A stretch of DNA of 64,000 nucleotides from Caldisphaera sp. (GTDB lineage: Archaea; Thermoproteota; Thermoprotei_A; Sulfolobales; Acidilobaceae). This document shows positions 1 to 64,000 of this stretch, in pieces; positions within the stretch are counted from its first letter, which is position 1, and each line of letters starts with the position of its first letter. Both the position numbers and the translations under genes were made by a program. The notes under the pieces were generated by a model that saw nothing but the letters and a program-made list of their open reading frames with translations, ran no database searches and was not told the DNA's origin. The stretch covers positions 50,675 through 114,674 of the forward strand of contig JBMFKU010000001.1 of the NCBI GenBank assembly GCA_049971805.1. Direction: 5' to 3'.

Positions 1-150
1 TATACAGGATACTGGTATGTCAGCCTTCAAGTATACTACCCAGATTCTATTTGTTAAGAAACATTTTAAGCTTAACATTTAAAAAATATTGATAAGCATG
101 TTACCTATACTCTCTTTAAGTACTTTGGTTTATAATAAATTAATAGAGCG

Positions 151-1311
151 GTGAAGTTAGTGGAAGAAGAAAAAATACCAGGAAAGATGCTAAATAGGAA
201 AATTATGATGAAATTAATGAATGCAATACAAGAAAGTAAGCCGCCTTATAATTTAACGAGAATGGCAGAATTAATGGATATGCCTGATTCAACCTTAGAA
301 AGTTATTTTAGATTGTTGAAAGACAACAAATTTGCAACTGTTGCACTAGATTTTTCTAGGAAGTTGCTGAATTTAAAATATGTGATAGCAATAATTAAAG
401 GTAAATGGCTGGACTCTTCACCGTTAAAGGATTATTGGTTAGTAGGAAGATTTCATACTTCAATAGGTACAATACTAACATATTATTTTCCATCTAACGA
501 AAGTGAATCAATTAACTCTTTAAAAGAAATAACAAATGCAGATGTCTATCAATTTTATGATGTGTATAACTCTAGACCGGATTGGCTTTATTATTATGAT
601 GAGGAAAATGATAAATTATATGATATAGATAAAATATATAAAATGATTGATAATCATCCTCCTATAAATTATGAAATACCAGATCCCCATAGAAAGCCAG
701 ATGCTTTAGATGTTTTGATTTTGGCAGCATTAGGAGCAAATGCTTTAGATAACTATCGTCTATTAATAGAGGCATTTAAAGGTCCAAGCCCTATAAGGAA
801 GTTTAAGCCATTCTCATCATTTAATTATCACTTAAACCACTCAAAATTATACTCAAGAGGAGGAGCTTTTTTACCAAAAGTTGGTTTGAATTCATTTAAT
901 TTAAGGCTAAGCGAACCTATGCCATTTACATCAGGTTATATCCTATTAAGGGGCACAAATAAAAACATACAATACATATTTAAAAGGCTATTAGCGTTTC
1001 CCTTTGTTGGCCAGATATTAGTGGGTGATAATGTAATATATTTTAACTATGTGATTCATGTTAAATATTTTGATACAACAATAGTAAATGAATATAAGCA
1101 ATATGATTGGGATGAGGTATTGCAATTCAATCTTATGGGCCATGATGTAAAAGAAAGGTATCTGTTACCATTTAGAGAATACAATCCTGTATTAAAAGAA
1201 TGGATACCAAATAGTAATTTAGAAGAAATTGCAAGAAGAAAACTAAGACTATCAGAGTTCGAAAATTGGTACAATAAACATTATCTCAAAAATATAGAAA
1301 ATCAAGAATAA
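151..1311 (+). CDS. Putative transcriptional regulator with two HTH/Lrp-AsnC-like modules
   Basis: 386-aa ORF. N-terminal HTH-like segment (NLTRMAELMDMPDSTLESYFRLL) and a second Lrp-like start mid-protein (PDALDVLILAALGANALDNYRLL...FNYHLNH). Confidence 0.55.
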   Translation: MKLVEEEKIPGKMLNRKIMMKLMNAIQESKPPYNLTRMAELMDMPDSTLESYFRLLKDNKFATVALDFSRKLLNLKYVIAIIKGKWLDSSPLKDYWLVGRFHTSIGTILTYYFPSNESESINSLKEITNADVYQFYDVYNSRPDWLYYYDEENDKLYDIDKIYKMIDNHPPINYEIPDPHRKPDALDVLILAALGANALDNYRLLIEAFKGPSPIRKFKPFSSFNYHLNHSKLYSRGGAFLPKVGLNSFNLRLSEPMPFTSGYILLRGTNKNIQYIFKRLLAFPFVGQILVGDNVIYFNYVIHVKYFDTTIVNEYKQYDWDEVLQFNLMGHDVKERYLLPFREYNPVLKEWIPNSNLEEIARRKLRLSEFENWYNKHYLKNIENQE

Positions 1312-1327
1312 AAACTTTTAATAAAAA

Positions 1328-1495
1328 TCATAGAAATATATCGTCTTCTCCAGTTACTGGATTAACAGCTTGTAGATGAGCATGTGTTGCCGGTTGGCCT
1401 AAATGAAGGCTTAATACTAAGCTTATTACAGCTAATATAGCAGGTAATACACTTAAGACCTTTATGCCGTACCTCTTAACTCCTTTTATACTCAT
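1328..1495 (-). CDS. Small 55-aa secreted or membrane peptide (not in ORF track)
   Basis: Hand translation gives MSIKGVKRYGIKVLSVLPAILAVISLVLSLHLGQPATHAHLQAVNPVTGEDDIFL*. ATG at 1495-1493, TGA at 1330-1328, GGTGA RBS at 1506-1502. Basic N-region, hydrophobic H-region, polar tail. Confidence 0.7.
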   Translation of the reverse strand: MSIKGVKRYGIKVLSVLPAILAVISLVLSLHLGQPATHAHLQAVNPVTGEDDIFL

Positions 1496-1688
1496 ACTCT
1501 CTCACCACATCCTAGTAATATTTCAGTTAATCATAAACTATTATCTTTTTTCCCATAGTGTTAAATCAAATTCCCGGAGAAAAGCTTATATAAAACCTTA
1601 TAATAAATCAATATTTTAAAGATTGTAACATTTTCTGTGTAACTTTTTAATATTTCTAATAACTTCTAGATACTATGAAGAGAACTCC

Positions 1689-1985
1689 ATGGAGAGATAC
1701 TTGATCTCCAGCGATGTTGCAGAGATATTTGGCATGAGCAGAATCGGGGTTATGAAATGGATTAGGCAAGGAAAAAATTAGAGCTGCAGAAATTAATGTA
1801 AGTAGAGAATTCCTTATAGTGAGGTTGAAAGACTGCTAAACAGATCTGGAAGAGTTAAACAAATAGCAATTTATGCTAGAGTTTCGTCAAGTTCCCAAAA
1901 TGATGTTTGGAGAGGCAATTAAACTCTTTGAGGGAGTTGATTAGGAAAAATTTCGGTGAGGTTGCACTAATTGAAATTAAAGACA
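1689..1985 (+). pseudogene. tnpA: IS607-family TnpA (MerR-HTH serine recombinase) remnant
   Basis: Reads MERYLISSDVAEIFGMSRIGVMKWIRQGK, then after frameshifts RIPYSEVERLL...KQIAIYARVSSSSQ. YARVSS is the serine-recombinase motif. Broken by frameshifts and truncated. Confidence 0.8.
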
Positions 1986-1988
1986 TAG

Positions 1989-2178
1989 AGGGTATGCTTC
2001 ATGATATGAGGTAAGCCTCTACGTAACTAAATTAAAATAAGGAGTGTGAGGCTTCTCCTTCAGGTCAAGTAAAGATGAGGAGTAGGAGTAACTTTATTCC
2101 CACATAGGGAGGAATCAGAGTAGATCCTATAGGTAACCTCTAGATCTCGGGAACTAATGCCCTTCATGGCGGGGAAGG
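1989..2178 (+). mobile_element. IS607/IS605-type right-end relic, copy A
   Basis: Follows the tnpA remnant and ends in a GCCC-TTCAT-GGCGGGG subterminal hairpin. Aligns by eye with 59361-59550 (shared blocks such as GATATGAGGTAAGCCTCTAC, GATGAGGAGT, GGAGTAACTTTA, CCCACATAGGGAG). Confidence 0.65.
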
Positions 2179-2250
2179 CTGAATCCTTTTTCATTTTAGT
2201 AAAAATCTTTTTATATTCAAATATGCTTAGTTTTTACTGGCAAAGGATGA

Positions 2251-2442
2251 CCTCTCACACCGATGTTGGCTATGCCCAAAAGAGTGGGTGTGATTGCAGA
2301 GATGTGAGCCCCGCGCCGTTGAGCTCGAAGGAGTCTCATGACCCGCATGCAGTTAAGCTTGGCAGATGGTTGAGGGCTAAGTCCCTATGCTCGATCATGA
2401 TTGAAGATAAGATGATTGAAATGAAAGTGTATGGACAAACGG
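2251..2442 (+). mobile_element. Second tnpB 3'-end / right-end relic (IS605/IS1341 type)
   Basis: GC-richer block translating as ...RWLRAKSLCSIMIEDKMIEMKVYGQT, which I recall as a C-terminal tail of Sulfolobales IS605-type TnpB. No RuvC portion remains. Confidence 0.55.
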
Positions 2443-2528
2443 TCGGACTTAGGTCTAACCAATATTTCTTATATGAGAGGCCGTAAAAACATTTAAACAC
2501 ATATTATTTTTGTATAAAAATAATATAT

Positions 2529-3440
2529 TTGGAGATTAAAATGAAAGAAAGAGTTATTCTAAGGTTAACTAAAAAGAAGATATTTAATGAAACAACAGAG
2601 AAAATTAGCCCTCCAAAAGGTACTTTATTTAATATAGGATCGTTTTTAATAAAAAGCTATGAATTAAGTTTAGATTATTTATTGATTCAAAAAATTAATT
2701 ATTCTGATGTCTATGAATATAATGGTATTGTTCAATTATCTCCTCAACCATGGAGTTCTTATTGTGAATGGCACAATGGATCCTTAGAAGAGGCTGATGA
2801 TCCAACAAAAAGGATTTACTGCCCTTTAGAAGCTGAAGGCTTTTGTAGTAAACATAAAAGAACTGATAGAGCAATATATGATCTATGCCTTTCGTATAGA
2901 GGAGAAATTGCTCTACAAGCATGCAAGGAAATTGATAAAAAAATTAAGGGGGAATACGTGGTATACTTAATAGACTATGGGGGAGAAAAACCAAAAGTCG
3001 GAACTACTAGAAAGTTTAGAATTCTTGAAAGAATAGCGGAGCAACCTCATATAATAGCAACAGAATTGTTTATTACAGACAGCCTACATAAAGCAAGATT
3101 GATGGAAATGAACATATCTAAAGATGGTTTTGCAAACGAATTATGGAGACATAGATGGATATCTACGGAAAACATTTATAGCTCAATAATTAAATTAAAT
3201 TCTATATTAAATAATATATCAAAAAAATATTCTCTAAACACTGAATTCAGTTTCTTTAGGGTAAAACAGCCAATTAAAATAGCACCTAAATTGTTAGATT
3301 ATAACTACTTTTATAATAAAGAATTTAAAATAGATAGCTATTGGGGCGGATATAATATAATTTATCTAAACAATCAACCATTTATTTTGCCAGAGAATCA
3401 AATGCTGCATAGAGATAGTCTAATTATAGAAAAAATCTAG
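2529..3440 (+). CDS. DUF2797-like protein (GIY-YIG-like motif)
   Basis: YVVYLIDYGGEKPKVGTTRKFRILERIAEQ motif; Cys/His-rich N-terminal half. Confidence 0.55.
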   Translation: MEIKMKERVILRLTKKKIFNETTEKISPPKGTLFNIGSFLIKSYELSLDYLLIQKINYSDVYEYNGIVQLSPQPWSSYCEWHNGSLEEADDPTKRIYCPLEAEGFCSKHKRTDRAIYDLCLSYRGEIALQACKEIDKKIKGEYVVYLIDYGGEKPKVGTTRKFRILERIAEQPHIIATELFITDSLHKARLMEMNISKDGFANELWRHRWISTENIYSSIIKLNSILNNISKKYSLNTEFSFFRVKQPIKIAPKLLDYNYFYNKEFKIDSYWGGYNIIYLNNQPFILPENQMLHRDSLIIEKI

Positions 3441-3558
3441 GTATAACTTTGAATAAAGTTTATATTGTTTTTATCCTTATGAAAATAATATTTAGCAATA
3501 TTAACTAAATTTATATATCTCATTAATCATTATCTATATGGAAACTTGGTGAACCTAA

Positions 3559-4287
3559 TTGAAATTTACTTCAGTTATACCGGCAGGTGGCGAAGGCTCT
3601 AGATTTAAACCATACACAGATATTGTGCCTAAACCAATGATACCTCTAGGTGAAGAAGAAAAACCAATTTTGGATTATATTGTACAGCATCTATCAAGTA
3701 ATGGTTCAGATCACATCATATTATTAGTTAATTATAAATGGAAATATATAAAAAATTATTTTAGAGATGGAGATAAACATAATGTAAAAATAGATTATAG
3801 CATAGATGATAATATTTATGGAAATACTGGTGGATCTTTATTAAAGGCTTACAAAGAAGGTCTTTTAAATTCGGATATAGCATTAATCTGGTATGGAGAT
3901 ATTATAGCAGGATTAAACCCAAAAGAAGTAATTGATTATCATATAAAAAACAATACTGATGTCACACTTGTGATAGCAAATAAATATCAAATACCCGTAG
4001 GAGTTGCAGAAATAGATGAGAACAACAATATAATAAAATTAAATGAAAAACCATGGCTAGATATAAAAGTTACTATAGGAATATTAACATTAAGGACTTC
4101 AATCCTAGAAAATATAGAAGAAGTTTTAGGAACGAAATTTGATATAATGGGTGATTTAATACCATATATGATAAAAAAGAATTTAAAAATTAAAGGCTTT
4201 ATCTATGATAAGGAATGGTTAGATGTAGGCAGCCTAGAAAGGTATAAAAAGATAGACTCAAAAATATTAAATAAAATTTTATCTTAA
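3559..4287 (+). CDS. Sugar-phosphate nucleotidyltransferase (NTP_transferase family)
   Basis: VIPAGGEGSRFKPYTDIVPKPM signature, GNTGG, WLDVGS. Confidence 0.9.
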   Translation: MKFTSVIPAGGEGSRFKPYTDIVPKPMIPLGEEEKPILDYIVQHLSSNGSDHIILLVNYKWKYIKNYFRDGDKHNVKIDYSIDDNIYGNTGGSLLKAYKEGLLNSDIALIWYGDIIAGLNPKEVIDYHIKNNTDVTLVIANKYQIPVGVAEIDENNNIIKLNEKPWLDIKVTIGILTLRTSILENIEEVLGTKFDIMGDLIPYMIKKNLKIKGFIYDKEWLDVGSLERYKKIDSKILNKILS

Positions 4288-4306
4288 ATTACAATTTAAA
4301 TATTCT

Positions 4307-4684
4307 TTATTTTATGACAATTATTTTATCTCCATTAATAATTATTTTATCTCCATCGTTTATATTTTTAACTAAATCCTTTGGTATATTATCAATTAAT
4401 GGAATATTTGCCAATACACACCCTGCAACAATTATGGGCTCTGATTTAACCATTATTATAGCTTTTGGAGAAACGTTGTTTTCTTTAAGTGCATAAATTA
4501 TATAAGAACCAACGGTACTGCCCCTTGGTTTAAGGGAAACTACAATTTTGCCTTTTATTGATCTTCCATCTTTAAGCTTTCCTGTTTCTGGATCTACATC
4601 ACCATAAAAGCTTATTTCATTTATCACAACAGCCTCCCCTTCTGCCTTCCCCTTTATTAATGCTCTGCCATTGATTTCAATCAT
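4307..4684 (-). CDS. Aconitase X swivel (small) subunit, DUF126; probable phosphomevalonate dehydratase small subunit
   Basis: GRALIKGKAEGEAVV...ISFYGDVDPETG...RGSTVGSYIIY motif; overlaps the large-subunit gene. Confidence 0.85.
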   Translation of the reverse strand: MIEINGRALIKGKAEGEAVVINEISFYGDVDPETGKLKDGRSIKGKIVVSLKPRGSTVGSYIIYALKENNVSPKAIIMVKSEPIIVAGCVLANIPLIDNIPKDLVKNINDGDKIIINGDKIIVIK

Positions 4685-5879
4685 TGTCTATCACCTTGGG
4701 AATATCATTTATTGATATTAAAGATACATCAATACCTTTTTTAGATAAATAGAAATAGGCCTTATAGCTATTTGTAGCAACGCTTAATCCCTTATATCCA
4801 AATGGGCTTACTATTAAGCAGGTATCTGCTATTAAATTAACATTGTGATCTTTAAGAATTTTTAAAGCATTGCTTTCTATTTTTTGTATTTCACTCCTGG
4901 ATAAAGTTACAACAATTTTTACATCATATTTTTTATTTGTCTTTTTTAATATATTTGCCAATTTATATAAATCTTCTGCAGACGAATGGGGACATCCTAA
5001 ATAAATTACTTCTGGTTTTTTGTTTGGACTTAGTTCCTCTTTCCTCTTTTCTATTTCTTTATAATCTATTTTAACTTCTTTTAAAATTTTTTTTCCGAGC
5101 TTTTCAGGGGTAATTTTATCAATATAAACCATAGCAATATTGCCTGATGCACCTAATGATGCAAAAAATTCTTTCATGGCTAGTTTATCCAATGTTTCAT
5201 TTATAAATGGAGGCTTATCGCTATCATGAATTTTGCTTAAGATTTCGCCAAATACGCCTGCTCTGACTTCATCTATATTGTAATTATAAGGCTTCTCTAT
5301 AACGTATTTTATTTCAGGTATTCTGTTTTCATTAATATGAAGGCCATAATAATATATTTTGCCAGTTATTGCTGCCATTAATGAAATTGGACCTCCTTCT
5401 CTGTTCGTTCTAAGCCCTAAAATGCTATTCGCATATACAACTGCATTAGACTCTCCCCAAGCGACGCTATTACCAATTTTTAAATTTTTAATATTTGGTA
5501 AATCATACGGTGTACAAGATAAGGTCAAATCGGCGCCCATTTTGTGTAATGATTTTAGTATTTCATTTTGATTGTTAATATAGTTCAAATCTATTTTGGT
5601 GTAAGGAATAGCCTTATAATCTTCCATATCATATCCTATTGGATTAACTGTAGAAGGCACAGAAAATCTAACACCTGAATCTGCAAACATCTTAATCAAT
5701 TTTCTTCCTGGATCTCCAATGTTGCTATAAGAAACACCTGAAATATGAGCATGAGATATATCAATTAATTTTTCTGCTTCTAGAGAATCTCCCACGCTAA
5801 CAATGACTTGCAAAGCCTTCGCCTTTGCCCAACCTTCTTCTCCATTTATTATCTTTTCTTCGTCTTTTGTTAGGTACAT
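4677..5879 (-). CDS. Aconitase X catalytic (large) subunit, DUF521; probable phosphomevalonate dehydratase large subunit
   Basis: MYLTKDEEKIINGEEG, AHISGVSY, SCTPY, WGESNAVVYANSILGLRTNREGG, GCPH, DTCLIVSP. Confidence 0.9.
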   Translation of the reverse strand: MYLTKDEEKIINGEEGWAKAKALQVIVSVGDSLEAEKLIDISHAHISGVSYSNIGDPGRKLIKMFADSGVRFSVPSTVNPIGYDMEDYKAIPYTKIDLNYINNQNEILKSLHKMGADLTLSCTPYDLPNIKNLKIGNSVAWGESNAVVYANSILGLRTNREGGPISLMAAITGKIYYYGLHINENRIPEIKYVIEKPYNYNIDEVRAGVFGEILSKIHDSDKPPFINETLDKLAMKEFFASLGASGNIAMVYIDKITPEKLGKKILKEVKIDYKEIEKRKEELSPNKKPEVIYLGCPHSSAEDLYKLANILKKTNKKYDVKIVVTLSRSEIQKIESNALKILKDHNVNLIADTCLIVSPFGYKGLSVATNSYKAYFYLSKKGIDVSLISINDIPKVIDND

Positions 5880-5891
5880 ATTCTTGTTCCC

Positions 5892-6902
5892 CTAATACCA
5901 CCATATTGTAGCAAATTTATGCTCTGGTATCATATAATTTTTATCAGAAAAAGCCTTACATTCTTTTGCTAGTATACAACCATCGATATTACAACCATTA
6001 ATTTTCCTGCAAAAATCATTACATGTCTTACAACTAGGATTTTCTTTCGTACAGCAGTTTCTTCCGAAGTTCCAAAGTATATCATCTAATATGAAAGGAT
6101 CCAATCCAGAGCTTTGAGAAACAATTCTATATGCTATCCTTGAATTATATCTTAAAATTATGTCTTCTTCGCTTGTAAATTCTAATTGCATAGAAATCTT
6201 TTCTCTGGTTTCTTTATCAAGCTCAATTATTCCAGTCCTTAAAGCAATTCTTGATAAATGGTTATCAACTGGCAATTCTTTATTATATGGATCGTTAATT
6301 TTTAAAATTGATCTTCTTTCTAGAAACTTGGCCAACAAAAAGGCTTTTTTCTCGACTGGATCTTGATATGCTTTAAAAATCTTTAATAGATCAATAAAAC
6401 CATTGTTAACTCCTTTTCTTAGATATCCCTGGGATTCAATTATCAAATCGTACGGATCTTTGTAAAATTTTTTTAATTTATTTCCTAAATCTTTTAGTAA
6501 TTCTGCTCTTACTCTTATATCATCAGGATATATAATTTTCCCATTTTTATCGGTAATAGAAAGCCATTTCTTTACTTTTTCTTCACTAATCTCTGAAAGG
6601 CTTTCTGGATAAAAAAATGATGGATCTTCGTTAAATTTTAATGACCCAAGCTTATATAATGCGTCTGCCCCACGATAAGACCTGTTATCAATAATACCTT
6701 CATATACTTTATTTTTATATCTAAGTCTATGATCTATAGATACCATTACTAAAAAATAATTAAAAACATCTGACTTTGATGCGTTTAAGGGTGGATAATA
6801 ATCTATATTATCGTACAGATCTATGTTTTGTGGAACTAATTTAGATATTAGCAAACCAATATTTTTTGCTTTATCAATATCAATTTCTACTTTCATTTTC
6901 AT
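5892..6902 (-). CDS. Queuosine-salvage (DUF2419/QNG1)-like HhH glycosylase-fold protein with C-terminal Cys cluster
   Basis: DPVEKKAFL, PVDNHLSRIALRTGII, LDDILW, then CCTKENPSCKTCNDFC...C...C...C resembling an EndoIII-type Fe-S loop. Confidence 0.55.
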   Translation of the reverse strand: MKMKVEIDIDKAKNIGLLISKLVPQNIDLYDNIDYYPPLNASKSDVFNYFLVMVSIDHRLRYKNKVYEGIIDNRSYRGADALYKLGSLKFNEDPSFFYPESLSEISEEKVKKWLSITDKNGKIIYPDDIRVRAELLKDLGNKLKKFYKDPYDLIIESQGYLRKGVNNGFIDLLKIFKAYQDPVEKKAFLLAKFLERRSILKINDPYNKELPVDNHLSRIALRTGIIELDKETREKISMQLEFTSEEDIILRYNSRIAYRIVSQSSGLDPFILDDILWNFGRNCCTKENPSCKTCNDFCRKINGCNIDGCILAKECKAFSDKNYMIPEHKFATIWWY

Positions 6903-7060
6903 TTACCTTCAATTAAATTTTGCCTAACTGTATTAAAGCTCTTTCATCTTTTAGTATTTATTTATAGAAATTAAATATCATTTAGCTTGTAAATTTAAAA
7001 ATAGGCTTTAACAAGTTTTAAATTTAAGATGTAAAAATAGGCTATAGAATAGGCGAGAAA

Positions 7061-7336
7061 ATGGAAGATTGGCTTATAGAGTCTTCGAAAAAATTTGAGT
7101 CTGCTAGGTATTTAAGCAAGGAAGAAAAAATAGTCCTCAAATATTTTTTAGAAAATGTTTCTGTTGGAGATTTAAGAGCTATAGCGGATTTATCAAAAAA
7201 AGGAATCGAAAATCCTGAAAATGTAATTGAGTCATTAATAGAAAAGGGTTTTTTAGAAAGAGGTAACGATTGTTTTAACCTATCATATTATTTAAGAATC
7301 TTTGTTTCGAGAAGAGGAATGCCAAATTTTGATTAA
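7061..7336 (+). CDS. Hypothetical winged-helix protein
   Basis: 91-aa ORF with wHTH-like pattern (LSKEEKIVLKYF...VIESLIEKGFLERG). Confidence 0.55.
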   Translation: MEDWLIESSKKFESARYLSKEEKIVLKYFLENVSVGDLRAIADLSKKGIENPENVIESLIEKGFLERGNDCFNLSYYLRIFVSRRGMPNFD

Positions 7337-7388
7337 ATAAAAGAAAAACATTAAAATATGGATAAAATTAAATAAAAAGGGGTTAAGT

Positions 7389-8093
7389 ATGGTAAATACG
7401 GTTCATATATTGGCAAATAAAGTTCCTAAAAAAATGTTGATAACAGGTGATCCCGATAGAATTAAGTTGATAGCAAAGTTGTTAAATGATTTAACTTTGA
7501 TAAATAGCAACAGGGGTTTCTATACTTATGCAGGAACTTATAATAAAGAAGAAATTGGATTAGCCTCTCATGGAATTGGAGGCCCAAGTGTTGCAATTGT
7601 TTTGGAAGAGCTTATATCATTGGGAGCAGAGTACATTATTAGATTAGGTACCATAGGTAGCTTATTTGATGAAATAAATGTTGGAGACGTTATTATACCT
7701 AATGGCGTAGCATATTTAGGAAACGCGTCTGCTCTAGGGCTGTATTTTAGTAATATATGCTATCCATCATCCCCAGATGCAAATTTATCTCAAAATTTAT
7801 TAAAAAATGCTGTAAACAATGGATTTAAAGTTCATAGAGGTATTATTTTTTCAAGCGATTCATTTTATGCAGAAGTTGAAATTTTAGAAAAATTAAAGAA
7901 ACTAAATATTATTGGAGTTGAGATGGAATGTGCTACATTATTAGCCTTGTCAAATTTAAGGGGAATAAAGTCATCTTGTTTTTTAATAGTATCTAATAAA
8001 GCTTATGATAAATTTAAAAAAGAATTTTACATACAGGAAGAAGCTATATTAAATGCTGCTAGAACAATACTAGATGTATTAAGTAAAAATTAA
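7389..8093 (+). CDS. Purine nucleoside phosphorylase (PNP/UDP family)
   Basis: GDPDRI, NRGFYTYAG, SHGIGGPS, IRLGTIGS, SSDSFY, VEMECA. Confidence 0.9.
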   Translation: MVNTVHILANKVPKKMLITGDPDRIKLIAKLLNDLTLINSNRGFYTYAGTYNKEEIGLASHGIGGPSVAIVLEELISLGAEYIIRLGTIGSLFDEINVGDVIIPNGVAYLGNASALGLYFSNICYPSSPDANLSQNLLKNAVNNGFKVHRGIIFSSDSFYAEVEILEKLKKLNIIGVEMECATLLALSNLRGIKSSCFLIVSNKAYDKFKKEFYIQEEAILNAARTILDVLSKN

Positions 8094-8160
8094 TATGTTT
8101 GCAATATATAGATAAGTATTTTAAATCTAGCAATAAATTTAATTTAAGGAGGTAATAGAT

Positions 8161-9342
8161 ATGAGCGCAAGATCAAGAGCATTAATATTTACGTCTATAG
8201 GACACTTCCTTAATGATAGCTTTCTGGTTACGTTTTCAATTCTAATAACATATTATCTAGACATGAAAATCTCACCATTATTTTTAGGAACTATGGGATC
8301 ATTGATTAGTATACTATCAGGTTTAACAAGTATATGGGTTGGTAGAGAGGCAGATAAAGAAGGTAATCATAATAGGTTAATGCTTGCAGGCTTCATTCTT
8401 ATTGGTCTATCAAGTCTTTTATATGCATCATCATTTTCTTACCATGAATTTACACTAACTTTAATAGCATTGGCATCTATATCATTAGGCATGGGCCTAT
8501 CATTTTATCACCCTCTAGGTGGTTCTATACTACAACATATATATGATATTAAAGAATCACCAAGAGCCTTAGGTATTAATGGATCCTTTGGTAGTATTGG
8601 TAGAGCAATATTTCCTGTAGTTTTAGTCTTTGTAATACATGCTTTGGGAGCTCCTCTCGGACTCTATTTAATTGGTATATATACTTTCATCTTATCTATA
8701 ATAATTTATAGCGGATTAAAGCCAATTAATATACAAGTTGAAATTAAAAATAATAATAAAGAATCAAACAAGGTTTCTTTATCATCTTTTTACTATGTCT
8801 TGATACCTTTAAGCATTGTGGTATTTTTAAGGGCTATGTTTATTTCAGGGGTTCAAACTTATGCACCTACATATTTAGAATTTCTATATAAATCAAAGTT
8901 ATTAATGAGCATAATATTAACTGTTTCCTATGCTACTGCAATATTTGGACAACCTTATTTCGGCCGTTTAACATCAAACATAGGAGGAAGAAGTGTTGTA
9001 TTTATAACTACAATATTTTCCACTCTCTTTTATATATTATTTTTATTTATTAAAAATGAAACATTATCTATAATAATGTTTGCAGTCTTTTCGTTTTTCG
9101 CTTTTAGTGGTTTCCCAAATTTGTTAGGTTATGTAGGTCAAATTGTTGATAAAAGTGTTTTTGCCCAAGCCAACTCATTGATTTGGGGGGTAAGTAATAC
9201 TATAGGAGGGGCTATTGGTATATTTTTAGGAGGCTATATTTTACAAATAATAGGATTAGAAAATACTATGATAACTTTCATGATATTAGCGTTAATCTCA
9301 ACTGCGCTATTACCAATAATTCCAAAAAAAAGGAAGAAATAA
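8161..9342 (+). CDS. MFS transporter
   Basis: About 12 hydrophobic segments; GHFLND, SFYHPLG, ALGINGSFGSIGR motifs. Confidence 0.85.
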   Translation: MSARSRALIFTSIGHFLNDSFLVTFSILITYYLDMKISPLFLGTMGSLISILSGLTSIWVGREADKEGNHNRLMLAGFILIGLSSLLYASSFSYHEFTLTLIALASISLGMGLSFYHPLGGSILQHIYDIKESPRALGINGSFGSIGRAIFPVVLVFVIHALGAPLGLYLIGIYTFILSIIIYSGLKPINIQVEIKNNNKESNKVSLSSFYYVLIPLSIVVFLRAMFISGVQTYAPTYLEFLYKSKLLMSIILTVSYATAIFGQPYFGRLTSNIGGRSVVFITTIFSTLFYILFLFIKNETLSIIMFAVFSFFAFSGFPNLLGYVGQIVDKSVFAQANSLIWGVSNTIGGAIGIFLGGYILQIIGLENTMITFMILALISTALLPIIPKKRKK

Positions 9343-9353
9343 AAATAAATAAA

Positions 9354-9815
9354 TTATGGCACAACTAATACATCTGCGCTCATTGACTTCCCTGCTACCT
9401 TGTTTGTAACGCTTCCCAATATTAGCCTTTCGAATCTTGACAATCTTCTTCTACCCAAGACTATCAAATCGCATCCATTTGATTCAGCATAATTTACTAT
9501 AGTATCACCGGGGTCTCCTGATAAAACATCAAACCTTATCTTATATCCTTGGGATTCCAATTTGCTGGCAATTTCTGAAAGCTTTTTTCTCGATGATTCC
9601 ATTATTGCCGCTGTATTAATCACATCGGGGCTTACTATTTCTCCTACTATAACAGAGGCAGGAGGAATAACTGTTACAATACATAATTCTGAATTAGACT
9701 CTTTAGATATCTCTAATGCCCTACTTAAAGCCCTTTCTCCACCCTCAGATCCATCATATCCCACTAAAATCTTCTTATACAAAATTTTCACACCAATACT
9801 ATAATAGAAATTCAT
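9354..9815 (-). CDS. Universal stress protein (UspA family)
   Basis: ILVGYDGSEGGERAL...DLIVLGRRRLSRFERLILGSVTNKV; true start probably slightly downstream of 9815. Confidence 0.9.
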   Translation of the reverse strand: MNFYYSIGVKILYKKILVGYDGSEGGERALSRALEISKESNSELCIVTVIPPASVIVGEIVSPDVINTAAIMESSRKKLSEIASKLESQGYKIRFDVLSGDPGDTIVNYAESNGCDLIVLGRRRLSRFERLILGSVTNKVAGKSMSADVLVVP

Positions 9816-9846
9816 ATATATAAATTTTCACACCAACAGTATAATT

Positions 9847-9904
9847 GCCCAATGAGGACCGCTGCAGGTGCGAATTGATGAGCTTGGCCTGTGTTACTGA
9901 GGGC
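9847..9904 (+). ncRNA. C/D-box sRNA (candidate 1)
   Basis: GCCC stem, box C ATGAGGA (9852-58), C' TTGATGA (9875-81), box D CTGA (9897-9900), GGGC stem; D' degenerate; GC-rich in an AT-rich intergenic region. Confidence 0.7.
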
Positions 9905-9920
9905 TATTTAATAATTAAGC

Positions 9921-9978
9921 AGCTGTGATGACGTCGATATCGTCTGAAATAAATGTAGAAAATATCCCCGTCTGAGCT
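9921..9978 (+). ncRNA. C/D-box sRNA (candidate 2)
   Basis: Box C GTGATGA (9925-31), 12-nt guide, D' CTGA (9944-47), C' ATGTAGA, 12-nt guide, D CTGA (9972-75), AGC/GCT terminal stem. Confidence 0.8.
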
Positions 9979-9979
9979 T

Positions 9980-10252
9980 TTATCCTAATTTTTCCACGAC
10001 TATAGTTAAATAACTGCTTTTTTTCCCTTTAACTTTTATAGAACCAATATCTGAAGAAACGATCTTTAATGATTCCCCTAGTCTGGCTTTCATTGCTTGG
10101 TAAACTTCGGCAACTTTGCAAATGTAATCACCAGAACCTGTTAATTCTATTTGTTTAGCTCCTTTATTAAGCTCTAAAATTGCTTGAAGTGCATAATCCT
10201 CAACAGGCTCTTTGCTGACTATAATTCTGGATCTTTCTTCCACAAACTTCAC
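9980..10252 (-). CDS. Alba-family chromatin protein paralogue
   Basis: IIVSKEPVEDYALQAILELNKGAKQIELTGSGDYICKVAEV...IGS...SYLTIVVEK parallels the Alba pattern (IGKKPVMNYV...IKARGRAISKAVDT). Confidence 0.7.
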   Translation of the reverse strand: MKFVEERSRIIVSKEPVEDYALQAILELNKGAKQIELTGSGDYICKVAEVYQAMKARLGESLKIVSSDIGSIKVKGKKSSYLTIVVEKLG

Positions 10253-10298
10253 CTATAATGTTATAATAATAAATAGCTTATTAAACATTGCTATTTAA

Positions 10299-13200
10299 TT
10301 AAGAACTCAAACAGCTATTTGTATTTCCTTTAAGTCTTTCAATAAAAATTTCATTATAAATCTTATTTATAAATTCTATAGGATTTAATCTATTGTTTTC
10401 AATTAAGTCAAGTTGCTCCTCTAATAATCTGCTACTCTCTTCTGTTAAAAGATCTTTAAATATTGAGCTCATGAGATCATTGTATATTTCTATGCCAGTT
10501 TTTGTTGGTATAATATATTTTTTCTTCTGGCTTTCTATTACATATCCATGTCTTATATTAGATTCTATAACTTTTGCATAAGTGCTTGGCCTTCCTATAT
10601 TTTTCTTTTTCATAAGCATTACTAAATCTCCATTTTTATACAATTCAATTGAACTACTTTTGTAATACAATACATTTTCTAAATCTATCTCATATTCATT
10701 ATTTAATTCCTTTTTAATCCAGTTTTCAATCTGAGGTTTAGTTATTAGTGAAAATCCTTCCTTTATTATATTTGTAATAAAATTTAATGACTGTTCAAGT
10801 TTTCCTATCTTAATGTTTACTTCTGCTTTTTCATATACTGAGGGTAACATTTGGCTTGCTATGAACCTTTCAAAGATCAATTGATATAATCTATAATGAA
10901 ATTGAGATAATTCAACTGGAACCTTTATGGATCTATCTAGTATAGCCTTTTCTAGATCTTGAGCTGACAATGGTCTAGTCGGCCTAATAGCTTCGTGAGC
11001 CCCCTCATCCCCCCAAGATCTAGGTTTAAAATATTGAGACAAACCTATATTATCTAAATACATCTTGGCTATTTGTATGCCAATTTGAGAAATTCTAGTT
11101 GAATCTGTTCTATGATAAGTTATTAAGCCCGAATAAAACAAATCTTGTGCGAGTTTCATGGTAAACTGGGCTGTAAATCCAAATTTTAAACTTGCATCAT
11201 ATATAAGAGAATCAGTTGTATATGGAGGTAAAGGATTGACTTCTTCGTTCCATATCTTGGTTGTTTTTATAATAGCTTTCTTTTCTTTAGATGCATTATC
11301 TGCTATCTCTTTATCTTTTGTAAAATAATATATATAGCTACCGCTTGGTAATCTAACCTTTAATTTATAGCCCATGCCATTTTTGTATTGGTTGTATCTA
11401 TCTATAACCCAGCCTAAAACTGGGGTTTGTACTCTACCTGCACCCAACCACAACTTGCTATATTTTGATTGTAAGTATTTGCTAGTAGAAAAACCTATCC
11501 ACCTATCATCTATTCTCCTAGAAATTTGGGCATCAACTAACCCTTTTTGTATATTTCCAGGATTTCTTAGTGCTTCCATAACAGCATTTAAAGTAACTTC
11601 ATGAAATGCACTTCTAGAAATATTTTTGTTGTATGGCTTTAAAGCCAAAAATAGATCCCATGAAATCTTTTCACCTTCCCTGTCTGGATCTGTCATTATT
11701 AATATTTTGTCAACTTCAGTTGCCAATTTTTTTATGGTTTGCAATATTGATTCTGAGGTTACTATAGCATTAGACCCGCACCTAGGGCACTTATCTGTAT
11801 CTTGGGTAAATTGATATCCACATTTTAAGCATCTTTTTATTGAAGTATAAATTGGACTTATAGATGAATCAAACATTTTTATCCCATAACATGAGTTATT
11901 GTCGTCTACGGCCAGTTCATATACATGGCCCTTTGATGCAGTTATTGTTAAAAGAAAAACGGTATTTGTTTGGGGATCTACGGTTGTTGTTTCATATATG
12001 TTCAAATTACCCTCCCTTCTTCTCGCAGGTCTACCCCAAAAATTTGCTATTGTTCTTGCCTTTGTCGGGCTCTCAACAATTATCAATTCGCTTACAATAT
12101 TTACCATGTTTCCTCCTTCAATTCTCCTAGTTTCTTCTATTTCTTTTATTACATTGTTTAAATCTAAATCTTTAAAATCTGTAAAATTGCTCATGCTTAT
12201 CCATTTTAATCTATCTTTGATACCTTCCACTAGCTCTGGAATATTATCAATTATAACGGACAATCCTTTTGTCATATGACTATAATATAATCTACTCGTC
12301 CTCCCGCTTGCTTGCAAATATGTAGGGGCATCTGGGGAATAAAGATATAGATTTCCGTTTTCATTGCTTATTACAACTGTTCCAATTTTCAGTCTATCTC
12401 CATTATTAGGTATCAAATTTAGAACAGCATTATAGACTCTGTCAATAGAAGAATCGATTAACTCTTTGAGCGTTTTTAATATACCCTTTGCTTCCATCTC
12501 TCCTTTTAATACTGCTACAACTATGGGGGATTGCTCGCTGTACTTAGATACAAAGCTTTCAAGACTTTTTCTTAAGCTATTAAAGCTCTTATCTTTTTCT
12601 TCTAAAAACATAACAATTCTGAGTAATCTTTGGGGTGAAAGCATTGCTGTCTTTAACTCTAGCTTTCTAGATGGCGTACCAATAAATATTGCATATCTTA
12701 TTATTTCCGGTAGATCAATTCCCCTAACTATAGTCCCATATCTGCTAGCAAGACCAATTACTATATCTGCCTGTCCTTTTTCAAGTTTTTCTATAGCTTT
12801 TCTAGAATTTGTTATAGCCTGAACTACTTTAATTCCTTTATTATTTAATCTTTCTACCAAAGGCTTTGCTAATTTTTTTCCATAGCTCTGGGAAATAAAT
12901 ATTAATCCTCCCTTACCCAATCTTTCTATTAAATTTATTGTTTCTTCAATTACATTATTAGTAATCAGATAAGAATCTACTACATTTCGTAAATAATCTG
13001 TACCACCGCCTATTTCAAACCCTAGAAGTTCCCTGAATACCAGGTGTTTTATTCCCTTTGGTCTACCAGTTGCTGATGCTATAACTAGTTGACCCCTTTC
13101 TGCTTCTTCATTTGTAGAAGTTATTAAATTAACCTGCAAATTTGCTATTTCTTCTTCTAATTGCTTTCTTTTTTCTTCTCTTTTATTTGATAATGCTATA

Positions 13201-14003
13201 GTATAGTCAATTTTTTTCGTAACTAATTTATATGCAGTTTCAACAGAACCTTCATTAAATCCTAATAAAATTAATACTCTATCAATGTTTTTGCTATTCC
13301 TTAAAAGGCTATCAACATCATCAACTATTATTAATTCATATGGAGAATATCTTTTTAATAGATCAAACTTTTTTATTAAATATCCTGGAGTTATTATTAA
13401 TATTTTATAATCGCCTTCATTAATTCTAGATGTCATAAATTCCTTATCACTTTTTTGCATTGAGGAATAATAATAAGCAACTCCATCGTTTAAAAAGCTA
13501 GAAAACTTTCTAGCAGTTTGTACAACAAGATTCTCTGTTGGAGTTAAATACAAAATCTTTCCTTTGCTATTAATGGCCCTATAGGCGGCGTATGATATGA
13601 GGAGAGTTGTTTTTCCAACTCCTGTTGGAGCTACTATGGAAAAGCTTTCTGGATATAATAATCTCCTAGCCCAGCTTTTTTGCGCACTTGAAAGATTAAA
13701 ACTAGTTTTATCTTCAAAAAATTTACTGAAATCTTTATATGATAATTCTAAATAATAAAGCCATGCATATCCGCTTAACTTATTGTTTTTCTTTAAAATA
13801 TCACCAATTATAATTGGATCGTTTTCATCCACTTCTTTTTCTAGGCAAGTATTGCATGGCAAACCTTTCTCTAATCTATTTGAACTTATTTCTCTGCCGC
13901 AATTGGGACACAGATGCCTAAATATTGGATTAAGAGACACTAGCAACCGCCTGAGGGCCATCCTCGGTTTAAACGCTTTTAAGCATCTAAAGTTATTAAG
14001 CAT
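10299..14003 (-). CDS. rgy: Reverse gyrase
   Basis: N-terminal Zn finger CPNCG...PCNTC, helicase motifs APTGVGKT, DDVD and QASGRTSR, TOPRIM ESPTKA, second Zn finger, GLITYHRTDS active-site Tyr. True start probably near 13960 or 13941. Confidence 0.97.
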   Translation of the reverse strand: MLNNFRCLKAFKPRMALRRLLVSLNPIFRHLCPNCGREISSNRLEKGLPCNTCLEKEVDENDPIIIGDILKKNNKLSGYAWLYYLELSYKDFSKFFEDKTSFNLSSAQKSWARRLLYPESFSIVAPTGVGKTTLLISYAAYRAINSKGKILYLTPTENLVVQTARKFSSFLNDGVAYYYSSMQKSDKEFMTSRINEGDYKILIITPGYLIKKFDLLKRYSPYELIIVDDVDSLLRNSKNIDRVLILLGFNEGSVETAYKLVTKKIDYTIALSNKREEKRKQLEEEIANLQVNLITSTNEEAERGQLVIASATGRPKGIKHLVFRELLGFEIGGGTDYLRNVVDSYLITNNVIEETINLIERLGKGGLIFISQSYGKKLAKPLVERLNNKGIKVVQAITNSRKAIEKLEKGQADIVIGLASRYGTIVRGIDLPEIIRYAIFIGTPSRKLELKTAMLSPQRLLRIVMFLEEKDKSFNSLRKSLESFVSKYSEQSPIVVAVLKGEMEAKGILKTLKELIDSSIDRVYNAVLNLIPNNGDRLKIGTVVISNENGNLYLYSPDAPTYLQASGRTSRLYYSHMTKGLSVIIDNIPELVEGIKDRLKWISMSNFTDFKDLDLNNVIKEIEETRRIEGGNMVNIVSELIIVESPTKARTIANFWGRPARRREGNLNIYETTTVDPQTNTVFLLTITASKGHVYELAVDDNNSCYGIKMFDSSISPIYTSIKRCLKCGYQFTQDTDKCPRCGSNAIVTSESILQTIKKLATEVDKILIMTDPDREGEKISWDLFLALKPYNKNISRSAFHEVTLNAVMEALRNPGNIQKGLVDAQISRRIDDRWIGFSTSKYLQSKYSKLWLGAGRVQTPVLGWVIDRYNQYKNGMGYKLKVRLPSGSYIYYFTKDKEIADNASKEKKAIIKTTKIWNEEVNPLPPYTTDSLIYDASLKFGFTAQFTMKLAQDLFYSGLITYHRTDSTRISQIGIQIAKMYLDNIGLSQYFKPRSWGDEGAHEAIRPTRPLSAQDLEKAILDRSIKVPVELSQFHYRLYQLIFERFIASQMLPSVYEKAEVNIKIGKLEQSLNFITNIIKEGFSLITKPQIENWIKKELNNEYEIDLENVLYYKSSSIELYKNGDLVMLMKKKNIGRPSTYAKVIESNIRHGYVIESQKKKYIIPTKTGIEIYNDLMSSIFKDLLTEESSRLLEEQLDLIENNRLNPIEFINKIYNEIFIERLKGNTNSCLSS

Positions 14004-14082
14004 TAAAGCTTAAATATGATCATTATCTTAAATAATAAAATTAGAATAAGAATTTAAAAATAAAAAATTATTAAGATAGATT

Positions 14083-16941
14083 TTATGGTTTTTCCCACCA
14101 CCAAAACTCTGATTCTAAACCATTAGTGAACGATGGATTTGATTGCCAAGTCATGCTATTCTGGAACGAATTCATGTATGATCCTAATATCCATGCTTTG
14201 CTTGGAACAACAACATACACCATTATGTAAAGGTCTATAGCCTGTTGTTGTGTTTCGCGTATTATACTAGTGGCATTTGCCCATCCTTGTTCATCAGCTA
14301 AATCAGCTTCATTTATCATATCATTTAGTTGCTTGAATTGTTGGGATTCTTGCCAAATTAAAGCACCAACATATTTATTGCCAGTTGAATTAAATTGTGA
14401 TGAGAGTTGCTCTAAATAGGTAACATTCCATCCATCGGGTCCTCCATAAACTCCTCCTTCTTGATACATAAATGGTAGCCAATACCATGCTAATGGTATC
14501 CCATTCCAATCAAGATAATAAACTGGCATGGGATTAGCTCCAGGAACCATATAGCTTATTATTGTTGAAAACGGCATGTATAATGGAATTGCAGTTATAT
14601 ATGGATCCATTTCATGTAAGTTCTGTGCCCACATTTCTGCTGCTGTGAAATCAACAGTATCACCGCTTGATACAATTATTGGGAAGTTAACGCTTATATT
14701 ATAGAAGCCTGATTCTTCCATTAATTGTTTAGCATATGTCAAGTTAAATGTTGGGCAATTATTTAATTCTGATGGCGGAACAGGATAATCCATACCTTGC
14801 AATAATATACCGCACCATGGTTGACCTAAATTCATATGATATTTCGCATTTCCTAGTATATCATTTATATATTCTGTATAGTTAAATGCATATGCAAATG
14901 CCTCTCTAACTAATGGATTTGCAAAATAATAGCTTGGTATATTATAGCTTGGATTTATCTCTTTCAATAATGTTTCGCTTATATTTAAATTAAATGAAAA
15001 CCACCATTCATTTAATGACGGTTCACTATATATTTTTATTTTTCCTTGGCTTTCTAATTGCTGTAATGTTGGTATATATGGTGAAAATGAGCTTTTTGGA
15101 AAAGTAACTATGTCTGCTTCACCGCTTGCAAGCATATTTAATGCTGTTGTTGGATCTTTAACCCAATCAACAATAACAGTATCGTTAGGTCTTGGGAAAT
15201 AAGTTATATTATTAGGCCAGTATGGATTTGGTTTCAATACGACGCTTTGTCCAGGAGTATATGATGCTATGAAATAAGGACCAGTAAATCCTGCATTTGA
15301 AGAAGGCCATTGAACTTGAGTATTATAGTTTCCAACAATACATGTTTGCTGATATTGATAAAATGATTGAGCTAGTTGAGTATAGTTGCCATCATACAAC
15401 CCGGTTAGGTTTAATCCATCATTAACCTGATTTAACCATTTGGCATCCATTACGTAATCAAAAGTGGTCATCATGTTAAAGAAAAACTCTGGACTTACAG
15501 ATTGTATTAAGTTGAAAGTAATTGTGTTTGTCTGGTTATTATATGATACTGAATTGATTATTTCTTTAGCTCCTAATGAATCATTTGGTGATGTGACAAT
15601 AAATGAAAACATTGTATAATTAGGTACAGTAAATGGAGCCAAGTTGGTTCCACTGCCAGAAGGTACGCCACCAGCACATACTAACATTCTTATCATTGTA
15701 TACCATACATCATAAGCTGTTATAGGGTCCCCATTTGATGCTTTTAATCCTGGTCTTATCTTAAATATGTAAATCGTGTAATTTGGTGATATAGCTCCAT
15801 ATTTGTACCTATTAGTAACATTGCTCCAATTTCCAACTGTTGGTATGTATTCTGCAAGCATAGGTATAAATTGTGTTGTGCTTGATTGATAATACCAAAC
15901 CAAAGAGCCATATATATTGTTTATAATTTCATTACTGACTGTATCTGGGAATAGAGATGGGTCAAATGTAAATGGTCCTCCAGGAACAACTTCAGCATCA
16001 ACTATTACTCCAGGATTAGGTATGCTGGATTGTATAGAATATAAATTAAATTGCATGTTTTCTGATGAAACTGCTACTGTATGGTAGACTGTGTAATTAT
16101 AAGTTTTACCAGATGAAATGTTTTCTGTAACAATTGTTAAGCTTATTGGATATAATCCTGGTGTGTTAAATGAAACTGTTATTGGATTTTTAACAGGTTC
16201 TATATAGCTAATGTTTCCGGATCTAGTTAAGAAAACCTGCTCAGCATAGCCAGTTGAATTTCTTGCAGGTAAAGTGATTTTTGTGCCATTACCAAATGAT
16301 ATTATGTACTCCTTTATTGTTATGTTATTTCCAGAAGGAGGTTGGAGGAAGCCCAAAGACAAATTAAATGGCTGATTAATTGCAATTACAGGACCTTTAT
16401 TAATTGCAATTACAGGAACAGTTATATAATTGGATTCATTGAAGCTTATATATGGTGTTACTACAATTTCTATTAGGTTATTAGATGAAGAACCAATCAA
16501 GTTTCCTTGACTATATATGTTATAATAGACCAAGTATGAGCCAGGATAATTAAATGTTAAATTAAAATATTGATTTGTTACATTAATTATTTTACCTGAT
16601 CCATCATATACCAAGGCGTAATATCCCGGTTTAAAGTTAGGTATTGATACCTCTAATGGTTGACCAGCTAATGCTGAATAACTTTCAGGTATTAGGGGTT
16701 GCAAAGATTGCAAGGTTGTTGTAGAAGTAGTTGTAAATGTAGAAGTAGAAGTAGTTGTAAATGTAGAAGTAGAAGTAGTTGTAGATATACTTTGAGTGCT
16801 TGTAGTTGTAGAAGTAGAAGTTTGCGGCTTCTTTGAATTATAATAGACTAATGAAGCACCTGCAATTACAACTATAACAACAACTATTACAGCCAATACA
16901 GATTTAGATAAATTTCTATTTCTAAAAATTATTCTATCCAT
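14083..16941 (-). CDS. ABC transporter substrate-binding protein (family 5, peptide/nickel type) with Thr/Ser linker and extra N-terminal beta domain
   Basis: N-terminal TM anchor, Thr/Ser tract, then TFDP, YIFKIRPGLKASNGDPITAYDVWY, FTGPYFI, NPLVREAFAYAFNY. Confidence 0.85.
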   Translation of the reverse strand: MDRIIFRNRNLSKSVLAVIVVVIVVIAGASLVYYNSKKPQTSTSTTTSTQSISTTTSTSTFTTTSTSTFTTTSTTTLQSLQPLIPESYSALAGQPLEVSIPNFKPGYYALVYDGSGKIINVTNQYFNLTFNYPGSYLVYYNIYSQGNLIGSSSNNLIEIVVTPYISFNESNYITVPVIAINKGPVIAINQPFNLSLGFLQPPSGNNITIKEYIISFGNGTKITLPARNSTGYAEQVFLTRSGNISYIEPVKNPITVSFNTPGLYPISLTIVTENISSGKTYNYTVYHTVAVSSENMQFNLYSIQSSIPNPGVIVDAEVVPGGPFTFDPSLFPDTVSNEIINNIYGSLVWYYQSSTTQFIPMLAEYIPTVGNWSNVTNRYKYGAISPNYTIYIFKIRPGLKASNGDPITAYDVWYTMIRMLVCAGGVPSGSGTNLAPFTVPNYTMFSFIVTSPNDSLGAKEIINSVSYNNQTNTITFNLIQSVSPEFFFNMMTTFDYVMDAKWLNQVNDGLNLTGLYDGNYTQLAQSFYQYQQTCIVGNYNTQVQWPSSNAGFTGPYFIASYTPGQSVVLKPNPYWPNNITYFPRPNDTVIVDWVKDPTTALNMLASGEADIVTFPKSSFSPYIPTLQQLESQGKIKIYSEPSLNEWWFSFNLNISETLLKEINPSYNIPSYYFANPLVREAFAYAFNYTEYINDILGNAKYHMNLGQPWCGILLQGMDYPVPPSELNNCPTFNLTYAKQLMEESGFYNISVNFPIIVSSGDTVDFTAAEMWAQNLHEMDPYITAIPLYMPFSTIISYMVPGANPMPVYYLDWNGIPLAWYWLPFMYQEGGVYGGPDGWNVTYLEQLSSQFNSTGNKYVGALIWQESQQFKQLNDMINEADLADEQGWANATSIIRETQQQAIDLYIMVYVVVPSKAWILGSYMNSFQNSMTWQSNPSFTNGLESEFWWWEKP
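16721..16783. repeat. 24-bp coding tandem repeat (about 2.6 copies) encoding the Thr/Ser linker
   Basis: GTAGAAGTAGTTGTAAATGTAGAA at 16721 and 16745, partial at 16769. Confidence 0.9.
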
Positions 16942-17066
16942 TTTCCCACCATAGGTCTAACAAAAAATAGAATATTTAGTGGTATTTATACTTTTCCTTT
17001 TAAATACATATAATTATTAAAATAGTTTTTTTGGTAGGATTAAAATTATTCATTTAATATTGTATA

Positions 17067-18332
17067 CTATAGTTTATTCTTATATATTTCCCCTTCTTTA
17101 ATCACTAATTTAACATTTTCAGTATTTGTTAAAAGATTTATATTGCTTAAAGGATCACCATCTATAACTATTATATCGGCAAAACTTCCCTTCTTTATTT
17201 CTCCCACCTTACCTTTTAATCCTGCAGCTTCAGCAGCATTTACTGTTGCAGCTTTTATCACCTCTAATGGAGACATATTAACTTTTTCATACAATAATTT
17301 AAGTTCCATAGAGTTTGTTCCCATTTTTCCCACACCACCATCAAAATCCGTTCCAGTTGCTATTTTCGCCCCTTGTTTATGAATTGTTTTAACAGCTTCT
17401 ATGTGTTGATTATAAACTTCAGCTGTTTTCTTTAATCCCCATTCTGGAACTCCCAATTTTTCTCCTTCATCAATTAGCTTTTGAACTATTGAAAGGGTTG
17501 GTACAACAACCGCATCTTTTTCTTTTGCAAGCTCTGTGGCTTCTTCATCCATATATATTGCATGTGCTATTACCTTAACCCCAGCATTTAAGGAATTCAT
17601 AATACCCACCTTACCTTGGGCATGTGCATGAACCCATCTACCAGTTGCATTTGCTTCATCAACTATCGCTTTCAATTCTTCTAATGTAAATTGCCTATGT
17701 TCTGGCCTATCTTTTTGAGATAAAACACCTCCAGTTGCCATTACTTTTATAAAATCTGCACCTTCTCTCATAGCATATCTTGCTGCCTTTCTGCACTCAT
17801 CTTCTCCATCGCATATAAGAGACATAAATGGAGACAATTTTTTAGAAGTTCTGAAGTCAACGTATTCAACTGGCATATAATGAGTATCTGCATGACCAAA
17901 GGTTTGGCTTAAAGGTAGACCAGATGCAACAATCCTTGGTCCAGGAATTGTTTTTTCTTTAACTGCATCTCTTAAATGTAAGGCTATATAGCTTCCAGCA
18001 TCTACAACTGTAGTAAATCCTGCATCTATTAGGGATTCAAGATCTTTTACTGCACGGGCAAAGAAAACACCTATGGGTGTGATAAGTCCTTCTTCTATTT
18101 TTCCAGATCTTTGCCCTGTAATATGTAAGTGGGCATCTATTAGCCCAGGCATAGCGGTTTTACCATTACATTCAATTATTTTGGCAGAATTCGGTATCTC
18201 TACATATCCTCTGGAACCATAATCTTTAATTAATCCATCTTGTATTAATATTACGCCTTTCTCAGAAACAACACCATTTTGAGGATCTAGGATCCTTACG
18301 TTACTAAGGGCAAACAAATTTGTTTCGCTCAT
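17067..18332 (-). CDS. Metal-dependent amidohydrolase (prolidase-like)
   Basis: PGLIDAHLH, GADFIKVMATGG, HAHA, IAHA, ATGTDF, FADIIVIDGDPL. Confidence 0.9.
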   Translation of the reverse strand: MSETNLFALSNVRILDPQNGVVSEKGVILIQDGLIKDYGSRGYVEIPNSAKIIECNGKTAMPGLIDAHLHITGQRSGKIEEGLITPIGVFFARAVKDLESLIDAGFTTVVDAGSYIALHLRDAVKEKTIPGPRIVASGLPLSQTFGHADTHYMPVEYVDFRTSKKLSPFMSLICDGEDECRKAARYAMREGADFIKVMATGGVLSQKDRPEHRQFTLEELKAIVDEANATGRWVHAHAQGKVGIMNSLNAGVKVIAHAIYMDEEATELAKEKDAVVVPTLSIVQKLIDEGEKLGVPEWGLKKTAEVYNQHIEAVKTIHKQGAKIATGTDFDGGVGKMGTNSMELKLLYEKVNMSPLEVIKAATVNAAEAAGLKGKVGEIKKGSFADIIVIDGDPLSNINLLTNTENVKLVIKEGEIYKNKL

Positions 18333-18510
18333 ATTGGGTCACAAAAAGAAAAGTAATTAATCCTACTTTTAAATTTTTCCTTTTTTTCCCACATCAATAC
18401 TAGTATTTACTTATGTATGCAATATTAATTAATTTGAATAACTAATATAAACTAATAGGATATTTTATTTTTAAATTAATCAAAAACTAAGCTTTATTTT
18501 CTTAAAAAAG

Positions 18511-19281
18511 TCATATTATTTCCTTGCTATAGTCTTTCCATATAATGTTTAGCCTATCATAGACCTCTCTGGACTCAAGTTCTTCTTGTTGTAAAACACC
18601 TATTATACCTTCAGGATTTTTCATAACAATAATATAGGCCTTTCTGGAAGAAATTAGATCAAAAAATATTGGTTTATATAACTTCATTTTAATTCCTAAA
18701 TCATTATTTTCTTTTCTCATATCTTTGTTGAATTCATTTAATTCTTCCATAATTATTCTTAAATCATTGGTTAAGGGCAAAATAGACTTTACTATAGGTT
18801 TTAAAATTTCATTCCAATTTGATAATATTCTGCCAATAGTAATGTAAATCACATCGCTTTCTTTCATTGTTTCTGCAATTAAAGAAATCAGGTTATAATA
18901 ACCCTTTACAAATAAAATATTTTTTCCTTTTTCTATCATTGCTATGTTTTCTAAATTATCTGATATATCTAATATCTCCTTGACTTTCTTTTTTGATTCT
19001 TCCTCTAGCCTAGCAATCGCTGAAACAGCAACAGCCCTTGGATGAACAGCTCTATACCAACCCTTAGGATCTGAAACAGCCATTCCTTTCATTTCCAAAA
19101 CTTTTATTATATCATAAATTCTTGGCAGAGGGACCCCACTTTTTGCACTTGCTTCTTTAGGATCCTTAGCACCTTCTAATAAAGCTAAATATAGTTTTGC
19201 TTCGTATAAAGTTAGATCTAAACTTTTTCTTAGCTTCTCAACAAATTCTTCTTTTTTTTCTTCGGACAAACTTTCTCCCAT
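18511..19281 (-). CDS. TrmB-family transcriptional regulator
   Basis: LTLYEAKLYLALL...SGVPLPRIYDIIKVLEMKGM...YRAVHP. Confidence 0.85.
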   Translation of the reverse strand: MGESLSEEKKEEFVEKLRKSLDLTLYEAKLYLALLEGAKDPKEASAKSGVPLPRIYDIIKVLEMKGMAVSDPKGWYRAVHPRAVAVSAIARLEEESKKKVKEILDISDNLENIAMIEKGKNILFVKGYYNLISLIAETMKESDVIYITIGRILSNWNEILKPIVKSILPLTNDLRIIMEELNEFNKDMRKENNDLGIKMKLYKPIFFDLISSRKAYIIVMKNPEGIIGVLQQEELESREVYDRLNIIWKDYSKEII

Positions 19282-19341
19282 AATTATATATAAAAATTAA
19301 AAAGAATAAATTTTTTTAATTTTATTAGATTAAAAAAAGTT

Positions 19342-20019
19342 TTACTTGCCAGCTCCTGCAGTTGCAGAGCTAGCATTGTTAACTGAAGATGGTATACTCT
19401 CTGCTGTAGGTATTTCTGGAAATTCTTGTTTCATCTTTTGTTCTGCTACTAAGCTTGCATCTTTTAATATCTTCTGTGCCTCTTCCGTTACAAACTCGTT
19501 TTCTAGCATTGGTACACTGCCTGAGCTGTATTGCATCATTGCCATTTGTAATTCCTCGTCTACTCCCATCAATTCTGTAAACACGTCTGGCATCATGCCT
19601 TTCAAATATCCAGCTACATTCTTTAAGGCTACAATTGCTGGAGCTAGGTCGGCATTTACATCTCCAAATATTAATGTGGTGTCTAATCTTAACTTTACTC
19701 TTTCCAATGCAAATCTAACTGTCATTAATACCTTTGCCATCTTTCTTACTTCAGCTACTTCATTTGCGTACATGCCAGCCTTACTCTTGTCGCCTTCTAC
19801 CAATGCATTAACTGTTTTTTCAAACAGTTGTTTATCATAAGCCTCTAATTTGCTTAGATTATAGTCTAATTTGTTTATTTGTGTTGCAATTTTATATGTT
19901 GCAGATATTATTTGCCCCTTTAATGGGGGAGGTGGTCTTACTGCAGTTTTAATCTTTTGACCAATAGTTTCCTTCTTTTGTTCATACCATCTCTTATTCC
20001 AATCTTCTAAGCTGCTCAA
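19342..20019 (-). CDS. cdvB: ESCRT-III protein, short CdvB1/B2-type paralogue
   Basis: Snf7-like coiled coil; QINKLD...AGMYANEVAEVRK...LERVKLRLDT...EAQKILKDA. TTG start with GGTGA RBS. No C-terminal winged-helix extension. Confidence 0.9.
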   Translation of the reverse strand: MSSLEDWNKRWYEQKKETIGQKIKTAVRPPPPLKGQIISATYKIATQINKLDYNLSKLEAYDKQLFEKTVNALVEGDKSKAGMYANEVAEVRKMAKVLMTVRFALERVKLRLDTTLIFGDVNADLAPAIVALKNVAGYLKGMMPDVFTELMGVDEELQMAMMQYSSGSVPMLENEFVTEEAQKILKDASLVAEQKMKQEFPEIPTAESIPSSVNNASSATAGAGK

Positions 20020-20133
20020 GCATCTTTCACCAACTAGTATAGTTTTAAAAAATAGCTAATAAGGAGAAAAACTTAATAAATAGGGGTTTCACATTATATA
20101 TCCTTCTAGTTAATTAAAGATTTGGTGTCTTAA

Positions 20134-20850
20134 GTGGTGATCCTAAGAATCGATGAGGTATCAAGATTTACTGGCGATGACATATATGATGAATATGGAA
20201 GAAATTTGGGAACAGTAATAAGTATATCAAGCTCAGTTGATGGTAAGGTAGAAAACATTTCAATAAAAATTGCTGATAGAAACATTGAATCAATAGATGG
20301 AGAAAGATTAAAGCTTCAAGATGGTAAAATAGTTGTTGTTCCAACCTGGAAGTTTGAGGCCAGTAAACTAATAGAAAATCTCGATAGAGCATATAAAAGA
20401 AGGAAAGCGTTAGATACTATATCTGGTCAAAATGACCTGCCGAGCAGTGTAGTAGACCCAATGAAAAGAAGACTTGATGAAGAAATAAAGGCTTTAAGAA
20501 TTAAGGCCGATGAGGTTAAAAAAATTATAAACGGAAGAGTAAATGAGATCGAAGATGAGGAATTAAAAGTTTCTAGAGCTATAGCAAATATTGAGATATC
20601 ATATTTTAGTGGAGAAATCAGTGAAAAAGGCTACACACAAAGCATGAACCATCTAAGAAAACTAAAAGACACAAACTCAGAGGAAAAGAGATCTGCTAAA
20701 GAATATTTGGAAAAGCTCGATAAAACTGTTCAATTAGCTTTTACAGAAAATAAAGAGGTTGTAAAGCCTAAAGAAATAACTGAACAAAGTAAACAAGTAC
20801 AAGCTGTACAAGCACAACAGAATTCGTTGCTTGTTAAAATAGAAAGCTAG
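20134..20850 (+). CDS. cdvA: Cell division protein CdvA or CdvA-like
   Basis: PRC-barrel-like start (IYDEYGRNLG...SVDG), PTWKFEA, KRRKAL, KRRLDEE, SYFSGEISEKGY, C-terminal LLVKIES; 238 aa, as in Sulfolobus CdvA. Confidence 0.85.
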   Translation: MVILRIDEVSRFTGDDIYDEYGRNLGTVISISSSVDGKVENISIKIADRNIESIDGERLKLQDGKIVVVPTWKFEASKLIENLDRAYKRRKALDTISGQNDLPSSVVDPMKRRLDEEIKALRIKADEVKKIINGRVNEIEDEELKVSRAIANIEISYFSGEISEKGYTQSMNHLRKLKDTNSEEKRSAKEYLEKLDKTVQLAFTENKEVVKPKEITEQSKQVQAVQAQQNSLLVKIES

Positions 20851-21007
20851 CTATAAAATTAATAGGATTTTTGTGATAAATTTAATGATTTTATTATATG
20901 AAATTAACTATAAAATTCTATTTGGTTATATAATTAAAAATTTTGCTAATCATATTAAATAAAAAGGATAGAAAATATAATCCCTTTTTATCAAACTAAA
21001 ATAATGA

Positions 21008-21093
21008 GCAGGGGTGCCCGAGCTTGGTCTAAAGGGGACGGGCTCAAGACCCGTTGGCGTAGGCCTGCGTGGGTTCAAATCCCACCCCCTGCA
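21008..21093 (+). tRNA. tRNA-Leu(CAA), intronless, CCA not encoded
   Basis: Acceptor stem GCAGGGG/CCCCTGC, anticodon arm ACGGG-CTCAAGA-CCCGT, long variable arm, GGGTTCAAATCCC T-arm. Confidence 0.97.
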
Positions 21094-21177
21094 TTTTTTA
21101 ATTTAATGGTAATTGATTTATTAAATATAAATGCAAAATAAACAAAAATTTTTAACTACTATCATACCTTACTATTT

Positions 21178-21705
21178 TTGGTGTTTGCAATGAAAAATCT
21201 TAGTAAAGGTATAGTTGCAGGTGTATTAATAATTGTTATAGTATTAGCTATTGGTCTATATTATTATGAATCCTATGGATATGCAAGATTTTATATTTCT
21301 GATCCTGGAAACAATAGTTATGCTCAAATATACTTAACGATCTCATCTATAATGATACATTCAACCAACAAAGGGTGGATAACAGTTTCAAATAAAACTC
21401 AGACAATAGCGTTATCAAGCACTCCCCAACTTTTGACTTCAACTACGATACCTAGTGGAAATTATACTGAAGTAAGATTTGTAGTTGAATCTGTCACAAT
21501 ACAGCTATTAAACAACATTAATGTTTCTGCAAATTTACCAAGTAATGTATTTAAAATAGCAATTCCAGGAGGTCTTTTAATATCTCCAGGAAGAACTACA
21601 TATGTAACTATTAGCTTGGGATCTCATATAACTGAAACTGGAAATGGAGAATACATTTTAAGGCCTCTAATTGCTGTTACTACTTCAAATTCTCCCCCTA
21701 GCTAA
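21178..21705 (+). CDS. DUF4382-like membrane-anchored extracellular protein
   Basis: N-terminal TM, FYISDP...IYLTISSIMIH, IPSGNYTEVRF. Confidence 0.6.
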   Translation: MVFAMKNLSKGIVAGVLIIVIVLAIGLYYYESYGYARFYISDPGNNSYAQIYLTISSIMIHSTNKGWITVSNKTQTIALSSTPQLLTSTTIPSGNYTEVRFVVESVTIQLLNNINVSANLPSNVFKIAIPGGLLISPGRTTYVTISLGSHITETGNGEYILRPLIAVTTSNSPPS

Positions 21706-21712
21706 TTAAAAA

Positions 21713-22564
21713 TTATTTATTTTGTTCTTGAGCTCCTTGCTGTGTTTGCTTAGCTTGTGTTTGCATTATTTCTTGCATTTTTTGTATTCCAAACAAGTTA
21801 ATTGGAGAGCCGGTTAAAGGACCTGCAGCAGGTAGATTAACAGGTATTAACATTAATGTATTCCTTCCCTCCATACCTAACTCATAAATCATGTTCATCC
21901 ATCTAAGCATAAATGCTTCATCATGATCTTTATAGAGGCCTGCTGCCTCAACCATTTTTTGAGCGGCCTCAAATTCTGCCTCTGCCAAAGTAACTCTAGC
22001 CCTTCTTTCTCTTTCTGCTTGAGCTTGTCTTGACATAGCTTCTACTAAGTCATGAGGAATTTCGACATTTCTTATCTCAACAGCTGTTACTTTAACACCC
22101 CATGCTTCAGTTTTACTATCAATTATATTTCTTGCCAACGCCGCAACTTTATCTCTTTCCGCTAAAACTTCATCTAGAACAGTTTGACCAATAACTTCTC
22201 TTAAAGTTGTTTCAGCAGCTAACTGTGTAGCTATATTAAAATTTTCTACTGACAAAACAACTTTTTCTAAGTTTACTGGTTGATAATACATTACTGCATC
22301 TACCACAACAGGTACATTATCTTTTGTCAATGATTGTTCAGTTCTAAATGCTAAGGCCTGCAGCCTTGTAGAGATCCTAAAAGGTATTCTACTTATTATT
22401 GGTATCACGTAAACTATACCTGGTCCTTTTAAGCCTCTAAATCTGCCCAGCACCAATACAGGTAATCTTTCCCATTCGTTAACTATCTTTATACCACTTA
22501 ATAATATGGCCAACACTATTAATAATATAAAAACTTCGATAGCTAATAGTGCAATATTAATCAA
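21713..22564 (-). CDS. SPFH/band-7 (stomatin/slipin) protein
   Basis: GPGIVYVIPII, TKDNVPVVVDAV, AETTLREVIG, WGVKVTAVEI, AMSRQAQAERERRA. Confidence 0.93.
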   Translation of the reverse strand: MINIALLAIEVFILLIVLAILLSGIKIVNEWERLPVLVLGRFRGLKGPGIVYVIPIISRIPFRISTRLQALAFRTEQSLTKDNVPVVVDAVMYYQPVNLEKVVLSVENFNIATQLAAETTLREVIGQTVLDEVLAERDKVAALARNIIDSKTEAWGVKVTAVEIRNVEIPHDLVEAMSRQAQAERERRARVTLAEAEFEAAQKMVEAAGLYKDHDEAFMLRWMNMIYELGMEGRNTLMLIPVNLPAAGPLTGSPINLFGIQKMQEIMQTQAKQTQQGAQEQNK

Positions 22565-23056
22565 ATTTTATCCCTCTGTTAGTATTAAATTACAGGCTTA
22601 AAAATCTATGTTTTTAAATGAAAATTCTTTTAATTAAGAGATGCTGAATTCAGAGGCTGTTTTTCTCTTTGTAATAAAGGCGAATCCCCCTTATATTGGA
22701 AAAGATTAAAAAATATTAATCTAATTTTTATATCATCGAATAAAATATGAAAATAGATACACAGGTTTAATAATATAAAACCTAATTAATGTTAAGAAGG
22801 ATGACCAAAAATAAATTAAGATTTTTTAAATAATAGTGAATTCATCATTTAGGGTAGATATGTAGCTAAATCTATGTTTTTTATAAGATCTCACCTTCAT
22901 GACAGAGAGGGCAGATTATTACGGTAAAGTGGTTTAAATATCTCATCCCTTGAGTTTACATAAAAATTAGGTATTAACGAACTCATAATAAAGGATGCAT
23001 ATAAAATGAAAAAGTCTGAAATAATTTCTTAATTTCTCATTAATAGAAGTTGTATC

Positions 23057-24337
23057 TCACTTATTATTTGCTTTAACTATTAGTTTTAATCCTTCTATCC
23101 TTATAACTTCTACTTGATCTCCTACATTAGCGCTGCAAGACTCGCATTTGGCTTTCCATATAATGCCTTCTATCCTTATCTCCCCTTCAGGATTTAAAGG
23201 AGATACAACAATTCCTCTCTTACCTATTAATGATTCAGGGCCTGCTAGCTTATTTTTCTTTCTCAAAGGACCTGCCACCCATCTTATGTACAAACCTGCT
23301 ACTACTCCAACAGCTCCAACACCAGTAATTTCTAGCTGAGATATATAACTATTAGGAACTCCGCTTGATATCATTGGTATACCTTCTGCCATTAAATAAA
23401 TACCAACTGCAGCAATTATCATACCTGCCATAAGAGCAAATCCATGGCCAAGCTTTAATTCTACAAGCATTACTGCTGCCCCTATAGCAATTAAAGAAAT
23501 TCCTAAAACAGATGCACTAATTATTTCAGCTCCAACCAAACCCGCAATTATTGCTACTATTCCTATTATAGTTAATATTATAGTTGGATGATATAGATCT
23601 AAAAGTATTGCTAAAACACCTAAAGTCATAAGAATGCCATCTAATGTCGAGTTGCTTAAAGCACTTAAAAATTGTTCATAATAATTTTCGCTAACATTTA
23701 TTTTAGGGTTGTCAGATAGGTTCCATATTTCCAATGCCTGACTAAAAGAATTCGATATACCGTTTATTAGATGATACTGGTATGCTTGTTGTGAAGTAAA
23801 GGCTATATCATATAATACCATATCCTGAGCAGCAGTAACATTTCTTCCCCATTTTTGGGCTAAACTTTCCATAAAACTAATCATGGCATCTTCTGTGTGA
23901 TTTTGCTCTAAAGCAGTTCCACCAACTACTATTGGGGTTGACGGACCTATTTCTGACCCATCTCCCATAATAATTTGGTTTGTAGCCATAGCAATATAGC
24001 TTCCTGCTGAAGCAGCCAAACTATTTGGTGGAACATATGTGTAAGTTGGTATTCCTGATTTATTTGCTTCTTCTATTGTATTAACTATATTAACCATATC
24101 GCTAAGATATCCCCCAGGCGTATTCATTACTATCACTATTGCGCTTGCATTGTATGATTGTGCAATAGTTAAAGCTCTGTTTAACATATCTGAAGATCCT
24201 ATATCAACTGTAGTATCAAAGTTTACTATTACTATTGGCTTTTTATTATTGTTCACATTTATTGAGTATGCTCTAATAGATAGGGCTAGAATTAAAATCA
24301 ATAATATTACTATTACTATTGATTTTTTTATGTTCAT
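23057..24337 (-). CDS. nfeD: Long NfeD (ClpP-class membrane-bound serine protease, stomatin partner)
   Basis: MNTPGG, AASAGSYIAMA, IGPSTP, TM bundle, C-terminal OB fold (GIVVSPLNPEGEIRIEGIIWKA). Confidence 0.9.
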   Translation of the reverse strand: MNIKKSIVIVILLILILALSIRAYSINVNNNKKPIVIVNFDTTVDIGSSDMLNRALTIAQSYNASAIVIVMNTPGGYLSDMVNIVNTIEEANKSGIPTYTYVPPNSLAASAGSYIAMATNQIIMGDGSEIGPSTPIVVGGTALEQNHTEDAMISFMESLAQKWGRNVTAAQDMVLYDIAFTSQQAYQYHLINGISNSFSQALEIWNLSDNPKINVSENYYEQFLSALSNSTLDGILMTLGVLAILLDLYHPTIILTIIGIVAIIAGLVGAEIISASVLGISLIAIGAAVMLVELKLGHGFALMAGMIIAAVGIYLMAEGIPMISSGVPNSYISQLEITGVGAVGVVAGLYIRWVAGPLRKKNKLAGPESLIGKRGIVVSPLNPEGEIRIEGIIWKAKCESCSANVGDQVEVIRIEGLKLIVKANNK

Positions 24338-24441
24338 TCTTATTCCCCGTTATCTGATAACACTTAAAAGCTATAAACTATATTACTAGTATTTGTTTAA
24401 TAATAATAATTTGTGGCGATTACTAAATAAAGGGTGATATA

Positions 24442-24843
24442 ATGCAGTATAATGATAATGTGGGATTTTTTTCCAGAATAAGGTGGGGGCCTGGAAGCTT
24501 AACATTGATCTCGATACTAATAATTCTTTTTATCATATCAATATTTTTATACTTAAAAACAAAGTCCATATATTATTTGTTTATTTTAATTGTTTTAGCC
24601 ATAGCCATTATTTTAATTGTTTTAGCCAAATCATTTGAGATAATAACACCAATAAATGTTAATCAATCAACTTTAATAGGATCAAAAGGTGTTGTAATAA
24701 AAGCCATAACACCAATAAAGCCTGGAGTTATTAAAATTAATAATCAGCTTTGGTCTGCAAAGAGCAATGAGAATATAAATAAAGGAGAAAAGATAATAGT
24801 AACAAATATAGATGGAATATACCTAGTTGTTAAAAAAGAATGA
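24442..24843 (+). CDS. Short NfeD-like protein (TM segments plus OB fold)
   Basis: LIGSKGVVIK...GVIKINNQLWSA...KGEKIIVTNIDGIYLVV. Confidence 0.85.
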   Translation: MQYNDNVGFFSRIRWGPGSLTLISILIILFIISIFLYLKTKSIYYLFILIVLAIAIILIVLAKSFEIITPINVNQSTLIGSKGVVIKAITPIKPGVIKINNQLWSAKSNENINKGEKIIVTNIDGIYLVVKKE

Positions 24844-24989
24844 TTTCAAAGGAAATCATTAATAATTATTATAGTCATGCTTCTTTAAAGCAAAGTTATG
24901 TAATAAATATTAATTTAAAATATTTTTAATTTGAGTTCTCAAGTTATATGATTTGCAATTAAACTGATCTCATTATATAATGAGATCAG

Positions 24990-25433
24990 TTATTTATTTT
25001 TTTGTTTTATTGACTCCAAAATACGATTGTATTTGTTAATCAATTTAGTTAATTCGTTGTATAGTAATTTTTCACCTACATTTCCTTCAATAACCTTTAT
25101 TATTTTATTATTGTAACAATTCATAATTAATAAAGTTACTGGAGAAACATTAATGCTGTATTTTTTAAACGCATTTAATGCACACTCAGACTTACAATCA
25201 TATATAAACCAGTTGCATGATACTACAAAAAAATAAATGAAGTCGATATTCTTGTTTGTTCTTACGAACTTATCTACAAACGGATACCATAATAAATTAA
25301 AGAGTTTGCATGCAGCGCAATATCTATTACTAAAATATATAACATTTATTCCATTTTCTTTCCTAAATTCGTCACAATTAATTTTCTTCCAGTTAAAAGA
25401 AGATTTATCAAAAAAAATAAATCCCATTTTCAA
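24990..25433 (-). CDS. Thioredoxin-fold protein
   Basis: YFSNRYCAACK CxxC motif; cis-Pro-like VSPVTL. Confidence 0.65.
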   Translation of the reverse strand: MKMGFIFFDKSSFNWKKINCDEFRKENGINVIYFSNRYCAACKLFNLLWYPFVDKFVRTNKNIDFIYFFVVSCNWFIYDCKSECALNAFKKYSINVSPVTLLIMNCYNNKIIKVIEGNVGEKLLYNELTKLINKYNRILESIKQKNK

Positions 25434-25441
25434 TTAAATTA

Positions 25442-26059
25442 TCAGTAAACATTATTGATCATCAGCCATACCCATGGTGTGTATTTCATCCATCCAGCTG
25501 TGTGCTCAAATATTGCTTCTAATCCTATATAATATGATAATATTCCTGATAAGACAAATGATATCAATGCTGTAAAGCTCCAATATCTTTTTGCCTTTGT
25601 TTGTAATAATTGGCTTAAAATTCCATAGATTCCTATCAATATATACAATGCAGCAGCTGCTGTTGGCGAACTTGTTAAACTAAAATGTAATATAACGTCT
25701 CCATAAACTATTATTGGTATTGAAATAAATGCTATACCAAGTAATATGCCAAACAAAGGTGCTTTATTTAAACTAGCAAAACCTAATGCAAGCAGTACTA
25801 TACCATGCAATACATTAGGGTCTACCAAAATTAAATTATAGGAGCTTGGCAATGGCCAGGCAAACATTCCCAAAAATCCAAATATTAAAGCAAAGATTCC
25901 TAAAAATACAAGAAAATATCCATAGTCCATGTTTATTTCTGAGAGTTTTTGTTTATCATAGCTAATTGAGAAGTTTAGGAAAACCCAACTTGCTAAAAGT
26001 AATAGACCAGCACCTAACAAATCTAATTGTATATCAAGTATATCTATAAAATAAGCCAA
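25442..26059 (-). CDS. DUF981-family membrane protein
   Basis: FIDIL...LGMFAWPLPSSYNLILVDP pattern; multiple TM helices. Confidence 0.7.
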   Translation of the reverse strand: MAYFIDILDIQLDLLGAGLLLLASWVFLNFSISYDKQKLSEINMDYGYFLVFLGIFALIFGFLGMFAWPLPSSYNLILVDPNVLHGIVLLALGFASLNKAPLFGILLGIAFISIPIIVYGDVILHFSLTSSPTAAAALYILIGIYGILSQLLQTKAKRYWSFTALISFVLSGILSYYIGLEAIFEHTAGWMKYTPWVWLMINNVY

Positions 26060-26151
26060 TTTATCACCCTATAATAATCTCTAAATATAGAATTAAATTG
26101 TTTTAATACTGAAAAGTATTTATTCTCTATATAGATAAATTTAAATATATG

Positions 26152-27033
26152 CTATTTTTCATTATGTAATTCCTTTATTGCATTAACTATATAAGATAAT
26201 GAATCTTTGCTATAGCCTTCTATTTGGTCTTGCAATAATGGAAGCTCTATTGAGTAAATATAGTTAGTTAAAGGAATAACTTCTTGTGTTTTAACAGTCC
26301 ACGGTTTTCCATTTGTTAGTATTAATTCTATAGCTTTCCTGAATCTTTTACCATCAATAACTATAGCCGATCCAGGAGTAACTGCTATAACTAAATCGCT
26401 GTTAATTGAATTGATAGTTGGAGACGCGACATTTGAATTAGATTCTATAACTATTGCTTCATGCCTATTTTCTAGATAATTTAAACATTTATCAATCTCA
26501 TTTATTGCACCGCCACTTATTAAGTTAAATAAATAATTATCGTCTACTTTTACTAGGTTATCAAGAATAGATACTAGATCTAATATTTCATATCCAATAT
26601 TTTTAGTGCTTTTATTTATTGCACCCTCATTTATAAAATGTATATTTTTCATCTTATTATTGCATGAGGTCAGCCTAGAAATTCCCATCCTCATGTTAGG
26701 CGAATATAATGTTGCATTAAAAGAATTTAATGAATTAAATTTTTCAGGCAAAACAGGTAATAGCAGACCTCCAAACGGATTTAATAGGTTTATTGGTTCT
26801 TTTTCTTTCGATGATTTATATAATATGATTGAATCCTTAGTTATTACCATTTTTTGCCTTCTGGATTCTTCCAAGACTTCCGGGTGTTCCCAAAGCTCAG
26901 TATTACCTAATGGTTTAAAGCCTACAGAATCGAATCCTTCACTTATTAATGCAGATATCAAGCTAGATGCAAAGGTTGTTTTTCCTGAGTTTTCCTCTAG
27001 CAATCCTATTATTAATATTTTCATTTTATACAC
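26152..27033 (-). CDS. Predicted P-loop ATPase/GTPase (archaeal COG4028-like)
   Basis: IGLLEENSGKTT, GFKP, LLNPF, IVIESNSNVA. Confidence 0.7.
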   Translation of the reverse strand: MYKMKILIIGLLEENSGKTTFASSLISALISEGFDSVGFKPLGNTELWEHPEVLEESRRQKMVITKDSIILYKSSKEKEPINLLNPFGGLLLPVLPEKFNSLNSFNATLYSPNMRMGISRLTSCNNKMKNIHFINEGAINKSTKNIGYEILDLVSILDNLVKVDDNYLFNLISGGAINEIDKCLNYLENRHEAIVIESNSNVASPTINSINSDLVIAVTPGSAIVIDGKRFRKAIELILTNGKPWTVKTQEVIPLTNYIYSIELPLLQDQIEGYSKDSLSYIVNAIKELHNEK

Positions 27034-27101
27034 CGTTTTCCTCTACAAATTCTTTTTAATTTTTAATAAGAGTTATTATTCTTGTGTCTAATTATGATTA
27101 T

Positions 27102-27168
27102 AGGCGATGAAGAGAGTTGTGCCCGGAAGGAGTAAAAAGCGATGACGATCTCTGGGGTATCGGAGCCT
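27102..27168 (+). ncRNA. C/D-box sRNA (candidate 3)
   Basis: AGGC/GCCT terminal stem, two GCGATGA boxes (27104-10 and 27139-45), each followed by a guide and a CGGA D-box variant; GC-rich island. Confidence 0.5.
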
Positions 27169-27656
27169 TTTCTTTACAGAATAGCTTGCCAAATGATAAA
27201 GGTCTTTATATAATAGGCTTTCAAATAGTAAACAGAATTAAGTTTAACATAAATAAGAAGTTATATAAATTAGACAATGGATTTGTAATATATGTTGGAT
27301 CTGCAGGCAATGGATTAAGGGATAGATTAAAAAGACACCTATTAAAAAATAAAAGAATTAAATGGCACATAGATTACCTTTCATCTAGTATTGATTCACT
27401 ACCAATATTTATTTTTTATGTTAAAGGAAACTATGGAGTTATTAAAGAAGACAATTTAGCAAGCTTATTAAAGAAGAGCTTTACAAATATTGGTATGTTA
27501 GGATCAACAGATTCTAAAGAGCCACATCTGTTTTATTCTGATAATGAACAAAAAATATTAGAATTTTTATTAAAGACAATGGAAAATACGGAAGGGAGTG
27601 AAATGTTTATAATGCCTACGTTTTATAATAAAAAATTGAGTATATCGTTTATATAG
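27117..27656 (+). CDS. GIY-YIG (DUF123/Uri) nuclease family protein
   Basis: KGLYII...YVGSA...RLKRH...KWHIDYL, GSTDS. Real start probably the in-frame TTG at 27186. Confidence 0.8.
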   Translation: MCPEGVKSDDDLWGIGAFSLQNSLPNDKGLYIIGFQIVNRIKFNINKKLYKLDNGFVIYVGSAGNGLRDRLKRHLLKNKRIKWHIDYLSSSIDSLPIFIFYVKGNYGVIKEDNLASLLKKSFTNIGMLGSTDSKEPHLFYSDNEQKILEFLLKTMENTEGSEMFIMPTFYNKKLSISFI

Positions 27657-27673
27657 AAGTGTGGTGGTAAAAA

Positions 27674-28330
27674 ATGAACAATATAAAATTAGTAGTTTTT
27701 GATGTTGATGGTGTATTGACAAATGTAAAAAGTAGCTGGGAGTTTTTACACGAGTATTTTGATGTTGCTGACAAGGCAAAAGAATATTATAAAAAATTTG
27801 AAAAAGGCGAAATTGATTATATGGAATGGATGAGATTAGATACTTCACTATGGATTGATAAAAATAATGGTAAATTAAAAATAGAAGAATTGGTAAAAAT
27901 TTTATCAAAAATACCTGTAAGAGATGAAATAAAAGATGTTTCAATATGTTTGCATAAAAATAAAAAAACTATAGCTTTACTCAGCGGTGGTATAGACATA
28001 TTGGTTAATAGAATAGCCGATATTATAGGAGCAGAAATTTGGATGGCAAATGAATTGGAATTCAATAAATTTGGTTACTTAGTTCCAGGAGGTTTACCTA
28101 TGGTTGGAACTAATAAAGAAAAGGCGCTTATGAGAATTTTACAATATTTAAATGTAGAGCCACAAGAAACAATGTATGTTGGAGATTCTAAGTGGGACTA
28201 TAATGCTATGATCAAAGTTGGTTATCCAGTTTTATTTGGTAATGATGAAAGTCTATTAAATATTTCTAAATATAAAATTAGCAATTTAAATCAAATATGT
28301 GATATTATAAAAAAGATTGAAGGAAAATAA
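27674..28330 (+). CDS. HAD-family phosphatase (phosphoserine phosphatase-like)
   Basis: DVDGVLT, LLSGG, K, YVGDSKWD. Confidence 0.85.
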   Translation: MNNIKLVVFDVDGVLTNVKSSWEFLHEYFDVADKAKEYYKKFEKGEIDYMEWMRLDTSLWIDKNNGKLKIEELVKILSKIPVRDEIKDVSICLHKNKKTIALLSGGIDILVNRIADIIGAEIWMANELEFNKFGYLVPGGLPMVGTNKEKALMRILQYLNVEPQETMYVGDSKWDYNAMIKVGYPVLFGNDESLLNISKYKISNLNQICDIIKKIEGK

Positions 28331-28353
28331 ATTGAAGAAAAATAATAAGGTGT

Positions 28354-29619
28354 TTATGCTTGTTTTATATAATCCACCAGTACATCAGTATATTCACTTG
28401 TTGATATAGGTGTAACACCAGGCATTTCTCTTGCTAGGTCATAAGTGACGTGTTTATTCTTTATTGCTTTAACAATGGCATCTTCAATATATAGTTTAAC
28501 TTCTCTCCATCCAACGTAATCTCCTATCAATACGGCAGCGCTTAATATTTCTGCTGTTGGGTTTGTAACATTTTTGCCAGTATATTTTGGAGCACTTCCA
28601 TGGACTGGTTCTGCGACTGCAACACCATCTCCCATATCTAATCCAGCAGCCATTCCAATACCTCCTACCAACGCATTTGCCTCATCACTGATGTAATCTC
28701 CATTTAAGTTTGGAGATACTATGATATTGTATTCTCCTGGTCTTGTTATTATTTGTTGTAGCATGTTGTCTGCAATTCTATCATTTACTACTATCTTGTT
28801 TTCTGGCGTCTTTCCAGCATACTTTGTATTAACTTCGTCCTCTGTAACTATATAATCCCTAAATTCGTTTAATGCTACCTCATATGCCCATTCTCTAAAA
28901 GCCCCTTCAGTGTATTTCTGTATGTTTCCTTTATGCTGTATTGTGACACGTTTAATATTATTTCTAACTGCCCATTCCAATGCCCTTCTCATAAGCCTTT
29001 GTGTACCAAATTTTGATATTGGTTTGATTCCAATTCCAGCATCAGGCCTTAGTTCTATCTTTAATTCCTTTTTGAAGAAATCTCTAATTTTATTGGCTTC
29101 TGAGGAATTCCATGGAAATTCTATACCCATATAAACGTCTTCAGTATTTTCTCTAAATATAACCCAATTTATTCTGTCTGGATGACAATGAGGAGAGGGT
29201 TGACCATACCATTTAACTGGTCTTATGTTTGCATATAAATCTAAAATAATTCTTAATGAGACATTTAAGCTTCTAAATCCACTACCAACAGGTGTTGTTA
29301 GCGGTCCCTTGAGATTTATTCTTGATCTCTTAAATGCCTCTAGAGTTGCTTCAGGCAAAAGATTTCCGCACTCTTTTTGTGCCTCTTCACCAGCTGCTAC
29401 TTGCCACCAAAAGATTTTTCTATTTGAGCCATAAGCTTTTTGAACTGCTGCATCAACAACTTTGATTGCACTATTTACAATTTCAGGACCAATACCATCC
29501 CCTTTAAAGTAAGCTACTATTGGAGTATCAGGTACAATCAATTTACCATTTTCATACTTTGCAAATTTTCCCTCTGATGGAGGTTTTAATTCATCAATTG
29601 AACACGGAATTTTTCCCAA
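28354..29619 (-). CDS. icd: NADP-dependent isocitrate dehydrogenase
   Basis: GDGIGPEI, KGPLTTPVGSGFRSLNV, RENTEDVY, HKGNIQKYTEG, PNLNGDYISD, EPVHGSAPKY. Confidence 0.97.
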   Translation of the reverse strand: MGKIPCSIDELKPPSEGKFAKYENGKLIVPDTPIVAYFKGDGIGPEIVNSAIKVVDAAVQKAYGSNRKIFWWQVAAGEEAQKECGNLLPEATLEAFKRSRINLKGPLTTPVGSGFRSLNVSLRIILDLYANIRPVKWYGQPSPHCHPDRINWVIFRENTEDVYMGIEFPWNSSEANKIRDFFKKELKIELRPDAGIGIKPISKFGTQRLMRRALEWAVRNNIKRVTIQHKGNIQKYTEGAFREWAYEVALNEFRDYIVTEDEVNTKYAGKTPENKIVVNDRIADNMLQQIITRPGEYNIIVSPNLNGDYISDEANALVGGIGMAAGLDMGDGVAVAEPVHGSAPKYTGKNVTNPTAEILSAAVLIGDYVGWREVKLYIEDAIVKAIKNKHVTYDLAREMPGVTPISTSEYTDVLVDYIKQA

Positions 29620-29764
29620 CTACTCTCACCTATATAAATTTGCATATGTATAGGGTATAAATTCATTATCATTTAGTAAATTATAAAGATGTTATAAATA
29701 AATTATAATAAAATATTTTTAATTTGAATTTAAAAACTGATTGATAAAAAATAACAAATCTTAT

Positions 29765-30877
29765 TTAGTGTGGAGATATTGAAAGAAATGACTTGAAGTT
29801 ATTTAGATATGGTTTCTTAACAATGCCTTTTTCTGTCATGATCCCCTCTATTAGTTCTGGCGGAGTTATATCGAATGCAGGATTATATGCTTCAGTTCCT
29901 TCAGCTGCTATTCTTAATTGACCCATAATATTAGTTACTTCATCATCTGATCTCTCTTCTATAATAATTTCTTCTGGATTTTCTATCGGCTGAACAGTGC
30001 TTAATGGAGCTGCAACATAGAATGGTTTATTGCTATAGTTTGCTGCCAAAGCTAAGTTAAAAGTACCAATTTTATTTGCAACATATCCAGTTAATGTTAT
30101 CCTATCTGCTCCAACTATTGCCATATTTGCCATGTTTTTCTTAAATAATAGACCTGAGGCACCGTCTACTATTAGAGTTGAAGGAATGCCCTCTTTTTTA
30201 AGTTCCCAAATGGTTAATCTGGCTCCTTGTAGCAATGGTCTTGTCTCATCTGCATAAACGTGCACACTTTTACCTTCATAATAAGCATATCTTATTACTC
30301 CCAATGCAGTTCCAAAACCAGCTGTTGCCAAAGCACCAGTATTGCAATGAGTAATTATCTTAGAATTATTATCTATTACTTTGGATCCCAATCTTCCCAT
30401 CTCTACGTTATTTTTAACATCTTCAATATAAATTTTGTGTGCCTCACTCAAAACTGCATTTTTAATCTCTTCTGTGTCATTTTTTTCACTTTCTTTTAAT
30501 ATTACATTCCAAATTCTATTTAAAGCCCAAAATAAATTATATGCTGTTGGTCTTGTGGAAGAGAGCACATTGTATGCTTCCTTAGAATTTTTTATCAATT
30601 CGCTTATATTATTTGATTTGTCATATAAAACAGATAATGCCAATCCATAAGCTGCTGAAACTCCTATGGCTGGGGCTCCTCTTATTTCCATTTCTTTGAT
30701 TGCTATCGCAACTCTTCTATAATCTTTCGTATTTCTATAAATTTCTTTCCATGGTATTAATCTAGTGTCTATCCAATAAAATTCATTTTTATCAAAGTCC
30801 CAATAAAGGGGTTTAATTTTTAGATATGGTTTAAGCCTGTCTAACTCCTTTCTTATATCATTCAATGTATTCACCAA
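29765..30877 (-). CDS. mtnA: S-methyl-5-thioribose-1-phosphate isomerase
   Basis: IRGAPAIG, STRPTAYNL, THCNTGALATAGFGTALG, DETRPLLQGARLT, NKIGT, NPAFDITP. Confidence 0.92.
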   Translation of the reverse strand: MVNTLNDIRKELDRLKPYLKIKPLYWDFDKNEFYWIDTRLIPWKEIYRNTKDYRRVAIAIKEMEIRGAPAIGVSAAYGLALSVLYDKSNNISELIKNSKEAYNVLSSTRPTAYNLFWALNRIWNVILKESEKNDTEEIKNAVLSEAHKIYIEDVKNNVEMGRLGSKVIDNNSKIITHCNTGALATAGFGTALGVIRYAYYEGKSVHVYADETRPLLQGARLTIWELKKEGIPSTLIVDGASGLLFKKNMANMAIVGADRITLTGYVANKIGTFNLALAANYSNKPFYVAAPLSTVQPIENPEEIIIEERSDDEVTNIMGQLRIAAEGTEAYNPAFDITPPELIEGIMTEKGIVKKPYLNNFKSFLSISPH

Positions 30878-30972
30878 ATTCTTAGTTTGGGGATAAAGTA
30901 AAATGTGTTTATCTTAGAATTATATTAAGCGAAAAGAGGAAAAATATTTTAATAAAAAACTGTATTTCTTAA

Positions 30973-31482
30973 TTGGTGCTTAAATTGGGAATAAAAGATG
31001 ACATAATAAAATGGCTGAAGGAAGAAGATTTAGATATATCAGAAATTCCAATACCAAAGGAAGCTCCAATAGAATGGGCTATTAATGCTATGAGTAAGAT
31101 TCCAATGAAGGTTTCGATATCCGTTCAAAAACCAAAGGGGAGAACAGAAAAATATGCATGTACAATGGGAGTTAAGGTAGCCGATGAACACAAGGAAAAA
31201 TTATCTCATTTGTCTGAGCAGGATAAGGCTAATATGATAGGCGAGCTATTAAGGAGCCTATATTATATGTGCTCTTCATGTATTATAATATTTCAGCCTG
31301 ATTTGTCTATGCCAGATAATATAATTGTTACTAAAGTTATTTATGGAGAAAAATTGTCTCAAAGTGAATTAACGGATTCCATAAGATTATTAACAAATAC
31401 GTATACTTTGATAGCAACATATTTTAATATTAAGCTAGGCGGATCGTTTAAACAAGGTGGGCAGACTGTAATGCATATGTGA
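30973..31482 (+). CDS. DUF2299-like conserved archaeal protein
   Basis: IIKWLKEE start and overall pattern; recalled family resemblance only. Confidence 0.5.
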   Translation: MVLKLGIKDDIIKWLKEEDLDISEIPIPKEAPIEWAINAMSKIPMKVSISVQKPKGRTEKYACTMGVKVADEHKEKLSHLSEQDKANMIGELLRSLYYMCSSCIIIFQPDLSMPDNIIVTKVIYGEKLSQSELTDSIRLLTNTYTLIATYFNIKLGGSFKQGGQTVMHM

Positions 31483-31492
31483 GGTTATAAGG

Positions 31493-31963
31493 TTGGTTGA
31501 TTTATATCCTGTGGGAATATTAGCGAAATCTAAGTGTTTTTATATAGCTGGACCAATTATTAATGCTCCTTGGCCACCAGATAATGATGTTAAGTATGTA
31601 ATAAATGATATAACTGATAGCATGAAAGAATGGAATCCATCAAATTACAACTTAGATATTATTAAAAAAGTTATTTGGTATTCTACAGTTTATGGAGGTC
31701 TAATATTGATGTATTCTTGCGAACCATTAATTCCGATGAGTAGGGTTATAATAAATATCGGTTTAGATATAGAAAAGTATGATAAGAAAGAAATTAAGGA
31801 ATTTGATGATAATATTGTGTTAAAAGCGTGGGCTTTAATATTAAATGGAAATGAAAAAGAAGGCCTGGAATTAATAAGTGGAAAGATGTTTTTCCCCAAT
31901 GATTTTGTATGGAAACCTGGAAATAACTATAGCATAGCAGTTAGAGGTATTAAGTATTTATAA
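31493..31963 (+). CDS. Hypothetical protein
   Basis: 156-aa ORF with GAGGT RBS, co-oriented with the upstream gene. Confidence 0.6.
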   Translation: MVDLYPVGILAKSKCFYIAGPIINAPWPPDNDVKYVINDITDSMKEWNPSNYNLDIIKKVIWYSTVYGGLILMYSCEPLIPMSRVIINIGLDIEKYDKKEIKEFDDNIVLKAWALILNGNEKEGLELISGKMFFPNDFVWKPGNNYSIAVRGIKYL

Positions 31964-32108
31964 AAAATTATCTTATCATATTAATAAAAAATATAGCTTG
32001 ATAATTTATAGTATTAATAAATGTTATTAGTTTTTTCTTAATTTCTTATTTTTATGAGATTAGAAAAACTTATTTTCTTTTCATTTTTTTATTTAATGGG
32101 GATAAGTT

Positions 32109-32990
32109 TTGGTGTATGAAAGAGACTTTATAGGTTATTCAAATAATTACCCAGACTTTAAATGGCCCAATGGAAAGAGACTAGCGGTTAATCTAGTTTT
32201 TAATTATGAATGTGGTTCTGAGCATTCATACAATGTTGATGGAATAGTTGAATTAATAGGTGAATTTCCGCCAACTGATATTAAGGGTAGAGATATTGGC
32301 TTGGAAAGTGTTTATGAATACGGAACTAGGGCTGCTATTTGGAGAATATTAAAAGTTTTAAAGGATAATGATGTAAAGGCCTCATTCTTCTCGGTAGCCC
32401 ATACACTAGAATTAAATCCATTAGCAGCTAAAGCGATTGTTGACCAAGGTCATGAAATAGTTGATCATGGCTTAAGATGGTTTGAAAATTATAGGTTAAG
32501 CTATGATGAAGAAAAAAGGCAAATAGAAAAATCTATTGAAATAATTAAAAATTTAACTGGTGTGAAGCCTTTAGGTTTCTATGCTAGAGAACCAAGTGAA
32601 AATACAATTGATATAATAAAGGAATTAGGATTTTTATATGATTCAGATGCATATAATGATGATTTGCCATACTATTATAAAAATGGACTTCTAATAATAC
32701 CGTATACTCCAGATATAAATGACTTTCATTTTTTGTTTCCCATGAATAGATTTTCTACGGCTGAAGAATTCTTTTCTTATGTGAAGGATTCTTTTGATCA
32801 ACTATATGAGGAATCAAAATATGAAACTAAAATGATGAGTGTTGGTATGCATGTAAGAATTACTGGTAGACCTGGCAGAATTAAGGCACTGCAAGAATTT
32901 ATAAGATATTTGAAATCTCATGATGTATGGATAGCTAAAAGAGAAGAGATAGCCAAATTCTGGATAGAGAACTTTAAGAAAAGTCCATAA
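32109..32990 (+). CDS. Polysaccharide deacetylase family, allantoinase PuuE-like
   Basis: RDFIGY...WPNGKRLAVNLVFNYE, ESVYEYGTR, HEIVDHG, YDSDAYNDDLPY, GMHVRITGRPGR. Confidence 0.88.
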   Translation: MVYERDFIGYSNNYPDFKWPNGKRLAVNLVFNYECGSEHSYNVDGIVELIGEFPPTDIKGRDIGLESVYEYGTRAAIWRILKVLKDNDVKASFFSVAHTLELNPLAAKAIVDQGHEIVDHGLRWFENYRLSYDEEKRQIEKSIEIIKNLTGVKPLGFYAREPSENTIDIIKELGFLYDSDAYNDDLPYYYKNGLLIIPYTPDINDFHFLFPMNRFSTAEEFFSYVKDSFDQLYEESKYETKMMSVGMHVRITGRPGRIKALQEFIRYLKSHDVWIAKREEIAKFWIENFKKSP

Positions 32991-32992
32991 TT

Positions 32993-33328
32993 TTAAATTA
33001 AGTGGTTTTTAGTATATTCTTTTAATTTATTAAAAAATTCTTCTAATGGCATGCTTGTTTTCATTAAAATCTCTTTACCATCGCATAAACTAATAAATAG
33101 ACTTCCCTTGTTTATGTTCAAACTTATGTATAACCCTCCTCTTGGTTTTCGTGACAATTCAACACCCATATCTAGTTCATACATATAATTTTTTAATAAG
33201 CTCCACGTGTGGTTATCAATAAATATTGGGATATCTTCATTTTCTTTAAACATTATATTTAAAATATTATCATAATCAATCTGTTGAGAATATAAACTTT
33301 TATATATTTGATCTATCTCATCCATCAT
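32993..33328 (-). CDS. Hypothetical protein
   Basis: 111-aa ORF with GTGA RBS; no motif recognised. Confidence 0.55.
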   Translation of the reverse strand: MMDEIDQIYKSLYSQQIDYDNILNIMFKENEDIPIFIDNHTWSLLKNYMYELDMGVELSRKPRGGLYISLNINKGSLFISLCDGKEILMKTSMPLEEFFNKLKEYTKNHLI

Positions 33329-33567
33329 TTATTCACTTCTTTTATTTTAAACTTTTCCTCCTAAATTTTGTTTAACTTAGTATTACTATGCTTACTAATG
33401 TTAAACTAATATAAAAGCTTTTAATTAACATTTAAACAATATGCATAATATGTTAATTAAATTGCAAAAAAGCATAAAATTTCTTAAATAATATTTATAT
33501 TTTGTTTATGATTTAAAGTTATACAAATCTATAAGGTCGGAAATACAAATTATACAAGGTGTAAGAT

Positions 33568-33888
33568 ATGCCTTGTTCAATTGACGTTGATGATATAAGT
33601 GACTTAGATGAAATTTCAAATGAAATATTAGACCTAGAGGATGATTTAGATACTATAACAGATACGCTGGGTGAATATAAGGAAGATTCTTTAGAAAAAT
33701 TCATTGATGCATTGATGTCAGAAGGTATAAACATAGAATGTCTTTCAAATGACGATAATGAGGAAAGAACTTGCAAATATAAGTTTAATAGTGAATTAAT
33801 AGATGCAGATGTATTAATAACAATTATTATTGAGGAAAATAGGATAAAAAGTTATGAAATAGAAAAAATTAAGATAACCCCTAAGTAA
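33568..33888 (+). CDS. Highly acidic hypothetical protein
   Basis: 106-aa ORF with GGTGT RBS; Asp/Glu-rich N-terminal half. Confidence 0.65.
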   Translation: MPCSIDVDDISDLDEISNEILDLEDDLDTITDTLGEYKEDSLEKFIDALMSEGINIECLSNDDNEERTCKYKFNSELIDADVLITIIIEENRIKSYEIEKIKITPK

Positions 33889-33967
33889 TTTTTTATATAT
33901 GCTTAGGTTCCCAAAATCTGTATCTTTATAACTTCTATTTGATACAAAGGAAATGGTGTAAGCATAG

Positions 33968-34294
33968 GTGAATCAATTGAGTTCAAAACGAGATCCCAGA
34001 TCTTTTGCGTTATTATTGGTTGAGGCCAGCAGTTTATTAACGCAAGCAGCAAACTATTTAAACGGAATGATAGATAAAGATAACTCCGATAATTTGGTAG
34101 TTATTAGGGCATCACTAAAAGGTCTATCATTACAAATAAGCAATTTGAGTAAAAGTGGATGTAATATGATAGAGCTGCAAAAAATAATAAATAGGGCTGA
34201 TAAGTTAATGAATCAGATACCACCTATTCCAAGGGTGATGCAAAATGCAATTTTGGCTAAGGAAAACTTGATAAAAGCTATGGCATATTGTTAG
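33968..34294 (+). CDS. Hypothetical helical protein
   Basis: 108-aa ORF; no motif recognised. Confidence 0.55.
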   Translation: MNQLSSKRDPRSFALLLVEASSLLTQAANYLNGMIDKDNSDNLVVIRASLKGLSLQISNLSKSGCNMIELQKIINRADKLMNQIPPIPRVMQNAILAKENLIKAMAYC

Positions 34295-34399
34295 TATTTA
34301 ATAAAAATGATAAAATATATTATATATCTTTAATATAATTTATTATTCTAATATATAGTATGTTTATCAGATAAAATATTTATAACTTAGCTTATCAAT

Positions 34400-35638
34400 A
34401 TGCATTGGGGAACGTTAATGTTAATAGAGAAAGTTATACAAAACATGTTTAATAATTATAATTGGAAATTAAAAGAGGTAGACAGTTTTAATCCTCCTTA
34501 TTATGATAGGAAATTAGCATTATATATACACGTTCCATTTTGTACGTCTCTTTGTCCGTTCTGTATATTTCATAGCATCTTATACAAACCGAGTCTAAAA
34601 AAAGGTTATTTTGATGCGCTCAAAAAAGAATTAGAGAAATATATATCAATGGGCTTTAATTTTTCTACTATATATATTGGTGGAGGTACGCCAACATTAG
34701 CTACAGAAGAAGTGTGCGATTTATTGGATTACATAAAGGAGTACAATAAAATTGATGATATTTCTATCGAGGCTTCACCTTATGATATTAATGATGAAAA
34801 AGTTTCGGAGCTTGAAAAAACAGGCATAACAAGGTTATCATTAGGTGTTGAATCTTTTGTACCTGTTATACAAAGAAAAATAGGAAGACAACAAGTTAAC
34901 ACTGAGGAATTATTGGAAAAGATAGATATAGCTTCAAAGATACCAACGTTAAATGTTGATATTCTTTTCAATATACCAGGTCAAAAAAAAGAAGATTTAG
35001 TTAATGAAATTGATATTGTTAAAAAAAGCAAGGCTAATCAAATAACCTTTTATCCAATTATGCCATCAATAAGACAAGCTCCTAAGGAATTTATGTATCC
35101 TGATGAAAAAAATGAAAAAATGTTATATAATGTGTTAACTAATCAATTTTCAGATAGCGATTATTATCAATCTACAGCGTGGACCTTTTCTAAAAATCAA
35201 GGCTCAATAGTTGATGAATATATAATAGATAACGATGATTTCATAGGAGTTGGCACTGGCGCTATGAGCCATCTATCGCAATACTATTATGCAAATTCAT
35301 TTAGTTTAGAAAAATATGAAAAAATGATTAATAATGGTAAATTTTCCATTTCATTATTAAGAGAATTAAATCTTAAAGATCAAATTTATATATATTTAAT
35401 TTATAGGTTGTATTCTTTAAAAATTAATAAAAAAGAATTTGAAACTAAGTTTAACCATGATATATATCATTATCTTAGAAGTGAAATTAATCTATTAAGC
35501 TTCTTAGGTATAATAAAAGATGATGGTAATTACTTTAAGGTTACAAATAATGGAAAGTACTATTCTAATTTGTTTATGAAATATTTATATATTAATATTT
35601 CAAATATAAGAAAGTATGCAATTCAAAATAAGATATGA
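34400..35638 (+). CDS. HemN-like class C radical SAM protein, MqnK/MenK-like menaquinone methyltransferase
   Basis: YIHVPFCTSLCPFC radical SAM motif, GGGTP, QITFYPIM (QxTxYPLM-like), STAWTFS, DEYII. No HemW HNxxYW motif. Confidence 0.7.
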   Translation: MHWGTLMLIEKVIQNMFNNYNWKLKEVDSFNPPYYDRKLALYIHVPFCTSLCPFCIFHSILYKPSLKKGYFDALKKELEKYISMGFNFSTIYIGGGTPTLATEEVCDLLDYIKEYNKIDDISIEASPYDINDEKVSELEKTGITRLSLGVESFVPVIQRKIGRQQVNTEELLEKIDIASKIPTLNVDILFNIPGQKKEDLVNEIDIVKKSKANQITFYPIMPSIRQAPKEFMYPDEKNEKMLYNVLTNQFSDSDYYQSTAWTFSKNQGSIVDEYIIDNDDFIGVGTGAMSHLSQYYYANSFSLEKYEKMINNGKFSISLLRELNLKDQIYIYLIYRLYSLKINKKEFETKFNHDIYHYLRSEINLLSFLGIIKDDGNYFKVTNNGKYYSNLFMKYLYINISNIRKYAIQNKI

Positions 35639-35807
35639 CATTAAATTTAATTACATTATGTAAATAAAAATTAAAAATTTAACATTTTAGTTAAAATATA
35701 AAAATTTATGTAGATGTTTTAGACTAGGTAAAAAGAAATATTTAAAAGGCAGAAACAATAAAAAAATATTAGTAATTTAGGTGGGGTAGATGCAAAGCCA
35801 AATTTAA

Positions 35808-35898
35808 ATTTAGTTGGTCATAATTTTATCACTCATTTAGTTGGTCATAATTTTATCACTCATTTAGTTGGTCATAATTTTATCACTCATTTAGTTGG
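35808..35898. repeat. Perfect 27-bp tandem repeat, three copies plus partial fourth, in the ilvB leader
   Basis: ATTTAGTTGGTCATAATTTTATCACTC at 35808, 35835 and 35862, partial at 35889; no spacers. Confidence 0.97.
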
Positions 35899-35919
35899 GG
35901 TGATTTCATTATGACAAAT
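35867..35919 (+). promoter_or_regulatory. Predicted RBS/start-codon-sequestering hairpin of ilvB
   Basis: ATCACTC (35882-88) pairs with GGGTGAT (35898-904), and GTCATAAT (35871-78) pairs with ATTATGAC (35908-15), separated by a 3x3 pyrimidine internal loop. Confidence 0.65.
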
Positions 35920-37609
35920 GGATCATCATTGGTTGTTCAATCATTAAAAAAAGAAGGAGTAAAAACAATATTTGGAATACCAGGACTGTCAAATATGCCA
36001 ATATATGATGCGCTCTATGATTATGTTAATTCTGGCGAAATAAGGCAAATATTAATGAAACATGAGCAGGCAGCAGCACATGCAGCCGATGGTTTTTCAA
36101 GAGCATCTGGATTTCCAGGCGTTTGTACTGCTACATCAGGTCCAGGCGCAATAAATTTAGCAACAGGACTAATAACTGCATACTGGGATAGCTCTCCTCT
36201 AATAGCAATTACTGGGCAGGTCCCTAGAAACTCTATGGGAAAAATGGCGTTTCAAGAGGCAGATGTTATGGGTGTTATGGAAAATATAACTAAATATATA
36301 GTAAAAATCAAAAATATAAAAGAAATACCGATTTGGATTAAAAATTCATTTTATATATCAATGACTGGAAGAAAAGGGCCTGTTGTAATAGATATTCCAA
36401 GGGATATATTGCAAGAAAGTATTGATGATATAGAATGGCCAGAAAAACCAAGTGTCAAAGGTTATAAAGAATTTATAACAGAAGTTGATTTAGAAAAAAT
36501 CAAGAAAGTAGCGAAGATGTTGCTTGAGGCTGAAAGACCAATAATTGTTGTAGGTACTGGGGTTATGTATTCAAACGCCTATAATCAAGTATTAAACTTA
36601 TCAGAGCAATTACTTGTTCCAATAGTTTCAACTCTTCCTGGAAAAGCCTCAATACCTAATGATTTTCCACTTTACTTTGGTGTAATAGGCTATTATGGCA
36701 GGGCTGAAGCCAATAGGGCTCTGCTCGAGTCAGACTTTATGTTAATATTAGGCTCCAGAATTAGCGATAGATCATTTACATCACTTGACGAAATTACAGA
36801 AACCAAAAAGAAGATAGTTATGGTAAACTTAGATCCTGTAGATAATGAAAAATATAACATAGCAAGCTTAACATTAAATGGTGATATAAAAATAATTTTA
36901 AATCAAATAATCGATGCCATTAGTAAAATCAAATTAGAAAAGAAAGATAAGAATTTATGGATTAAAAATATAACTGAATGGAAAGATGAATATTCTAAGT
37001 ATTATTATATAGAAGATAAGAATTACATGAAACCATGGAAGATATTAAAAACTATAAGAGAAGTCTTGCCTAGGGATGCAATTGTTACAACAGGTGTTGG
37101 AGAGCATCAAATGTTTGCAGAAGTCTTTTGGGATGTACTTGAACCAAGGACATTCTTTACTTCGTCAGGTATGGGTACAATGGGTTTTGGATTTCCAGCA
37201 GCTATGGGAGCTAAAGTAGCGAGACCTGATAAGATAGTCGTCAATCTAGACGGTGATGGCTCTTTTTTAATGACAGGCAATAATTTGGCAACTGCGGTTG
37301 ATGAAAATATACCTGTTATCTCAGTAATATTTGATAATAGAACTCTAGGTTTGGTAAGACAAGTTCAAGATCTATTTTTTGGAAAAAGAATAGTAGGGGT
37401 TGATTTCGGTATGTCTCCGGATTTTGTTAAATATGCAGAGTCTTTTGGGGCTATTGGATATAATGCAGAATCATATGAAGGTTTAGAAAAATCATTAAAA
37501 GATGCAATCAAAAGCAATATGCCTTCAGTAATAAGAGTACCGATTAATAGGGAAGAATTAGCTTTACCAACGTTACCTCCTGGAGGTAAATTAAAGCAGG
37601 TGATATTAA

Positions 37610-37623
<14 letters not shown>
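35911..37623 (+). CDS. ilvB: Acetolactate synthase large subunit
   Basis: FGIPG, KHEQAAAHAADG, ATSGPGAINL, ITGQV, AFQEAD, TGVGEHQM, GMGTMGFG, DGDGSFLM...N TPP motif. Confidence 0.95.
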
Positions 37624-38978
<1,355 letters not shown>

Positions 38979-39021
38979 ATCCAAAAAGGCAAAATTTTTT
39001 AAGTCAAATATAATTTATATC

Positions 39022-40899
39022 TTGGTGTTTAGCATGGTAATAGAAAAGAGAAAATTTTCTGTTGATGATATCATTAATATGTCTACTATAAATGATGTTA
39101 GAATATCAAATAATAATGATATAGCCTTTTCATTTACAAAAGCTGATTTAAACAAAAATAAAAATGTAAGCGAAATACAGGTAATTTTATCCTCTAATAA
39201 AATTTATTTCTTGACTGAAAACGATAGCACTCCAAGGTGGTCCCCTTCAGGAGATAAATTAGCTTTCATAAGTAGGAGAGGAGAAGATGAAAAGACAAGA
39301 GGTCAAGCTCTATATATTTATGTAATCGGAGGGGAGGTAAAAAGACTTTCTTGGTTCAAATTTGGCGTGCTATACATGGATTGGTTCAATGAAGATAAAA
39401 TAATAGTGTTAAGTCCAAAACCTGTAGAGGCTTTTTATGATGAAGACAATGATTACGTTTCAACAGATAGATTGCCTCTTTGGATGGATGAAAGCGACTT
39501 TATTGGTAATTTTAACTATGCCATATATTTGGTTGATATAAATTCCGGTTATATTAAGGAAATTGCTAACGAACCTAACTATATTAATAGCATTGTATTT
39601 TGTAAAAACTATCTATATTATTCAACTATAATTGATTATAAAAATCCCCTTTTATATAAAGTTATTAAGGTAGATATTAATGATATGAAATATGATGAGA
39701 TTCTTAGCAATTATACAATAGAATCTCTAAGGTGCTTTAATGATAAGTTATACCTATTGATGCACAAAGGGGAAATAGGTCTAGCGAGTCATTTTAAACT
39801 TTATGAAATAGGCTCTGATAATAAAATAAATTGTCTGACATGTAAGTTATTGGATAGAAATATAGTAAACATCATAGGAAGCTTTAATGATGGTTTAGCA
39901 TTAATTATTAATGATTCTGGCTCATCAAAAGTTATTTTGTATAAAGAAAATTCAATTAAAGATTTATTTGGTGAAAAAGGCTATGTTTATTTAGGTGACG
40001 CAAATGGTAAATTATTAGTATATGCTTATGCCGATCCAATAAAACCTATGGAACTATATTTATATGATGGAAACAAGATTAATAAGTTAACAAAATTAAA
40101 TGAATTCATATTAAATGAAACAAATTTAATAAATCCAATTCATGAGACTTTTATGTATAATGGAAGAATACTTGATGGATGGGTGATGTTGCCTAATACT
40201 AACAATAAAGTTCCATTAATATTATATATTCATGGTGGACCAAAAAGTATGTATGGGTATAACTTTTATCCAGAAATGCAACTGATGGTATCAAATAATT
40301 TTGCTGTTGCATTTACTAATCCATTAGGAAGCGATGGCTATGAAGAAAAATTTGCTGAAATAAGAGGAAAATATGGAGAAGATGATTTTAATCAAATAAT
40401 AGCATTTCTAGATTATATATTAAATAAATACAGTAATATAGATAGAGATAGATTGGGTGTTACGGGCATTAGTTATGGAGGATTTATGACAAATGTTATG
40501 ATTACAAAAACTAATAGATTTAAAGCAGCAATAAGTGAAAACGGAATAGCAGATTGGATAGCAGATTATTATGCATCAGATATAGGTTATTGGTTTAATC
40601 CGGATCAAATTGGTGATACTCCTCAAGAGAACTTGGATGAATATATTAAGAAAAGTCCTGCATATTTTATCGATAATGTTAAAACACCTGTTTTGTTTAT
40701 ACATAGTATGCAAGATTATAGGTGCTTTGTTGATCAGTCGTTGGCAATGCACACATCATTAGTTTCCAGAGGTAAGGATTCTAGGATAATAATATTCAAT
40801 AAAGGTAGCCATGGTCATAGCACAAAAGCTGAGCCGAGACACAGAAAAAAGAGATATGAAATAAAGTTGAAATATTTTAATGAAAAACTAAAAATATAA
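39022..40899 (+). CDS. S9-family peptidase (acylaminoacyl-peptidase-like)
   Basis: PRWSPSG, IHGGP, GISYGG nucleophile, IHSMQDYRC, GSHGH. Confidence 0.92.
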   Translation: MVFSMVIEKRKFSVDDIINMSTINDVRISNNNDIAFSFTKADLNKNKNVSEIQVILSSNKIYFLTENDSTPRWSPSGDKLAFISRRGEDEKTRGQALYIYVIGGEVKRLSWFKFGVLYMDWFNEDKIIVLSPKPVEAFYDEDNDYVSTDRLPLWMDESDFIGNFNYAIYLVDINSGYIKEIANEPNYINSIVFCKNYLYYSTIIDYKNPLLYKVIKVDINDMKYDEILSNYTIESLRCFNDKLYLLMHKGEIGLASHFKLYEIGSDNKINCLTCKLLDRNIVNIIGSFNDGLALIINDSGSSKVILYKENSIKDLFGEKGYVYLGDANGKLLVYAYADPIKPMELYLYDGNKINKLTKLNEFILNETNLINPIHETFMYNGRILDGWVMLPNTNNKVPLILYIHGGPKSMYGYNFYPEMQLMVSNNFAVAFTNPLGSDGYEEKFAEIRGKYGEDDFNQIIAFLDYILNKYSNIDRDRLGVTGISYGGFMTNVMITKTNRFKAAISENGIADWIADYYASDIGYWFNPDQIGDTPQENLDEYIKKSPAYFIDNVKTPVLFIHSMQDYRCFVDQSLAMHTSLVSRGKDSRIIIFNKGSHGHSTKAEPRHRKKRYEIKLKYFNEKLKI

Positions 40900-40989
40900 G
40901 ATTTTAGTTTTTATAGAACTTTACTAAAAAACAGAATTTATTAGTCATTCAAAAGCTAAAATTTTTTATTTTTGGTTTTAGATTATTGA

Positions 40990-42435
40990 TTGTGGGGTAA
41001 TATGTTAAGAATAAACCTTCCTAAAAAAGAAATAAACACATTTTATGCATTTTCAGAAGAAGTTCCATCTGAAGAATATTGTAGAGGATTAGCATGCTAT
41101 GTAGCTAGAAACCTAAAACCTGAAATATGGAAAAAAGCAGTTTCTCAAAACACTAGGACTTATTGCTTAGGTAAATGCTATTCTTCACCTTCTTCATCGA
41201 GTTATGATGAAAAACCAATTATTCAAAATAAATCAAGAGAATCGATTTTATTGAAATATATGATTAAAGAAAATTCTAATATAAAAGATTATTTAGCTCT
41301 CGGAGGATTCAAATCAATGGAATACGCTCTAACTTCAATGTCTCAAAAAGAAATTATTGATGAAGTTGATAAATCTTTTTTAAGAGGAAGAGGAGGAGCC
41401 GGATTTCCAACTGGAAAAAAATGGCTATCTGTTTTTAACCAAAAAGAAAAAGAAAGATATCTAATAGTTAATGCAGACGAAGGGGATCCTGGGGCATTCA
41501 GTGATAGGTTCTTAATGGAATATTCACCTCACTTAGTTATAGAAGGTTCAATCATATCAGCATATGCTATAGGTGCAAAGAAGATTTACTTTTATATAAG
41601 AAGAGAATATCCAAAGTCAATATTTAGGATAAAAAATGCTATATTAGAAATAAAGCATTATTTTGAAGGTAAATTGAAATTACCTGATATCTTAGTTGAA
41701 GTTGGGAAAGGAAGTTATGTATCTGGAGAGGAAACTGCAATGATAAATGCAATAATGGGTAGGAGACCAGAACCCATGCAAAGGCCTCCTTTTCCAACTG
41801 AAAGAGGACTTTTTGGGAAGCCAACAGTTGTAAATAATGTTGAAACCATATCAAACATACCATACATAGTTGAAAATGGTGGTAAGAAATACTATGAACT
41901 AGGATTTTCTAAGAGCAGGGGAACCAAATTAATTTCTTTAAATTCATTATTTAATGAACCAGGATTGTATGAGGTGGAATTCGGTATAACACTTGATGAT
42001 ATAGTTTATAAAATAGGAGGAGGATTAAAAAAAGGTAAGTTAACTGGTGTCTTAATTGGAGCACCTTTTTCAGGAGTTGTTAAACCAGATGAATTAAATA
42101 CAAGGCTTGGATACGAAGAATTAAAGGAGATCAATGCTTCATTGGGTCATGGAAATATAATAGCATTTAATGACGAAACTAAAATTGGTGATCTATTGCA
42201 TGAAATTCTCCTTTTCTCTTCTTATGAATCTTGTGGAAAATGTACACCTTGTAGAGTTGGAACAAAGAGACTAGAAGAAATATTTTCTAAAGGATATGTA
42301 TCATTAAATGAATTAGATGAGGTTAACGATATAGTTTATGCGTTAAGAAAATCAAGTTTATGTGGATTAGGTACAGGCACAGGGGAAACAGTAAACACCT
42401 TTTTATTAAAATATAGAGATGAGGTGATAAAATAA
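40990..42435 (+). CDS. NuoF-like NADH-binding flavoprotein with fused NuoE-like N-terminus
   Basis: CRGLAC...CLGKC N-terminal 2Fe-2S-like motif, LRGRGGAGFPTG, NADEGDPG, GEETAMI, NNVET, SCGKCTPCRVG...SLCGLG. Confidence 0.9.
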   Translation: MWGNMLRINLPKKEINTFYAFSEEVPSEEYCRGLACYVARNLKPEIWKKAVSQNTRTYCLGKCYSSPSSSSYDEKPIIQNKSRESILLKYMIKENSNIKDYLALGGFKSMEYALTSMSQKEIIDEVDKSFLRGRGGAGFPTGKKWLSVFNQKEKERYLIVNADEGDPGAFSDRFLMEYSPHLVIEGSIISAYAIGAKKIYFYIRREYPKSIFRIKNAILEIKHYFEGKLKLPDILVEVGKGSYVSGEETAMINAIMGRRPEPMQRPPFPTERGLFGKPTVVNNVETISNIPYIVENGGKKYYELGFSKSRGTKLISLNSLFNEPGLYEVEFGITLDDIVYKIGGGLKKGKLTGVLIGAPFSGVVKPDELNTRLGYEELKEINASLGHGNIIAFNDETKIGDLLHEILLFSSYESCGKCTPCRVGTKRLEEIFSKGYVSLNELDEVNDIVYALRKSSLCGLGTGTGETVNTFLLKYRDEVIK

Positions 42436-44540
42436 TGAAGGTTAAAATCGATGGTAAAGAATTAAATTTTAATAAGAAAATAACGATATTAAATGCAGCG
42501 AGAAGCATAGGTATAGATATACCGAGTTTGTGTTATGATGATCGCTTGTCTCCGTATGGTTCTTGCAGGTTATGCCTAGTTAACATAAAAAGTAAAGGTA
42601 TTGTAACTTCTTGTAACACGTATATAGATGATGGTATGGAAATAGAAACAGAAAATGAAGAAATAAATAAATTAAGGGTAGAAAATTTAAAATTATTGTT
42701 ACACAAATATCCAAAAGGTTATGATAAAAAATATGCAGATAAGAGATTTCATGAATTAATTAAAAAATATAGGTTAGAGGCAAAGATAGAAAGTGAAGAT
42801 ACAAAATTGATTGATTCTACTCATCCATTAATTTATGTTAATATGAATAGATGTATTAATTGCTACAATTGTGTTAGAGCATGCGAAGATATAGTAGGAA
42901 AGCTTGTCTGGAGATCTGTTAATAGAGGTTATAATACGTTAGTAATAGCAGAAGGTAATAAATTAGGTAATAGCTCTTGTATAAGTTGTAGAACGTGCAT
43001 TGACGTATGTCCGAGCGGAGCTATCGAGGATTCGATTTTAATTAAAAACGTGTATCCTCAAAGATGGATAGACTCTACATGCTCTACATGCTCTATTGCA
43101 TGCCCAGTTAAAATTGGCCTATCTAACAATGATCCTTCTTTAGTTAAGTTAGATGATAAAAAACTTAAATATGCAACTGATTGCTTGCTTGGAGAATATC
43201 ATTGGGAAGATACATACTACAGCATAGAAAGAATATATTATCCTTTAATCAGAGCAGAAAATAACTTTTTAAAAACAAATTATGATCATGCTATAAATTA
43301 CTTAGCGAGTAACATAAAAGACATAATCTCTAAATATGGGCCAGATAAAATAGGTTTTTTAGTTGCAAATAGATTAACTATGGAAGAGTATTATGTGTTG
43401 CAAAAACTTGGCAGAGATGTAATAAAGACAAATAATATAGGTTCTAACTTAGATATTTGTTTTAAAGATGACTTAAATAATTTATTAAATTCTATAGGTT
43501 TTGTTCATTCTTCTATAGCTTTAGATAAATTAGATGAATCAAAGGTAGTATTTGTAGTAGGAGAGATTGATAGGTATCATCCTGCATTATCTTCTATTAT
43601 TAGAAAAATATCCTTGCAAGGGAAGACAAGTTTGATTGTAATAGACTCATTAAATAGCAACAAACCTATACATAATGCATCCGATATTTATATAAATGTT
43701 GATGAAAGCACTATGGCTAGAATTTTCAAATATATAAATTATTTGCTAATAAAAGAAAATAGATATGATAGAGAATACATAAATAATATAGAAAATTTGA
43801 ATTCATATTATAAAAAAATTGAGAATGAAATTAAGAATAAAGAAGACCTAATTCCACTATATGAAAAACTAGATGCAATATTTAGGCTCATAAGTGAAAA
43901 TAAACCTATAACTTTTATAGTCGAGTTAAACAATGATAATGAATTAAGTAAGGAAATAATAAACACGTATTTGCTTTCTAACAATAGCAAATTAAACAAT
44001 AAAATTATACCTTTGTTTGGTAGCTGCGATTTAATAGATTCTCTTTATATGGGCGTTTCAAATAAATTTGAACCGGGATTAAAGCCAAGCAATAAAACCG
44101 GTTTGGATGGACTATCAATAATAGAAAAAGCAGAGAAGGGGGAAATAAAGGGTTTAATTGTTATTGGTAATTCACTATTAAATTCAAATTTGTATAGGGA
44201 AAAAATACTAAAAGCATTAAAAAGAGTGGACTTTATAGCGCAAATAACTCCAAAATTTGATATTGTTGCTAAATATTATGCCAAATTAATTATACCATCT
44301 CCTACAAGCCTAGAAAAAGATGGCCATTATTTAAGCATCGATATGAAGATAAGGAAATCAAATAAAGCAATAGATAATGGGATAAAACAGGAATTTAATA
44401 TATTTAATGAGATTTCAAAATCGCTTAATGGCTTTTATTATAAAAGTAATGAAGAAGTCTGGAATGAAATTGGTTCTATTAATGAATACTTAAACAATAT
44501 CCTAATTAATAAATTTAAGGGAGGATACCTGTTAATATAG
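42435..44540 (+). CDS. NuoG/FdhA-like Fe-S protein with degenerate molybdopterin-type domain
   Basis: IPSLC...CRLC...C (2Fe-2S), CINCYNC and CISCRTCIDVCP (two 4Fe-4S), CSTCSIAC...C; diverged C-terminal part ending without a recognisable cofactor-cap domain. Confidence 0.8.
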   Translation: MKVKIDGKELNFNKKITILNAARSIGIDIPSLCYDDRLSPYGSCRLCLVNIKSKGIVTSCNTYIDDGMEIETENEEINKLRVENLKLLLHKYPKGYDKKYADKRFHELIKKYRLEAKIESEDTKLIDSTHPLIYVNMNRCINCYNCVRACEDIVGKLVWRSVNRGYNTLVIAEGNKLGNSSCISCRTCIDVCPSGAIEDSILIKNVYPQRWIDSTCSTCSIACPVKIGLSNNDPSLVKLDDKKLKYATDCLLGEYHWEDTYYSIERIYYPLIRAENNFLKTNYDHAINYLASNIKDIISKYGPDKIGFLVANRLTMEEYYVLQKLGRDVIKTNNIGSNLDICFKDDLNNLLNSIGFVHSSIALDKLDESKVVFVVGEIDRYHPALSSIIRKISLQGKTSLIVIDSLNSNKPIHNASDIYINVDESTMARIFKYINYLLIKENRYDREYINNIENLNSYYKKIENEIKNKEDLIPLYEKLDAIFRLISENKPITFIVELNNDNELSKEIINTYLLSNNSKLNNKIIPLFGSCDLIDSLYMGVSNKFEPGLKPSNKTGLDGLSIIEKAEKGEIKGLIVIGNSLLNSNLYREKILKALKRVDFIAQITPKFDIVAKYYAKLIIPSPTSLEKDGHYLSIDMKIRKSNKAIDNGIKQEFNIFNEISKSLNGFYYKSNEEVWNEIGSINEYLNNILINKFKGGYLLI

Positions 44541-44635
44541 TTAAAATAAAACATTTTTAATAGATAAGAAGGTATAATGAGATATAATGAAAAGCTTAAT
44601 TATTCTTTTATGTATAGATACAAGGGGGGACTTAA

Positions 44636-45148
44636 GTGGTTAAACTATTAATGGCTATTCCTAATAAGTGCACAGGTTGTGGGAGATGTGAAGAAGCTTG
44701 TTCATTTCATCATTTTAATATTATTGATCCTACCCTTTCTGCAATACATGTAGTAAGGATAGAAAATGAGCCTTTAGATGCTCCAGTATTTTGCATACAA
44801 TGTGGATTGTGTACTCTTCCAGGAGTATGCCCAGAAAATGCTATTTATAGGGATCCAAACACATTTGCAGTTATAATAGATAGAAATAAATGTGATGGCT
44901 GTACAAATTGTATTGCAGTTTGCCCATATGGTGTTATAACATTAGATCATATTGAGAAGAAAGCTATAAAATGTGATTTATGTGGAGGAGATCCTCAATG
45001 TGTAAAGGCATGTCCTGAAGGTGCTTTGCAATATCTGGAAGCTGACGATTCGGCATATTATAAAAGATATTTCTTTGCTCAAATGCAAAAGAAAGGGCTT
45101 ATACCAATAGTACCATATCCATCCCCAGGTACAAGGGAGGCTGTTTAA
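44636..45148 (+). CDS. 4Fe-4S dicluster protein (AOR-associated electron-transfer subunit)
   Basis: Four Cys motifs: CTGCGRC..C, CIQC..C...CP, CDGCTNC..VCP, CDLC...CVKACP. Confidence 0.93.
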   Translation: MVKLLMAIPNKCTGCGRCEEACSFHHFNIIDPTLSAIHVVRIENEPLDAPVFCIQCGLCTLPGVCPENAIYRDPNTFAVIIDRNKCDGCTNCIAVCPYGVITLDHIEKKAIKCDLCGGDPQCVKACPEGALQYLEADDSAYYKRYFFAQMQKKGLIPIVPYPSPGTREAV

Positions 45149-45149
45149 G

Positions 45150-47069
45150 ATGAAGGAATGGTATGGTTATACAGGTAGAATTTTAAGAGTAGATTTAAGC
45201 AAAGGTAAAGTAGTTGTTGATGAGTTAAAAGATGATTGGCCAAAGCTTTATGTCGGTGGTTTGGGATTTGCTGCAAGGATAATGTGGGATGAGTTTACTC
45301 CATTAACTGATCCATTATCTCCAGAAAGCATATTAATTGGAACCGCAGGTCCTATGACTGGTACCTTAGCACCAGGTAGTGGAAACATATTTTGGGCATT
45401 TAAGTCACCCTTAACTAATTTCTGGGGGGAAACTAGATCTGGAGGTAAATTTGGGGCATTTTTGAAGTTTAGTGGGTTTGATGTAATAATTATAAAGGGG
45501 AAGTCACAAGAACCTGTTTACTTGTATTTAGAAGGAGGAAAAGCCGAGATAAGGAAGGCAGACCATCTATGGGAAATGACTGTGCATCAAGCTACAGATA
45601 CTATTAAAGAAGAAGTCGGGGCAAAAGATATTTCAGTTACAACAATTGGTCCAGCTGGAGAAAATCTGGTTAGATACGCATCTATAATAAATGACTATGA
45701 TAGAGCGGCTGGTAGAACTGGTGGAGGTGCAGTAATGGGATCTAAGAAGTTAAAGGCTATTGTTGCAGCTGGAGGATATGGAGTAAGGGTGTATGATCCA
45801 GAAAGATTTCTATCTCTTTCATATGAAGCTGAAAAGGCAATAATATCTGATGCTGGAAACAAAGGTATGGGTGCCCACGGAACAATAGGGGGCTTATCAT
45901 TATTGAATACCGTAGGGGGTTTACCTACTCAGAACTTTAGGACAGGTTATTTCGAGAACGCCGATAAAATATCAGGAGATTATTTGGAAAGAAATTATAT
46001 GATAAAGAGGAGGGCATGCTATAGTTGTACAATAGGTTGTAGCAGGTATTCTTATGTTGCAGCAGGAAAATACGCTACCCCTCCGAATGAAGGCCCAGAG
46101 TATGAAACCGCTGATATGAGTGGAGCAATGTTAATGAATGGAAACATGGAGTCAATAATAAGGTTTAATTACTTAGCCAACAATTATGGTATTGATACCA
46201 TATCTTTAGGCCATACTATTTCGTGGGCAATTGAGGCATATGAATTAGGTATGTTAACTGATGAAGACACTAATGGAATAAAACTAAGATGGGGGGATCC
46301 TGATATTATGCTAAAATTAGTTAATATGATAGCATATAGGCAAGGCATAGGAGATTTATTGGCTGAAGGCAGTTATGCTGCATCTAAAAAGATAGGAAAA
46401 GGGTCAGAGGAAATAGTTAATCATGTAAAGGGTTTGGAATTTCCTGCCCATGATCCGAGGGTTGAATCTAAGTTTTTGGCCATCCAATATGCAGTGGGTC
46501 CAAGAGGGGCTTGCCACATACATCCAATATATCCATCATATGATATGATGGGAGTTGATAGCGGGCTAAGAGCTGTAGGATTACCTTGGCCATTACCAGA
46601 TAGATTAGATGAGACAGGAGTTAATAGAGGTAAGGCATATAGAGTAATAGCTTTATATGGTGAAGTATTAAATAGCCTAGGATATTGCAATTTCTACGTA
46701 CAAAGTAAAGAAGATGGATCTTTATCTCCTAAAAGGCTATCTGCTTTGTATTCATCTTTAACAGGAATTGAACTAACACCAATGCAAATTTTTGAAGCAG
46801 GAGAAAGAAGCTGGAATCTGAAGAGGGCATTTAATATAAGAGAAGGGCTTAATAGGAAGCATGATACATTACCTAAAAGGGTTAAAATGCCTGTAATGAC
46901 AGGACCAGCCAAAGGCTTAAAGGTTGAAAATCCTGATGGAATGGTAGACGAGACCTATGAGGCGTTTGGCTGGGAGAAGCAAAGCGGCTATATAAAGGAA
47001 GAAACATTAAGAAGACTTGATCTTGATGATGTAGCTGAGTACTTAAAAAATGTTAAGAAATTAGCATAA
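45150..47069 (+). CDS. aor: Aldehyde:ferredoxin oxidoreductase (tungsten AOR family)
   Basis: GYTGRILRVDLS, FKSPLT, IGPAGENLV, AAGRTGGGAVMGSKKLKA, CYSCTIGC, EGPEYET, GIDTIS, RGACH. Confidence 0.93.
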   Translation: MKEWYGYTGRILRVDLSKGKVVVDELKDDWPKLYVGGLGFAARIMWDEFTPLTDPLSPESILIGTAGPMTGTLAPGSGNIFWAFKSPLTNFWGETRSGGKFGAFLKFSGFDVIIIKGKSQEPVYLYLEGGKAEIRKADHLWEMTVHQATDTIKEEVGAKDISVTTIGPAGENLVRYASIINDYDRAAGRTGGGAVMGSKKLKAIVAAGGYGVRVYDPERFLSLSYEAEKAIISDAGNKGMGAHGTIGGLSLLNTVGGLPTQNFRTGYFENADKISGDYLERNYMIKRRACYSCTIGCSRYSYVAAGKYATPPNEGPEYETADMSGAMLMNGNMESIIRFNYLANNYGIDTISLGHTISWAIEAYELGMLTDEDTNGIKLRWGDPDIMLKLVNMIAYRQGIGDLLAEGSYAASKKIGKGSEEIVNHVKGLEFPAHDPRVESKFLAIQYAVGPRGACHIHPIYPSYDMMGVDSGLRAVGLPWPLPDRLDETGVNRGKAYRVIALYGEVLNSLGYCNFYVQSKEDGSLSPKRLSALYSSLTGIELTPMQIFEAGERSWNLKRAFNIREGLNRKHDTLPKRVKMPVMTGPAKGLKVENPDGMVDETYEAFGWEKQSGYIKEETLRRLDLDDVAEYLKNVKKLA

Positions 47070-47169
47070 TATAATCATTTTTTATTTGTAATTTTATTTA
47101 TTAGTAGAGGTTTTTATGCCAATTTCTTTAGTAAAAATTTGGATTTAACTGATAGGGAGCTGTTAAAAG

Positions 47170-48261
47170 TTGAAGGTAAGAAAACAAGAAGGTATATTAA
47201 TAACTGTTATGTCATTAAATGGTATAATTTTTGGATCCTCTCAATTGGTAAATCCATTATATCTTAAAGACTTAGGATTAAATTCTGCGATAATTGGTTT
47301 TCTTTTAACAGGTCAAATGCTTATTGGATCTATGCTATCAATAACTCTTTCTATTTTTGGCGATGCCTATGGAAGGAAAAAATTCGCAATATTAAGTAGA
47401 GCAATAAGTATAACAGGTTTATTTATTTTATTTTTAGGCATCCCTTTTGGTATTCTAATGTCAACTTTAATGGGTGGAGGAGGATTAATTGGTGCTCTTA
47501 TGGCAGAAAAATCTAGAGACCTAGATAAAAATTTAAGTATAGCATATTCTTCCAGTACATTCCTATCTATTTTAGGAGCATTATTACCAATTTTTATATC
47601 ATTAAGGTACATAATTTTAATAAACTTATTTATAGTTACGTTGGCAGCGATCCTTCTCTTATTTGTAAAAGAAGAATATAAAGGAATGGGAAAAATTGAT
47701 ATTAGACTCAAGTCCATAAATAAGGTAGCAAAGCTTTCAGTTGAATCCTTTATAGGCTTGGGAGCAGGTTTAATTTTACCTATAATGTCTCTATGGTTTT
47801 ATTTGAGGTTTAATGTAAGTGCTCAACAAATGAGTCCAGTATTTGCTATATCAGATGCATCATTAGCAATAACTACTCTTTTCTCTCCTAAGCTCTCAAA
47901 AATTTTTGGTAGAGTAAAGGCAATAGTCTATACTCATATTTTGGGAATTATATTGCTAATACTGCTTCCATTAGTAAATTCTTATTATTTGGCCACGTTA
48001 ATATTTGTTTTGAGAAATACAGCCATGAATATGACTGGTCCCTTGTTTAGCTCATTTATATTAAATCTTATTCCTAAAGAAGAAAGGGCCAGAGGGCAGA
48101 GCTTAATAAATTTAATAGATTCAATACCAAGAAGTTTTGGACCATCAATAGGAGGTTATTTATTTTATTTAGGTAGGCTTGACATACCTTTTTTCATAAC
48201 ATCTGGTCTCTATTCTATAGCGACTTTGGGCTTTTATTTATTTTTTAAAGATGTAAGATAA
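47170..48261 (+). CDS. MFS transporter
   Basis: GDAYGRKK motif A, multiple TM helices, IPKEERARG. Confidence 0.88.
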   Translation: MKVRKQEGILITVMSLNGIIFGSSQLVNPLYLKDLGLNSAIIGFLLTGQMLIGSMLSITLSIFGDAYGRKKFAILSRAISITGLFILFLGIPFGILMSTLMGGGGLIGALMAEKSRDLDKNLSIAYSSSTFLSILGALLPIFISLRYIILINLFIVTLAAILLLFVKEEYKGMGKIDIRLKSINKVAKLSVESFIGLGAGLILPIMSLWFYLRFNVSAQQMSPVFAISDASLAITTLFSPKLSKIFGRVKAIVYTHILGIILLILLPLVNSYYLATLIFVLRNTAMNMTGPLFSSFILNLIPKEERARGQSLINLIDSIPRSFGPSIGGYLFYLGRLDIPFFITSGLYSIATLGFYLFFKDVR

Positions 48262-48335
48262 TAAACAAAACTGCATTTAGAACAAAAGAAAATCTTAATT
48301 TAACAATATATTTAGGTTAGATATCTAAAAAATTC

Positions 48336-49238
48336 TTGGAGGGAGGATTGAGGTGTATGGATTATTTAGATTCAGAGGTAGGGAAATTAAGAGAAGTAAT
48401 GATGCATGTTCCTGGGAAAGAGCTGGAACTCGTAAATGATAAAAATTATAATAAATATCTTTTTTCTGCTCCAAATATAGATAAAGAAGAATTCAAAAAG
48501 GAAATAATTGATCTTATAGATCTATATAAAAAAGAAGGAGTTAAGGTTAACCTTGTTCAAGGGTTAGAGGATAAACCAAATGCTGTATATTCTAGAGATT
48601 CTTTTCTGATGACGCCAAAAGGTGCTATAATTTCAAATTTTAAATATGATGTTAGAAAAGGAGAAGAATTAGAATATGAAAAGGCATTAAGAGAATTAAA
48701 CTATAATATAATAAAGAAAATGCAAGGTGTTGAAATTTTTGAGGGTGGGAACGCACTAATATTAAACAGCGAAACTGCCTTAGTTGGTATAGGGGAAAGA
48801 AATAATAAAAATGGAGTTGAGGCTTTCGTTTCTTTAATGCAATCAATGGGTTTTAAAAATATATTAGAAATTCAAACACCAATGAGCAAGATACACATAG
48901 ACGAGTATGTATCTCAAGTAAATGAGGATACAATTATTACTATTAGGCAGCTTTTTCCATGGGATATAGCAGATCAACTAAGAAAGCTAGGATTTAATAT
49001 AATAACTGTAGAATATGGGGATGTATCTAGTGATTTAAAGGCTAGATTATGCCTTAATTCAGTTGCATTGGCGCCAAATAAAATTGTAATTGGAGAAGGA
49101 TGCAATACTGTAAGAAAAATACTAGAAGATAATGCGGTTGATGTAATTTTAAATAAAATTGATGAGGTAGTGAAGGGTGGGGGAGGGATTCACTGCGTAA
49201 CAGGCCAATTAAAGAGGGATAGTATAAAAATAGGTTAA
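48336..49238 (+). CDS. Arginine deiminase/amidinotransferase (pentein) family protein
   Basis: DSEVGKLREVMMH, YSRDS, FEGGN, IHID, GGGGIHC catalytic residues. Start probably the ATG at 48357. Confidence 0.88.
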   Translation: MEGGLRCMDYLDSEVGKLREVMMHVPGKELELVNDKNYNKYLFSAPNIDKEEFKKEIIDLIDLYKKEGVKVNLVQGLEDKPNAVYSRDSFLMTPKGAIISNFKYDVRKGEELEYEKALRELNYNIIKKMQGVEIFEGGNALILNSETALVGIGERNNKNGVEAFVSLMQSMGFKNILEIQTPMSKIHIDEYVSQVNEDTIITIRQLFPWDIADQLRKLGFNIITVEYGDVSSDLKARLCLNSVALAPNKIVIGEGCNTVRKILEDNAVDVILNKIDEVVKGGGGIHCVTGQLKRDSIKIG

Positions 49239-49350
49239 TGATAATTGTTCAAATTTTTAAATTAATTTTTAAATTAATATTATTATTAATTTGTATTCAT
49301 TAATGTATTTTATTTTTAGTTATAGATTATAATTTGGTTGTGCTTGGTGA

Positions 49351-51072
49351 GTGATTATGGGAAGAATAACTGGTGGTGAAGTTATAAAGCGCTTGTTGGT
49401 TAATGAAGGTATTGATTACGTTTTTGGAGTTCCTGGAGATCAGTTATATCCATTATTAGATGCTTTTTATGACAAAAAAATAAAATTCATTACTTTTCAT
49501 CATGAAGCTGCTGCAGCCCATGCAGCTGATGGATATGCAAGAATAACAGGAAAGCCTGGAGTTGTTATAGCAACTGTTGGTCCTGGCGCAGCAAATTTGA
49601 TAGGAGGAGTTTATCCTGCTTTTGCTGAAGGTATACCAATGGTTATAATAACAGCTCAAAATCAATCATGGAAATCATATCCAGATCATGGATCGATGCA
49701 AGCATTAGATCAAATTAATTTGTTAAAGCCTGTAACAAAATGGAACGCCTATGTTAGCCAGTGGAATAGAATACCTGAATTATTTTACTGGGCTTTTAGG
49801 AAAGCTCTAACTGGTAGACCAGGACCTGTTCATCTAGATGTTGCAGTAGATGTTTTATATCAAACAGGAGATGAAAACAATGTAACGATATTAAAACCAG
49901 AAAATTATAGACCATTAAGTGGTCCTTCAGGAAATCCGAATTTAATAGATGAAGCAGCGAGGCTTTTAACAAAAGCAAAAATGCCTTTAATTCATTTAGG
50001 TGGTGGGATTTTAAGATCTAATGCAACAGAAGAAGCTCAAATGCTTGCTGATTATCTGAAAGCCATTGTTACTACATCAATTGGAGGTAGAGGTAGTATA
50101 CCAGAAGATTATCCATCGATTCTTCTTCCATCATTACCAGGTGCTTTAGAAGCTCAATCAGAGGCTGACGTAATTTTAATTGCCGGTTCAAGATTAGGAG
50201 ATCTGGACTATTGGGGAAAACAACCAGCTTGGGGTGATTTTAAAGATCAAAAGACAATTCATATAGATATTACTGGAGAAGACATAGGATTAAATAGACC
50301 TGTAGAAGTAGGTATAGTTGGAGACTTAAAAATAGTTTTAAGTCAATTATTAGAAGCTGTTAAGAAATATAGTCCGCCTAGAAAAGACTATCCAGAAAAG
50401 CTTGAAAAATACAAAGAATCTGAAAGGGAATACCTAAAGTCGATGGAAGATTTATCTTATTCCAATTCTATTCCAATTCATCCCTTAAGAGTTGTCAGAG
50501 AAGCCAGAGAGTTTTTCCCAAAGGATTCAATAACCATAATAGATGGAGGAAATACAACAGTTTGGGCTTCATATTTAAACAGAATTTATATGCCTAGAAC
50601 TTATTTAAGCACTGCTAGCGGAGATTCTGGTCATCTCGGATCAGGAATTTCATTTTCGATAGCAGCAAAGCTAACAAACCCGGATAAATATGTTTATGCA
50701 ATAACAGGAGATGGTGCCTTTGGATTTCATGTAGCCGAGTTAGAAACAGCTTGCAGAGAGAATTTGCAAATTACTATTTTGGTTTTAAATGATAGCTCAT
50801 GGGGAATGATCAAAGCTGGCCAAACCCTATATTACAGTAAAAGGCATGTGGGAGTTGATTTCTCCGAAATAAGATATGATTTGATAGCTGAAGCCATGGG
50901 ATGCCATGGAGAATATGTAACTAAACCAGAAGATATAAAACCTGCATTAAGAAGGTCTATAGATTCTAAGAAGACATCAGTAATTAATGTTATTGTAGAT
51001 AAAAATGCGATTCCTCCTCATTTCGAAATTTTAGCCGGTATTTGGTTAGAGGGTGTTGAAATGCCTTCTTAA
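49351..51072 (+). CDS. Thiamine-pyrophosphate-binding enzyme (acetolactate synthase-like decarboxylase or lyase)
   Basis: FGVPG, HHEAAAAHAADG, TVGPGAAN, GRPGPVHLD, GDGAFGF...LNDSSWG. Confidence 0.9.
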   Translation: MIMGRITGGEVIKRLLVNEGIDYVFGVPGDQLYPLLDAFYDKKIKFITFHHEAAAAHAADGYARITGKPGVVIATVGPGAANLIGGVYPAFAEGIPMVIITAQNQSWKSYPDHGSMQALDQINLLKPVTKWNAYVSQWNRIPELFYWAFRKALTGRPGPVHLDVAVDVLYQTGDENNVTILKPENYRPLSGPSGNPNLIDEAARLLTKAKMPLIHLGGGILRSNATEEAQMLADYLKAIVTTSIGGRGSIPEDYPSILLPSLPGALEAQSEADVILIAGSRLGDLDYWGKQPAWGDFKDQKTIHIDITGEDIGLNRPVEVGIVGDLKIVLSQLLEAVKKYSPPRKDYPEKLEKYKESEREYLKSMEDLSYSNSIPIHPLRVVREAREFFPKDSITIIDGGNTTVWASYLNRIYMPRTYLSTASGDSGHLGSGISFSIAAKLTNPDKYVYAITGDGAFGFHVAELETACRENLQITILVLNDSSWGMIKAGQTLYYSKRHVGVDFSEIRYDLIAEAMGCHGEYVTKPEDIKPALRRSIDSKKTSVINVIVDKNAIPPHFEILAGIWLEGVEMPS

Positions 51073-51081
51073 GGTGAGATT

Positions 51082-52248
51082 ATGGTATCGCTAGTATTTC
51101 CTAGAAAAATATTTTATGGGGGGAGTTCATTAGAGGAACTTTTAAATATCTCCTCCATGTTTGATTTAAAGAACTTTTTGATTATAACAGATAAAACAAT
51201 TGAGAAGATAAATGCATTTAAAAATATTCATGAGGGATTAATAAAGAGTAATATAAAAACATATGTCTATTCCGATATTAGTCCTGAACCAAACATAGAA
51301 ACTGTTGATAAAATAATTGATTTTATTAAGGGGAAAAATATTGATTTGATAGTAGCAATTGGAGGGGGTAGTGTAATTGATGTTTCTAAAATATTGAGGG
51401 TTAAATTAATAAGACCTGATATAAATAGTGAAGACATATCACCATTTATTTCTCTAAATATAGAAAATAAAAGACCGTTACTAATTGCGATACCAACAAC
51501 TGCAGGAACAGGGAGCGATGCAAGCTTTGCATTTGTGTTAAAGATTAGAGAAAATGAAAATGAAATTAAATATGCATCAGGTAACTATGAACTTGTTCCA
51601 TACGAAAGCATTTTGGATATTAATTTCATAAAGACTCTTCCTAAAAGGCAGCTTATTATAACTGCAATTGACGGTCTTGCAAACGATATAGAGGGTATAG
51701 TTTCTATCAATTCCAATCCTTTAACTGAAGGATTGGCAATTCAGTCCGCCAGAATGTTCTTTAAATATCTGCCAAAAGTTGTTGAAAATCAAACTGATGA
51801 AGAATCTCTTAACTATCTTCATCTTGCAGCAACACTCTCAGGAATAGCCTTTTCAAATTCTGGAGTTGGATTGGTTCATGCTATAGCTCATCCGCTCGGA
51901 TCTCTGTTTAATATACCTCATGGCATGGTTGTTGCAGTAACTATGCCTTATGTAATGGATTTTAATTATAAAAATGAAAATGCAAGAAAAATGTATGATG
52001 AAATAAAAATTGCTTTAGAAAGACTTGATGGTTTTGATGTCAAAAATAGTTTAACAGATCACCTAATAGATTTATATAATAAAATTGGGCAGCCTTTAAG
52101 GCTTAGAGATATTGGAATTAAAGAGGCTGTTTATAAGAATAAGATTGATGAAATAGCAAATTTAGCCTTAAGGGATTCTGATTTAGCTTTTAATCCAGTA
52201 ACACCAACAATAGATGAAATAAAAGAAATATTAAATAAAATATATTAA
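51082..52248 (+). CDS. Iron-containing alcohol dehydrogenase
   Basis: PEP, AIGGGSVID, IPTTAGTGS, GLVHAIAH, PHG. Confidence 0.92.
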   Translation: MVSLVFPRKIFYGGSSLEELLNISSMFDLKNFLIITDKTIEKINAFKNIHEGLIKSNIKTYVYSDISPEPNIETVDKIIDFIKGKNIDLIVAIGGGSVIDVSKILRVKLIRPDINSEDISPFISLNIENKRPLLIAIPTTAGTGSDASFAFVLKIRENENEIKYASGNYELVPYESILDINFIKTLPKRQLIITAIDGLANDIEGIVSINSNPLTEGLAIQSARMFFKYLPKVVENQTDEESLNYLHLAATLSGIAFSNSGVGLVHAIAHPLGSLFNIPHGMVVAVTMPYVMDFNYKNENARKMYDEIKIALERLDGFDVKNSLTDHLIDLYNKIGQPLRLRDIGIKEAVYKNKIDEIANLALRDSDLAFNPVTPTIDEIKEILNKIY

Positions 52249-52254
52249 TAAAAA

Positions 52255-52686
52255 TTATTTTGACGCTTCTTGCGCAGATTTAACAAGCTCTACTGCAGCC
52301 GAAGGGAACCTCATTACTGTAGCCATTGATCCTTTTTCTAGTTTTAATTTCCCTTGTAAAATCGCGCTAACTGGGTTTAATTCATTATTTAATATTTTTA
52401 TCCAATCATTAAAAGATGCAGATAATATGAAGTCTGCGGTTGATTTGCTTACGTCTTCATAAAATTCTACTTCTCTGCACGTGCCTTCATATAGATCTGC
52501 TTTAATTCCTATGCTTCCACTTGGATATTTTGAAATTAAGTTTTCTGGTAGTTGAGATACTTTAAACATCAATGGCCATTTCCAACCCTTTGCTGTATTT
52601 TTATAATTTTGGTTTTCATTTATTTTTTTACAAAAAATTTCTGCCCATTCTTTGCTAGGAAATTCTACATTTCCCACTTTTATCAC
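52255..52686 (-). CDS. SCP2 sterol-binding-domain protein
   Basis: FPSKEWAE...N, ADFILSA, LNPVSAILQGKLKL. Confidence 0.8.
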   Translation of the reverse strand: MIKVGNVEFPSKEWAEIFCKKINENQNYKNTAKGWKWPLMFKVSQLPENLISKYPSGSIGIKADLYEGTCREVEFYEDVSKSTADFILSASFNDWIKILNNELNPVSAILQGKLKLEKGSMATVMRFPSAAVELVKSAQEASK

Positions 52687-52783
52687 CTATTTTATTATTA
52701 GTTTCTCTAGAATAAAAACCTAACTTATTTTGCCTTAAAGATTAGGCTAACGTAAATTTAGGTTTTTTAATTTTTTAATAATC

Positions 52784-53551
52784 GTGATATTCATGCAAAA
52801 AGCACCAATGGCACATGGATTAATATCTTCATTAATATTATCGTTGGTATTAGCTCTTGGATTATCATCTAAAATTTCCATAATATCATTAATAGTTATA
52901 ATTAATGCAATTATTGATATTTACTATTTTAATTATTTAAGGTTAAGAATAAATAAAATGAAAGTAAAGGATATTACTTTGGTTGCAATACTATTAATAC
53001 CATATATTATTTTAGTTAAATTAACATTATATTTGATTTTATCTGTATCTTTGTTAATTATTTATTTAAGGTCTTCGTTAAGGAGAAAATATGTCTTATC
53101 TAACATTTCAGGTAGTAGCTTCTTGTCGTCTATGTCATTAGTTTGGTTATCAATGATATCTTATGTGAGAATCTATCAATTTCTTATAATATTATCATGG
53201 ATTATGTTTACCTTAACTTTAGCTTCTATAGTTGAATATAAGCTACCTTTTAGGAAAATTGAGAAAGTTAAAACTATTGGTTATACATTATCTCTAGTTG
53301 TAATAGCTATTGCATTGACTTATTTAGTTTCTGGAAATTATTACTTGGTCACACTGTATTTATTTCCTTTGATCGCTTTATCTCTTTCTGGTAATAAAAT
53401 TATTAATATTAAAGAAATAAAGAAAATTGGAAGAATAGGTATGTATTCATCTATATTGTTCGTTTTAATTAGTATATTGATGTATCATTTATTAATTTTA
53501 TCAACACCTATTGCTCTCAATATCTTCTTCGTCCATAAGGCCTTGTTCTAA
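52784..53551 (+). CDS. Hypothetical polytopic membrane protein
   Basis: 255-aa ORF with many hydrophobic segments. Confidence 0.7.
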   Translation: MIFMQKAPMAHGLISSLILSLVLALGLSSKISIISLIVIINAIIDIYYFNYLRLRINKMKVKDITLVAILLIPYIILVKLTLYLILSVSLLIIYLRSSLRRKYVLSNISGSSFLSSMSLVWLSMISYVRIYQFLIILSWIMFTLTLASIVEYKLPFRKIEKVKTIGYTLSLVVIAIALTYLVSGNYYLVTLYLFPLIALSLSGNKIINIKEIKKIGRIGMYSSILFVLISILMYHLLILSTPIALNIFFVHKALF

Positions 53552-54133
53552 AAAGTAATTACTTAAGATTTTTTCTAATCCTCTTCTTAAAACGTCCTCA
53601 AGCGATGATGGTTTTACATTAAGCTTTTGGGCGACCTGAGTTAGCGTTGCTTTTCTATCCTTACAAAAATATCCCATTCTATATGCAGTTATAATTGCTT
53701 TAATTTGCTTTTCACTTAAATCAATATTTTCGTATGTCACTTTACTTAATATCTCAACTTTTAATCCATTATCTTTGATCTTTTTTATGGCATCATTTAG
53801 TTGGTCATTCTTGGCTAATACTGTATAAACTATGCTGTTATTGTTACTAGGTTCTGCTGACAATATTAATAGATTTACTAGAGACATAACTTTACAAGCA
53901 CTGCAACTTTTTGTAATAGCTAATATAGTATTGTTATCGATTTGTGAAATGTTTCTGAGTCCCCTAATAGAATTTTTATTTATGGAATTTTCAAATTTTA
54001 TTATATGAATGCTCTCCTCATATCCGGGTCTAACTTTTAAATGTTTAAATTTAATTCCTCTTTCATAGATTTCATTAGTAACTTCGCAATCATCTCTATA
54101 AATCTTTATTTCTGCCTTTACAAGCTTAATCAA
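53501..54133 (-). CDS. HTH_10 (bacterio-opsin activator type) transcriptional regulator
   Basis: LSEKQIKAIITAYRMGYF...RKATLTQVAQKLNVKPSSLEDVLRRG. Confidence 0.88.
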   Translation of the reverse strand: MIKLVKAEIKIYRDDCEVTNEIYERGIKFKHLKVRPGYEESIHIIKFENSINKNSIRGLRNISQIDNNTILAITKSCSACKVMSLVNLLILSAEPSNNNSIVYTVLAKNDQLNDAIKKIKDNGLKVEILSKVTYENIDLSEKQIKAIITAYRMGYFCKDRKATLTQVAQKLNVKPSSLEDVLRRGLEKILSNYFLEQGLMDEEDIESNRC

Positions 54134-54235
54134 TTTAAACCCCTGCTAAAATTTTAAATGTTAAAATTTATCTTTTTATTTGATTTTCCTAAAAGGTTAG
54201 GATCTTACCTAAATATATTTAACCTTAATTATTAA

Positions 54236-56432
54236 TTGGTGAACATAATGGAAAACGGAAGTACTAAAATTGTTTTAGTAGCAGTTATATTTGTGTTTGT
54301 ATTTGCTTTTGCTTTATACGCGTATACGTTTAGAAATTTCCCCCCGGTGCCGAATGAGGTAATATCTCAAAACTGTACTGTACTTTTTACTAAACAACAA
54401 ATAATTATGGGAAAATACTACTTCCAAAAGTATGGACTTATGGATTATGGCAGCATAGAAGGCATGGGATCATATTTTGGTATAGATTTTACTGGTTATA
54501 CGTTAAGGTTATTTCAAGATTATACAGCAAAGCATCTATATTTAGATCCAATATCACAAGGCAATATGCCTTCAAATTATAATTCAACCGAACTTAATGA
54601 GATTAAAAATTATTTAGATCCGATATATTATAAAAATAATAATACAATAGTTGTAAGCAATGATTTTGCCAACGCTTATAACTATGCAATTAATTATTAT
54701 TCTATTTATTTAGGATCAAATTCATCTTAATATAGATTAAAACCCAATTTGATAACAAATAAGACTATAATAAAAGATTTGACCGCATATTTTACATGGT
54801 CAGCAATAATTTCAATTATGGGCTATACAAATGGTTTTCCATATACTATAGGATTAACTACGCCCTAGCAATAACGCTTATTTTTCTACATTTGCAATGA
54901 TAGGTGCTATCTTTGCTGTTGGAATACCTCTTATAATCTATATAATTAAGGAATTAATTTCACATTGGAATGATCCTATTGTAAAAATTGATTTACCTAA
55001 ACCCAATAAAACGCAAAAGTTAGCATTATGGGTCATGCTTATAGCCACTTTAGGTTCTGGAGTACAGGGGCTATTAGGAGCATATGTTATGCATCTTTAT
55101 TCTACAGGTATATTATATGGTTTAAATCTTCTATCTATTTTACCGTTTAATGTTGCAAGAGGTTTGCATATATGGCTTGCTATATATTGGATCTCATTAA
55201 CATGGGTAATTTTTTCGCTATTCGTTTTGCCATACTTTGGATTAAATATATCTAGGAAAACAATGATAACAGTTATAATATTGGGTATATTAACTGCTTT
55301 AGGTTCTTTGTTTGGACTATGGGCAAGCTATCTGCAGCTAATACCATCTTCATGGTGGTTCATATTTGGAGCACAAGGTAGGGATGTAATAGAAGTAGGT
55401 TCTTTCTGGTTATTGTTAATAACCGCTCTTTTAGGTTACGTCTCGTATCTATTTTATAAAGCGTCTAAACTAACAGTTGACCTTCTTAAGCCCTTCGCCA
55501 AAGTATTATCATATTTACTTGCTGGTGATGCAATAGGTATTTTTGTTGGGGCATTACCAATTGTAAAACCTTTCCCATATTTTACAGAAGATGAGTTCTT
55601 TAGATGGATATTTGTACATGCAAATGTAGAAGGATTCTGGCCAGGCATTGTAATAGCTGTACTTGCATTACTATTAGTTTTGCAAGGATTAATTCCAGCT
55701 GGTTTAGCAAAAACTGTTGTAACTATAGATGCTGTAACAGAAGTACTTACTGGCATGATCGGTACAGCTCATCATTATTATTGGACTGGATTCCCTGTTA
55801 TATGGATGTACATAGGCGCTATACTAAGTGTTTTAGAGGCTATACCATTAGGAATGGCTATGGGTTATGTAATTTTAGCAGCTAGAAGAAACAAGGGCAA
55901 CAATCTAAATCAGTTCCAAAAGACCTTGATAACATTTGTTTTAGCTACAGGAATTGGTGGAAGCGCTGGAGTAATAGTTTTTGGAGCTGGTTTGATTAAT
56001 GCTCCTATAATTAATTATTTTACCCATGATTTACAATTTACGATGGCTCATGCTCACTTGGCATTTCCATTAGCCTATGGATTACCAACTATATTAATGT
56101 GGGTAGTGGCTTATACATTATCAGGAGGATTTACGGAAAGAGATCTAAAATATTTAGGAATATCATCAATAATTTATACTGTTGGATTTTATCTTCAGGC
56201 TTTAATTTCTTTGTTACCATTAGGAATTTTGCAATGGATTTATGAGTTAAAGTATGGATTTTGGTATATAAAAACAGTTGCAACACCTAATGGTAAAACT
56301 GGGTTTTGGAATCTTCAAATAGTTCAGAACTTAATTTGGTTAAGAATGATTGGTGACTTAGTTGCTGCATCAGCAATAGCTGTAATAATATTATTGATGT
56401 TGATCAGATTTCCCAGATCTATCAAAGGTTAA
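54236..56432 (+). pseudogene. Quinol-dependent nitric oxide reductase (qNOR) gene, disrupted
   Basis: N-part with GKYYFQKYGLMDYGS...GSYFGIDFT; in-frame TAA at 54728-30, the frame continues (MGYTNGFPY) to a frameshift near 54860-66; C-part 54897-56432 with HANVEG, GTAHHYYW, AHAH ligands. Confidence 0.85.
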
Positions 56433-56861
56433 TTGTTAACTATTGTAACCACCTAAATTAAACATTCTATCTAAGAAGCCTATACTCTTATTGCCTTTCA
56501 AGATAATCATAATTGCAATTTAAATAATTAAATATATAAACTTTTGTATTAGATTGTAATTATTTTTACTTGGCTAAATAAAAACTATCTTTATTTACTC
56601 ATTCTCTTTTAAGTTTTATAATCACATAAAAAGAAAAGCAAAAGCTTGTATTCTTTGCTATGCCAGTAAGTTAAACTTGCAAAAGCGATTTGCCTTAAAG
56701 AAGTGCATTATAGTAGTACCTCTTTGAGACTTTGCATAATAATATTTAAGGTCTTGTTCTTTACTCCATTTTCATTGTAAGTATATAGCAATAGAAATAA
56801 AGCTTTATATATAGGTTTTTTCTTTAAAAATTAGGAAATAGGCAAGCTGAGTTGACTTATA

Positions 56862-59279
56862 ATGTCTGAATCTGTAAAGGGCACCGAAAAAAGCCTTGAT
56901 GATTATGTAAAAGAATTTGGAGCTGATATGGACCACGGCCTTTCATCTGAGGAAGTGAAAAGGAGACAGCAGAAGTATGGATTCAATGAAGTGACTGAAA
57001 AGAAAGAATCATCAATAAAAAGATTTGCCAAAAAGTTCTGGGGACTTACTTCATGGATGCTAGAAGTAACTATGGTTCTCACACTAGTTCTTCATAAATT
57101 TTTAGATTTTTACCTAGTGACAGGACTTCTAATTTTAAACGTCTTATTAGGATATGTACAGGAAGAAAGGGCAAATCGTGCATTGGAGGCTCTTAAACAA
57201 AGGCTTCACATAAATGCTAGAACTTTAAGGGATAGTAAATGGATTCTTGTGCCTGCTAGGGAATTAGTTCCTGGTGATATAATTAGATTAAGAGCAGGAG
57301 ACGTTGTACCTGCTGACACAATAATGTTTAAAGGCGAGCTTGAGGTTGATCAATCTGCCCTTACAGGCGAATCATTAACTGTCACAAGAGGGCCAAAGGA
57401 GGCAATTTACTCAGGCTCAGTGATAAAAAGAGGTGAAGGAACAGGAATTGTAGTAGCAACGGGTTCAAAGACTTATTTTGGCAAGACAACAGAACTTGTA
57501 AATATTGCCAGACCAAAGCTTCACATGGAAGAGGTTATAGGACAGGTAGTTAAATGGCTTTTAATTATGGTAGTTACATTTCTTGCTGGAGCTGCTATAT
57601 ATTCAACAATCTTCATGAAGACAAGTTATCTTAGCCTTCTTGAACTATCACTTGTTTTATTAGTATCAGCTATACCAGTTGCTTTACCAGCAATGTTCAC
57701 AATAACTATGGCTTTAGGTTCGATTGAGCTCTCTAAGAAGGGAGTCCTAGTAACACGTCTATCAGCTTCTGAGGATGCAGCTTCTATGGACACATTGTGT
57801 GCTGACAAAACCGGAACGATAACTCTTAACATGATATCAGTAGCAGAGGTAGTTCCGGTTGACAGTTACAGCAAAGAACAAGTCATTACATTTGGAGCTT
57901 TAGCTTCGGAAGAAGCTAACAAAGATCCAATAGATATGGCCTTTATTCAAGAAGCGAAAGAAAGAAATATAGATCTCAAAAGTTATAAAGTTCTGAACTT
58001 CGTACCTTTTGACCCTAGCACAAGAAGGACTGAAGCAACAGTGCAATATAACGAGAAAAAAGTCCAGATAATGAAAGGGGCTGTAAACGTAATAATAAAA
58101 CTTTGTAGCTTAGACGAGCAAACTAAGAAAAAAGTAGAAGATGCTATGAAAGATATGGCAGAAAAAGGCTACAGAAGCCTTGGTATTGCAGTTAAGGAGG
58201 ATGATACCATAAAGCTTATTGGTTTAGTAGGCCTCTATGATAAACCTAGACCAGATTCGCAACGTCTAATTAAAGAGTTAAAGAACTTAGGCGTAAGCGT
58301 TAAGATGCTAACCGGAGATGCAAAACCAATAGCTTTGCAGATAGCAAAACAGGTTGAGCTGGGAGAAAATGCCGCTGATATAGCCGAAGTTAAACAGATG
58401 AAAGATGAAGAAAAAGATGAAGTAATTGAAAAGAGCGATGTGTTTGCAGAAGTTTATCCTGAAGACAAATACATGATAGTTAAATCGTTACAAAAGAAAA
58501 AGCATATAGTAGGAATGACTGGAGATGGAGTAAATGACGCACCAGCACTAAAGCAAGCAGAGGTCGGAATAGCTGTTAGTAATGCTACGGATGTAGCAAA
58601 AGCAGCTGCAAGCGTTGTTCTTACTCAACCTGGTCTCATAAATATAGTTGATCTAGTAAAGACCGGTAGAATGATTTATCAGAGAATAGTAACATGGATA
58701 TTTAATAAGGTTGTTAAAACATTTCAGATAGTTGTTTTTACAGTCCTTGCATTGTTCCTATTGAATAGATTTATTGTAAATGCCTTTGACGTACTATTGT
58801 TGCTATTTTTAATAGACTTTGTGACAATCTCGATATCAACAGACAATGTAAGATATTCAAAGACACCTGATAAATGGGACGTTGATTGGCTAGTTAAAGT
58901 ATCTGTATTTATTGGATTAGCAGCTATATTGGAATCGCTGTTTTTTACTTATATAGGAGTGAGGTATTTTGGTCTCTTAAGTAATGTAAACCAGTTGCAC
59001 ACATTTGGCTTTGAAATACTAATGCTCTCAGGAATGTTTACTATATTTGTAGTGAGAGAACGCGGACATTTCTGGGATTCAAGACCAAGCAATGTACTCT
59101 TTGCTTCAATAATAGCTGATATAGCTTTAGCAATTATCATATCAACCTTTGGCATCCCCGGAATAACACCAATTCCTATAATGGATTCTGTAGTACTTTT
59201 GGGACTTTCGATAATTTTCATTCTTGTTATAAATGATTTTGTAAAGATAGCAGTGTTAAAAAGGATAAAAAAGATATAA
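56862..59279 (+). CDS. P-type H+-exporting ATPase (P3A, plasma-membrane type)
   Basis: DQSALTGES, AIPVALP, CADKTGTIT, KGA, MLTGD, TGDGVNDAPALK. Confidence 0.93.
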   Translation: MSESVKGTEKSLDDYVKEFGADMDHGLSSEEVKRRQQKYGFNEVTEKKESSIKRFAKKFWGLTSWMLEVTMVLTLVLHKFLDFYLVTGLLILNVLLGYVQEERANRALEALKQRLHINARTLRDSKWILVPARELVPGDIIRLRAGDVVPADTIMFKGELEVDQSALTGESLTVTRGPKEAIYSGSVIKRGEGTGIVVATGSKTYFGKTTELVNIARPKLHMEEVIGQVVKWLLIMVVTFLAGAAIYSTIFMKTSYLSLLELSLVLLVSAIPVALPAMFTITMALGSIELSKKGVLVTRLSASEDAASMDTLCADKTGTITLNMISVAEVVPVDSYSKEQVITFGALASEEANKDPIDMAFIQEAKERNIDLKSYKVLNFVPFDPSTRRTEATVQYNEKKVQIMKGAVNVIIKLCSLDEQTKKKVEDAMKDMAEKGYRSLGIAVKEDDTIKLIGLVGLYDKPRPDSQRLIKELKNLGVSVKMLTGDAKPIALQIAKQVELGENAADIAEVKQMKDEEKDEVIEKSDVFAEVYPEDKYMIVKSLQKKKHIVGMTGDGVNDAPALKQAEVGIAVSNATDVAKAAASVVLTQPGLINIVDLVKTGRMIYQRIVTWIFNKVVKTFQIVVFTVLALFLLNRFIVNAFDVLLLLFLIDFVTISISTDNVRYSKTPDKWDVDWLVKVSVFIGLAAILESLFFTYIGVRYFGLLSNVNQLHTFGFEILMLSGMFTIFVVRERGHFWDSRPSNVLFASIIADIALAIIISTFGIPGITPIPIMDSVVLLGLSIIFILVINDFVKIAVLKRIKKI

Positions 59280-59292
59280 AATAAACTGCAAA

Positions 59293-59559
59293 CCTGCCTT
59301 TAAGGCTGGGTAATGCTTTTAAGGTTTGTTTTTTAAATAATTAGATATTAATAACCATCAAGGGTATTCTTCACGATATGAGGTAAGCCTCTACTCGTTA
59401 GCAAATTAAAGAAAAAGGAGGGTGAGATTTCTCTCTTAGGTCAAATAAGGATGAGGAGTTGGAGTAACTTTACTCCCACATAGGGAGAAATCAAAGTAGC
59501 TCCTATAGAAACCCTAAGACCTCAGGAACCCTTGCCCTTTAAGGCGGGACAGATGTCAG
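59293..59559 (+). mobile_element. Non-autonomous IS200/IS605-like miniature element, copy B
   Basis: Similar hairpins at both ends (CCTGCCTTTAAGGCTGGG at 59293-310, CCCTTGCCCTTTAAGGCGGG at 59529-48, ending TCAG). Interior 59361-59550 homologous to 1989-2178. No ORF. Confidence 0.7.
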
Positions 59560-59560
59560 T

Positions 59561-59641
59561 GGTGATTTAACAGCAGGATTTGCAATATCTATAGTTATTA
59601 TATTAATGTTGTTTAGATTTCCAAAGGCAATTAAATCATAA
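59561..59641 (+). pseudogene. 3' tail relic of a second qNOR gene copy
   Basis: GDLTAGFAISIVIILMLFRFPKAIKS* versus GDLVAASAIAVIILLMLIRFPRSIKG* (56352-56432): 15/26 identical and the same distance to the stop. Confidence 0.8.
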
Positions 59642-59711
59642 TTTTTTTAAAAATATTTTTCTAAGTTAAATTTAAATTATTAAAAATTTATACTGAAAAT
59701 GGTGTACAATT

Positions 59712-60248
59712 ATGGATGGAGAAAAGATGTCTGGGATTATGATTTTTATAGGTGTAACCCAATTCTTATTATTTATGATTATTTCGGAGGCATTGTATCC
59801 TGGGTATAGTATATCTAGAAATTATATTAGTGATTTAGGAGTTGGATCAACAGCATATATTTTCAATACATCCATAATATTTTTAGGAATATTTCTTATA
59901 TTAGGAGGAGCTTTTTTAAATAGTAAATTATTATCTATATTTTTAATTTTATCAGGTATTGGAGCTATGGGTGTTGGTATCTTTCCTGAAACATCGCCAT
60001 TTCATTTGCACGTAATAATGTCTTTAATAGTTTTCCTTTTTGCATCCCTTTCATCATATCCGGCGTATTTTTACAAGGGAAATAAAAACATAATTTGGCC
60101 TATAATGGGCACCTTTGGTTTAATAGCTCTAATTTTATATGTATTTGGTTATTACGGCACGATAGATTATGGTGGGATGGAAAGGTTAATAGTTTATCCA
60201 AACCTCATTTGGGCTCTTTCTTTTTCTGGTATGTTGATGAAGAAATGA
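59712..60248 (+). CDS. DUF998-family membrane protein
   Basis: SEALYPGYSISRNYISDLG, FNTSII, GVGIFPE, H, GGMERL. Confidence 0.8.
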   Translation: MDGEKMSGIMIFIGVTQFLLFMIISEALYPGYSISRNYISDLGVGSTAYIFNTSIIFLGIFLILGGAFLNSKLLSIFLILSGIGAMGVGIFPETSPFHLHVIMSLIVFLFASLSSYPAYFYKGNKNIIWPIMGTFGLIALILYVFGYYGTIDYGGMERLIVYPNLIWALSFSGMLMKK

Positions 60249-60307
60249 TTAATTTTAATGGAGATTTTTAACCTTTCTTTTTTGTTGAATAAATGAGATG
60301 AAAAGTA

Positions 60308-60796
60308 TTGATAAAAGACAAAAAATTAATTGAGATAGGTATAATTTTATTAGCAGTTGCCGTAGTTTTATTGTTTATTGTTTCACCATATGCGTTAGAA
60401 TCATCATTCTCAGTATCAATAAAGCAGGCGCAGAGCGAAATTAATAAAACAGTTATGGTTTTATCGCCAAATGAATCAGAATCTATTGCAATTGAGAGCA
60501 ACAAGATTTTTCTTTATAACTCAACAAATCCTTTAAAAGTTTACTTTAATGGAGAAAATATAACGCAAGCATCTAGCAACAATTTATATTTATTGGCTAC
60601 TACTTCAAATGGAACACTTACTGTAATAAATAATTATACAAATCCAATTAAATTTGGCTATGCAATAGTTGGAATATCATTGTTATCGTCATATTTGTCA
60701 ATACTGCTAAGCTTTATTATTGGCATCGTAGGTGTAATGGTAATAGTTTATGGTACTATAATAATGTTAAGGAGTAGGAGAGCAAAAACTTTATAG
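60308..60796 (+). CDS. Hypothetical membrane protein (two TM helices, beta-rich loop)
   Basis: N- and C-terminal hydrophobic helices. Confidence 0.65.
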   Translation: MIKDKKLIEIGIILLAVAVVLLFIVSPYALESSFSVSIKQAQSEINKTVMVLSPNESESIAIESNKIFLYNSTNPLKVYFNGENITQASSNNLYLLATTSNGTLTVINNYTNPIKFGYAIVGISLLSSYLSILLSFIIGIVGVMVIVYGTIIMLRSRRAKTL

Positions 60797-61087
60797 ATTA
60801 ATAATTATTGTTCTATTAATGAAAATTAAGTTCTCAAATAGCTTAAGGATTAAATTAAAGGCTTTGCTAAAAAAGATGATAAAATAAAGACAAACATTTC
60901 AGGGCAAGAAAGGATAAAAGCTAATTAAGATTAATATGAAGTAATTGAAAGCATTTTAATAAAATTTTAATAAAATAATAAATACGAATTTGGATTTTAT
61001 ATTAACTTAAAATATAAAAATTTTGATGGTTTTAAACAGAGTAAAGCTTATATATCTATTAAAGATATATATGTAGGGGCGATAAAT

Positions 61088-61678
61088 GTGGAATCAAAGA
61101 GCTTTTCATCATTGGGTTATGTTTTAGATCCTAAAATATCAGCATTAATAGTTTGGGATGTTCAAAATATGCTTGTTAACAATATATTTAATAAGGATCA
61201 GTTTTTAGTGAACATAAACAAGCTCATTAATTCTGCCAGAAAGGCAAATATACCAATATTTTATACAAAAATTACCCCATTACCAGAAAGATTTGATTCT
61301 CCTGTAAGGAAATTTATATATTCAAGGTGGGGTAGGTCTTCATGGGGAAATGATCCATCGCTTTATGAATTGGTAGTTAAGCCAGAGAAAAATGAAATAG
61401 TGATAAATAAAAATACTGCAAGTATATTTGTTGGAACAAACTTTGAACTCATGGTAAGAAATGCTGGTATTAAAACATTAGTTTTCACAGGAATATCAAC
61501 GGAAATGGGTGTTGAGTCTAGCGCAAGAGATGCTTTTAATTTAGGCTTCTTCCCAGTTATAGCTGAAGATGCAGTTTCTTCATCTGATAAAGAATCCCAC
61601 GAAAGATCTCTAGCAAACATGAAAAGGATGATGATAGTATTAAGTTCAGATGAGATAACAAAATATTGGAATAAATAA
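61088..61678 (+). CDS. Isochorismatase-family hydrolase (YecD-like)
   Basis: [41 protein letters not shown]. Confidence 0.88.
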
Positions 61679-61682
61679 TAGT

Positions 61683-62435
61683 TTACCTATTTAAAATTTT
61701 TGTACCTATATCTTTACCAACTAATGCATCATAAATTTTTTTACCTTGAATTATTCTAACTTCATTTGCATTTGATTTAAATGCTTTTTTCACCTTGTTT
61801 AAAATCCCACCAGTAACATCAAATCCCTCATTTTTTATTACAGTAATGTTTTGATTTCTATCTAGGGTTTTTATTACATTTCCATTTTCATCATAAATAC
61901 CTTGAACATCTGATGCAAATAATAAACAATCTGCATTTATTATATTTGATATAATTATTGAAAGGTCATCTCCAGAAATAATTTTTCCTTCCTTATAAAA
62001 AATCGCATCTCCAAAAGTAACAGGAATTAAATTGTTTTTAATATCATTTAATATTGGTTCATAGTTGCAGTTTTCTGCTATCTCATTTTTACAAATAGTG
62101 TGGGCTGGATGCAAGGAAACTGGCAAGTTATTTTTTATCATTATATCTATCACGGCCAAACCTAAAGTTATCATAGACTTTTGAATTGTTGAAACACCTA
62201 GTTGGTCAATCCTATCATTATTCCTTTTAATTCTTTCTACTTCATAGTGGCCGAAGCTTCCTCCACCATGAACTATTACTATAACTCCTCCATGTTCTTT
62301 ATAGAATTTATTTAGTTGCATAGTAAACTCTTCTAAAGAATTCCAATCTATAGTTAATGGTATTTTTTTATCTGTTATAAAGCTCCCTCCAAGCTTTATT
62401 ACAATTTTTTTACAAACCATTTTTTCACTCATCAT
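61683..62435 (-). CDS. Isopentenyl phosphate kinase
   Basis: [44 protein letters not shown]. Confidence 0.9.
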
Positions 62436-62468
62436 TATTTGAAAGATATTTAAGCATATTAAAATGTT

Positions 62469-63245
62469 TTATTCTAAACATATTAATTCAGCTATGTTCG
62501 GCAGTCCAGGAACATAAAAACAATTATTGTTAGGAATTAATCCATATATTAAATATGATACAGAATCTGTTATCTTCCTAAATTTATTTAGAGTATCATC
62601 AAAATCATTACTTTCTTTTATTCTTAAAGAAGCCTCTAAAACCGATACCCCCATTAGATGGGTTATAGCTCCGTATACATCATTACCCACTATATCTCTT
62701 ATAATTTGAGGTTTTATAGAAACTATTTTGCTTAATTTAATTTTTATAGTTTTTTTGTTCAATTCAGAACTTTCTTCTTCATTTCTGTAAACAACAGCTT
62801 TTCCGGTAATTGATGAGTACCTTAAAGAATCCATTACTGATGCCCATGAAGGATCATCAATGTTATCAACAATTCTTGTTAGTTCTATTATTTCATTTTC
62901 ATTTAATGTCTCATTATTATATTTTCCCAATGAATAAAGTAATAGAGATGTGGAAACAGCATATAAACCTGAAAAAGTATATCCTTGAGCTTTATTAATT
63001 AATTTTATTTCTGCACAATTTTTAAAGTTCATTCCTTCATTAAGTTTCATCCAAAAATCCTTTATGTAAGAGTTTAATTCTAATGGAAGGTTTTCGATTT
63101 TAATGTTGGTATTTTTACATTCATTTATATTAATTTCGAACTCAACCTCGCTTGTTGGAACAGCTATATAAGGATTTTCTGTATTTGGTATTGGAAACCC
63201 AAGAAAAATCGCAGATGAGTATGATTTGAGTTTCAAAATGATCAT
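62469..63245 (-). CDS. Hypothetical protein, possibly a highly divergent GHMP (mevalonate) kinase
   Basis: Overlaps the MEMO1 stop and lies directly before IPK; only faint GHMP-like spacing; canonical GLGSSAA motif absent. Confidence 0.4.
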   Translation of the reverse strand: MIILKLKSYSSAIFLGFPIPNTENPYIAVPTSEVEFEININECKNTNIKIENLPLELNSYIKDFWMKLNEGMNFKNCAEIKLINKAQGYTFSGLYAVSTSLLLYSLGKYNNETLNENEIIELTRIVDNIDDPSWASVMDSLRYSSITGKAVVYRNEEESSELNKKTIKIKLSKIVSIKPQIIRDIVGNDVYGAITHLMGVSVLEASLRIKESNDFDDTLNKFRKITDSVSYLIYGLIPNNNCFYVPGLPNIAELICLE

Positions 63246-64000
63246 CCTTTTATTAACATGGCTGAAGCATAACCAACTACATAATCTTTTTCCCCTGTAA
63301 CATCTCCAGAGGTTGCATGCTTTAATATCTTAGCCTTAAATCCCAATTTCTTCCCTAATTCTATTAATGCTCCAACAGGTCCTGGACCGCACATAGTTAT
63401 ATCGTTGTTTTCTATAGTTGAGAAAAGACCATCAAGATCCAGTTGAATTATTTTCTGCAAGGCCATTTCATCCTTTTTTACTGTTATATCTTGAGGTTCG
63501 TAGTGATTCATATCACTGCTTGCTATATATATTAAATCAACATCATTTTCCTTCATTATTTTATATAGGGAATTTGCTAGGTCTCTGGAAACTTCCTCAT
63601 TTTGCAATTTTATAACTATTGGAACAATTTTTATATCTTTAAAAATATATTGTAAAAAAGGTATTTGAATTTCTACAGAATGCTCGTATAGGTGAGCTTC
63701 TTCATCAAATGAAAAATACCTTGAGTTTTGAACTATCAATTTTGCTACATCAGAATCTACCTCAACGTCTCCTAGAGGTGTTTGCCAAATACCTTCTTTC
63801 CATATAGAAGCATTTTCACCCAAACCAGTGTGATTAGGGCCTGCTATAATAAATACCTTTGGTTTACCTCCTAATGAGATGTTATAATAGCTGTGAGCAG
63901 CAATTGGTCCGCTATACATATAACCAGCATGAGGAACCATATATGCAATGCTATTTTTATCTCTTTCTTTTGCAACAGGCAATTTACCAGGTCCTAAATT
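63242..64000 (-). CDS. MEMO1-family protein (AmmeMemoRadiSam protein B), 5'-truncated by the window edge
   Basis: PHAGYMYSG, GPNHTG, WQTPLG, EHSVEIQIPFLQ, SSDMNHY, MCGPGP, TSGDVTG, VVGYA; frame is open to base 64000. Confidence 0.93.
   Translation of the reverse strand, partial: NLGPGKLPVAKERDKNSIAYMVPHAGYMYSGPIAAHSYYNISLGGKPKVFIIAGPNHTGLGENASIWKEGIWQTPLGDVEVDSDVAKLIVQNSRYFSFDEEAHLYEHSVEIQIPFLQYIFKDIKIVPIVIKLQNEEVSRDLANSLYKIMKENDVDLIYIASSDMNHYEPQDITVKKDEMALQKIIQLDLDGLFSTIENNDITMCGPGPVGALIELGKKLGFKAKILKHATSGDVTGEKDYVVGYASAMLIKG

Follow-up and report, generated by a model that had tools for sequence, protein, structure and literature searches.

Two convergent open reading frames lie next to each other in the analysed window (the whole 64-kb stretch of DNA): a gene for a 386-aa protein, presumed to be a DNA-binding regulator, and a 55-codon gene for a small precursor on the opposite strand (Table 1). 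The first-pass annotation had placed the small ORF at 1495-1328 of the minus strand, behind a well-spaced GGTGA ribosome-binding site and with 16 bp between the two stops. These coordinates were confirmed: the Shine-Dalgarno sequence stands 6 nt from the ATG, and the two stop codons, TAA of the larger ORF at 1309-1311(+) and TGA of the small ORF at 1328-1330(-), enclose a spacer of 16 bp (1312-1327).

Table 1. Positions in the window of the two genes, their predicted domains and the associated signals
Feature	Position	Strand	Basis or remark
386-aa tandem Lrp/AsnC-like protein, (wHTH+RAM)x2	151..1311	+	Presumed DNA-binding regulator, candidate receptor
First winged-HTH, aa 16-58	196..324	+	AF2 helices H16-28, H35-42, H46-58
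First RAM-like beta/alpha domain, aa 62-140, degenerate	334..570	+	AF2 (E62-68, E75-83, E96-102, E106-114, H119-128, E131-140) and NirDL full-length alignment
Second winged-HTH, aa 185-234	703..852	+	AF2 helices H185-196, H198-210, H222-234
Second RAM domain, aa 259-327, canonical beta-alpha-beta-beta-alpha-beta	925..1131	+	Candidate ligand-binding module; AF2 E259-267, H270-282, E286-292, E295-303, H304-315, E322-327
Spacer, 16 bp	1312..1327	.	Separates the stops of the convergent 386-aa and 55-aa ORFs
55-aa precursor gene, stop codon included	1328..1495	-	ATG start; translation MSIKGVKRYGIKVLSVLPAILAVISLVLSLHLGQPATHAHLQAVNPVTGEDDIFL
Predicted acidic tail, 12 aa, VNPVTGEDDIFL	1331..1366	-	Candidate mature peptide; sequence rules
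Signal-peptide-like leader, codons 1-43	1367..1495	-	n-region MSIKGVKRYGIK (+4), 18-aa core, c-region THA/H and LQA/V
Shine-Dalgarno GGTGA	1502..1506	-	6 nt 5' of the ATG of the 55-aa ORF
TATA-box-like element TTTTATATAA	1586..1595	-	About 91-100 nt 5' of the peptide-gene ATG

The 55-codon ORF is a real gene under purifying selection, because all Caldisphaera loci fetched keep it in the same convergent position and the pairwise dN/dS of its orthologues was 0.05-0.25 at dS 0.5-2. Among 105 ORFs in the window that encode 40-70 aa, it is the only one with the full pre-peptide architecture. It had been called unannotated, which was true of the first-stage ORF track and not of the orthologues, which are already annotated as hypothetical proteins (e.g. 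Calag_0813 / WP_015232451.1). When the 5' regions of seven Caldisphaera loci were aligned, the upstream motif GGTGAGA was invariant and a block reading (T)TATATAA or TTATTTAA was conserved in all seven. The TATA-like element agrees with the archaeal TATA consensus and thus implies a promoter of the peptide gene's own, with a predicted leader of about 65 nt. The spacer reads TTTTTATTAAAAGTTT on the minus strand, with a T5 tract immediately 3' of the peptide stop; archaea terminate transcription at oligo-T tracts, and this one is a plausible terminator by analogy. The mRNA 3' ends of the two convergent genes may overlap. A search for RNA runs covering the locus returned none. An Rfam search of positions 1-4000 returned no RNA family, and a bacterial sigma-70/terminator scan gave counts at the level of shuffled sequence, which is uninformative as the models are bacterial and the host is archaeal.

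The basic N-region, 18-residue core, THA/ and LQA/ sites and acidic tail originally described for the peptide were all recovered by a rule-based check. The n-region carries a net charge of +4, the uncharged core spans V13-L30, and both sites (THA/H, at A39/H40, and LQA/V, at A43/V44) fit the -3/-1 rule and are conserved in every Caldisphaera orthologue; cleavage at the first would give a predicted 16-aa tail, HLQAVNPVTGEDDIFL. The same features were scored by rules in 17 peptides, and in 17/17 the n-region had a net charge of +2 to +5, small residues occupied -3/-1 and the tail was net -2 to -6, with an uncharged stretch of 11-19 aa, mostly 16-18, which is short for a stable anchor. By these rules, the class I Sec-type features (positive n-region, hydrophobic h-region, small -3/-1 residues in the c-region) were present in every one of the 17. 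A 12-aa product was predicted independently in two groups, Caldisphaera and Acidilobaceae group 2, that of the latter being [GD]GPKGPPDFDPF. In C. lagunensis, the precursor has 56 aa and the candidate tail products are INPVTGDDDIFV and HLQAINPVTGDDDIFV.

Other leader types were considered and rejected. A class III (prepilin/archaellin) signal was dismissed by eye, since the KG of the window peptide (residues 4-5) precedes the charged VKRYGIK and not the hydrophobic stretch, and group-2 peptides have no G before the core. A double-glycine leader of the ComC/bacteriocin type does not fit, as the leaders are strongly hydrophobic and GG occurs in group 2 only (AEAGG); a C39 ABC transporter was absent from every locus examined. 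The Caldisphaera motif KRYG.K/RRYGLK resembles the Tat motif RRxFLK but is absent from the other groups. In type I toxin-antitoxin systems, a small membrane toxin is held under an overlapping antisense RNA; the conserved acidic, cleavable-looking tail seen here is atypical of the small hydrophobic toxins of that class.

The 386-aa protein, labelled an Lrp-like double-HTH protein in the first-pass annotation, has a tandem Lrp fold by model and profile, and both structure and profile searches confirmed the label. The AF2 model built from a 15-sequence alignment reached a pLDDT of 80.8 and a pTM of 0.82; it was used instead of a run with only 5 close sequences, for which pLDDT was 37. Foldseek with this model returned the enzyme NirDL over the full length (E 1e-8), with Lrp/AsnC regulators next. 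In the PDB profile search, PH0140, LrpA and ST1022 were matched at E~1e-5 over positions 189-330, through the second RAM, and the first wHTH gave a weak match to a KdgR/IclR-type HTH. Among relatives, the position aligned to the first wHTH matched HTH_11, HTH_24 or MarR_2. The relative P0021 carries two Pfam HTHs above cut-off: it passes HTH_AsnC-type, HTH_5, HTH_24 and HTH_11, the first three of them in the region aligned to the second wHTH. The window protein itself passed no Pfam threshold. The wHTH-then-RAM module that defines Lrp/AsnC (FFRP) regulators is present twice, and no TPR match was obtained with AF2, Foldseek or the PDB profile search, all of which show the tandem Lrp/AsnC fold. 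A C-terminal motif, LPFR[EN]Y[ND]P..K.W, is conserved and accompanied by a long terminal helix. At rank 44, Foldseek listed NapD in complex with a signal peptide, to which the model shows a weak similarity of the ferredoxin-like kind. The family is narrow: its close members are Caldisphaera proteins annotated as hypothetical, distant relatives were reached by profile search, and no second member was found within the 64-kb window.

A word-based search with the peptide gave matches in Caldisphaera only, and distant peptides were therefore found through the neighbours of the regulator. For the regulator, a single-sequence scan of genome contigs with the 386-aa protein gave no match; alignment A3 was too diverse to yield search patterns, and sub-alignments A4 and A5 gave usable ones. 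Carriage by a virus or plasmid was considered and dropped, as three scans of viral contigs returned no relatives. Homologues with an adjacent ORF of 44-56 aa were found in Acidilobaceae and Desulfurococcales, in four deep regulator subfamilies at 19-25% identity, and these ORFs share a basic N-region, a hydrophobic stretch of 11-19 residues, a small-x-small site and an acidic tail of 12-18 aa. In Acidilobaceae group 2, the ORF was present in 10/10 loci with downstream DNA (e.g. MKVEVVKALPVLVRLLPVLLALLLLAVGVAEA/GGPKGPPDFDPF, the slash marking the predicted cut); in the P0013 type of Desulfurococcales, it was found at loci L016 and L020; and in the P0021 type, a 56-aa ORF lies upstream of the regulator in the same direction. 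In many loci, the stop codons of the pair overlap by 4 nt. These gene neighbourhoods show that the pairing has been kept over deep divergence. The expectation that regulator homologues would stand beside a small ORF for a signal peptide whose tail varies was put to the test, and the outcome favoured it, with the pairing in four subfamilies. Two others, P0022 (L021-25, L043) and P0016 (L041), had no adjacent small ORF; at L018 only a tail-like relic was seen. In C. lagunensis, three assemblies show a +1 frameshift in the regulator (Calag_0812), at an A5T5 run, and the peptide gene is intact.

Among near-identical strains, the tail is the most variable part of the precursor. Between loci L027 and L029, the peptide genes differ at 0 of 117 nt in the leader and at 13 of 27 in the tail, and 14 of the 61 mismatches across the locus fall in a 30-nt stretch in the tail (P=1e-15). 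Between L007 and L011, nine of the ten differences in the peptide gene lie in the 22 post-core codons (P=4e-7 for tail concentration). In clusters at 90% from three subfamilies, substitutions were confined to the tail region, mostly to its last residues; in a fourth such cluster, the leader varies too. Both Caldisphaera tail alleles coexist in single metagenomes (L007 with L013, and L010 with L014). Between Caldisphaera species, the tail is conserved as [NSA]PV[TS]G[ED]DDIF, and variation is limited to its final residue and some few others.

A second hot spot was found in the regulator. In the comparison of L007 with L011, a stretch of 240 nt around the second wHTH holds 56 of the 100 mismatches across the locus (P=1.6e-51), corresponding to gene nt ~475-714 and aa ~159-238, and this tract of L011 is 96-98% identical to the L006 lineage. 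The second-wHTH segment has been exchanged by recombination between coexisting Caldisphaera lineages. Strict co-variation of tail and receptor was not supported, as L006 and L011 have one wHTH2 tract but different tails; recombination tracts, and not coevolution, may thus account for the hot spots. With its five strains, the group-2 sample cannot tell co-variation apart from shared ancestry.

The locus had been described as bordering IS relics in an accessory region. The relic is real, a frameshifted IS607-type tnpA fragment at about 1689-2014 that is specific to this genome; the inference of an accessory region was wrong, since the pair lies in conserved synteny, and other Caldisphaera have an SBP_bac_5 gene or a DUF2797-like gene at the position of the relic. 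The neighbours include an amidohydrolase, an acetyl-CoA synthetase, an acetate channel, a DUF2797 protein and an NTP-transferase, and the flanks of the pair vary by lineage (acetate/amidohydrolase, OTCase/MiaB-like or POR genes). In C. lagunensis and at L004, the SBP_bac_5 gene (Opp/Dpp family) adjoins the peptide gene divergently, and a 51%-identical copy lies 12.6 kb off within the window. No immunity, modification or dedicated export gene was conserved beside the pair, whose neighbours differ between lineages.

We tentatively read the locus as a two-gene cassette in which an exported pre-peptide would be cut to a tail signal and sensed by the tandem Lrp/AsnC regulator, and we hold this to be quite possible. 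The first gene would supply a cytoplasmic DNA-binding protein of the tandem Lrp/AsnC type, with two wHTH and two RAM-like domains. The second runs convergently, has a Shine-Dalgarno sequence, a putative TATA box and a T-tract of its own, and would encode a Sec-type pre-peptide of 55 aa. The leader would bring the precursor to the membrane with its N-terminus inside, signal peptidase I would cleave after THA or LQA, and an acidic peptide of 12-16 residues (VNPVTGEDDIFL) would be set free outside the cell and accumulate there. The peptide would then be taken up again, with SBP_bac_5 ABC systems of the Opp/Dpp type as candidate importers, bind the regulator and thereby alter transcription. Export, cleavage site, uptake, binding and regulatory output are all inferred. 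Because the pairing recurs in distant hot-spring archaea and the tail varies between near-identical strains, we regard the pair as a credible, though unproven, candidate for what would be the first system of peptide signalling in Archaea.

The signalling reading, as it was first proposed, is supported in part. On its side stand the pairing, the Lrp-like fold, the variability of the tail among close strains and the lack of a pilin-type signal, and further the architecture common to the 17 peptides, the coexisting tail alleles and the SBP_bac_5 gene beside the peptide gene; it is weakened by the two subfamilies without the ORF, by the conservation of the tail between Caldisphaera species in place of free variation and by the loss of the supposed accessory region. 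The frameshifted C. lagunensis regulator beside an intact peptide gene also weakens it. Lrp/AsnC (feast/famine) regulators are ligand-responsive transcription factors, and the known ligands of their RAM domains are free amino acids and not peptides, which counts against it, as do the ability of the Lrp fold to act as an enzyme in NirDL and the convergent genes, unlike the arrangement in most RRNPP pairs. The cytoplasmic N-region of the Caldisphaera peptides, MSI[KR]G.[KR]RYG, is strongly conserved, more than a simple signal peptide needs, and this too speaks against signalling.

The last point leads to the main alternative, itself rather unlikely, in which the small protein stays uncleaved as a single-pass membrane protein, N-terminus in and acidic tail out, and either serves the regulator as a membrane anchor, acts on it as an anti-regulator or is just the product of its main target gene, with no diffusible signal. 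The conserved N-region could sequester the regulator, the pairing of the two is conserved, and the hydrophobic stretch of 16-19 aa found in most peptides could serve as a signal anchor. Bacterial small membrane proteins that modulate regulators, such as MgrB, are known, and the NapD-signal peptide resemblance noted above points faintly the same way. On the other hand, every group keeps small-x-small sites right behind the hydrophobic stretch, two groups share a predicted product length of 12 aa, and the 11-16 uncharged residues of several members are short for a stable membrane anchor. The concentration of variation in the extracellular last residues is also hard to square with a cytoplasmic interaction surface.

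The peptide might instead be exported and cleaved for another extracellular role (archaeocin-like, adhesion or metal-binding), with the Lrp-like protein controlling its expression or conferring immunity. The export-type architecture would suit such a role, and rapid allele-like tail variation among coexisting strains is typical of antagonism loci as well; yet a 12-aa product of net charge -3 is unlike the known antimicrobial peptides, usually cationic or hydrophobic, and immunity, modification or dedicated export genes are not kept beside the pair, so that we regard this reading as improbable. That the two genes are unrelated neighbours, adjacent through inherited synteny, and that the small product works independently in the membrane or as a secreted protein, is very improbable. 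It would account for the regulator subfamilies without the ORF and for the frameshift in C. lagunensis, and the genes are convergent and therefore not co-transcribed. However, the adjacency is kept at 19-25% regulator identity where all other neighbours differ, it is kept despite a switch to a co-directional upstream layout, and many loci show a 4-nt overlap of the two stops. Least probable of all, and hardly credible, is a RiPP-type precursor with the 386-aa protein as its processing or recognition factor (an RRE-like wHTH or NirDL/AhbAB-like enzyme): NirDL is the top structural match, peptide binding by wHTH domains is known from RiPP systems and the exchanged region of the regulator is a wHTH, but sequence profiles match genuine Lrp regulators and not NirDL or AhbAB, no modifying enzymes are conserved nearby, the hydrophobic Sec-type leader is unlike RiPP leaders and HTH1 of the relatives looks like a canonical DNA-binding HTH.

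Returning to signalling by an exported peptide, the wider claim would be a first case of ribosomal peptide signalling in archaea, in which Sec pre-peptides of 44-56 aa give an acidic peptide of about 12 aa, with a tandem Lrp/AsnC receptor, pherotype-like alleles and receptor-domain swapping in hot-spring Acidilobales and Desulfurococcales; this broader form we put forward more hesitantly. If true, it would provide a genetically defined archaeal signal-receptor pair, indicate that the design of a regulator with an adjacent pre-peptide arose independently on the Lrp/AsnC scaffold, widen the ligand range of RAM or wHTH modules from amino acids to peptides and offer a natural example of allele diversification in hot-spring populations. 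In a 2025 Haloferax study (PMC12240190), archaeal cell-cell communication is described as little known and the signal in that case as unidentified; our literature searches turned up neither a peptide-receptor pair from archaea nor an account of the present pair. The proposal can be tested directly, as C. lagunensis is available in culture, peptides of this length can be synthesised and the regulator is one soluble protein. Even without signalling, a small-protein/regulator pair kept over such depth would be a new functional module worth study.

Among known systems, small bacterial membrane proteins such as MgrB (with PhoQ) resemble the small protein in their size of about 50 aa, their single hydrophobic segment, a short tail on the outside and a functional link to a regulatory protein, the last two being predictions here. 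Proteins of the MgrB type are unprocessed and have membrane sensor kinases as partners, whereas here the partner is soluble and a cleavage-type motif is conserved after the hydrophobic segment. The siroheme decarboxylases NirDL and AhbA-AhbB, with their tandem or heterodimeric Lrp/AsnC fold and similar size, are the best full-length structural match; however, identity is 9-11% and NirDL is an enzyme, not a DNA-binding regulator. The 386-aa protein had no AsnC_trans_reg2 or NirdL-like HTH Pfam match and no sequence-profile match to these enzymes, and there were no haem or d1 biosynthesis genes near the pair. With the archaeal Lrp/AsnC regulators LrpA, PH0140 and ST1022/Grp, it shares a wHTH+RAM recognisable in its second half by profile (E~1e-5) and fold, and it differs from them in carrying both modules in tandem on a single chain, with a degenerate RAM in the first.

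The RRNPP systems (Rap-Phr, NprR-NprX, PlcR-PapR, PrgX and AimR-AimP) offer the closest analogy to peptide signalling. They differ from the present pair in that the genes here are convergent, often with overlapping stops, and the predicted peptide is strongly acidic; the RRNPP receptor is a TPR protein and its hosts are Firmicutes and their phages, whereas here the receptor would be a tandem Lrp/AsnC (wHTH+RAM) protein and the host belongs to the archaeal Thermoprotei. As in RRNPP systems, the gene for a presumed cytoplasmic regulator stands beside a gene of about 40-60 codons for a predicted Sec-type pre-peptide, the short C-terminal part would by analogy be the signal, and the genome codes for Opp-family binding proteins. 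Variation is likewise concentrated in the C-terminal part, and the alleles coexist in one community like pherotypes.

The sequence details listed in the first-pass annotation for the small ORF, its features and the regulator ORF were all found to be present. The ATG of the small ORF is preceded at 6 nt by GGTGA, and TTTTT lies directly 3′ of its stop in the minus-strand reading; when the upstream regions from seven Caldisphaera loci were aligned, GGTGAGA was invariant and a TATA-like block was conserved about 95 nt 5′ of the ATG. With the T-tract and both conserved blocks, the small ORF looks like a self-contained transcription unit. A 55-56-aa gene was observed at the same convergent position on all contigs encoding Caldisphaera relatives of the 386-aa protein and, conversely, contigs retrieved via the peptide also encode the regulator. 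Among nine distinct nucleotide versions of the peptide gene, dN/dS was 0.05-0.25 at dS 0.5-2, a clear sequence signature of purifying selection on the reading frame. As a control, all ORFs of 40-70 aa across the 64-kb window (105 in number) were screened for the combination of a basic N-region, 14 or more hydrophobic residues and an acidic tail, and only the small ORF had it. The gene had been described as unannotated; however, its C. lagunensis orthologue is already listed as Calag_0813 (WP_015232451.1, "hypothetical protein").

Coordinates of the regulator, the small ORF and other features in the window and on related loci
Feature	Location	Strand	Remarks
Regulator ORF, 386 aa	window 151-1311	+	GTG start; at beginning of window
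Small ORF, 55 aa, MSIKGVKRYGIKVLSVLPAILAVISLVLSLHLGQPATHAHLQAVNPVTGEDDIFL	window 1328-1495	-	convergent, 16 bp beyond regulator ORF
Degenerate IS607-type tnpA fragment	window 1689-2014	+	mixed frames; MerR-like HTH (MERYLISSDVAEIFGMSRIGVMKWIRQGK) and serine-recombinase N-terminus (IAIYARVSSSSQ...LERQ); frameshifts and stops; truncated after about 110 codons
Repeat, ~210 nt	window 1968-2173 and 59338-59548		80% identity; second copy intergenic, between P-type ATPase and membrane-protein genes
303-aa protein	window 2529-3440	+	weak DUF2797 match (E 0.0014, below cut-off)
Reverse gyrase	window 10299-14003	-	helicase, Toprim, topoisomerase IA, reverse gyrase zinc finger
SBP_bac_5 copy	window 14083-16941		51% identical
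Regulator orthologue, C. lagunensis DSM 15908	L001 5721-6864		Calag_0812 region; split into 111-aa and 287-aa ORFs
29-codon ORF	L018 5196-5285	-	downstream of P0014 regulator
Glutamate-rich ORFs, 51-55 aa	L015 8009-8176; L018 7630-7785	-	conserved; nearly all glutamate with interspersed Y, W, F (MVARRRFEEEEEEEEEYWEEEE...)
P0016 regulator region	L041 1-2752		peptide-less; divergent from two oligo_HPY ATPases and OppC-like permease

Around the pair in the window, the tnpA fragment stands at the position taken in C. lagunensis and locus L004 by a 904-aa SBP_bac_5 gene. Candidates for the repeat are an IS end, a MITE and a leftover of an IS-associated RNA; Rfam gave no match in window 1-4000. Several Caldisphaera contigs have the DUF2797-like gene in synteny with the pair, and the reverse gyrase is consistent with a hyperthermophilic host.

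The family of the 386-aa protein is very narrow and was found in Caldisphaera. The window protein had no significant Pfam match, and a profile search of 1.8 billion representative proteins returned only 16 at E≤0.001; roughly twelve were full-length relatives (355-459 aa, 17-22% identity). With these relatives in the alignment, AlphaFold2 gave a model (pLDDT 80.8, pTM 0.82) whose best full-length Foldseek matches were NirDL, two fused Lrp/AsnC modules (4ch7, E 1e-8; 4czc, 9e-8), followed by many single Lrp/AsnC regulators. In a profile search of PDB sequences, positions 189-330 aligned to the entire Lrp proteins PH0140, LrpA and ST1022 (E~1e-5), and the N-terminus gave weak HTH matches. The distant relative P0021 exceeded Pfam thresholds for HTH_11 (residues 29-71) and for HTH_5, HTH_24 and HTH_AsnC-type domains (residues 197-236). 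The model, Foldseek, PDB profile and P0021 matches bear out the earlier description of a "double-HTH, Lrp-like" regulator; the protein is (wHTH+RAM)x2 with a degenerate first RAM (the beta/alpha domain of Lrp proteins), and we infer that it binds DNA. Sequence profiles favored genuine regulators over NirDL/AhbAB enzymes, and no haem genes were found nearby.

The first-pass annotation had proposed searching regulator homologues for a small signal-peptide neighbor, and such a neighbor was found in most subfamilies. In group 2 (436-aa regulators, Acidilobaceae), a convergent 44-47-codon ORF was present at L015 and nine metagenome loci, that is, every group-2 locus with enough downstream DNA; its stop overlaps the regulator stop by 4 nt in most loci, and some have longer in-frame extensions upstream (examples, leader|tail: MKVEVVKALPVLVRLLPVLLALLLLAVGVAEA|GGPKGPPDFDPF and MRKALITILPTLLRLAPILLVLLLVALGYAQA|DGPKGPPDFDPV). 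Group 3 (P0013 type, Desulfurococcales) carries ...YAIPIAVAVIALSAS|VQPTSGDPKDDPFTF at L016/L017 and ...YAIPIAVIAAAAVILPQSGDPQEVDDLSI at L020, and in group 4 (P0021) a 56-aa ORF, MSLRVKVLKWVNDHKKLVVTATKLAILALVATAMQTIA|DDGGEAIIQNRELDDEWG, lies just upstream of the regulator on the same strand. The P0022 type (L021-25, L043), which at least one MAG encodes as a second paralogue alongside the P0013 type, had no peptide ORF, a 113-aa Nitro_FeMo-Co protein coming next instead; P0016 (L041) likewise had no such small ORF and adjoins Opp-type ABC genes. At L018, the 29-codon ORF lacks a hydrophobic leader and its end, ...GGPRARPGVPFPDPV, resembles a group-2 tail, so that its sequence suggests a peptide gene decayed to a tail-like relic. 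The glutamate-rich ORFs of L015 and L018, very unusual small acidic proteins, adjoin a MiaB-like radical-SAM gene on these two Acidilobaceae-type contigs. The C. lagunensis regulator is split by a 1-nt (+1) insertion in a AGAAAAATTTTT run, identically in the GenBank genome and two Logan assemblies (independent read sets), and Calag_0813 beside it is intact. This frameshift and the subfamilies without a peptide ORF both count against an obligate pair.

Comparison of 17 peptides revealed a common architecture: an n-region of net charge +2 to +5, a longest uncharged stretch of 11-19 aa (mostly 16-18), small-x-small sites after it (AEA, AQA, AGA, SAS, TIA, THA, LQA), and, as the remainder, a tail (net -2 to -6) whose end combines an acidic cluster with hydrophobic or aromatic residues (DDIFL, DFDPF, DDPFTF, DDLSI, DDEWG). 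The groups may be either homologous or merely analogous. Cutting at the last site gives a predicted 12-aa product in Caldisphaera (VNPVTGEDDIFL) and in group 2 (the first tail above). No class III signal motif, double-glycine leader with C39 exporter or general Tat motif fitted the peptides.

The expected variable tail was observed among near-identical strains, whereas comparison of Caldisphaera species shows an overall conserved tail. Five group-2 loci share 96-100% identity across 2.4 kb, and identity in the 50-nt window with the tail falls to 72-84% between tail types (KMPPDFDPF, KGPPDFDPF, KGEMDADPS, KGEMDFDPY), the D-x-D-P frame being kept while other positions change. L027 and L029 differ at 0/117 leader positions and 13/27 tail positions (4 synonymous, 9 non-synonymous), the 30-nt tail plus stop holding 14 of the 61 locus mismatches (P=1e-15). 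Within single 90% clusters, differences fall mainly in the tail, often in the last residue alone (F/L, V/L, SI/AI/TV). The Caldisphaera loci L007 and L011 share 98.2% identity across 5.4 kb; of their 100 mismatches, the post-core part of the peptide accounts for 11 (P=4e-7) and a 240-nt regulator tract (around aa 160-238) spanning the second wHTH for 56. In this tract, L011 shows 96-98% identity with the L006 lineage, against 50-80% elsewhere, which indicates a recombination import; since L006 and L011 share the tract with different tails, strict tail-receptor co-variation was not seen. Recombination alone could create such hot spots. Both Caldisphaera peptide alleles occurred together in metagenomes 3300005859 (L007, L013) and ERZ27249342 (L010, L014).

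The best-supported reading, held tentatively, is that the acidic peptide would be exported and processed by signal peptidase, then taken up and sensed by the tandem Lrp-like regulator. In both C. lagunensis and L004, an SBP_bac_5 (Opp/Dpp-family) gene adjoins the peptide gene divergently, and the window has a 51%-identical copy at 14083-16941. The variable last tail residue (L, V, I, M or F) has a free carboxylate; RAM domains have amino acids as ligands, which this residue, speculatively, recalls. Asp-Pro bonds are acid-labile, and those in group-2 tails could, again speculatively, shorten the life of the signal in hot acid. The main rival, an uncleaved small membrane protein anchoring or modulating the regulator, is favored by the conserved cytoplasmic N-region in Caldisphaera, and we regard it as less likely. 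Further alternatives are that the peptide is secreted but does something other than signalling, that the system is RiPP-like, or that the two genes are unrelated neighbors. As to the last, each lineage has an entirely different set of other neighbors: Caldisphaera has acetate-utilisation genes, group 2 has pyrB and a MiaB-like gene, and group 3 has POR. Inherited synteny therefore does not explain the adjacency.

In the literature searched, with incomplete coverage, no description of the regulator-peptide pair or of any archaeal peptide-receptor system was found. The locus resembles pherotype loci in that alleles coexist, old divergence is restricted to the presumed signal, and the presumed receptor shows domain swapping. 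If it signals at all, the cassette is similar in working to the RRNPP systems of Firmicutes and phages; however, the defining TPR receptor was tested for and is absent, which places it outside that family. By structure, its regulator instead belongs to the Lrp/AsnC superfamily, with an unusual tandem arrangement, and the cassette makes archaeal peptide signalling directly testable.

Follow-up and report, generated by a model that had tools for sequence, protein, structure and literature searches.

A tandem 27-bp repeat complementary to the ilvB ribosome-binding site in the stop-free ilvBNC leader of a hot-spring Caldisphaera: a possible translational coupling or attenuation device

The window analysed here, a stretch of 64,000 nucleotides from an uncultured hot-spring Caldisphaera sp., carries the branched-chain amino acid (BCAA) operon ilvBNC. 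Pfam agrees with the identities given to ilvB, ilvN and ilvC in an initial annotation. The ilvB N-terminus aligns with its homologues, and the gene has a strong, well-spaced Shine-Dalgarno (SD) sequence, as in all relatives. Directly before this ribosome-binding site (RBS) lies a tandem array of the unit ATTTAGTTGGTCATAATTTTATCACTC, for which Tandem Repeats Finder returned a period of 27, 3.4 copies, 100% matches and a score of 182. No match to the exact unit was found elsewhere among 185,579 species genomes. Upstream of the array are a putative leader promoter and a short upstream ORF (uORF1), whose SD-like element stands 10-11 nt 5' of the CAA of a conserved box, a spacing common to all relatives (Table 1). 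A scan of positions 35500-36100 for bacterial-type promoters and terminators, which is uninformative, gave no terminator-like site, and no Lrp-type gene occurs within about 8 kb of the locus.

Table 1. Coordinates of the features of the ilvBNC leader in the window.
Feature	Position	Strand	Remarks
BRE/TATA-like box ATTTAAAAGG, putative ilvBNC leader promoter	35740..35749	+	position matches TATA boxes upstream of the uORF in relatives (alignment)
Open -1 frame ("frame 2"), 50 codons	35762..35914	+	KNISNLGGVDAKPNLN(LVGHNFITH)x3LVGVISL
SD-like GGTGGGGT	35780..35787	+	2 nt before the uORF1 ATG
uORF1, ATG CAA AGC CAA ATT TAA (MQSQI-stop)	35790..35807	+	conserved box CCAAAT at 35798-35803
27-bp tandem array	35808..35898	+	3.4 perfect periods as assembled
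Exact repeat units 1/2/3	35808-35834, 35835-35861, 35862-35888	+	
Partial 4th repeat unit	35889-35898	+	
Abutting mini-ORF chain, uORF1 frame	35814..35903	+	
Anti-RBS segment GTCATAATTTTATCAC of unit 1	35817..35832	+	also 35844-35859 (unit 2) and 35871-35886 (unit 3)
RBS-masking hairpin (predicted)	35871..35915	+	5' arm 35871-35888, loop 35889-35897, 3' arm 35898-35915 (holds SD and ATG)
ilvB RBS	35897..35913	+	SD GGGGTGAT 35897-35904, 6-nt spacer, ATG 35911-35913
Stretch beginning at the ilvB ATG	35911..38978	+	

The repeat sits inside a conserved stop-free frame that ends on the ilvB start, and its nine-codon unit specifies Ile/Leu/Val-rich peptides, two features that the initial annotation had missed. 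Translated in the -1 frame, the unit gives LVGHNFITH; its translation in the uORF frame is (M)VIILSLI-stop. The TGA stop of the -1 frame overlaps the ilvB ATG (ATGA), and neither ATG, GTG nor TTG occurs in this frame between 35762 and 35899. Entry of ribosomes into it is unexplained, given this lack of a canonical start codon. The uORF frame forms a chain of abutting mini-ORFs, TTG GTC ATA ATT TTA TCA CTC ATT TAG, present three times (35814-35840, 35841-35867 and 35868-35894) and closed by TTG GGG TGA (35895-35903), whose stop lies inside the ilvB SD. These UUG mini-ORFs have no SD, and their translation would need reinitiation over a 6-nt gap. Six of the seven sense codons of each unit in this frame specify BCAA and fall exactly upon the segment complementary to the RBS; the BCAA fraction of the uORF frame in the window is 0.72 versus 0.31 in shuffles.

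The perfect 27-bp periods before the ilvB RBS, initially counted as three, stand, whereas their number probably does not. A second MAG (L251), with an ilvB 99.94% identical, likewise contains 3.4 units; a third assembly (L006) has an N gap within the array and a JGI contig (L007) terminates within it. The array yields 27 cyclic 31-mers, and these reach a depth of 499-550 in metagenome run X1 as compared to 77-84 for the flanks, a ratio that corresponds to about 7-8 periods. This is probably the true copy number, and "three" probably an assembler's minimum. Run X3 indicates about 3 periods, so that copy number apparently varies by data set; the X3 repeat is also a variant, with 4 differences in its 57-nt cyclic unitig. 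A scan of metagenomes with the window IlvB gave 69% for the closest relative. That the triplication was created by assembly and is absent from the genome, a possibility raised initially, has a close to negligible probability. Assemblers do struggle at the array, as the N gap and the contig end indicate, but two MAGs contain it and four metagenome runs contain cyclic unitigs of exactly 27 k-mers (57 nt, or 50+37 nt), of which a periodic array of at least 58 nt is the sole possible source. Moreover, the depth ratio points to more copies, not fewer. The array is best explained as a slippage-prone, in-frame (nine-codon) minisatellite within the ilvBNC 5' leader of this organism.

Each unit contains one copy of the gapped motif GTCATAAT-N3-ATCAC (+ strand, at 35817, 35844 and 35871). 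The sole copy on the - strand, at 35900-35915, is the exact inverse and spans the ilvB SD and ATG. The four matches compare with 0.11 expected, and none of 100 shuffles attained four: the complementarity of the unit to the ilvB SD and AUG, proposed from the outset, is exact and non-random. The hairpin predicted for the last unit also folds as originally described, with an 8-bp stem (GUCAUAAU/AUUAUGAC), a 3x3 internal loop (UUU/UUC), a 7-bp stem (AUCACUC/GGGUGAU) and a 9-nt loop. The hairpin has a predicted minimum free energy of -16.6 kcal/mol at 37°C; its z score is -3.86, and none of 200 shuffles was equally stable. The predicted folding energy weakens with heating, the values being -16.6/-18.3 kcal/mol at 37°C, -7.2 at 60°C and -1.5 at 75°C. 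By nearest-neighbour extrapolation, which is unreliable in the heat of 65-85°C, the probability of pairing for SD/AUG is 0.90/0.98 at 65°C and 0.82/0.87 at 75°C with the units, and 0.63/0.10 at 65°C after their removal; that of the AUG decreases further to 0.69 at 80°C and 0.45 at 85°C. The extrapolated model thus places the melting midpoint of the masking helix at about 85°C, with gradual opening from 70°C.

The 3'-most free unit is predicted to close the ilvB RBS in this 8+7 bp hairpin, and each upstream unit supplies the same pairing register. The initial proposal of tuning by copy number was not borne out: in an equilibrium model the AUG is paired at 65°C with a probability of 0.97 with one unit versus 0.98 with 2 to 7 units, and additional copies are predicted to bring no gain in masking. 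RBS pairing in C. lagunensis and most Sulfolobales does not exceed that of shuffled leaders, and RBS masking is not conserved among relatives. Since the nearest relatives conserve neither the unit nor the masking of the RBS, a metabolite aptamer, one of the functions suggested at first, is unlikely.

Transcription of the leader can be followed in relatives. In cultured Saccharolobus (L241), coverage by stranded raw RNA-seq reads increases downstream of the equivalent TATA box, from about 1364, climbing from about 28 to 515 and then 1350 between 1364 and 1484. The 5' ends accumulate at 1380-1386 (1380 and 1385/6), 115-121 nt before the ilvB start. The Saccharolobus leader is therefore at least 115 nt long and covers the region homologous to the window leader. 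Coverage is steady from the leader into ilvB, with no second RNA step at ilvB and no sign of premature termination under the conditions sampled. Metatranscriptome contigs of Acd1-type Sulfolobales extend 58-117 nt upstream of ilvB and leave the upstream gene uncovered. Because homologous leaders are transcribed in both cases, the Caldisphaera leader is very probably transcribed as well, from a start site that can be placed by homology.

The leader belongs to a family of 27 ilvB leaders from Sulfolobales, Caldisphaera, Ignisphaera and Desulfurococcaceae, including those of the cultured S. acidocaldarius, Saccharolobus, S. tokodaii and C. lagunensis. Loci were gathered with a consensus-protein query, which performed better than an alignment-based query (generic acetolactate-synthase motifs); querying genome contigs with the Sulfolobales box as a 14-base degenerate pattern proved too unspecific and returned chance bacterial matches only. 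In the common design, a promoter precedes a short SD/ATG-led uORF, which ends just past an invariant CCA-ART box, and a stop-free -1 frame then runs to ilvB. Of the first 27 leaders, 25 contain a short ORF that closes with [L/S]-Q-[I/V]-(0-2 aa)-stop, as do the four leaders added afterwards; this ORF is missing from the two Acidilobaceae leaders. Its stop lies 0-2 codons past the box in most leaders, and 3 codons past it in two (L011 and L100, counted from the first of two boxes). The composite box GGTGR-N(5-16)-CCAART occurs at a single place per locus, the ilvB leader, save for one chance match in L011.

Between the box and position -18 of ilvB, the 27 leaders (748 codons) contain 120 stops in frame 0, 25 in frame +1 and none in frame -1; multiplied across 18 lineages, the per-leader chances of an open -1 frame come to 3e-17. 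In every leader the -1 ORF stops at a position from -11 to +17 relative to the ilvB start. In experiments with Haloferax and E. coli, a stop-start distance of -8 to +10 nt was treated as predictive of termination-reinitiation, and most of the -1 ORF ends lie inside this range (PMC10666635). Leader indels are mostly multiples of 3, the distance from box to ATG being 0 mod 3 in 17 of 20 leaders, and in-frame tandem duplications are found in the same leader segment of C. lagunensis (21 nt x2) and an Ignisphaera MAG (9 nt x2). The -1 frame has start codons of its own in Ignisphaera, Desulfurococcaceae, Sulfuracidifex and C. lagunensis. Leu (1.43x), Ile (1.33x) and Val (1.28x) are over-represented in the -1 frame, and Phe (0.69x) is under-represented. 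The BCAA content of the frame is 33% versus 24% in shuffles, a value only slightly over the usual proteome level, and most relatives have no long BCAA run. Substitutions between close leader pairs showed no codon-position bias (78:77:81), indicating that the sequence of the leader peptide is not under selection; a conserved functional leader peptide was dropped for this reason. A role of the box as an anti-SD mimic pairing with the ilvB SD was also discarded, only 4 bp being possible by inspection.

Neither the window nor 7 related leaders matched an Rfam family at gathering or permissive thresholds, and we found no earlier description of an archaeal ilvB leader in the open-access literature. 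The initial statement that no regulator of such form had been described in crenarchaea is supported to this extent, and the presence of a translated-looking leader upstream of ilvB in many crenarchaea apparently has not been reported before.

The initial annotation interpreted the repeat as a translational OFF switch. Masking of the RBS is indeed the natural reading of the exact complementarity and of the transcription of homologous leaders. A free-standing RNA switch, on the other hand, is less favoured: the position of the repeat in a conserved leader frame and the Ile/Leu/Val-rich unit shift the mechanism towards leader translation. We tentatively favour, at somewhat less than even confidence, a coupling or attenuation device in which RBS masking ties ilvB translation to ribosomes that traverse the leader. 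The 16-nt segment of the 3'-most free unit would shut the RBS by pairing with the SD and AUG, so that free ribosomes would be unable to initiate on ilvB. A leader ribosome could then melt the hairpin and terminate at the RBS, ilvB being translated by termination-reinitiation coupling. As another option, a ribosome stalled at Ile/Leu/Val codons on or just before the 5' arm could leave the RBS open, as in translational attenuation of the erm/cat type. Such a ribosome could either read the stop-free -1 frame or pass from one abutting UUG mini-ORF, (M)VIILSLI-stop, to the next. In both cases ilvBNC output would be linked to leader translation and to the supply of Ile/Leu/Val-tRNA. We infer leader-frame translation, the amino-acid response and any role of copy number from the arrangement of the locus.

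Several known systems resemble parts of this arrangement. In the translational attenuators of ermC, cat86 and cmlA the RBS lies in a hairpin whose 5' arm is inside a short upstream frame, and a stalled ribosome would free the RBS. Here the 5' arm falls in the stop-free -1 frame and in the SD-less UUG mini-ORFs. In contrast to erm/cat-type attenuators, the host is an archaeon, the arm is tandemly multiplied, the long frame has no start codon in the window, and stalling is a candidate mechanism only. The Cys-responsive leaderless short ORFs of mycobacteria offer a parallel in that their sensor codons specify the amino acid whose supply is controlled (bioRxiv 10.1101/834739). In ivbL-ilvBN and ilvL-ilvGMEDA of E. 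coli and in ilvBNC of Corynebacterium glutamicum (PMC11857589), a short Ile/Leu/Val-rich ORF lies in the leader of an acetolactate synthase operon, and the logic of control here would match theirs. Unlike in these transcription attenuators, no terminator/antiterminator pair or terminator-like hairpin with a T run was found in our leader, and coverage does not drop after the Saccharolobus leader; the proposed target is the RBS rather than RNA polymerase. The BCAA enrichment of the conserved leader frame is also modest in comparison. The overlap of the leader stop with the ilvB start (ATGA in the window, -11 to +17 nt in relatives) recalls termination-reinitiation coupling (PMC6728339, PMC10666635), for which a masked downstream RBS is the classical route to obligatory dependence. 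However, the upstream partner here is a non-conserved leader peptide instead of a protein gene, and its initiation is putative in several lineages, among them that of the window.

It is conceivable, though we consider it improbable, that the conserved box is an amino-acid-sensing recoding site and the leader a frameshift-based attenuator; we know of no such regulator in any domain of life. On reaching CAA, 10-11 nt past the SD-like GGTGR, the uORF ribosome would have an Ile or Val codon, in every case RTN, in its A site. With plentiful charged tRNA-Ile or tRNA-Val it would terminate 0-2 codons on, and the masked or weak ilvB RBS would stay idle. When the tRNA is scarce, a "hungry" codon could cause slippage into the stop-free -1 frame (in Sulfolobales also +1), and the slipped ribosome would cross the leader, in the window the array, open the hairpin and pass to ilvB at the overlapping stop and start. 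A spacing of about 10 nt between SD-like element and site matches the stimulator of bacterial dnaX. Our leaders resemble programmed -1 frameshifting in Sulfolobales, as in fucA1 of Saccharolobus solfataricus (PMC1616953; review PMC8211752), in that the short zero-frame ORF has its stop close behind a conserved site while a long -1 frame stays open. They differ in that no transframe product is known for them and that in some lineages the -1 frame is provided with a start codon of its own. By inspection, no slippery heptamer X XXY YYZ occurs in the zero frame at the box, which reads xxC CAA RTN, so that neither the P-site nor the A-site tRNA re-pairs after a -1 shift.

The repeat could also be a near-neutral minisatellite. 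Slippage would have multiplied a 27-bp piece that holds one hairpin arm; the last copy or none would matter, and copy number would have no regulatory meaning. We regard this as unlikely, though less so than the other alternatives to the favoured reading. The units are 100% identical including the linker, which suggests recent or ongoing slippage; copy number seems to differ across data sets; added units bring no predicted gain in masking; the leader evolves fast at every codon position, and relatives do without RBS masking. Nevertheless, the period is a multiple of 3 and the conserved frame stays open, in-frame duplications occur in the same leader segment of two other lineages, and the inverted match spans SD and AUG with no mismatch in its 13 specified bases, an outcome that would scarcely arise unless by selection or templated mutation. 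It is distinctly less probable that the element acts at the DNA level, with the four 16-bp sites being operators for a regulator of the Lrp/FFRP type that responds to amino acids, or with a weak TATA-like box in each unit (AATTTTAT), the last of which would drive a leaderless ilvB transcript. The 16-mer is palindromic at 12 of 16 positions with an A+T-rich centre (by inspection), the sites are regularly spaced (27/27/29 bp centre to centre, about 2.6 helical turns), and in the last unit the midpoint of the TATA-like box falls about 30 nt upstream of the ATG. Lrp-family proteins control bacterial ilv genes and bind site arrays of such type. Yet the fourth copy matches at 13 of 13 positions only when inverted and at 10 of 16 in direct orientation, as predicted by complementarity and not by a symmetric operator. 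The retention of a strong, well-spaced ilvB SD and the single RNA step in Saccharolobus do not agree with a leaderless transcript, and the sites would lie about 45-145 nt downstream of the putative transcription start. An operator also sits poorly with the absence of a nearby Lrp-type gene and of the sites themselves in relatives.

An RNA thermometer had been suggested initially, and the case for it proved weak. The A+U-rich hairpin with its internal loop would mask SD and AUG at lower temperature and melt as the spring heats, much as fourU and ROSE elements hold SD and AUG in such stems. The gradual predicted drop in AUG pairing between 65 and 85°C would suit this role, and the growth range of Caldisphaera includes the predicted opening temperatures. 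However, a BCAA biosynthetic operon offers no physiological reason to be controlled by temperature, and the energy model is unreliable in the range of the predicted midpoint. The window hairpin also differs from fourU and ROSE elements in its lack of conservation among C. lagunensis and other thermophilic relatives, in having no temperature-related gene and in lying within reading frames, the conservation of which a thermometer would ignore. We consider a thermometer very improbable.

Crenarchaea are usually described as having mostly leaderless mRNAs and very few cis-acting RNA regulators. To our knowledge, whether amino-acid operons of Archaea are controlled by ribosome-mediated attenuation is an open question. 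If neutral slippage is the true explanation, the repeat is a curiosity, and the conserved stop-free leader frame would still need explaining. This locus and the family of 27 leaders, which includes cultured species, provide a concrete, testable candidate for archaeal attenuation. The Caldisphaera version adds to it a natural copy-number series of an RBS-masking element, useful for studying how repeats affect translation at high temperature.

Tandem Repeats Finder recovered the perfect 27-bp repeat before ilvB as 3.4 perfect periods. The complementarity between the unit and the ilvB initiation region also held, the motif GTCATAAT-N3-ATCAC occurring once per unit and once on the opposite strand (4 matches against 0.11 expected), where it spans the Shine-Dalgarno (SD) sequence GGGGTGAT and the ilvB ATG. 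The window is A+T-rich (31% G+C), and stops and starts overlap within ilvB-ilvN-ilvC. Public assemblies carry IlvB on three contigs, and at 90% identity the protein falls into a cluster of three; one member of the cluster is 99.94% identical at the DNA level. The next relatives are at most 71% identical (a metagenome contig, 71%; C. lagunensis, 70%; then Sulfolobales).

The 27-bp array is genuine. The same 3.4 periods are present in a second MAG, and in four hot-spring metagenomes (Logan unitigs, 31-mers) the array shows up as closed cycles of exactly 27 words each, which demand 58 nt or more of periodic sequence. A third assembly carries a run of N within the array, and a JGI contig breaks off within it. 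In metagenome X1, array words reach a depth of 499–550 versus 77–84 for the unique flanks, so that each cyclic word would occur about 6–7 times per genome, versus 2.3 times expected for 91 nt. This depth corresponds to ~190–220 nt, or 7–8 periods, and the ratio would be inflated by other strains or loci sharing the unit. Probably the assembler took its shortest path in giving 3.4 periods, and populations may differ in copy number. With the second MAG, the cyclic unitigs and the depth taken together, an assembly artefact is hardly credible. The hot-spring metagenome X3, which comes from a different study, contains a variant unit together with an ilvB fragment ~95% identical; the variant unit has a depth ratio of ~2 (~3 periods). 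This variant is perfectly periodic, with 4 differences per 57-nt cyclic unitig (~2 per unit), which indicates that array units evolve in concert. Elsewhere in the window, a 24-bp sequence is perfectly duplicated in tandem; the minus strand there reads as a Ser/Thr-rich low-complexity peptide (..TSTSTFTTTSTSTFTTT..), probably a linker in a surface protein or a secreted one.

The hairpin proposed between the last unit and the ilvB ribosome binding site (RBS) folded as drawn: stems of 8 bp and 7 bp are separated by a 3×3 internal loop, and a 9-nt loop closes the structure; its energy at 37°C is −16.6 kcal/mol (z = −3.86). Partition-function folding gave pairing probabilities for SD and AUG of 0.90 and 0.98 at 65°C and of 0.82 and 0.87 at 75°C, falling to ~0.5 at 85°C; without any unit, that of the AUG was 0.10. 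A single unit sufficed for predicted masking and 2–7 units brought no change, so that tuning by repeat copy number, as suggested in the initial annotation, is unsupported at equilibrium. Among relatives, RBS pairing was not systematically above that of shuffled leaders (e.g. 0.38 versus 0.40 for C. lagunensis at 65°C), so that the predicted RBS masking is a lineage-specific addition to a conserved leader.

Such a leader was found across Thermoprotei when ilvB upstream regions were gathered from Sulfolobales, Caldisphaera, Ignisphaera, Desulfurococcaceae and Acidilobaceae: all except the two from Acidilobaceae have one design in common. A BRE/TATA box is followed ~25 nt later by a short ATG-led ORF (uORF), an invariant box CCA-ART with GGTGR 7–13 nt before it, 63–123 variable nt, and finally the ilvB start with a strong SD before it. 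The uORF peptides are MQSQI-stop in the window, MRSQI-stop in C. lagunensis, MELQV-x-stop in Ignisphaera and M-I-G-D/E-x-T-L-Q-V/I-(x)-stop in Sulfolobales, with the common ending [L/S]-Q-[I/V]-(0–2 aa)-stop. The composite box (GGTGR plus CCA-ART) occurs at a single place per locus, on the coding strand of the ilvB leader, with the exception of one chance match in locus L011; its only occurrence in the 64-kb window is at 35780. The two Acidilobaceae MAGs without the CCA-ART box (L104 and L105) have in common a motif GGTGTC..TTTGGTTTTGAA..GCAC.TCAAT, ~90–130 nt upstream of ilvB.

Coordinates of the ilvB leader, the repeat array and other features
Feature	Locus	Coordinates
ilvB (acetolactate synthase large subunit), ilvN (ACT-domain small subunit), ilvC (ketol-acid reductoisomerase)	window	35911-38978
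Conserved leader box region	window	35780-35807
27-bp array, 3.4 periods	window	35808-35898
Segment matching the X3 variant unit	window	35836-35892
Opposite-strand copy of the unit motif	window	35900-35915
Met-Gly-stop ORF GTG GGG TAG	window	35781-35789
Met-Gly-stop ORF TTG GGG TGA	window	35895-35903
24-bp tandem repeat (×2)	window	16721-16768
Imperfect 21-nt duplication (×2)	L008 (C. lagunensis)	2946-2987
9-nt duplication (×2)	L003 (Ignisphaera MAG)	2935-2952
Leader with open +1 frame (Sulfolobales, example)	L234	1097-1200
Leader with open +1 frame (Sulfolobales, example)	L110	1391-1500
Conserved leader	L001-L004, L008, L011, L012, L014, L015, L092-L103, L110, L231, L234, L237, L238, L240, L241, L246-L248	~60-180 nt upstream of ilvB

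Transcription of the leader was followed in Saccharolobus (locus L241) in four RNA-seq runs of cultures, from the raw stranded reads. Coding-strand coverage is 1–26 upstream of the promoter region, shows a small step at 1364–1377, and rises steadily to ~1400 at the ilvB start (1501), with no further step at ilvB. 5′ ends accumulate at 1380 and 1385/6, and the TATA box (1340–1347) predicts initiation near 1370, at the G of GTGAAAAAGATG. Ordinary stranded libraries lose roughly the first 10–15 nt of a transcript; the Saccharolobus leader thus spans 115 nt or more, the box included. Acd1-type Sulfolobales metatranscriptome contigs reach 58–117 nt into the region before ilvB, with no coverage of the gene upstream. 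By homology, the repeat is very probably transcribed as part of the ilvB mRNA in the window organism. The last unit also has a weak TATA-like box, its centre ~30 nt before the ilvB ATG, which could be a rival promoter; the well-spaced SD of ilvB speaks against it. The 5′ ends at 1385/6 coincide with the GG of GGTGA, so a second start may exist there, a leaderless GTG in the +1 frame. In runs X39 and X42 ('organism C'), many short inserts end at 1510–1518, just ahead of a run of ATTTT that lies 18 nt inside ilvB, which hints at a discrete leader-length RNA of ~130 nt in Saccharolobus; such ends were not seen in X40 and X41.

The reading frames of the leader are strongly unequal. Between the box and 18 nt before ilvB (27 leaders, 748 codons), we counted 120 stop codons in the uORF frame, 25 in the +1 frame and none in the −1 frame, against ~57 per frame expected from dinucleotide shuffles; per-leader probabilities of an open −1 frame multiply to 3e-17 over 18 lineage representatives. 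Counted from the first base of the ilvB start, this frame always ends between −11 and +17 nt, as ATGA in the window, TAATG in two Ignisphaera and an 8-nt overlap in many Sulfolobales. The box-to-ATG distance is a multiple of three in 17 of 20 leaders despite its range of 63–123 nt, and leader indels in pairwise alignments are mostly of 3 or 9 nt. Substitutions between close leader pairs are even over codon positions (78:77:81). Leu (1.43×), Ile (1.33×) and Val (1.28×) are moderately enriched in the −1 frame, and Phe stands at 0.69×. Taken together, these properties argue that translatability of the −1 frame region is under selection and the encoded peptide is not; the codon content of the region is perhaps selected as well.

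Entry into this frame could use an ATG or GTG of its own, close to where transcription begins, in three Ignisphaera, Desulfurococcaceae and Sulfuracidifex, and a TTG overlapping the uORF stop (TTTGA) in C. lagunensis, two Saccharolobus and one other; no canonical start was found in it in the window, S. acidocaldarius, S. tokodaii or Acidianus. In Sulfolobales the +1 frame is open too, beginning at the GTG within the invariant GGTGA and running up to the ilvB start, where TAATG is a frequent ending, and codon-shuffle tests indicated that neither opening is a by-product of the other. Two overlapping open frames with a stop-laden third are an unusual arrangement. Saccharolobus is among the few groups that break the multiple-of-three rule; in L241, the leader of the cultured strains departs from that of the metagenome contig in two places, with T>A at 1466 and with one nt deleted at 1487, the deletion altering the frame relation of box to ilvB start.

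The 27-bp unit is nine codons long, so all frames are kept at any copy number. In the −1 frame it reads LVGHNFITH, and in the window this frame closes with LVGVISL-stop, the TGA lying within ATGA. In the uORF frame each unit is a full mini-ORF, TTG GTC ATA ATT TTA TCA CTC ATT TAG, or (M)VIILSLI-stop, with Ile/Leu/Val codons at 6 of 7 sense positions, and the anti-RBS arm is exactly its Val-Ile-Ile-Leu-Ser-Leu codons. Successive mini-ORFs abut (TAG TTG); the first begins 6 nt past the uORF stop and the last, TTG GGG TGA, stops within the ilvB SD, 7 nt before the ATG. The same leader segment of C. lagunensis carries a duplication with 3 mismatches, which in the uORF frame reads (M)LVPVQKLLVLVQR-stop and likewise ends in the SD, and the Ignisphaera MAG leader carries GTAACATTA twice, adding Val-Thr-Leu. 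These duplications are independent, and in-frame duplication adding Ile/Leu/Val codons therefore recurs in the ilvB leader. Two tiny Met-Gly-stop ORFs flank the window leader in the uORF frame, one adjoining the uORF ATG and the other ending in the ilvB SD; the pair may be a coincidence.

We tentatively favour, at somewhat less than even chances, a mechanism in which RBS masking makes ilvB depend on a leader ribosome. The nearest free unit would close the ilvB RBS; a ribosome moving through the leader would open the helix, then terminate on the RBS or stall on the arm, and the RBS would be used. Termination on the RBS would amount to translational coupling, and among the arrangements that serve termination-reinitiation, ATGA overlaps are the most common in archaea as in bacteria (PMC6728339, PMC10666635); stalling at scarce Ile/Leu/Val codons would amount to erm/cat-type attenuation. 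Against this dependence on a leader ribosome, the −1 frame has no start codon in the window and the mini-ORFs have no SD. Neutral slippage of one hairpin arm is a less likely explanation. A DNA-level operator or promoter array would agree with the regular site spacing and the 12/16 palindromic 16-mer but is improbable, the fourth copy fitting in inverted orientation only.

That the conserved box is a 'hungry-codon' frameshift sensor feeding ribosomes into the stop-free −1 frame is distinctly improbable: in its favour are an Ile/Val codon that never varies, an SD-like element kept 10–11 nt upstream, and a zero frame that stops early where the −1 frame runs on open at length, but the box has no slippery heptamer and some lineages have independent start codons in the −1 frame. 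We consider an RNA thermometer very doubtful. A riboswitch was rejected for lack of a conserved fold and of any Rfam match.

No description of an archaeal ilvB leader was found in searches of open-access literature, and no Rfam family. In its proposed working, the ilvB leader would resemble bacterial translational attenuators and obligatory translational coupling through a masked RBS. No terminator like that of bacterial ilv leader peptides was found at the locus, but their regulatory logic would be shared.

Follow-up and report, generated by a model that had tools for sequence, protein, structure and literature searches.

Mevalonate kinases (MVKs; EC 2.7.1.36, TIGR00549, PDB 2hfu, 2x7i, 6mdf and 1kkh) have a catalytic Lys/Asp pair together with Ser and Glu Mg ligands (K13, D204, S146 and E193 in the rat enzyme), and a His-to-Pro mutant at the histidine of the GEH motif has no detectable activity (PMC1851959). 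Kinase function can be lost within the GHMP fold, as in MBD (mevalonate 3,5-bisphosphate decarboxylase), which evolved from an ATP-dependent decarboxylase, lost kinase activity and ATP binding, and now uses the former ATP pocket for GGPP (PMC9254496). Beta-RFAP synthase and ForT (PDB 6yqq and 8ap0) are GHMP-fold enzymes that are independent of ATP and use PRPP. A preliminary description of the DNA analyzed here had taken as known an archaeal gene order of MEMO1, mevalonate kinase and isopentenyl phosphate kinase (IPK), and we observed this order in about 40 Nitrososphaeria loci. Smit and Mushegian are said to have been the first, in 2000, to connect the Memo-like gene with the archaeal mevalonate operon.

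We analyzed a stretch of 64,000 nucleotides from Caldisphaera sp. (the window), at one end of which a gene that we call X lies between Memo and IPK:

62469 to 63245, minus strand: gene X, encoding a GHMP-fold protein, very probably MVK-derived, that lacks the kinase motifs (258 aa, or 255 aa from a TTG at 63236).
63242 to 64000, minus strand: the 3' 252 codons of Memo (MEMO1/AmmeMemoRadiSam B; PF01875 255 bits, TIGR04336 294.8 bits).
61683 to 62435, minus strand: IPK, the gene immediately downstream of X, encoding 250 aa (NF040647 IPPK_Arch 154.7 bits against a cut-off of 120 bits; PF00696).
62436 to 62468, minus strand: the X-IPK spacer, 33 nt and A+T-rich, as read from the sequence.

The coordinates of X include its stop codon (62469-62471), and the complete Memo gene, which encodes 283 aa (L015 2917-3768), extends beyond the window end. 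The ATG of X (63245-63243) and the TGA stop of Memo (63244-63242) overlap as ATGA, so that the open reading frames bear out the earlier report of a 258-aa middle gene overlapping the MEMO1 stop. Either ATG or the TTG at 63236 could be the start of X, because the shorter form agrees with the N-termini of homologues and with the database copy P0001. By eye, the spacer contains the TATA-like words TTTAATAT and CTTAAATA about 20-30 nt ahead of the IPK ATG and may hold a putative internal archaeal promoter.

The full cluster around X reads L13-S9-S2-Memo-X-IPK-IDI2-polyprenyl synthase, and the Memo-X-IPK order is conserved across the order and in distant Thermoproteota families. The slot between Memo and IPK in the S2-Memo-[MVK]-IPK-IDI2-GGPPS arrangement is filled by a true MVK in Nitrososphaeria and by X in Acidilobaceae and the other X carriers. 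X is thus a positional orthologue of mvk and occupies the ancestral mvk slot of the S2-Memo-MVK-IPK-IDI2-GGPPS cluster.

The protein itself has a full two-domain GHMP fold, with an N-terminal beta/alpha domain containing a left-handed beta-alpha-beta unit and a C-terminal domain (AF2 model, pLDDT 97.6). MVKs lead the structural ranking with Z scores of 14-16.7, compared to about 12.7 for decarboxylases (VIA), and beta-RFAP synthase/ForT is among the structural matches, scoring below the MVKs. Decarboxylases (DMD/PMD/MBD) also match X by Foldseek and gave no sequence-profile match to the X family profile (A2) at E<=10 in the PDB, where the best match of that profile was the MVK 2x7i (E 2.8e-4). 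Comparison of the A2 profile with 31 MVKs of the order using hhalign gave a probability of 95.8 over 215 columns (E 7.6e-9), and five weaker genome matches of the X profile fall on canonical MVK gene positions. Plain HMMER found nothing significant between the profile and the seven GHMP paralogues of this genome; the relationship is detectable only by profile-profile and structure comparison. In a tree that combined X with Thermoprotei and Nitrososphaeria MVKs and with four further GHMP paralogues, X was monophyletic (SH-aLRT 94) on a stem of 1.82 substitutions, with its placement relative to MVKs and other kinases affected by long-branch attraction. We base descent from MVK specifically on best-hit rank, profile matches and gene position, and not on the tree, which does not tell a duplication within Thermoproteota from an earlier one.

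Phosphorylation of mevalonate in this genome is accounted for by a canonical mvk on contig 15 (G000:C15:16858-17844), which scores 241.6 bits against TIGR00549, the mevalonate kinase equivalog with a curated cut-off of 163 bits. A canonical mvk was found in 78 of 81 genomes of the order and in 5 of 5 distant X carriers checked. As pathway context only, the window also shows that this genome has an archaeal-type mevalonate route:

4701 to 5879, minus strand: an AcnX-family gene of the phosphomevalonate dehydratase large-subunit type (PF04412 389 bits; G000:C1:55375-56553).

Two UbiD homologues are present, and a search of the genome for DMD (TIGR01240) found none. The preliminary description had implied that the middle gene must supply mevalonate 5-phosphate to the AcnX route; there is no need for X to do so because a canonical mvk exists elsewhere. 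This genome also has two separate beta-RFAP-synthase-like paralogues, which, unlike X, have PF00288 matches. Together our results make it very probable that X is a real gene with an MVK-derived GHMP fold and that it is not the mevalonate kinase of the cell. Two observations had been named in advance as counting against the preliminary description, a canonical mvk elsewhere and a non-GHMP fold; the first was made, and the fold of X is GHMP. Taken as a whole, its interpretation survives in one of its options, a pseudo-kinase or extremely diverged GHMP protein, which the fold closest to MVK and the profile matches support. Another, a non-orthologous replacement, is rejected by the GHMP fold and by the canonical mvk, and a third, a catalytically rewired kinase, is weighed below.

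Compared to MVKs, X is about 60-70 residues shorter, matches neither TIGR00549 nor PF00288 (which 1 of 52 family members matches, at E 0.027), and lacks the motif I Lys, GEH, the GLGSSAA P-loop and the Gly-rich motif III. Residue conservation was counted over these 52 family members. The Lys position of motif I (PxKxxLxGEHxV) is P, S or A, with Lys in no member, and GEH has become G16-[VLIF]-P18, the His being replaced in 47/52 by Pro, the substitution that leaves a mutant MK with no detectable activity (PMC1851959). The motif II segment (PxGSGLGSSAA) reads G/S-L-Y-A-x-x-T, where Tyr95 (49/52) replaces the Mg-ligand Ser, and motif III has become P246-G/S-L-P. The absence of GEH, GLGSSAA and motif III had been claimed before and holds both in X and in its family alignment; likewise, the strings quoted in the preliminary description, SSAIFLG (10-16), GYTFSGLYAVSTS (88-100) and SVMDS (136-140), all occur in X. 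Other positions have been kept or newly fixed. The mevalonate carboxylate-binding Tyr is retained as Tyr153 (LmMK Tyr167, rat Tyr216) in 45/52, the remainder having W, F or C, and the adjoining Arg154, one position off the register of LmMK Arg169, is invariant (52/52). The polar residues N24 (51/52), R142, E157 and E158 are newly conserved and, by alignment, would lie on elements of the former active-site cleft. Read from the alignment, X has evidently lost the phosphoryl-transfer apparatus of MVK and kept residues of its substrate pocket.

These residues bear directly on the proposal that X is still a kinase, acting on mevalonate or another small alcohol or acid through a rewired active site or with an unusual phosphoryl donor. 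Such an enzyme could draw on the full GHMP fold, the retained substrate Tyr, the acid equivalent to Glu193 (Asp127 in X, acidic in 47/52) and an acid at the catalytic Asp position in 35/52, and in the distant Methanomethylicus-type forms motif I survives as G-E-A and motif III as a GGKxxxAG remnant. However, the catalytic Asp position is K, S or R in Sulfolobaceae-like members, both the Gly/Ser P-loop and motif III are absent from the whole family, and a canonical MVK is encoded alongside in nearly every X carrier examined. Given these losses, together with those of the motif I Lys and the GEH His, we regard a surviving kinase as improbable.

The loss of every kinase motif would also be expected of a decaying mvk remnant or a functionless chance ORF, as would the failure to find X in one family of the order. 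The conservation of the gene effectively refutes this reading. Among representatives of 50%-identity clusters we obtained 58 matches at E<=0.001, at least one of them spurious, and 37 at E<=1e-10; a common length and a conserved signature (R154, N24) are shared across dozens of such clusters, and the high model confidence argues in the same direction. The reading frame is unbroken in the 30 loci examined, and one same-genus copy has a single in-frame TAA. Identity to the same-genus orthologue is 62% for X, 57% for IPK and 77% for Memo, and at family level it is 30-37% for X and 33-40% for IPK, suggesting that X diverges about as much as the adjacent IPK. Carriers comprise Acidilobaceae, Aeropyrum, Pyrodictiaceae, a Sulfolobaceae-like family and a Methanomethylicus metagenome-assembled genome (MAG). 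Desulfurococcaceae-like genomes retain Memo, IPK and MVK, and no X was found in them. Searches of X against Pfam and NCBIfam gave no match at E<=1, the named database copies encountered were all labeled "hypothetical protein", and we found no literature on the family. X is thus a real, conserved and unannotated gene with neither a Pfam or NCBIfam family nor a solved structure.

No fused forms of X occurred among HMMER matches of any length. A 1131-aa candidate (P0049) was rejected as a spurious match to an Ig/cadherin-repeat protein, and matches of the X profile to centrin/calmodulin (residues 95-130, E 0.04-2) were judged to be helix-composition noise.

Pseudo-enzymes frequently pair with active relatives, and the X gene is packed tightly, often overlapping, with those of Memo and IPK. 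X might on these grounds be a purely structural partner of Memo, IPK or MVK, a scaffold or chaperone-like subunit that binds no small molecule. Against such a role, the most conserved residues of X align with former active-site elements and not with a new surface, and Memo and IPK persist in the Desulfurococcaceae-like genomes that lack X; we consider it quite unlikely. Complex prediction for Memo, IPK and X, each with its own alignment, scored 0.00 in both runs, which were made without controls and speak neither for nor against binding.

In S. islandicus M.16.4, the genes for S2 (M164_2060) and IDI2 (M164_2064) are both essential, and the three genes between them are absent from the essential-gene list, where genes outside the list include the class "unassigned" (PMC6249222). 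Matching this gene order to that of a Sulfolobaceae-like genome suggests, by synteny only, that M164_2062 is X, and X would apparently be non-essential in this species.

Our preferred explanation is that X descends by vertical inheritance from mevalonate kinase, is functional and has remained in the ancestral mvk position of the cluster, with a second, canonical MVK encoded elsewhere carrying out the phosphorylation. X would no longer phosphorylate mevalonate, and its old cleft would still bind a small anionic pathway ligand, for which mevalonate, 5-phosphomevalonate, anhydromevalonate phosphate and a prenyl phosphate are candidates. Independently of ATP, it would serve the Memo/IPK module as an accessory and non-essential factor; for the accessory role we point to the failure to find it in Desulfurococcaceae-like genomes and to its apparent absence from the S. 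islandicus essential list. We put the probability that X is such a ligand-binding pseudo-kinase, serving as a sensor, regulator or carrier, at roughly 0.4. MBD may serve as a conceptual precedent, since it belongs to the mevalonate pathway, has the GHMP fold and has lost its kinase function.

The same cleft could instead have become a new active site, in which case X would be an ATP-independent enzyme built on MVK's former substrate pocket, with a mevalonate-derived acid or phosphate as its substrate and R142, R154, Y95, Y153, D127 and E157/E158 as its catalytic residues. The strongest conservation in X aligns with MVK active-site elements, including the invariant Arg and the conserved acid, and the acid at the Glu193 position together with the two arginines would be compatible with a catalytic site as well. 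Non-kinase enzymes have arisen repeatedly from GHMP folds (MBD; beta-RFAP synthase/ForT), and the place of X in an isoprenoid operon has been maintained across a phylogenetically deep range of lineages. On the other hand, every step of the archaeal-type route already has an assigned enzyme here (MVK, AcnX, UbiD homologues and IPK), and the data point to no candidate reaction. X occurs in AcnX-route lineages and also in a Sulfolobaceae-like family, it was not found in Desulfurococcaceae-like genomes, where the rest of the pathway is retained, and it seems to be dispensable in S. islandicus. A new enzyme is possible on this evidence, and we hold it only tentatively.

The archaeal mevalonate pathway has usually been regarded as solved since the AcnX and UbiD steps were found. 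In a large archaeal group, the core operon S2-Memo-MVK-IPK-IDI2-GGPPS nevertheless contains two proteins whose role is unexplained, Memo and X. It is conceivable, if doubtful, that in the isoprenoid precursor metabolism of Thermoprotei and Methanomethylicia X acts on a mevalonate-derived acid or phosphate, either as an unrecognized enzyme independent of ATP or as a dedicated metabolite sensor. If so, the core archaeal mevalonate operon hides an uncharacterized activity, possibly one that acts with the equally unexplained Memo. By synteny, X appears to occur in a Sulfolobaceae-like family. Genetically tractable Sulfolobus species should belong to this family, which makes the role of X directly testable. 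X offers a clear natural example of how an enzyme can become, in situ, a pseudo-enzyme or else a new enzyme while a paralogue elsewhere takes over the original job, and it is a warning for automated pathway reconstruction based on gene position. Should X prove to be a regulator or to have a new activity, this would be relevant to the control of lipid precursor flux in Thermoprotei.

The minus strand of positions 61683-64000 carries three genes in the same direction, the middle one encoding an unannotated protein, here called X, between Memo (MEMO1, AmmeMemoRadiSam B) and isopentenyl phosphate kinase (IPK):

63242 to past the window end, minus strand: Memo, PF01875 255 bits, TIGR04336 294.8 bits; full ORF of 283 aa at 2917-3768 of fetched locus L015
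62469-63245, minus strand: X, 258-aa ORF
61683-62435, minus strand: IPK, NF040647 154.7 bits (cut-off 120)

X is embedded in this isoprenoid precursor operon, its start ATG overlapping the Memo stop (ATGA); an alternative TTG start three codons downstream gives 255 aa and agrees with homologue N-termini. The three peptide strings that the preliminary description cited as echoes of GHMP-kinase motifs are present in X, and X has no Pfam or NCBIfam match even at E<=1, confirming the observation. On the plus strand, an isochorismatase-family gene (61088-61678, PF00857, E 9e-41) converges on IPK with the stop codons 4 nt apart, and the translation of an 805-aa ORF at 56862-59279 contains a DKTGT motif, which is typical of P-type ATPases.

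Searching 1.84 billion cluster representatives with HMMER returned 58 matches to X at E<=0.001, of which 37 also pass E<=1e-10; nearly all matches are 245-285 aa long, and one long match was rejected as spurious. The best named homologue is Calag_0847 of C. lagunensis (62% identity), and all named database copies examined are labelled "hypothetical protein". Across 401 sampled genomes of the phylum, every genome from four families of the order gave a strong match (f1 12/12, f3 5/5, Sulfolobaceae-like f4 15/15, f7 3/3), and such matches were scarce or absent in Desulfurococcaceae-like f2 (3/16) and in f6 (0/3); the total of 94 is an overestimate because some weak matches are canonical mevalonate kinases (MVKs). 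The divergence of X is similar to that of the adjacent IPK (same genus: X 62%, IPK 57%, Memo 77%; same family: X 30-37%, IPK 33-40%), which argues for purifying selection. One same-genus orthologue in a draft genome (L020, G205:C60:1379-2143) has an in-frame TAA within the match, which may reflect a sequencing error or a disrupted copy.

An AlphaFold2 model of X built from a 52-sequence alignment reached pLDDT 97.6 and pTM 0.94, and none of the solved structures found exceeded 16% identity to X. Against the PDB, the family profile gave a single significant sequence match, an MVK (E 2.8e-4), and against 31 MVKs of the same order it aligned 215 columns at 95.8% probability. Five secondary matches in other genomes coincided with canonical MVK genes, as at G030:C1:201008-201670 within the MVK at G030:C1:200894-201718. 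Descent from MVK specifically rests on best-hit rank and gene position, the maximum-likelihood tree giving the long X branch no resolved placement.

We mapped X on MVK by profile alignment, counting residues in the 52 members and further loci, with residue roles taken from the L. major MVK (LmMK) paper (PMC1851959).

MVK elements and their counterparts in X
Catalytic Lys of motif I: P/S/A
GEH: G16-[VLIF]-P18, Pro in 47/52
GLGSSAA P-loop: G/S-L-Tyr95-Ala, Tyr in 49/52
Ser201 position: not conserved
Catalytic Asp: an acidic residue in just 35/52, replaced by K/S/R in Sulfolobaceae-like forms
Gly-rich motif III: P-G/S-L-P
Mg-ligand Glu193: retained as Asp127, acidic in 47/52
Tyr hydrogen-bonding the mevalonate carboxylate: retained as Tyr153, 45/52
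Next residue after this Tyr: Arg154 in all members (52/52)

In MVK, the His-to-Pro mutant of the GEH histidine had no detectable activity, and Arg169 of LmMK, one position off the register of Arg154, binds the mevalonate carboxylate (PMC1851959). Newly fixed in X are N24 (51/52), R142 (48/52), G199 (51/52), E157 and E158 (42/52 each) and H196 (H/K/R). Methanomethylicus-type members from distant Thermoproteota (267-285 aa; L082, L083, L086 and, from a Methanomethylicus MAG, L110) still show G-E-A at motif I and, at motif III, the remnant GGKxxxAG. Being less degenerate yet also without the P-loop, they fit stepwise decay of a kinase, with the appearance of MVKs partway through degeneration. X is a folded protein under selection that derives from MVK and lacks the ATP/phosphoryl-transfer apparatus, and we infer that it does not phosphorylate mevalonate.

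The window's own assembly (G000; 1.52 Mb, completeness 96.6%) encodes an ordinary MVK. An assembly search gave seven GHMP_kinases_N matches, named by NCBIfam:

G000:C15:16858-17844: mevalonate kinase, 328 aa, TIGR00549 241.4-241.6 bits (cut-off 163), N-terminal region ...GKIILFGEH...
G000:C2:62320-63249, plus strand: beta-ribofuranosylaminobenzene-5'-phosphate-synthase (beta-RFAP-synthase)-like
G000:C7:21877-22836, plus strand: beta-RFAP-synthase-like
One each: galactokinase, homoserine kinase, archaeal shikimate kinase, pantoate-kinase-like protein

The canonical mvk sought by the preliminary description thus exists and supplies the AcnX route; the implication in that description that X must provide the mevalonate 5-phosphate was not borne out, as X is not required for that step. 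AcnX (window 4701-5879) and two UbiD homologues, with no diphosphomevalonate decarboxylase found in a search of the genome, fit the archaeal-type mevalonate route. The mvk (L016 6859-7845, minus strand) starts within the 3' end of a 496-aa PterinBD-DUF4346 gene (7829-9319, minus strand); this 17-nt overlap couples it to a pterin-related gene, not to isoprenoid genes. The two beta-RFAP-synthase-like paralogues, in a non-methanogen, score 86 and 159 bits to NF040726 (cut-off 328) and may belong to a methanopterin-like or sulfopterin-type cofactor pathway.

Gene order around IPK genes of named genomes, classed with four HMMs, places X in the slot held by MVK in the sister class: about 40 Nitrososphaeria loci (Nitrosopumilus, Nitrososphaera, Nitrosotalea, Nitrosotenuis) have Memo-MVK-IPK or MVK-IPK, whereas Memo-X-IPK occurs in Acidilobaceae, Aeropyrum, Thermodiscus, Pyrodictiaceae, several Desulfurococcales MAGs, a Methanomethylicus MAG and other Thermoprotei. 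The cluster is complete, as L13-S9-S2-Memo-X-IPK-IDI2(FMN_dh)-polyprenyl synthase, in two genomes, one distant (1.2 Mb) and one of family f4 (2.7 Mb). A canonical MVK lies at a separate locus in 78/81 genomes of the order and 5/5 distant X carriers. In four f2 genomes where X was not found (L170-L173), (S9-)S2-Memo is followed by a predicted IDI2-like ORF of ~375 aa, and five genomes (G118, G184, G046, G003, G149; L169-L173) have IPK alone at another locus, as if X and IPK had been removed together and IPK alone kept.

In one family X was not found although Memo, IPK and MVK are retained, which points to an accessory rather than core role. In the part of the S. islandicus M.16.4 essential list around this cluster (PMC6249222, Suppl. 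Data 4), M164_2057-2060 (L13, S9, RpoN, S2) are followed by M164_2064-2066 (IDI2, GGPPS, glycosyltransferase); exactly three genes, M164_2061-2063, are missing, and all flanking genes are essential. By synteny with a Sulfolobaceae-like genome these three would be Memo, X and IPK, and their place off the list likewise points to an accessory role, "not essential" there also covering the class "unassigned", in which the S. islandicus MVK (M164_1769) falls.

As the best-conserved polar residues align to former active-site cleft elements, X may still bind a small anionic ligand. We tentatively propose, at about 40% probability, that X is a ligand-binding pseudo-kinase with an accessory part in the Memo/IPK module, as its sensor, regulator or carrier. 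The main rival, which we consider somewhat less likely, is that X is a new ATP-independent enzyme. Both have a precedent in MBD, an enzyme of the GHMP fold whose kinase activity was lost and whose ATP pocket now serves GGPP (PMC9254496).

We found no literature on the family and no Pfam or NCBIfam model for it. Although X is built on the MVK scaffold, it does not show the sequence features by which GHMP kinases and MVK are defined, and should therefore not be annotated as a mevalonate kinase. The most fitting description is an MVK-derived pseudo-kinase or neo-enzyme that forms a new, unannotated subfamily within the GHMP superfamily.
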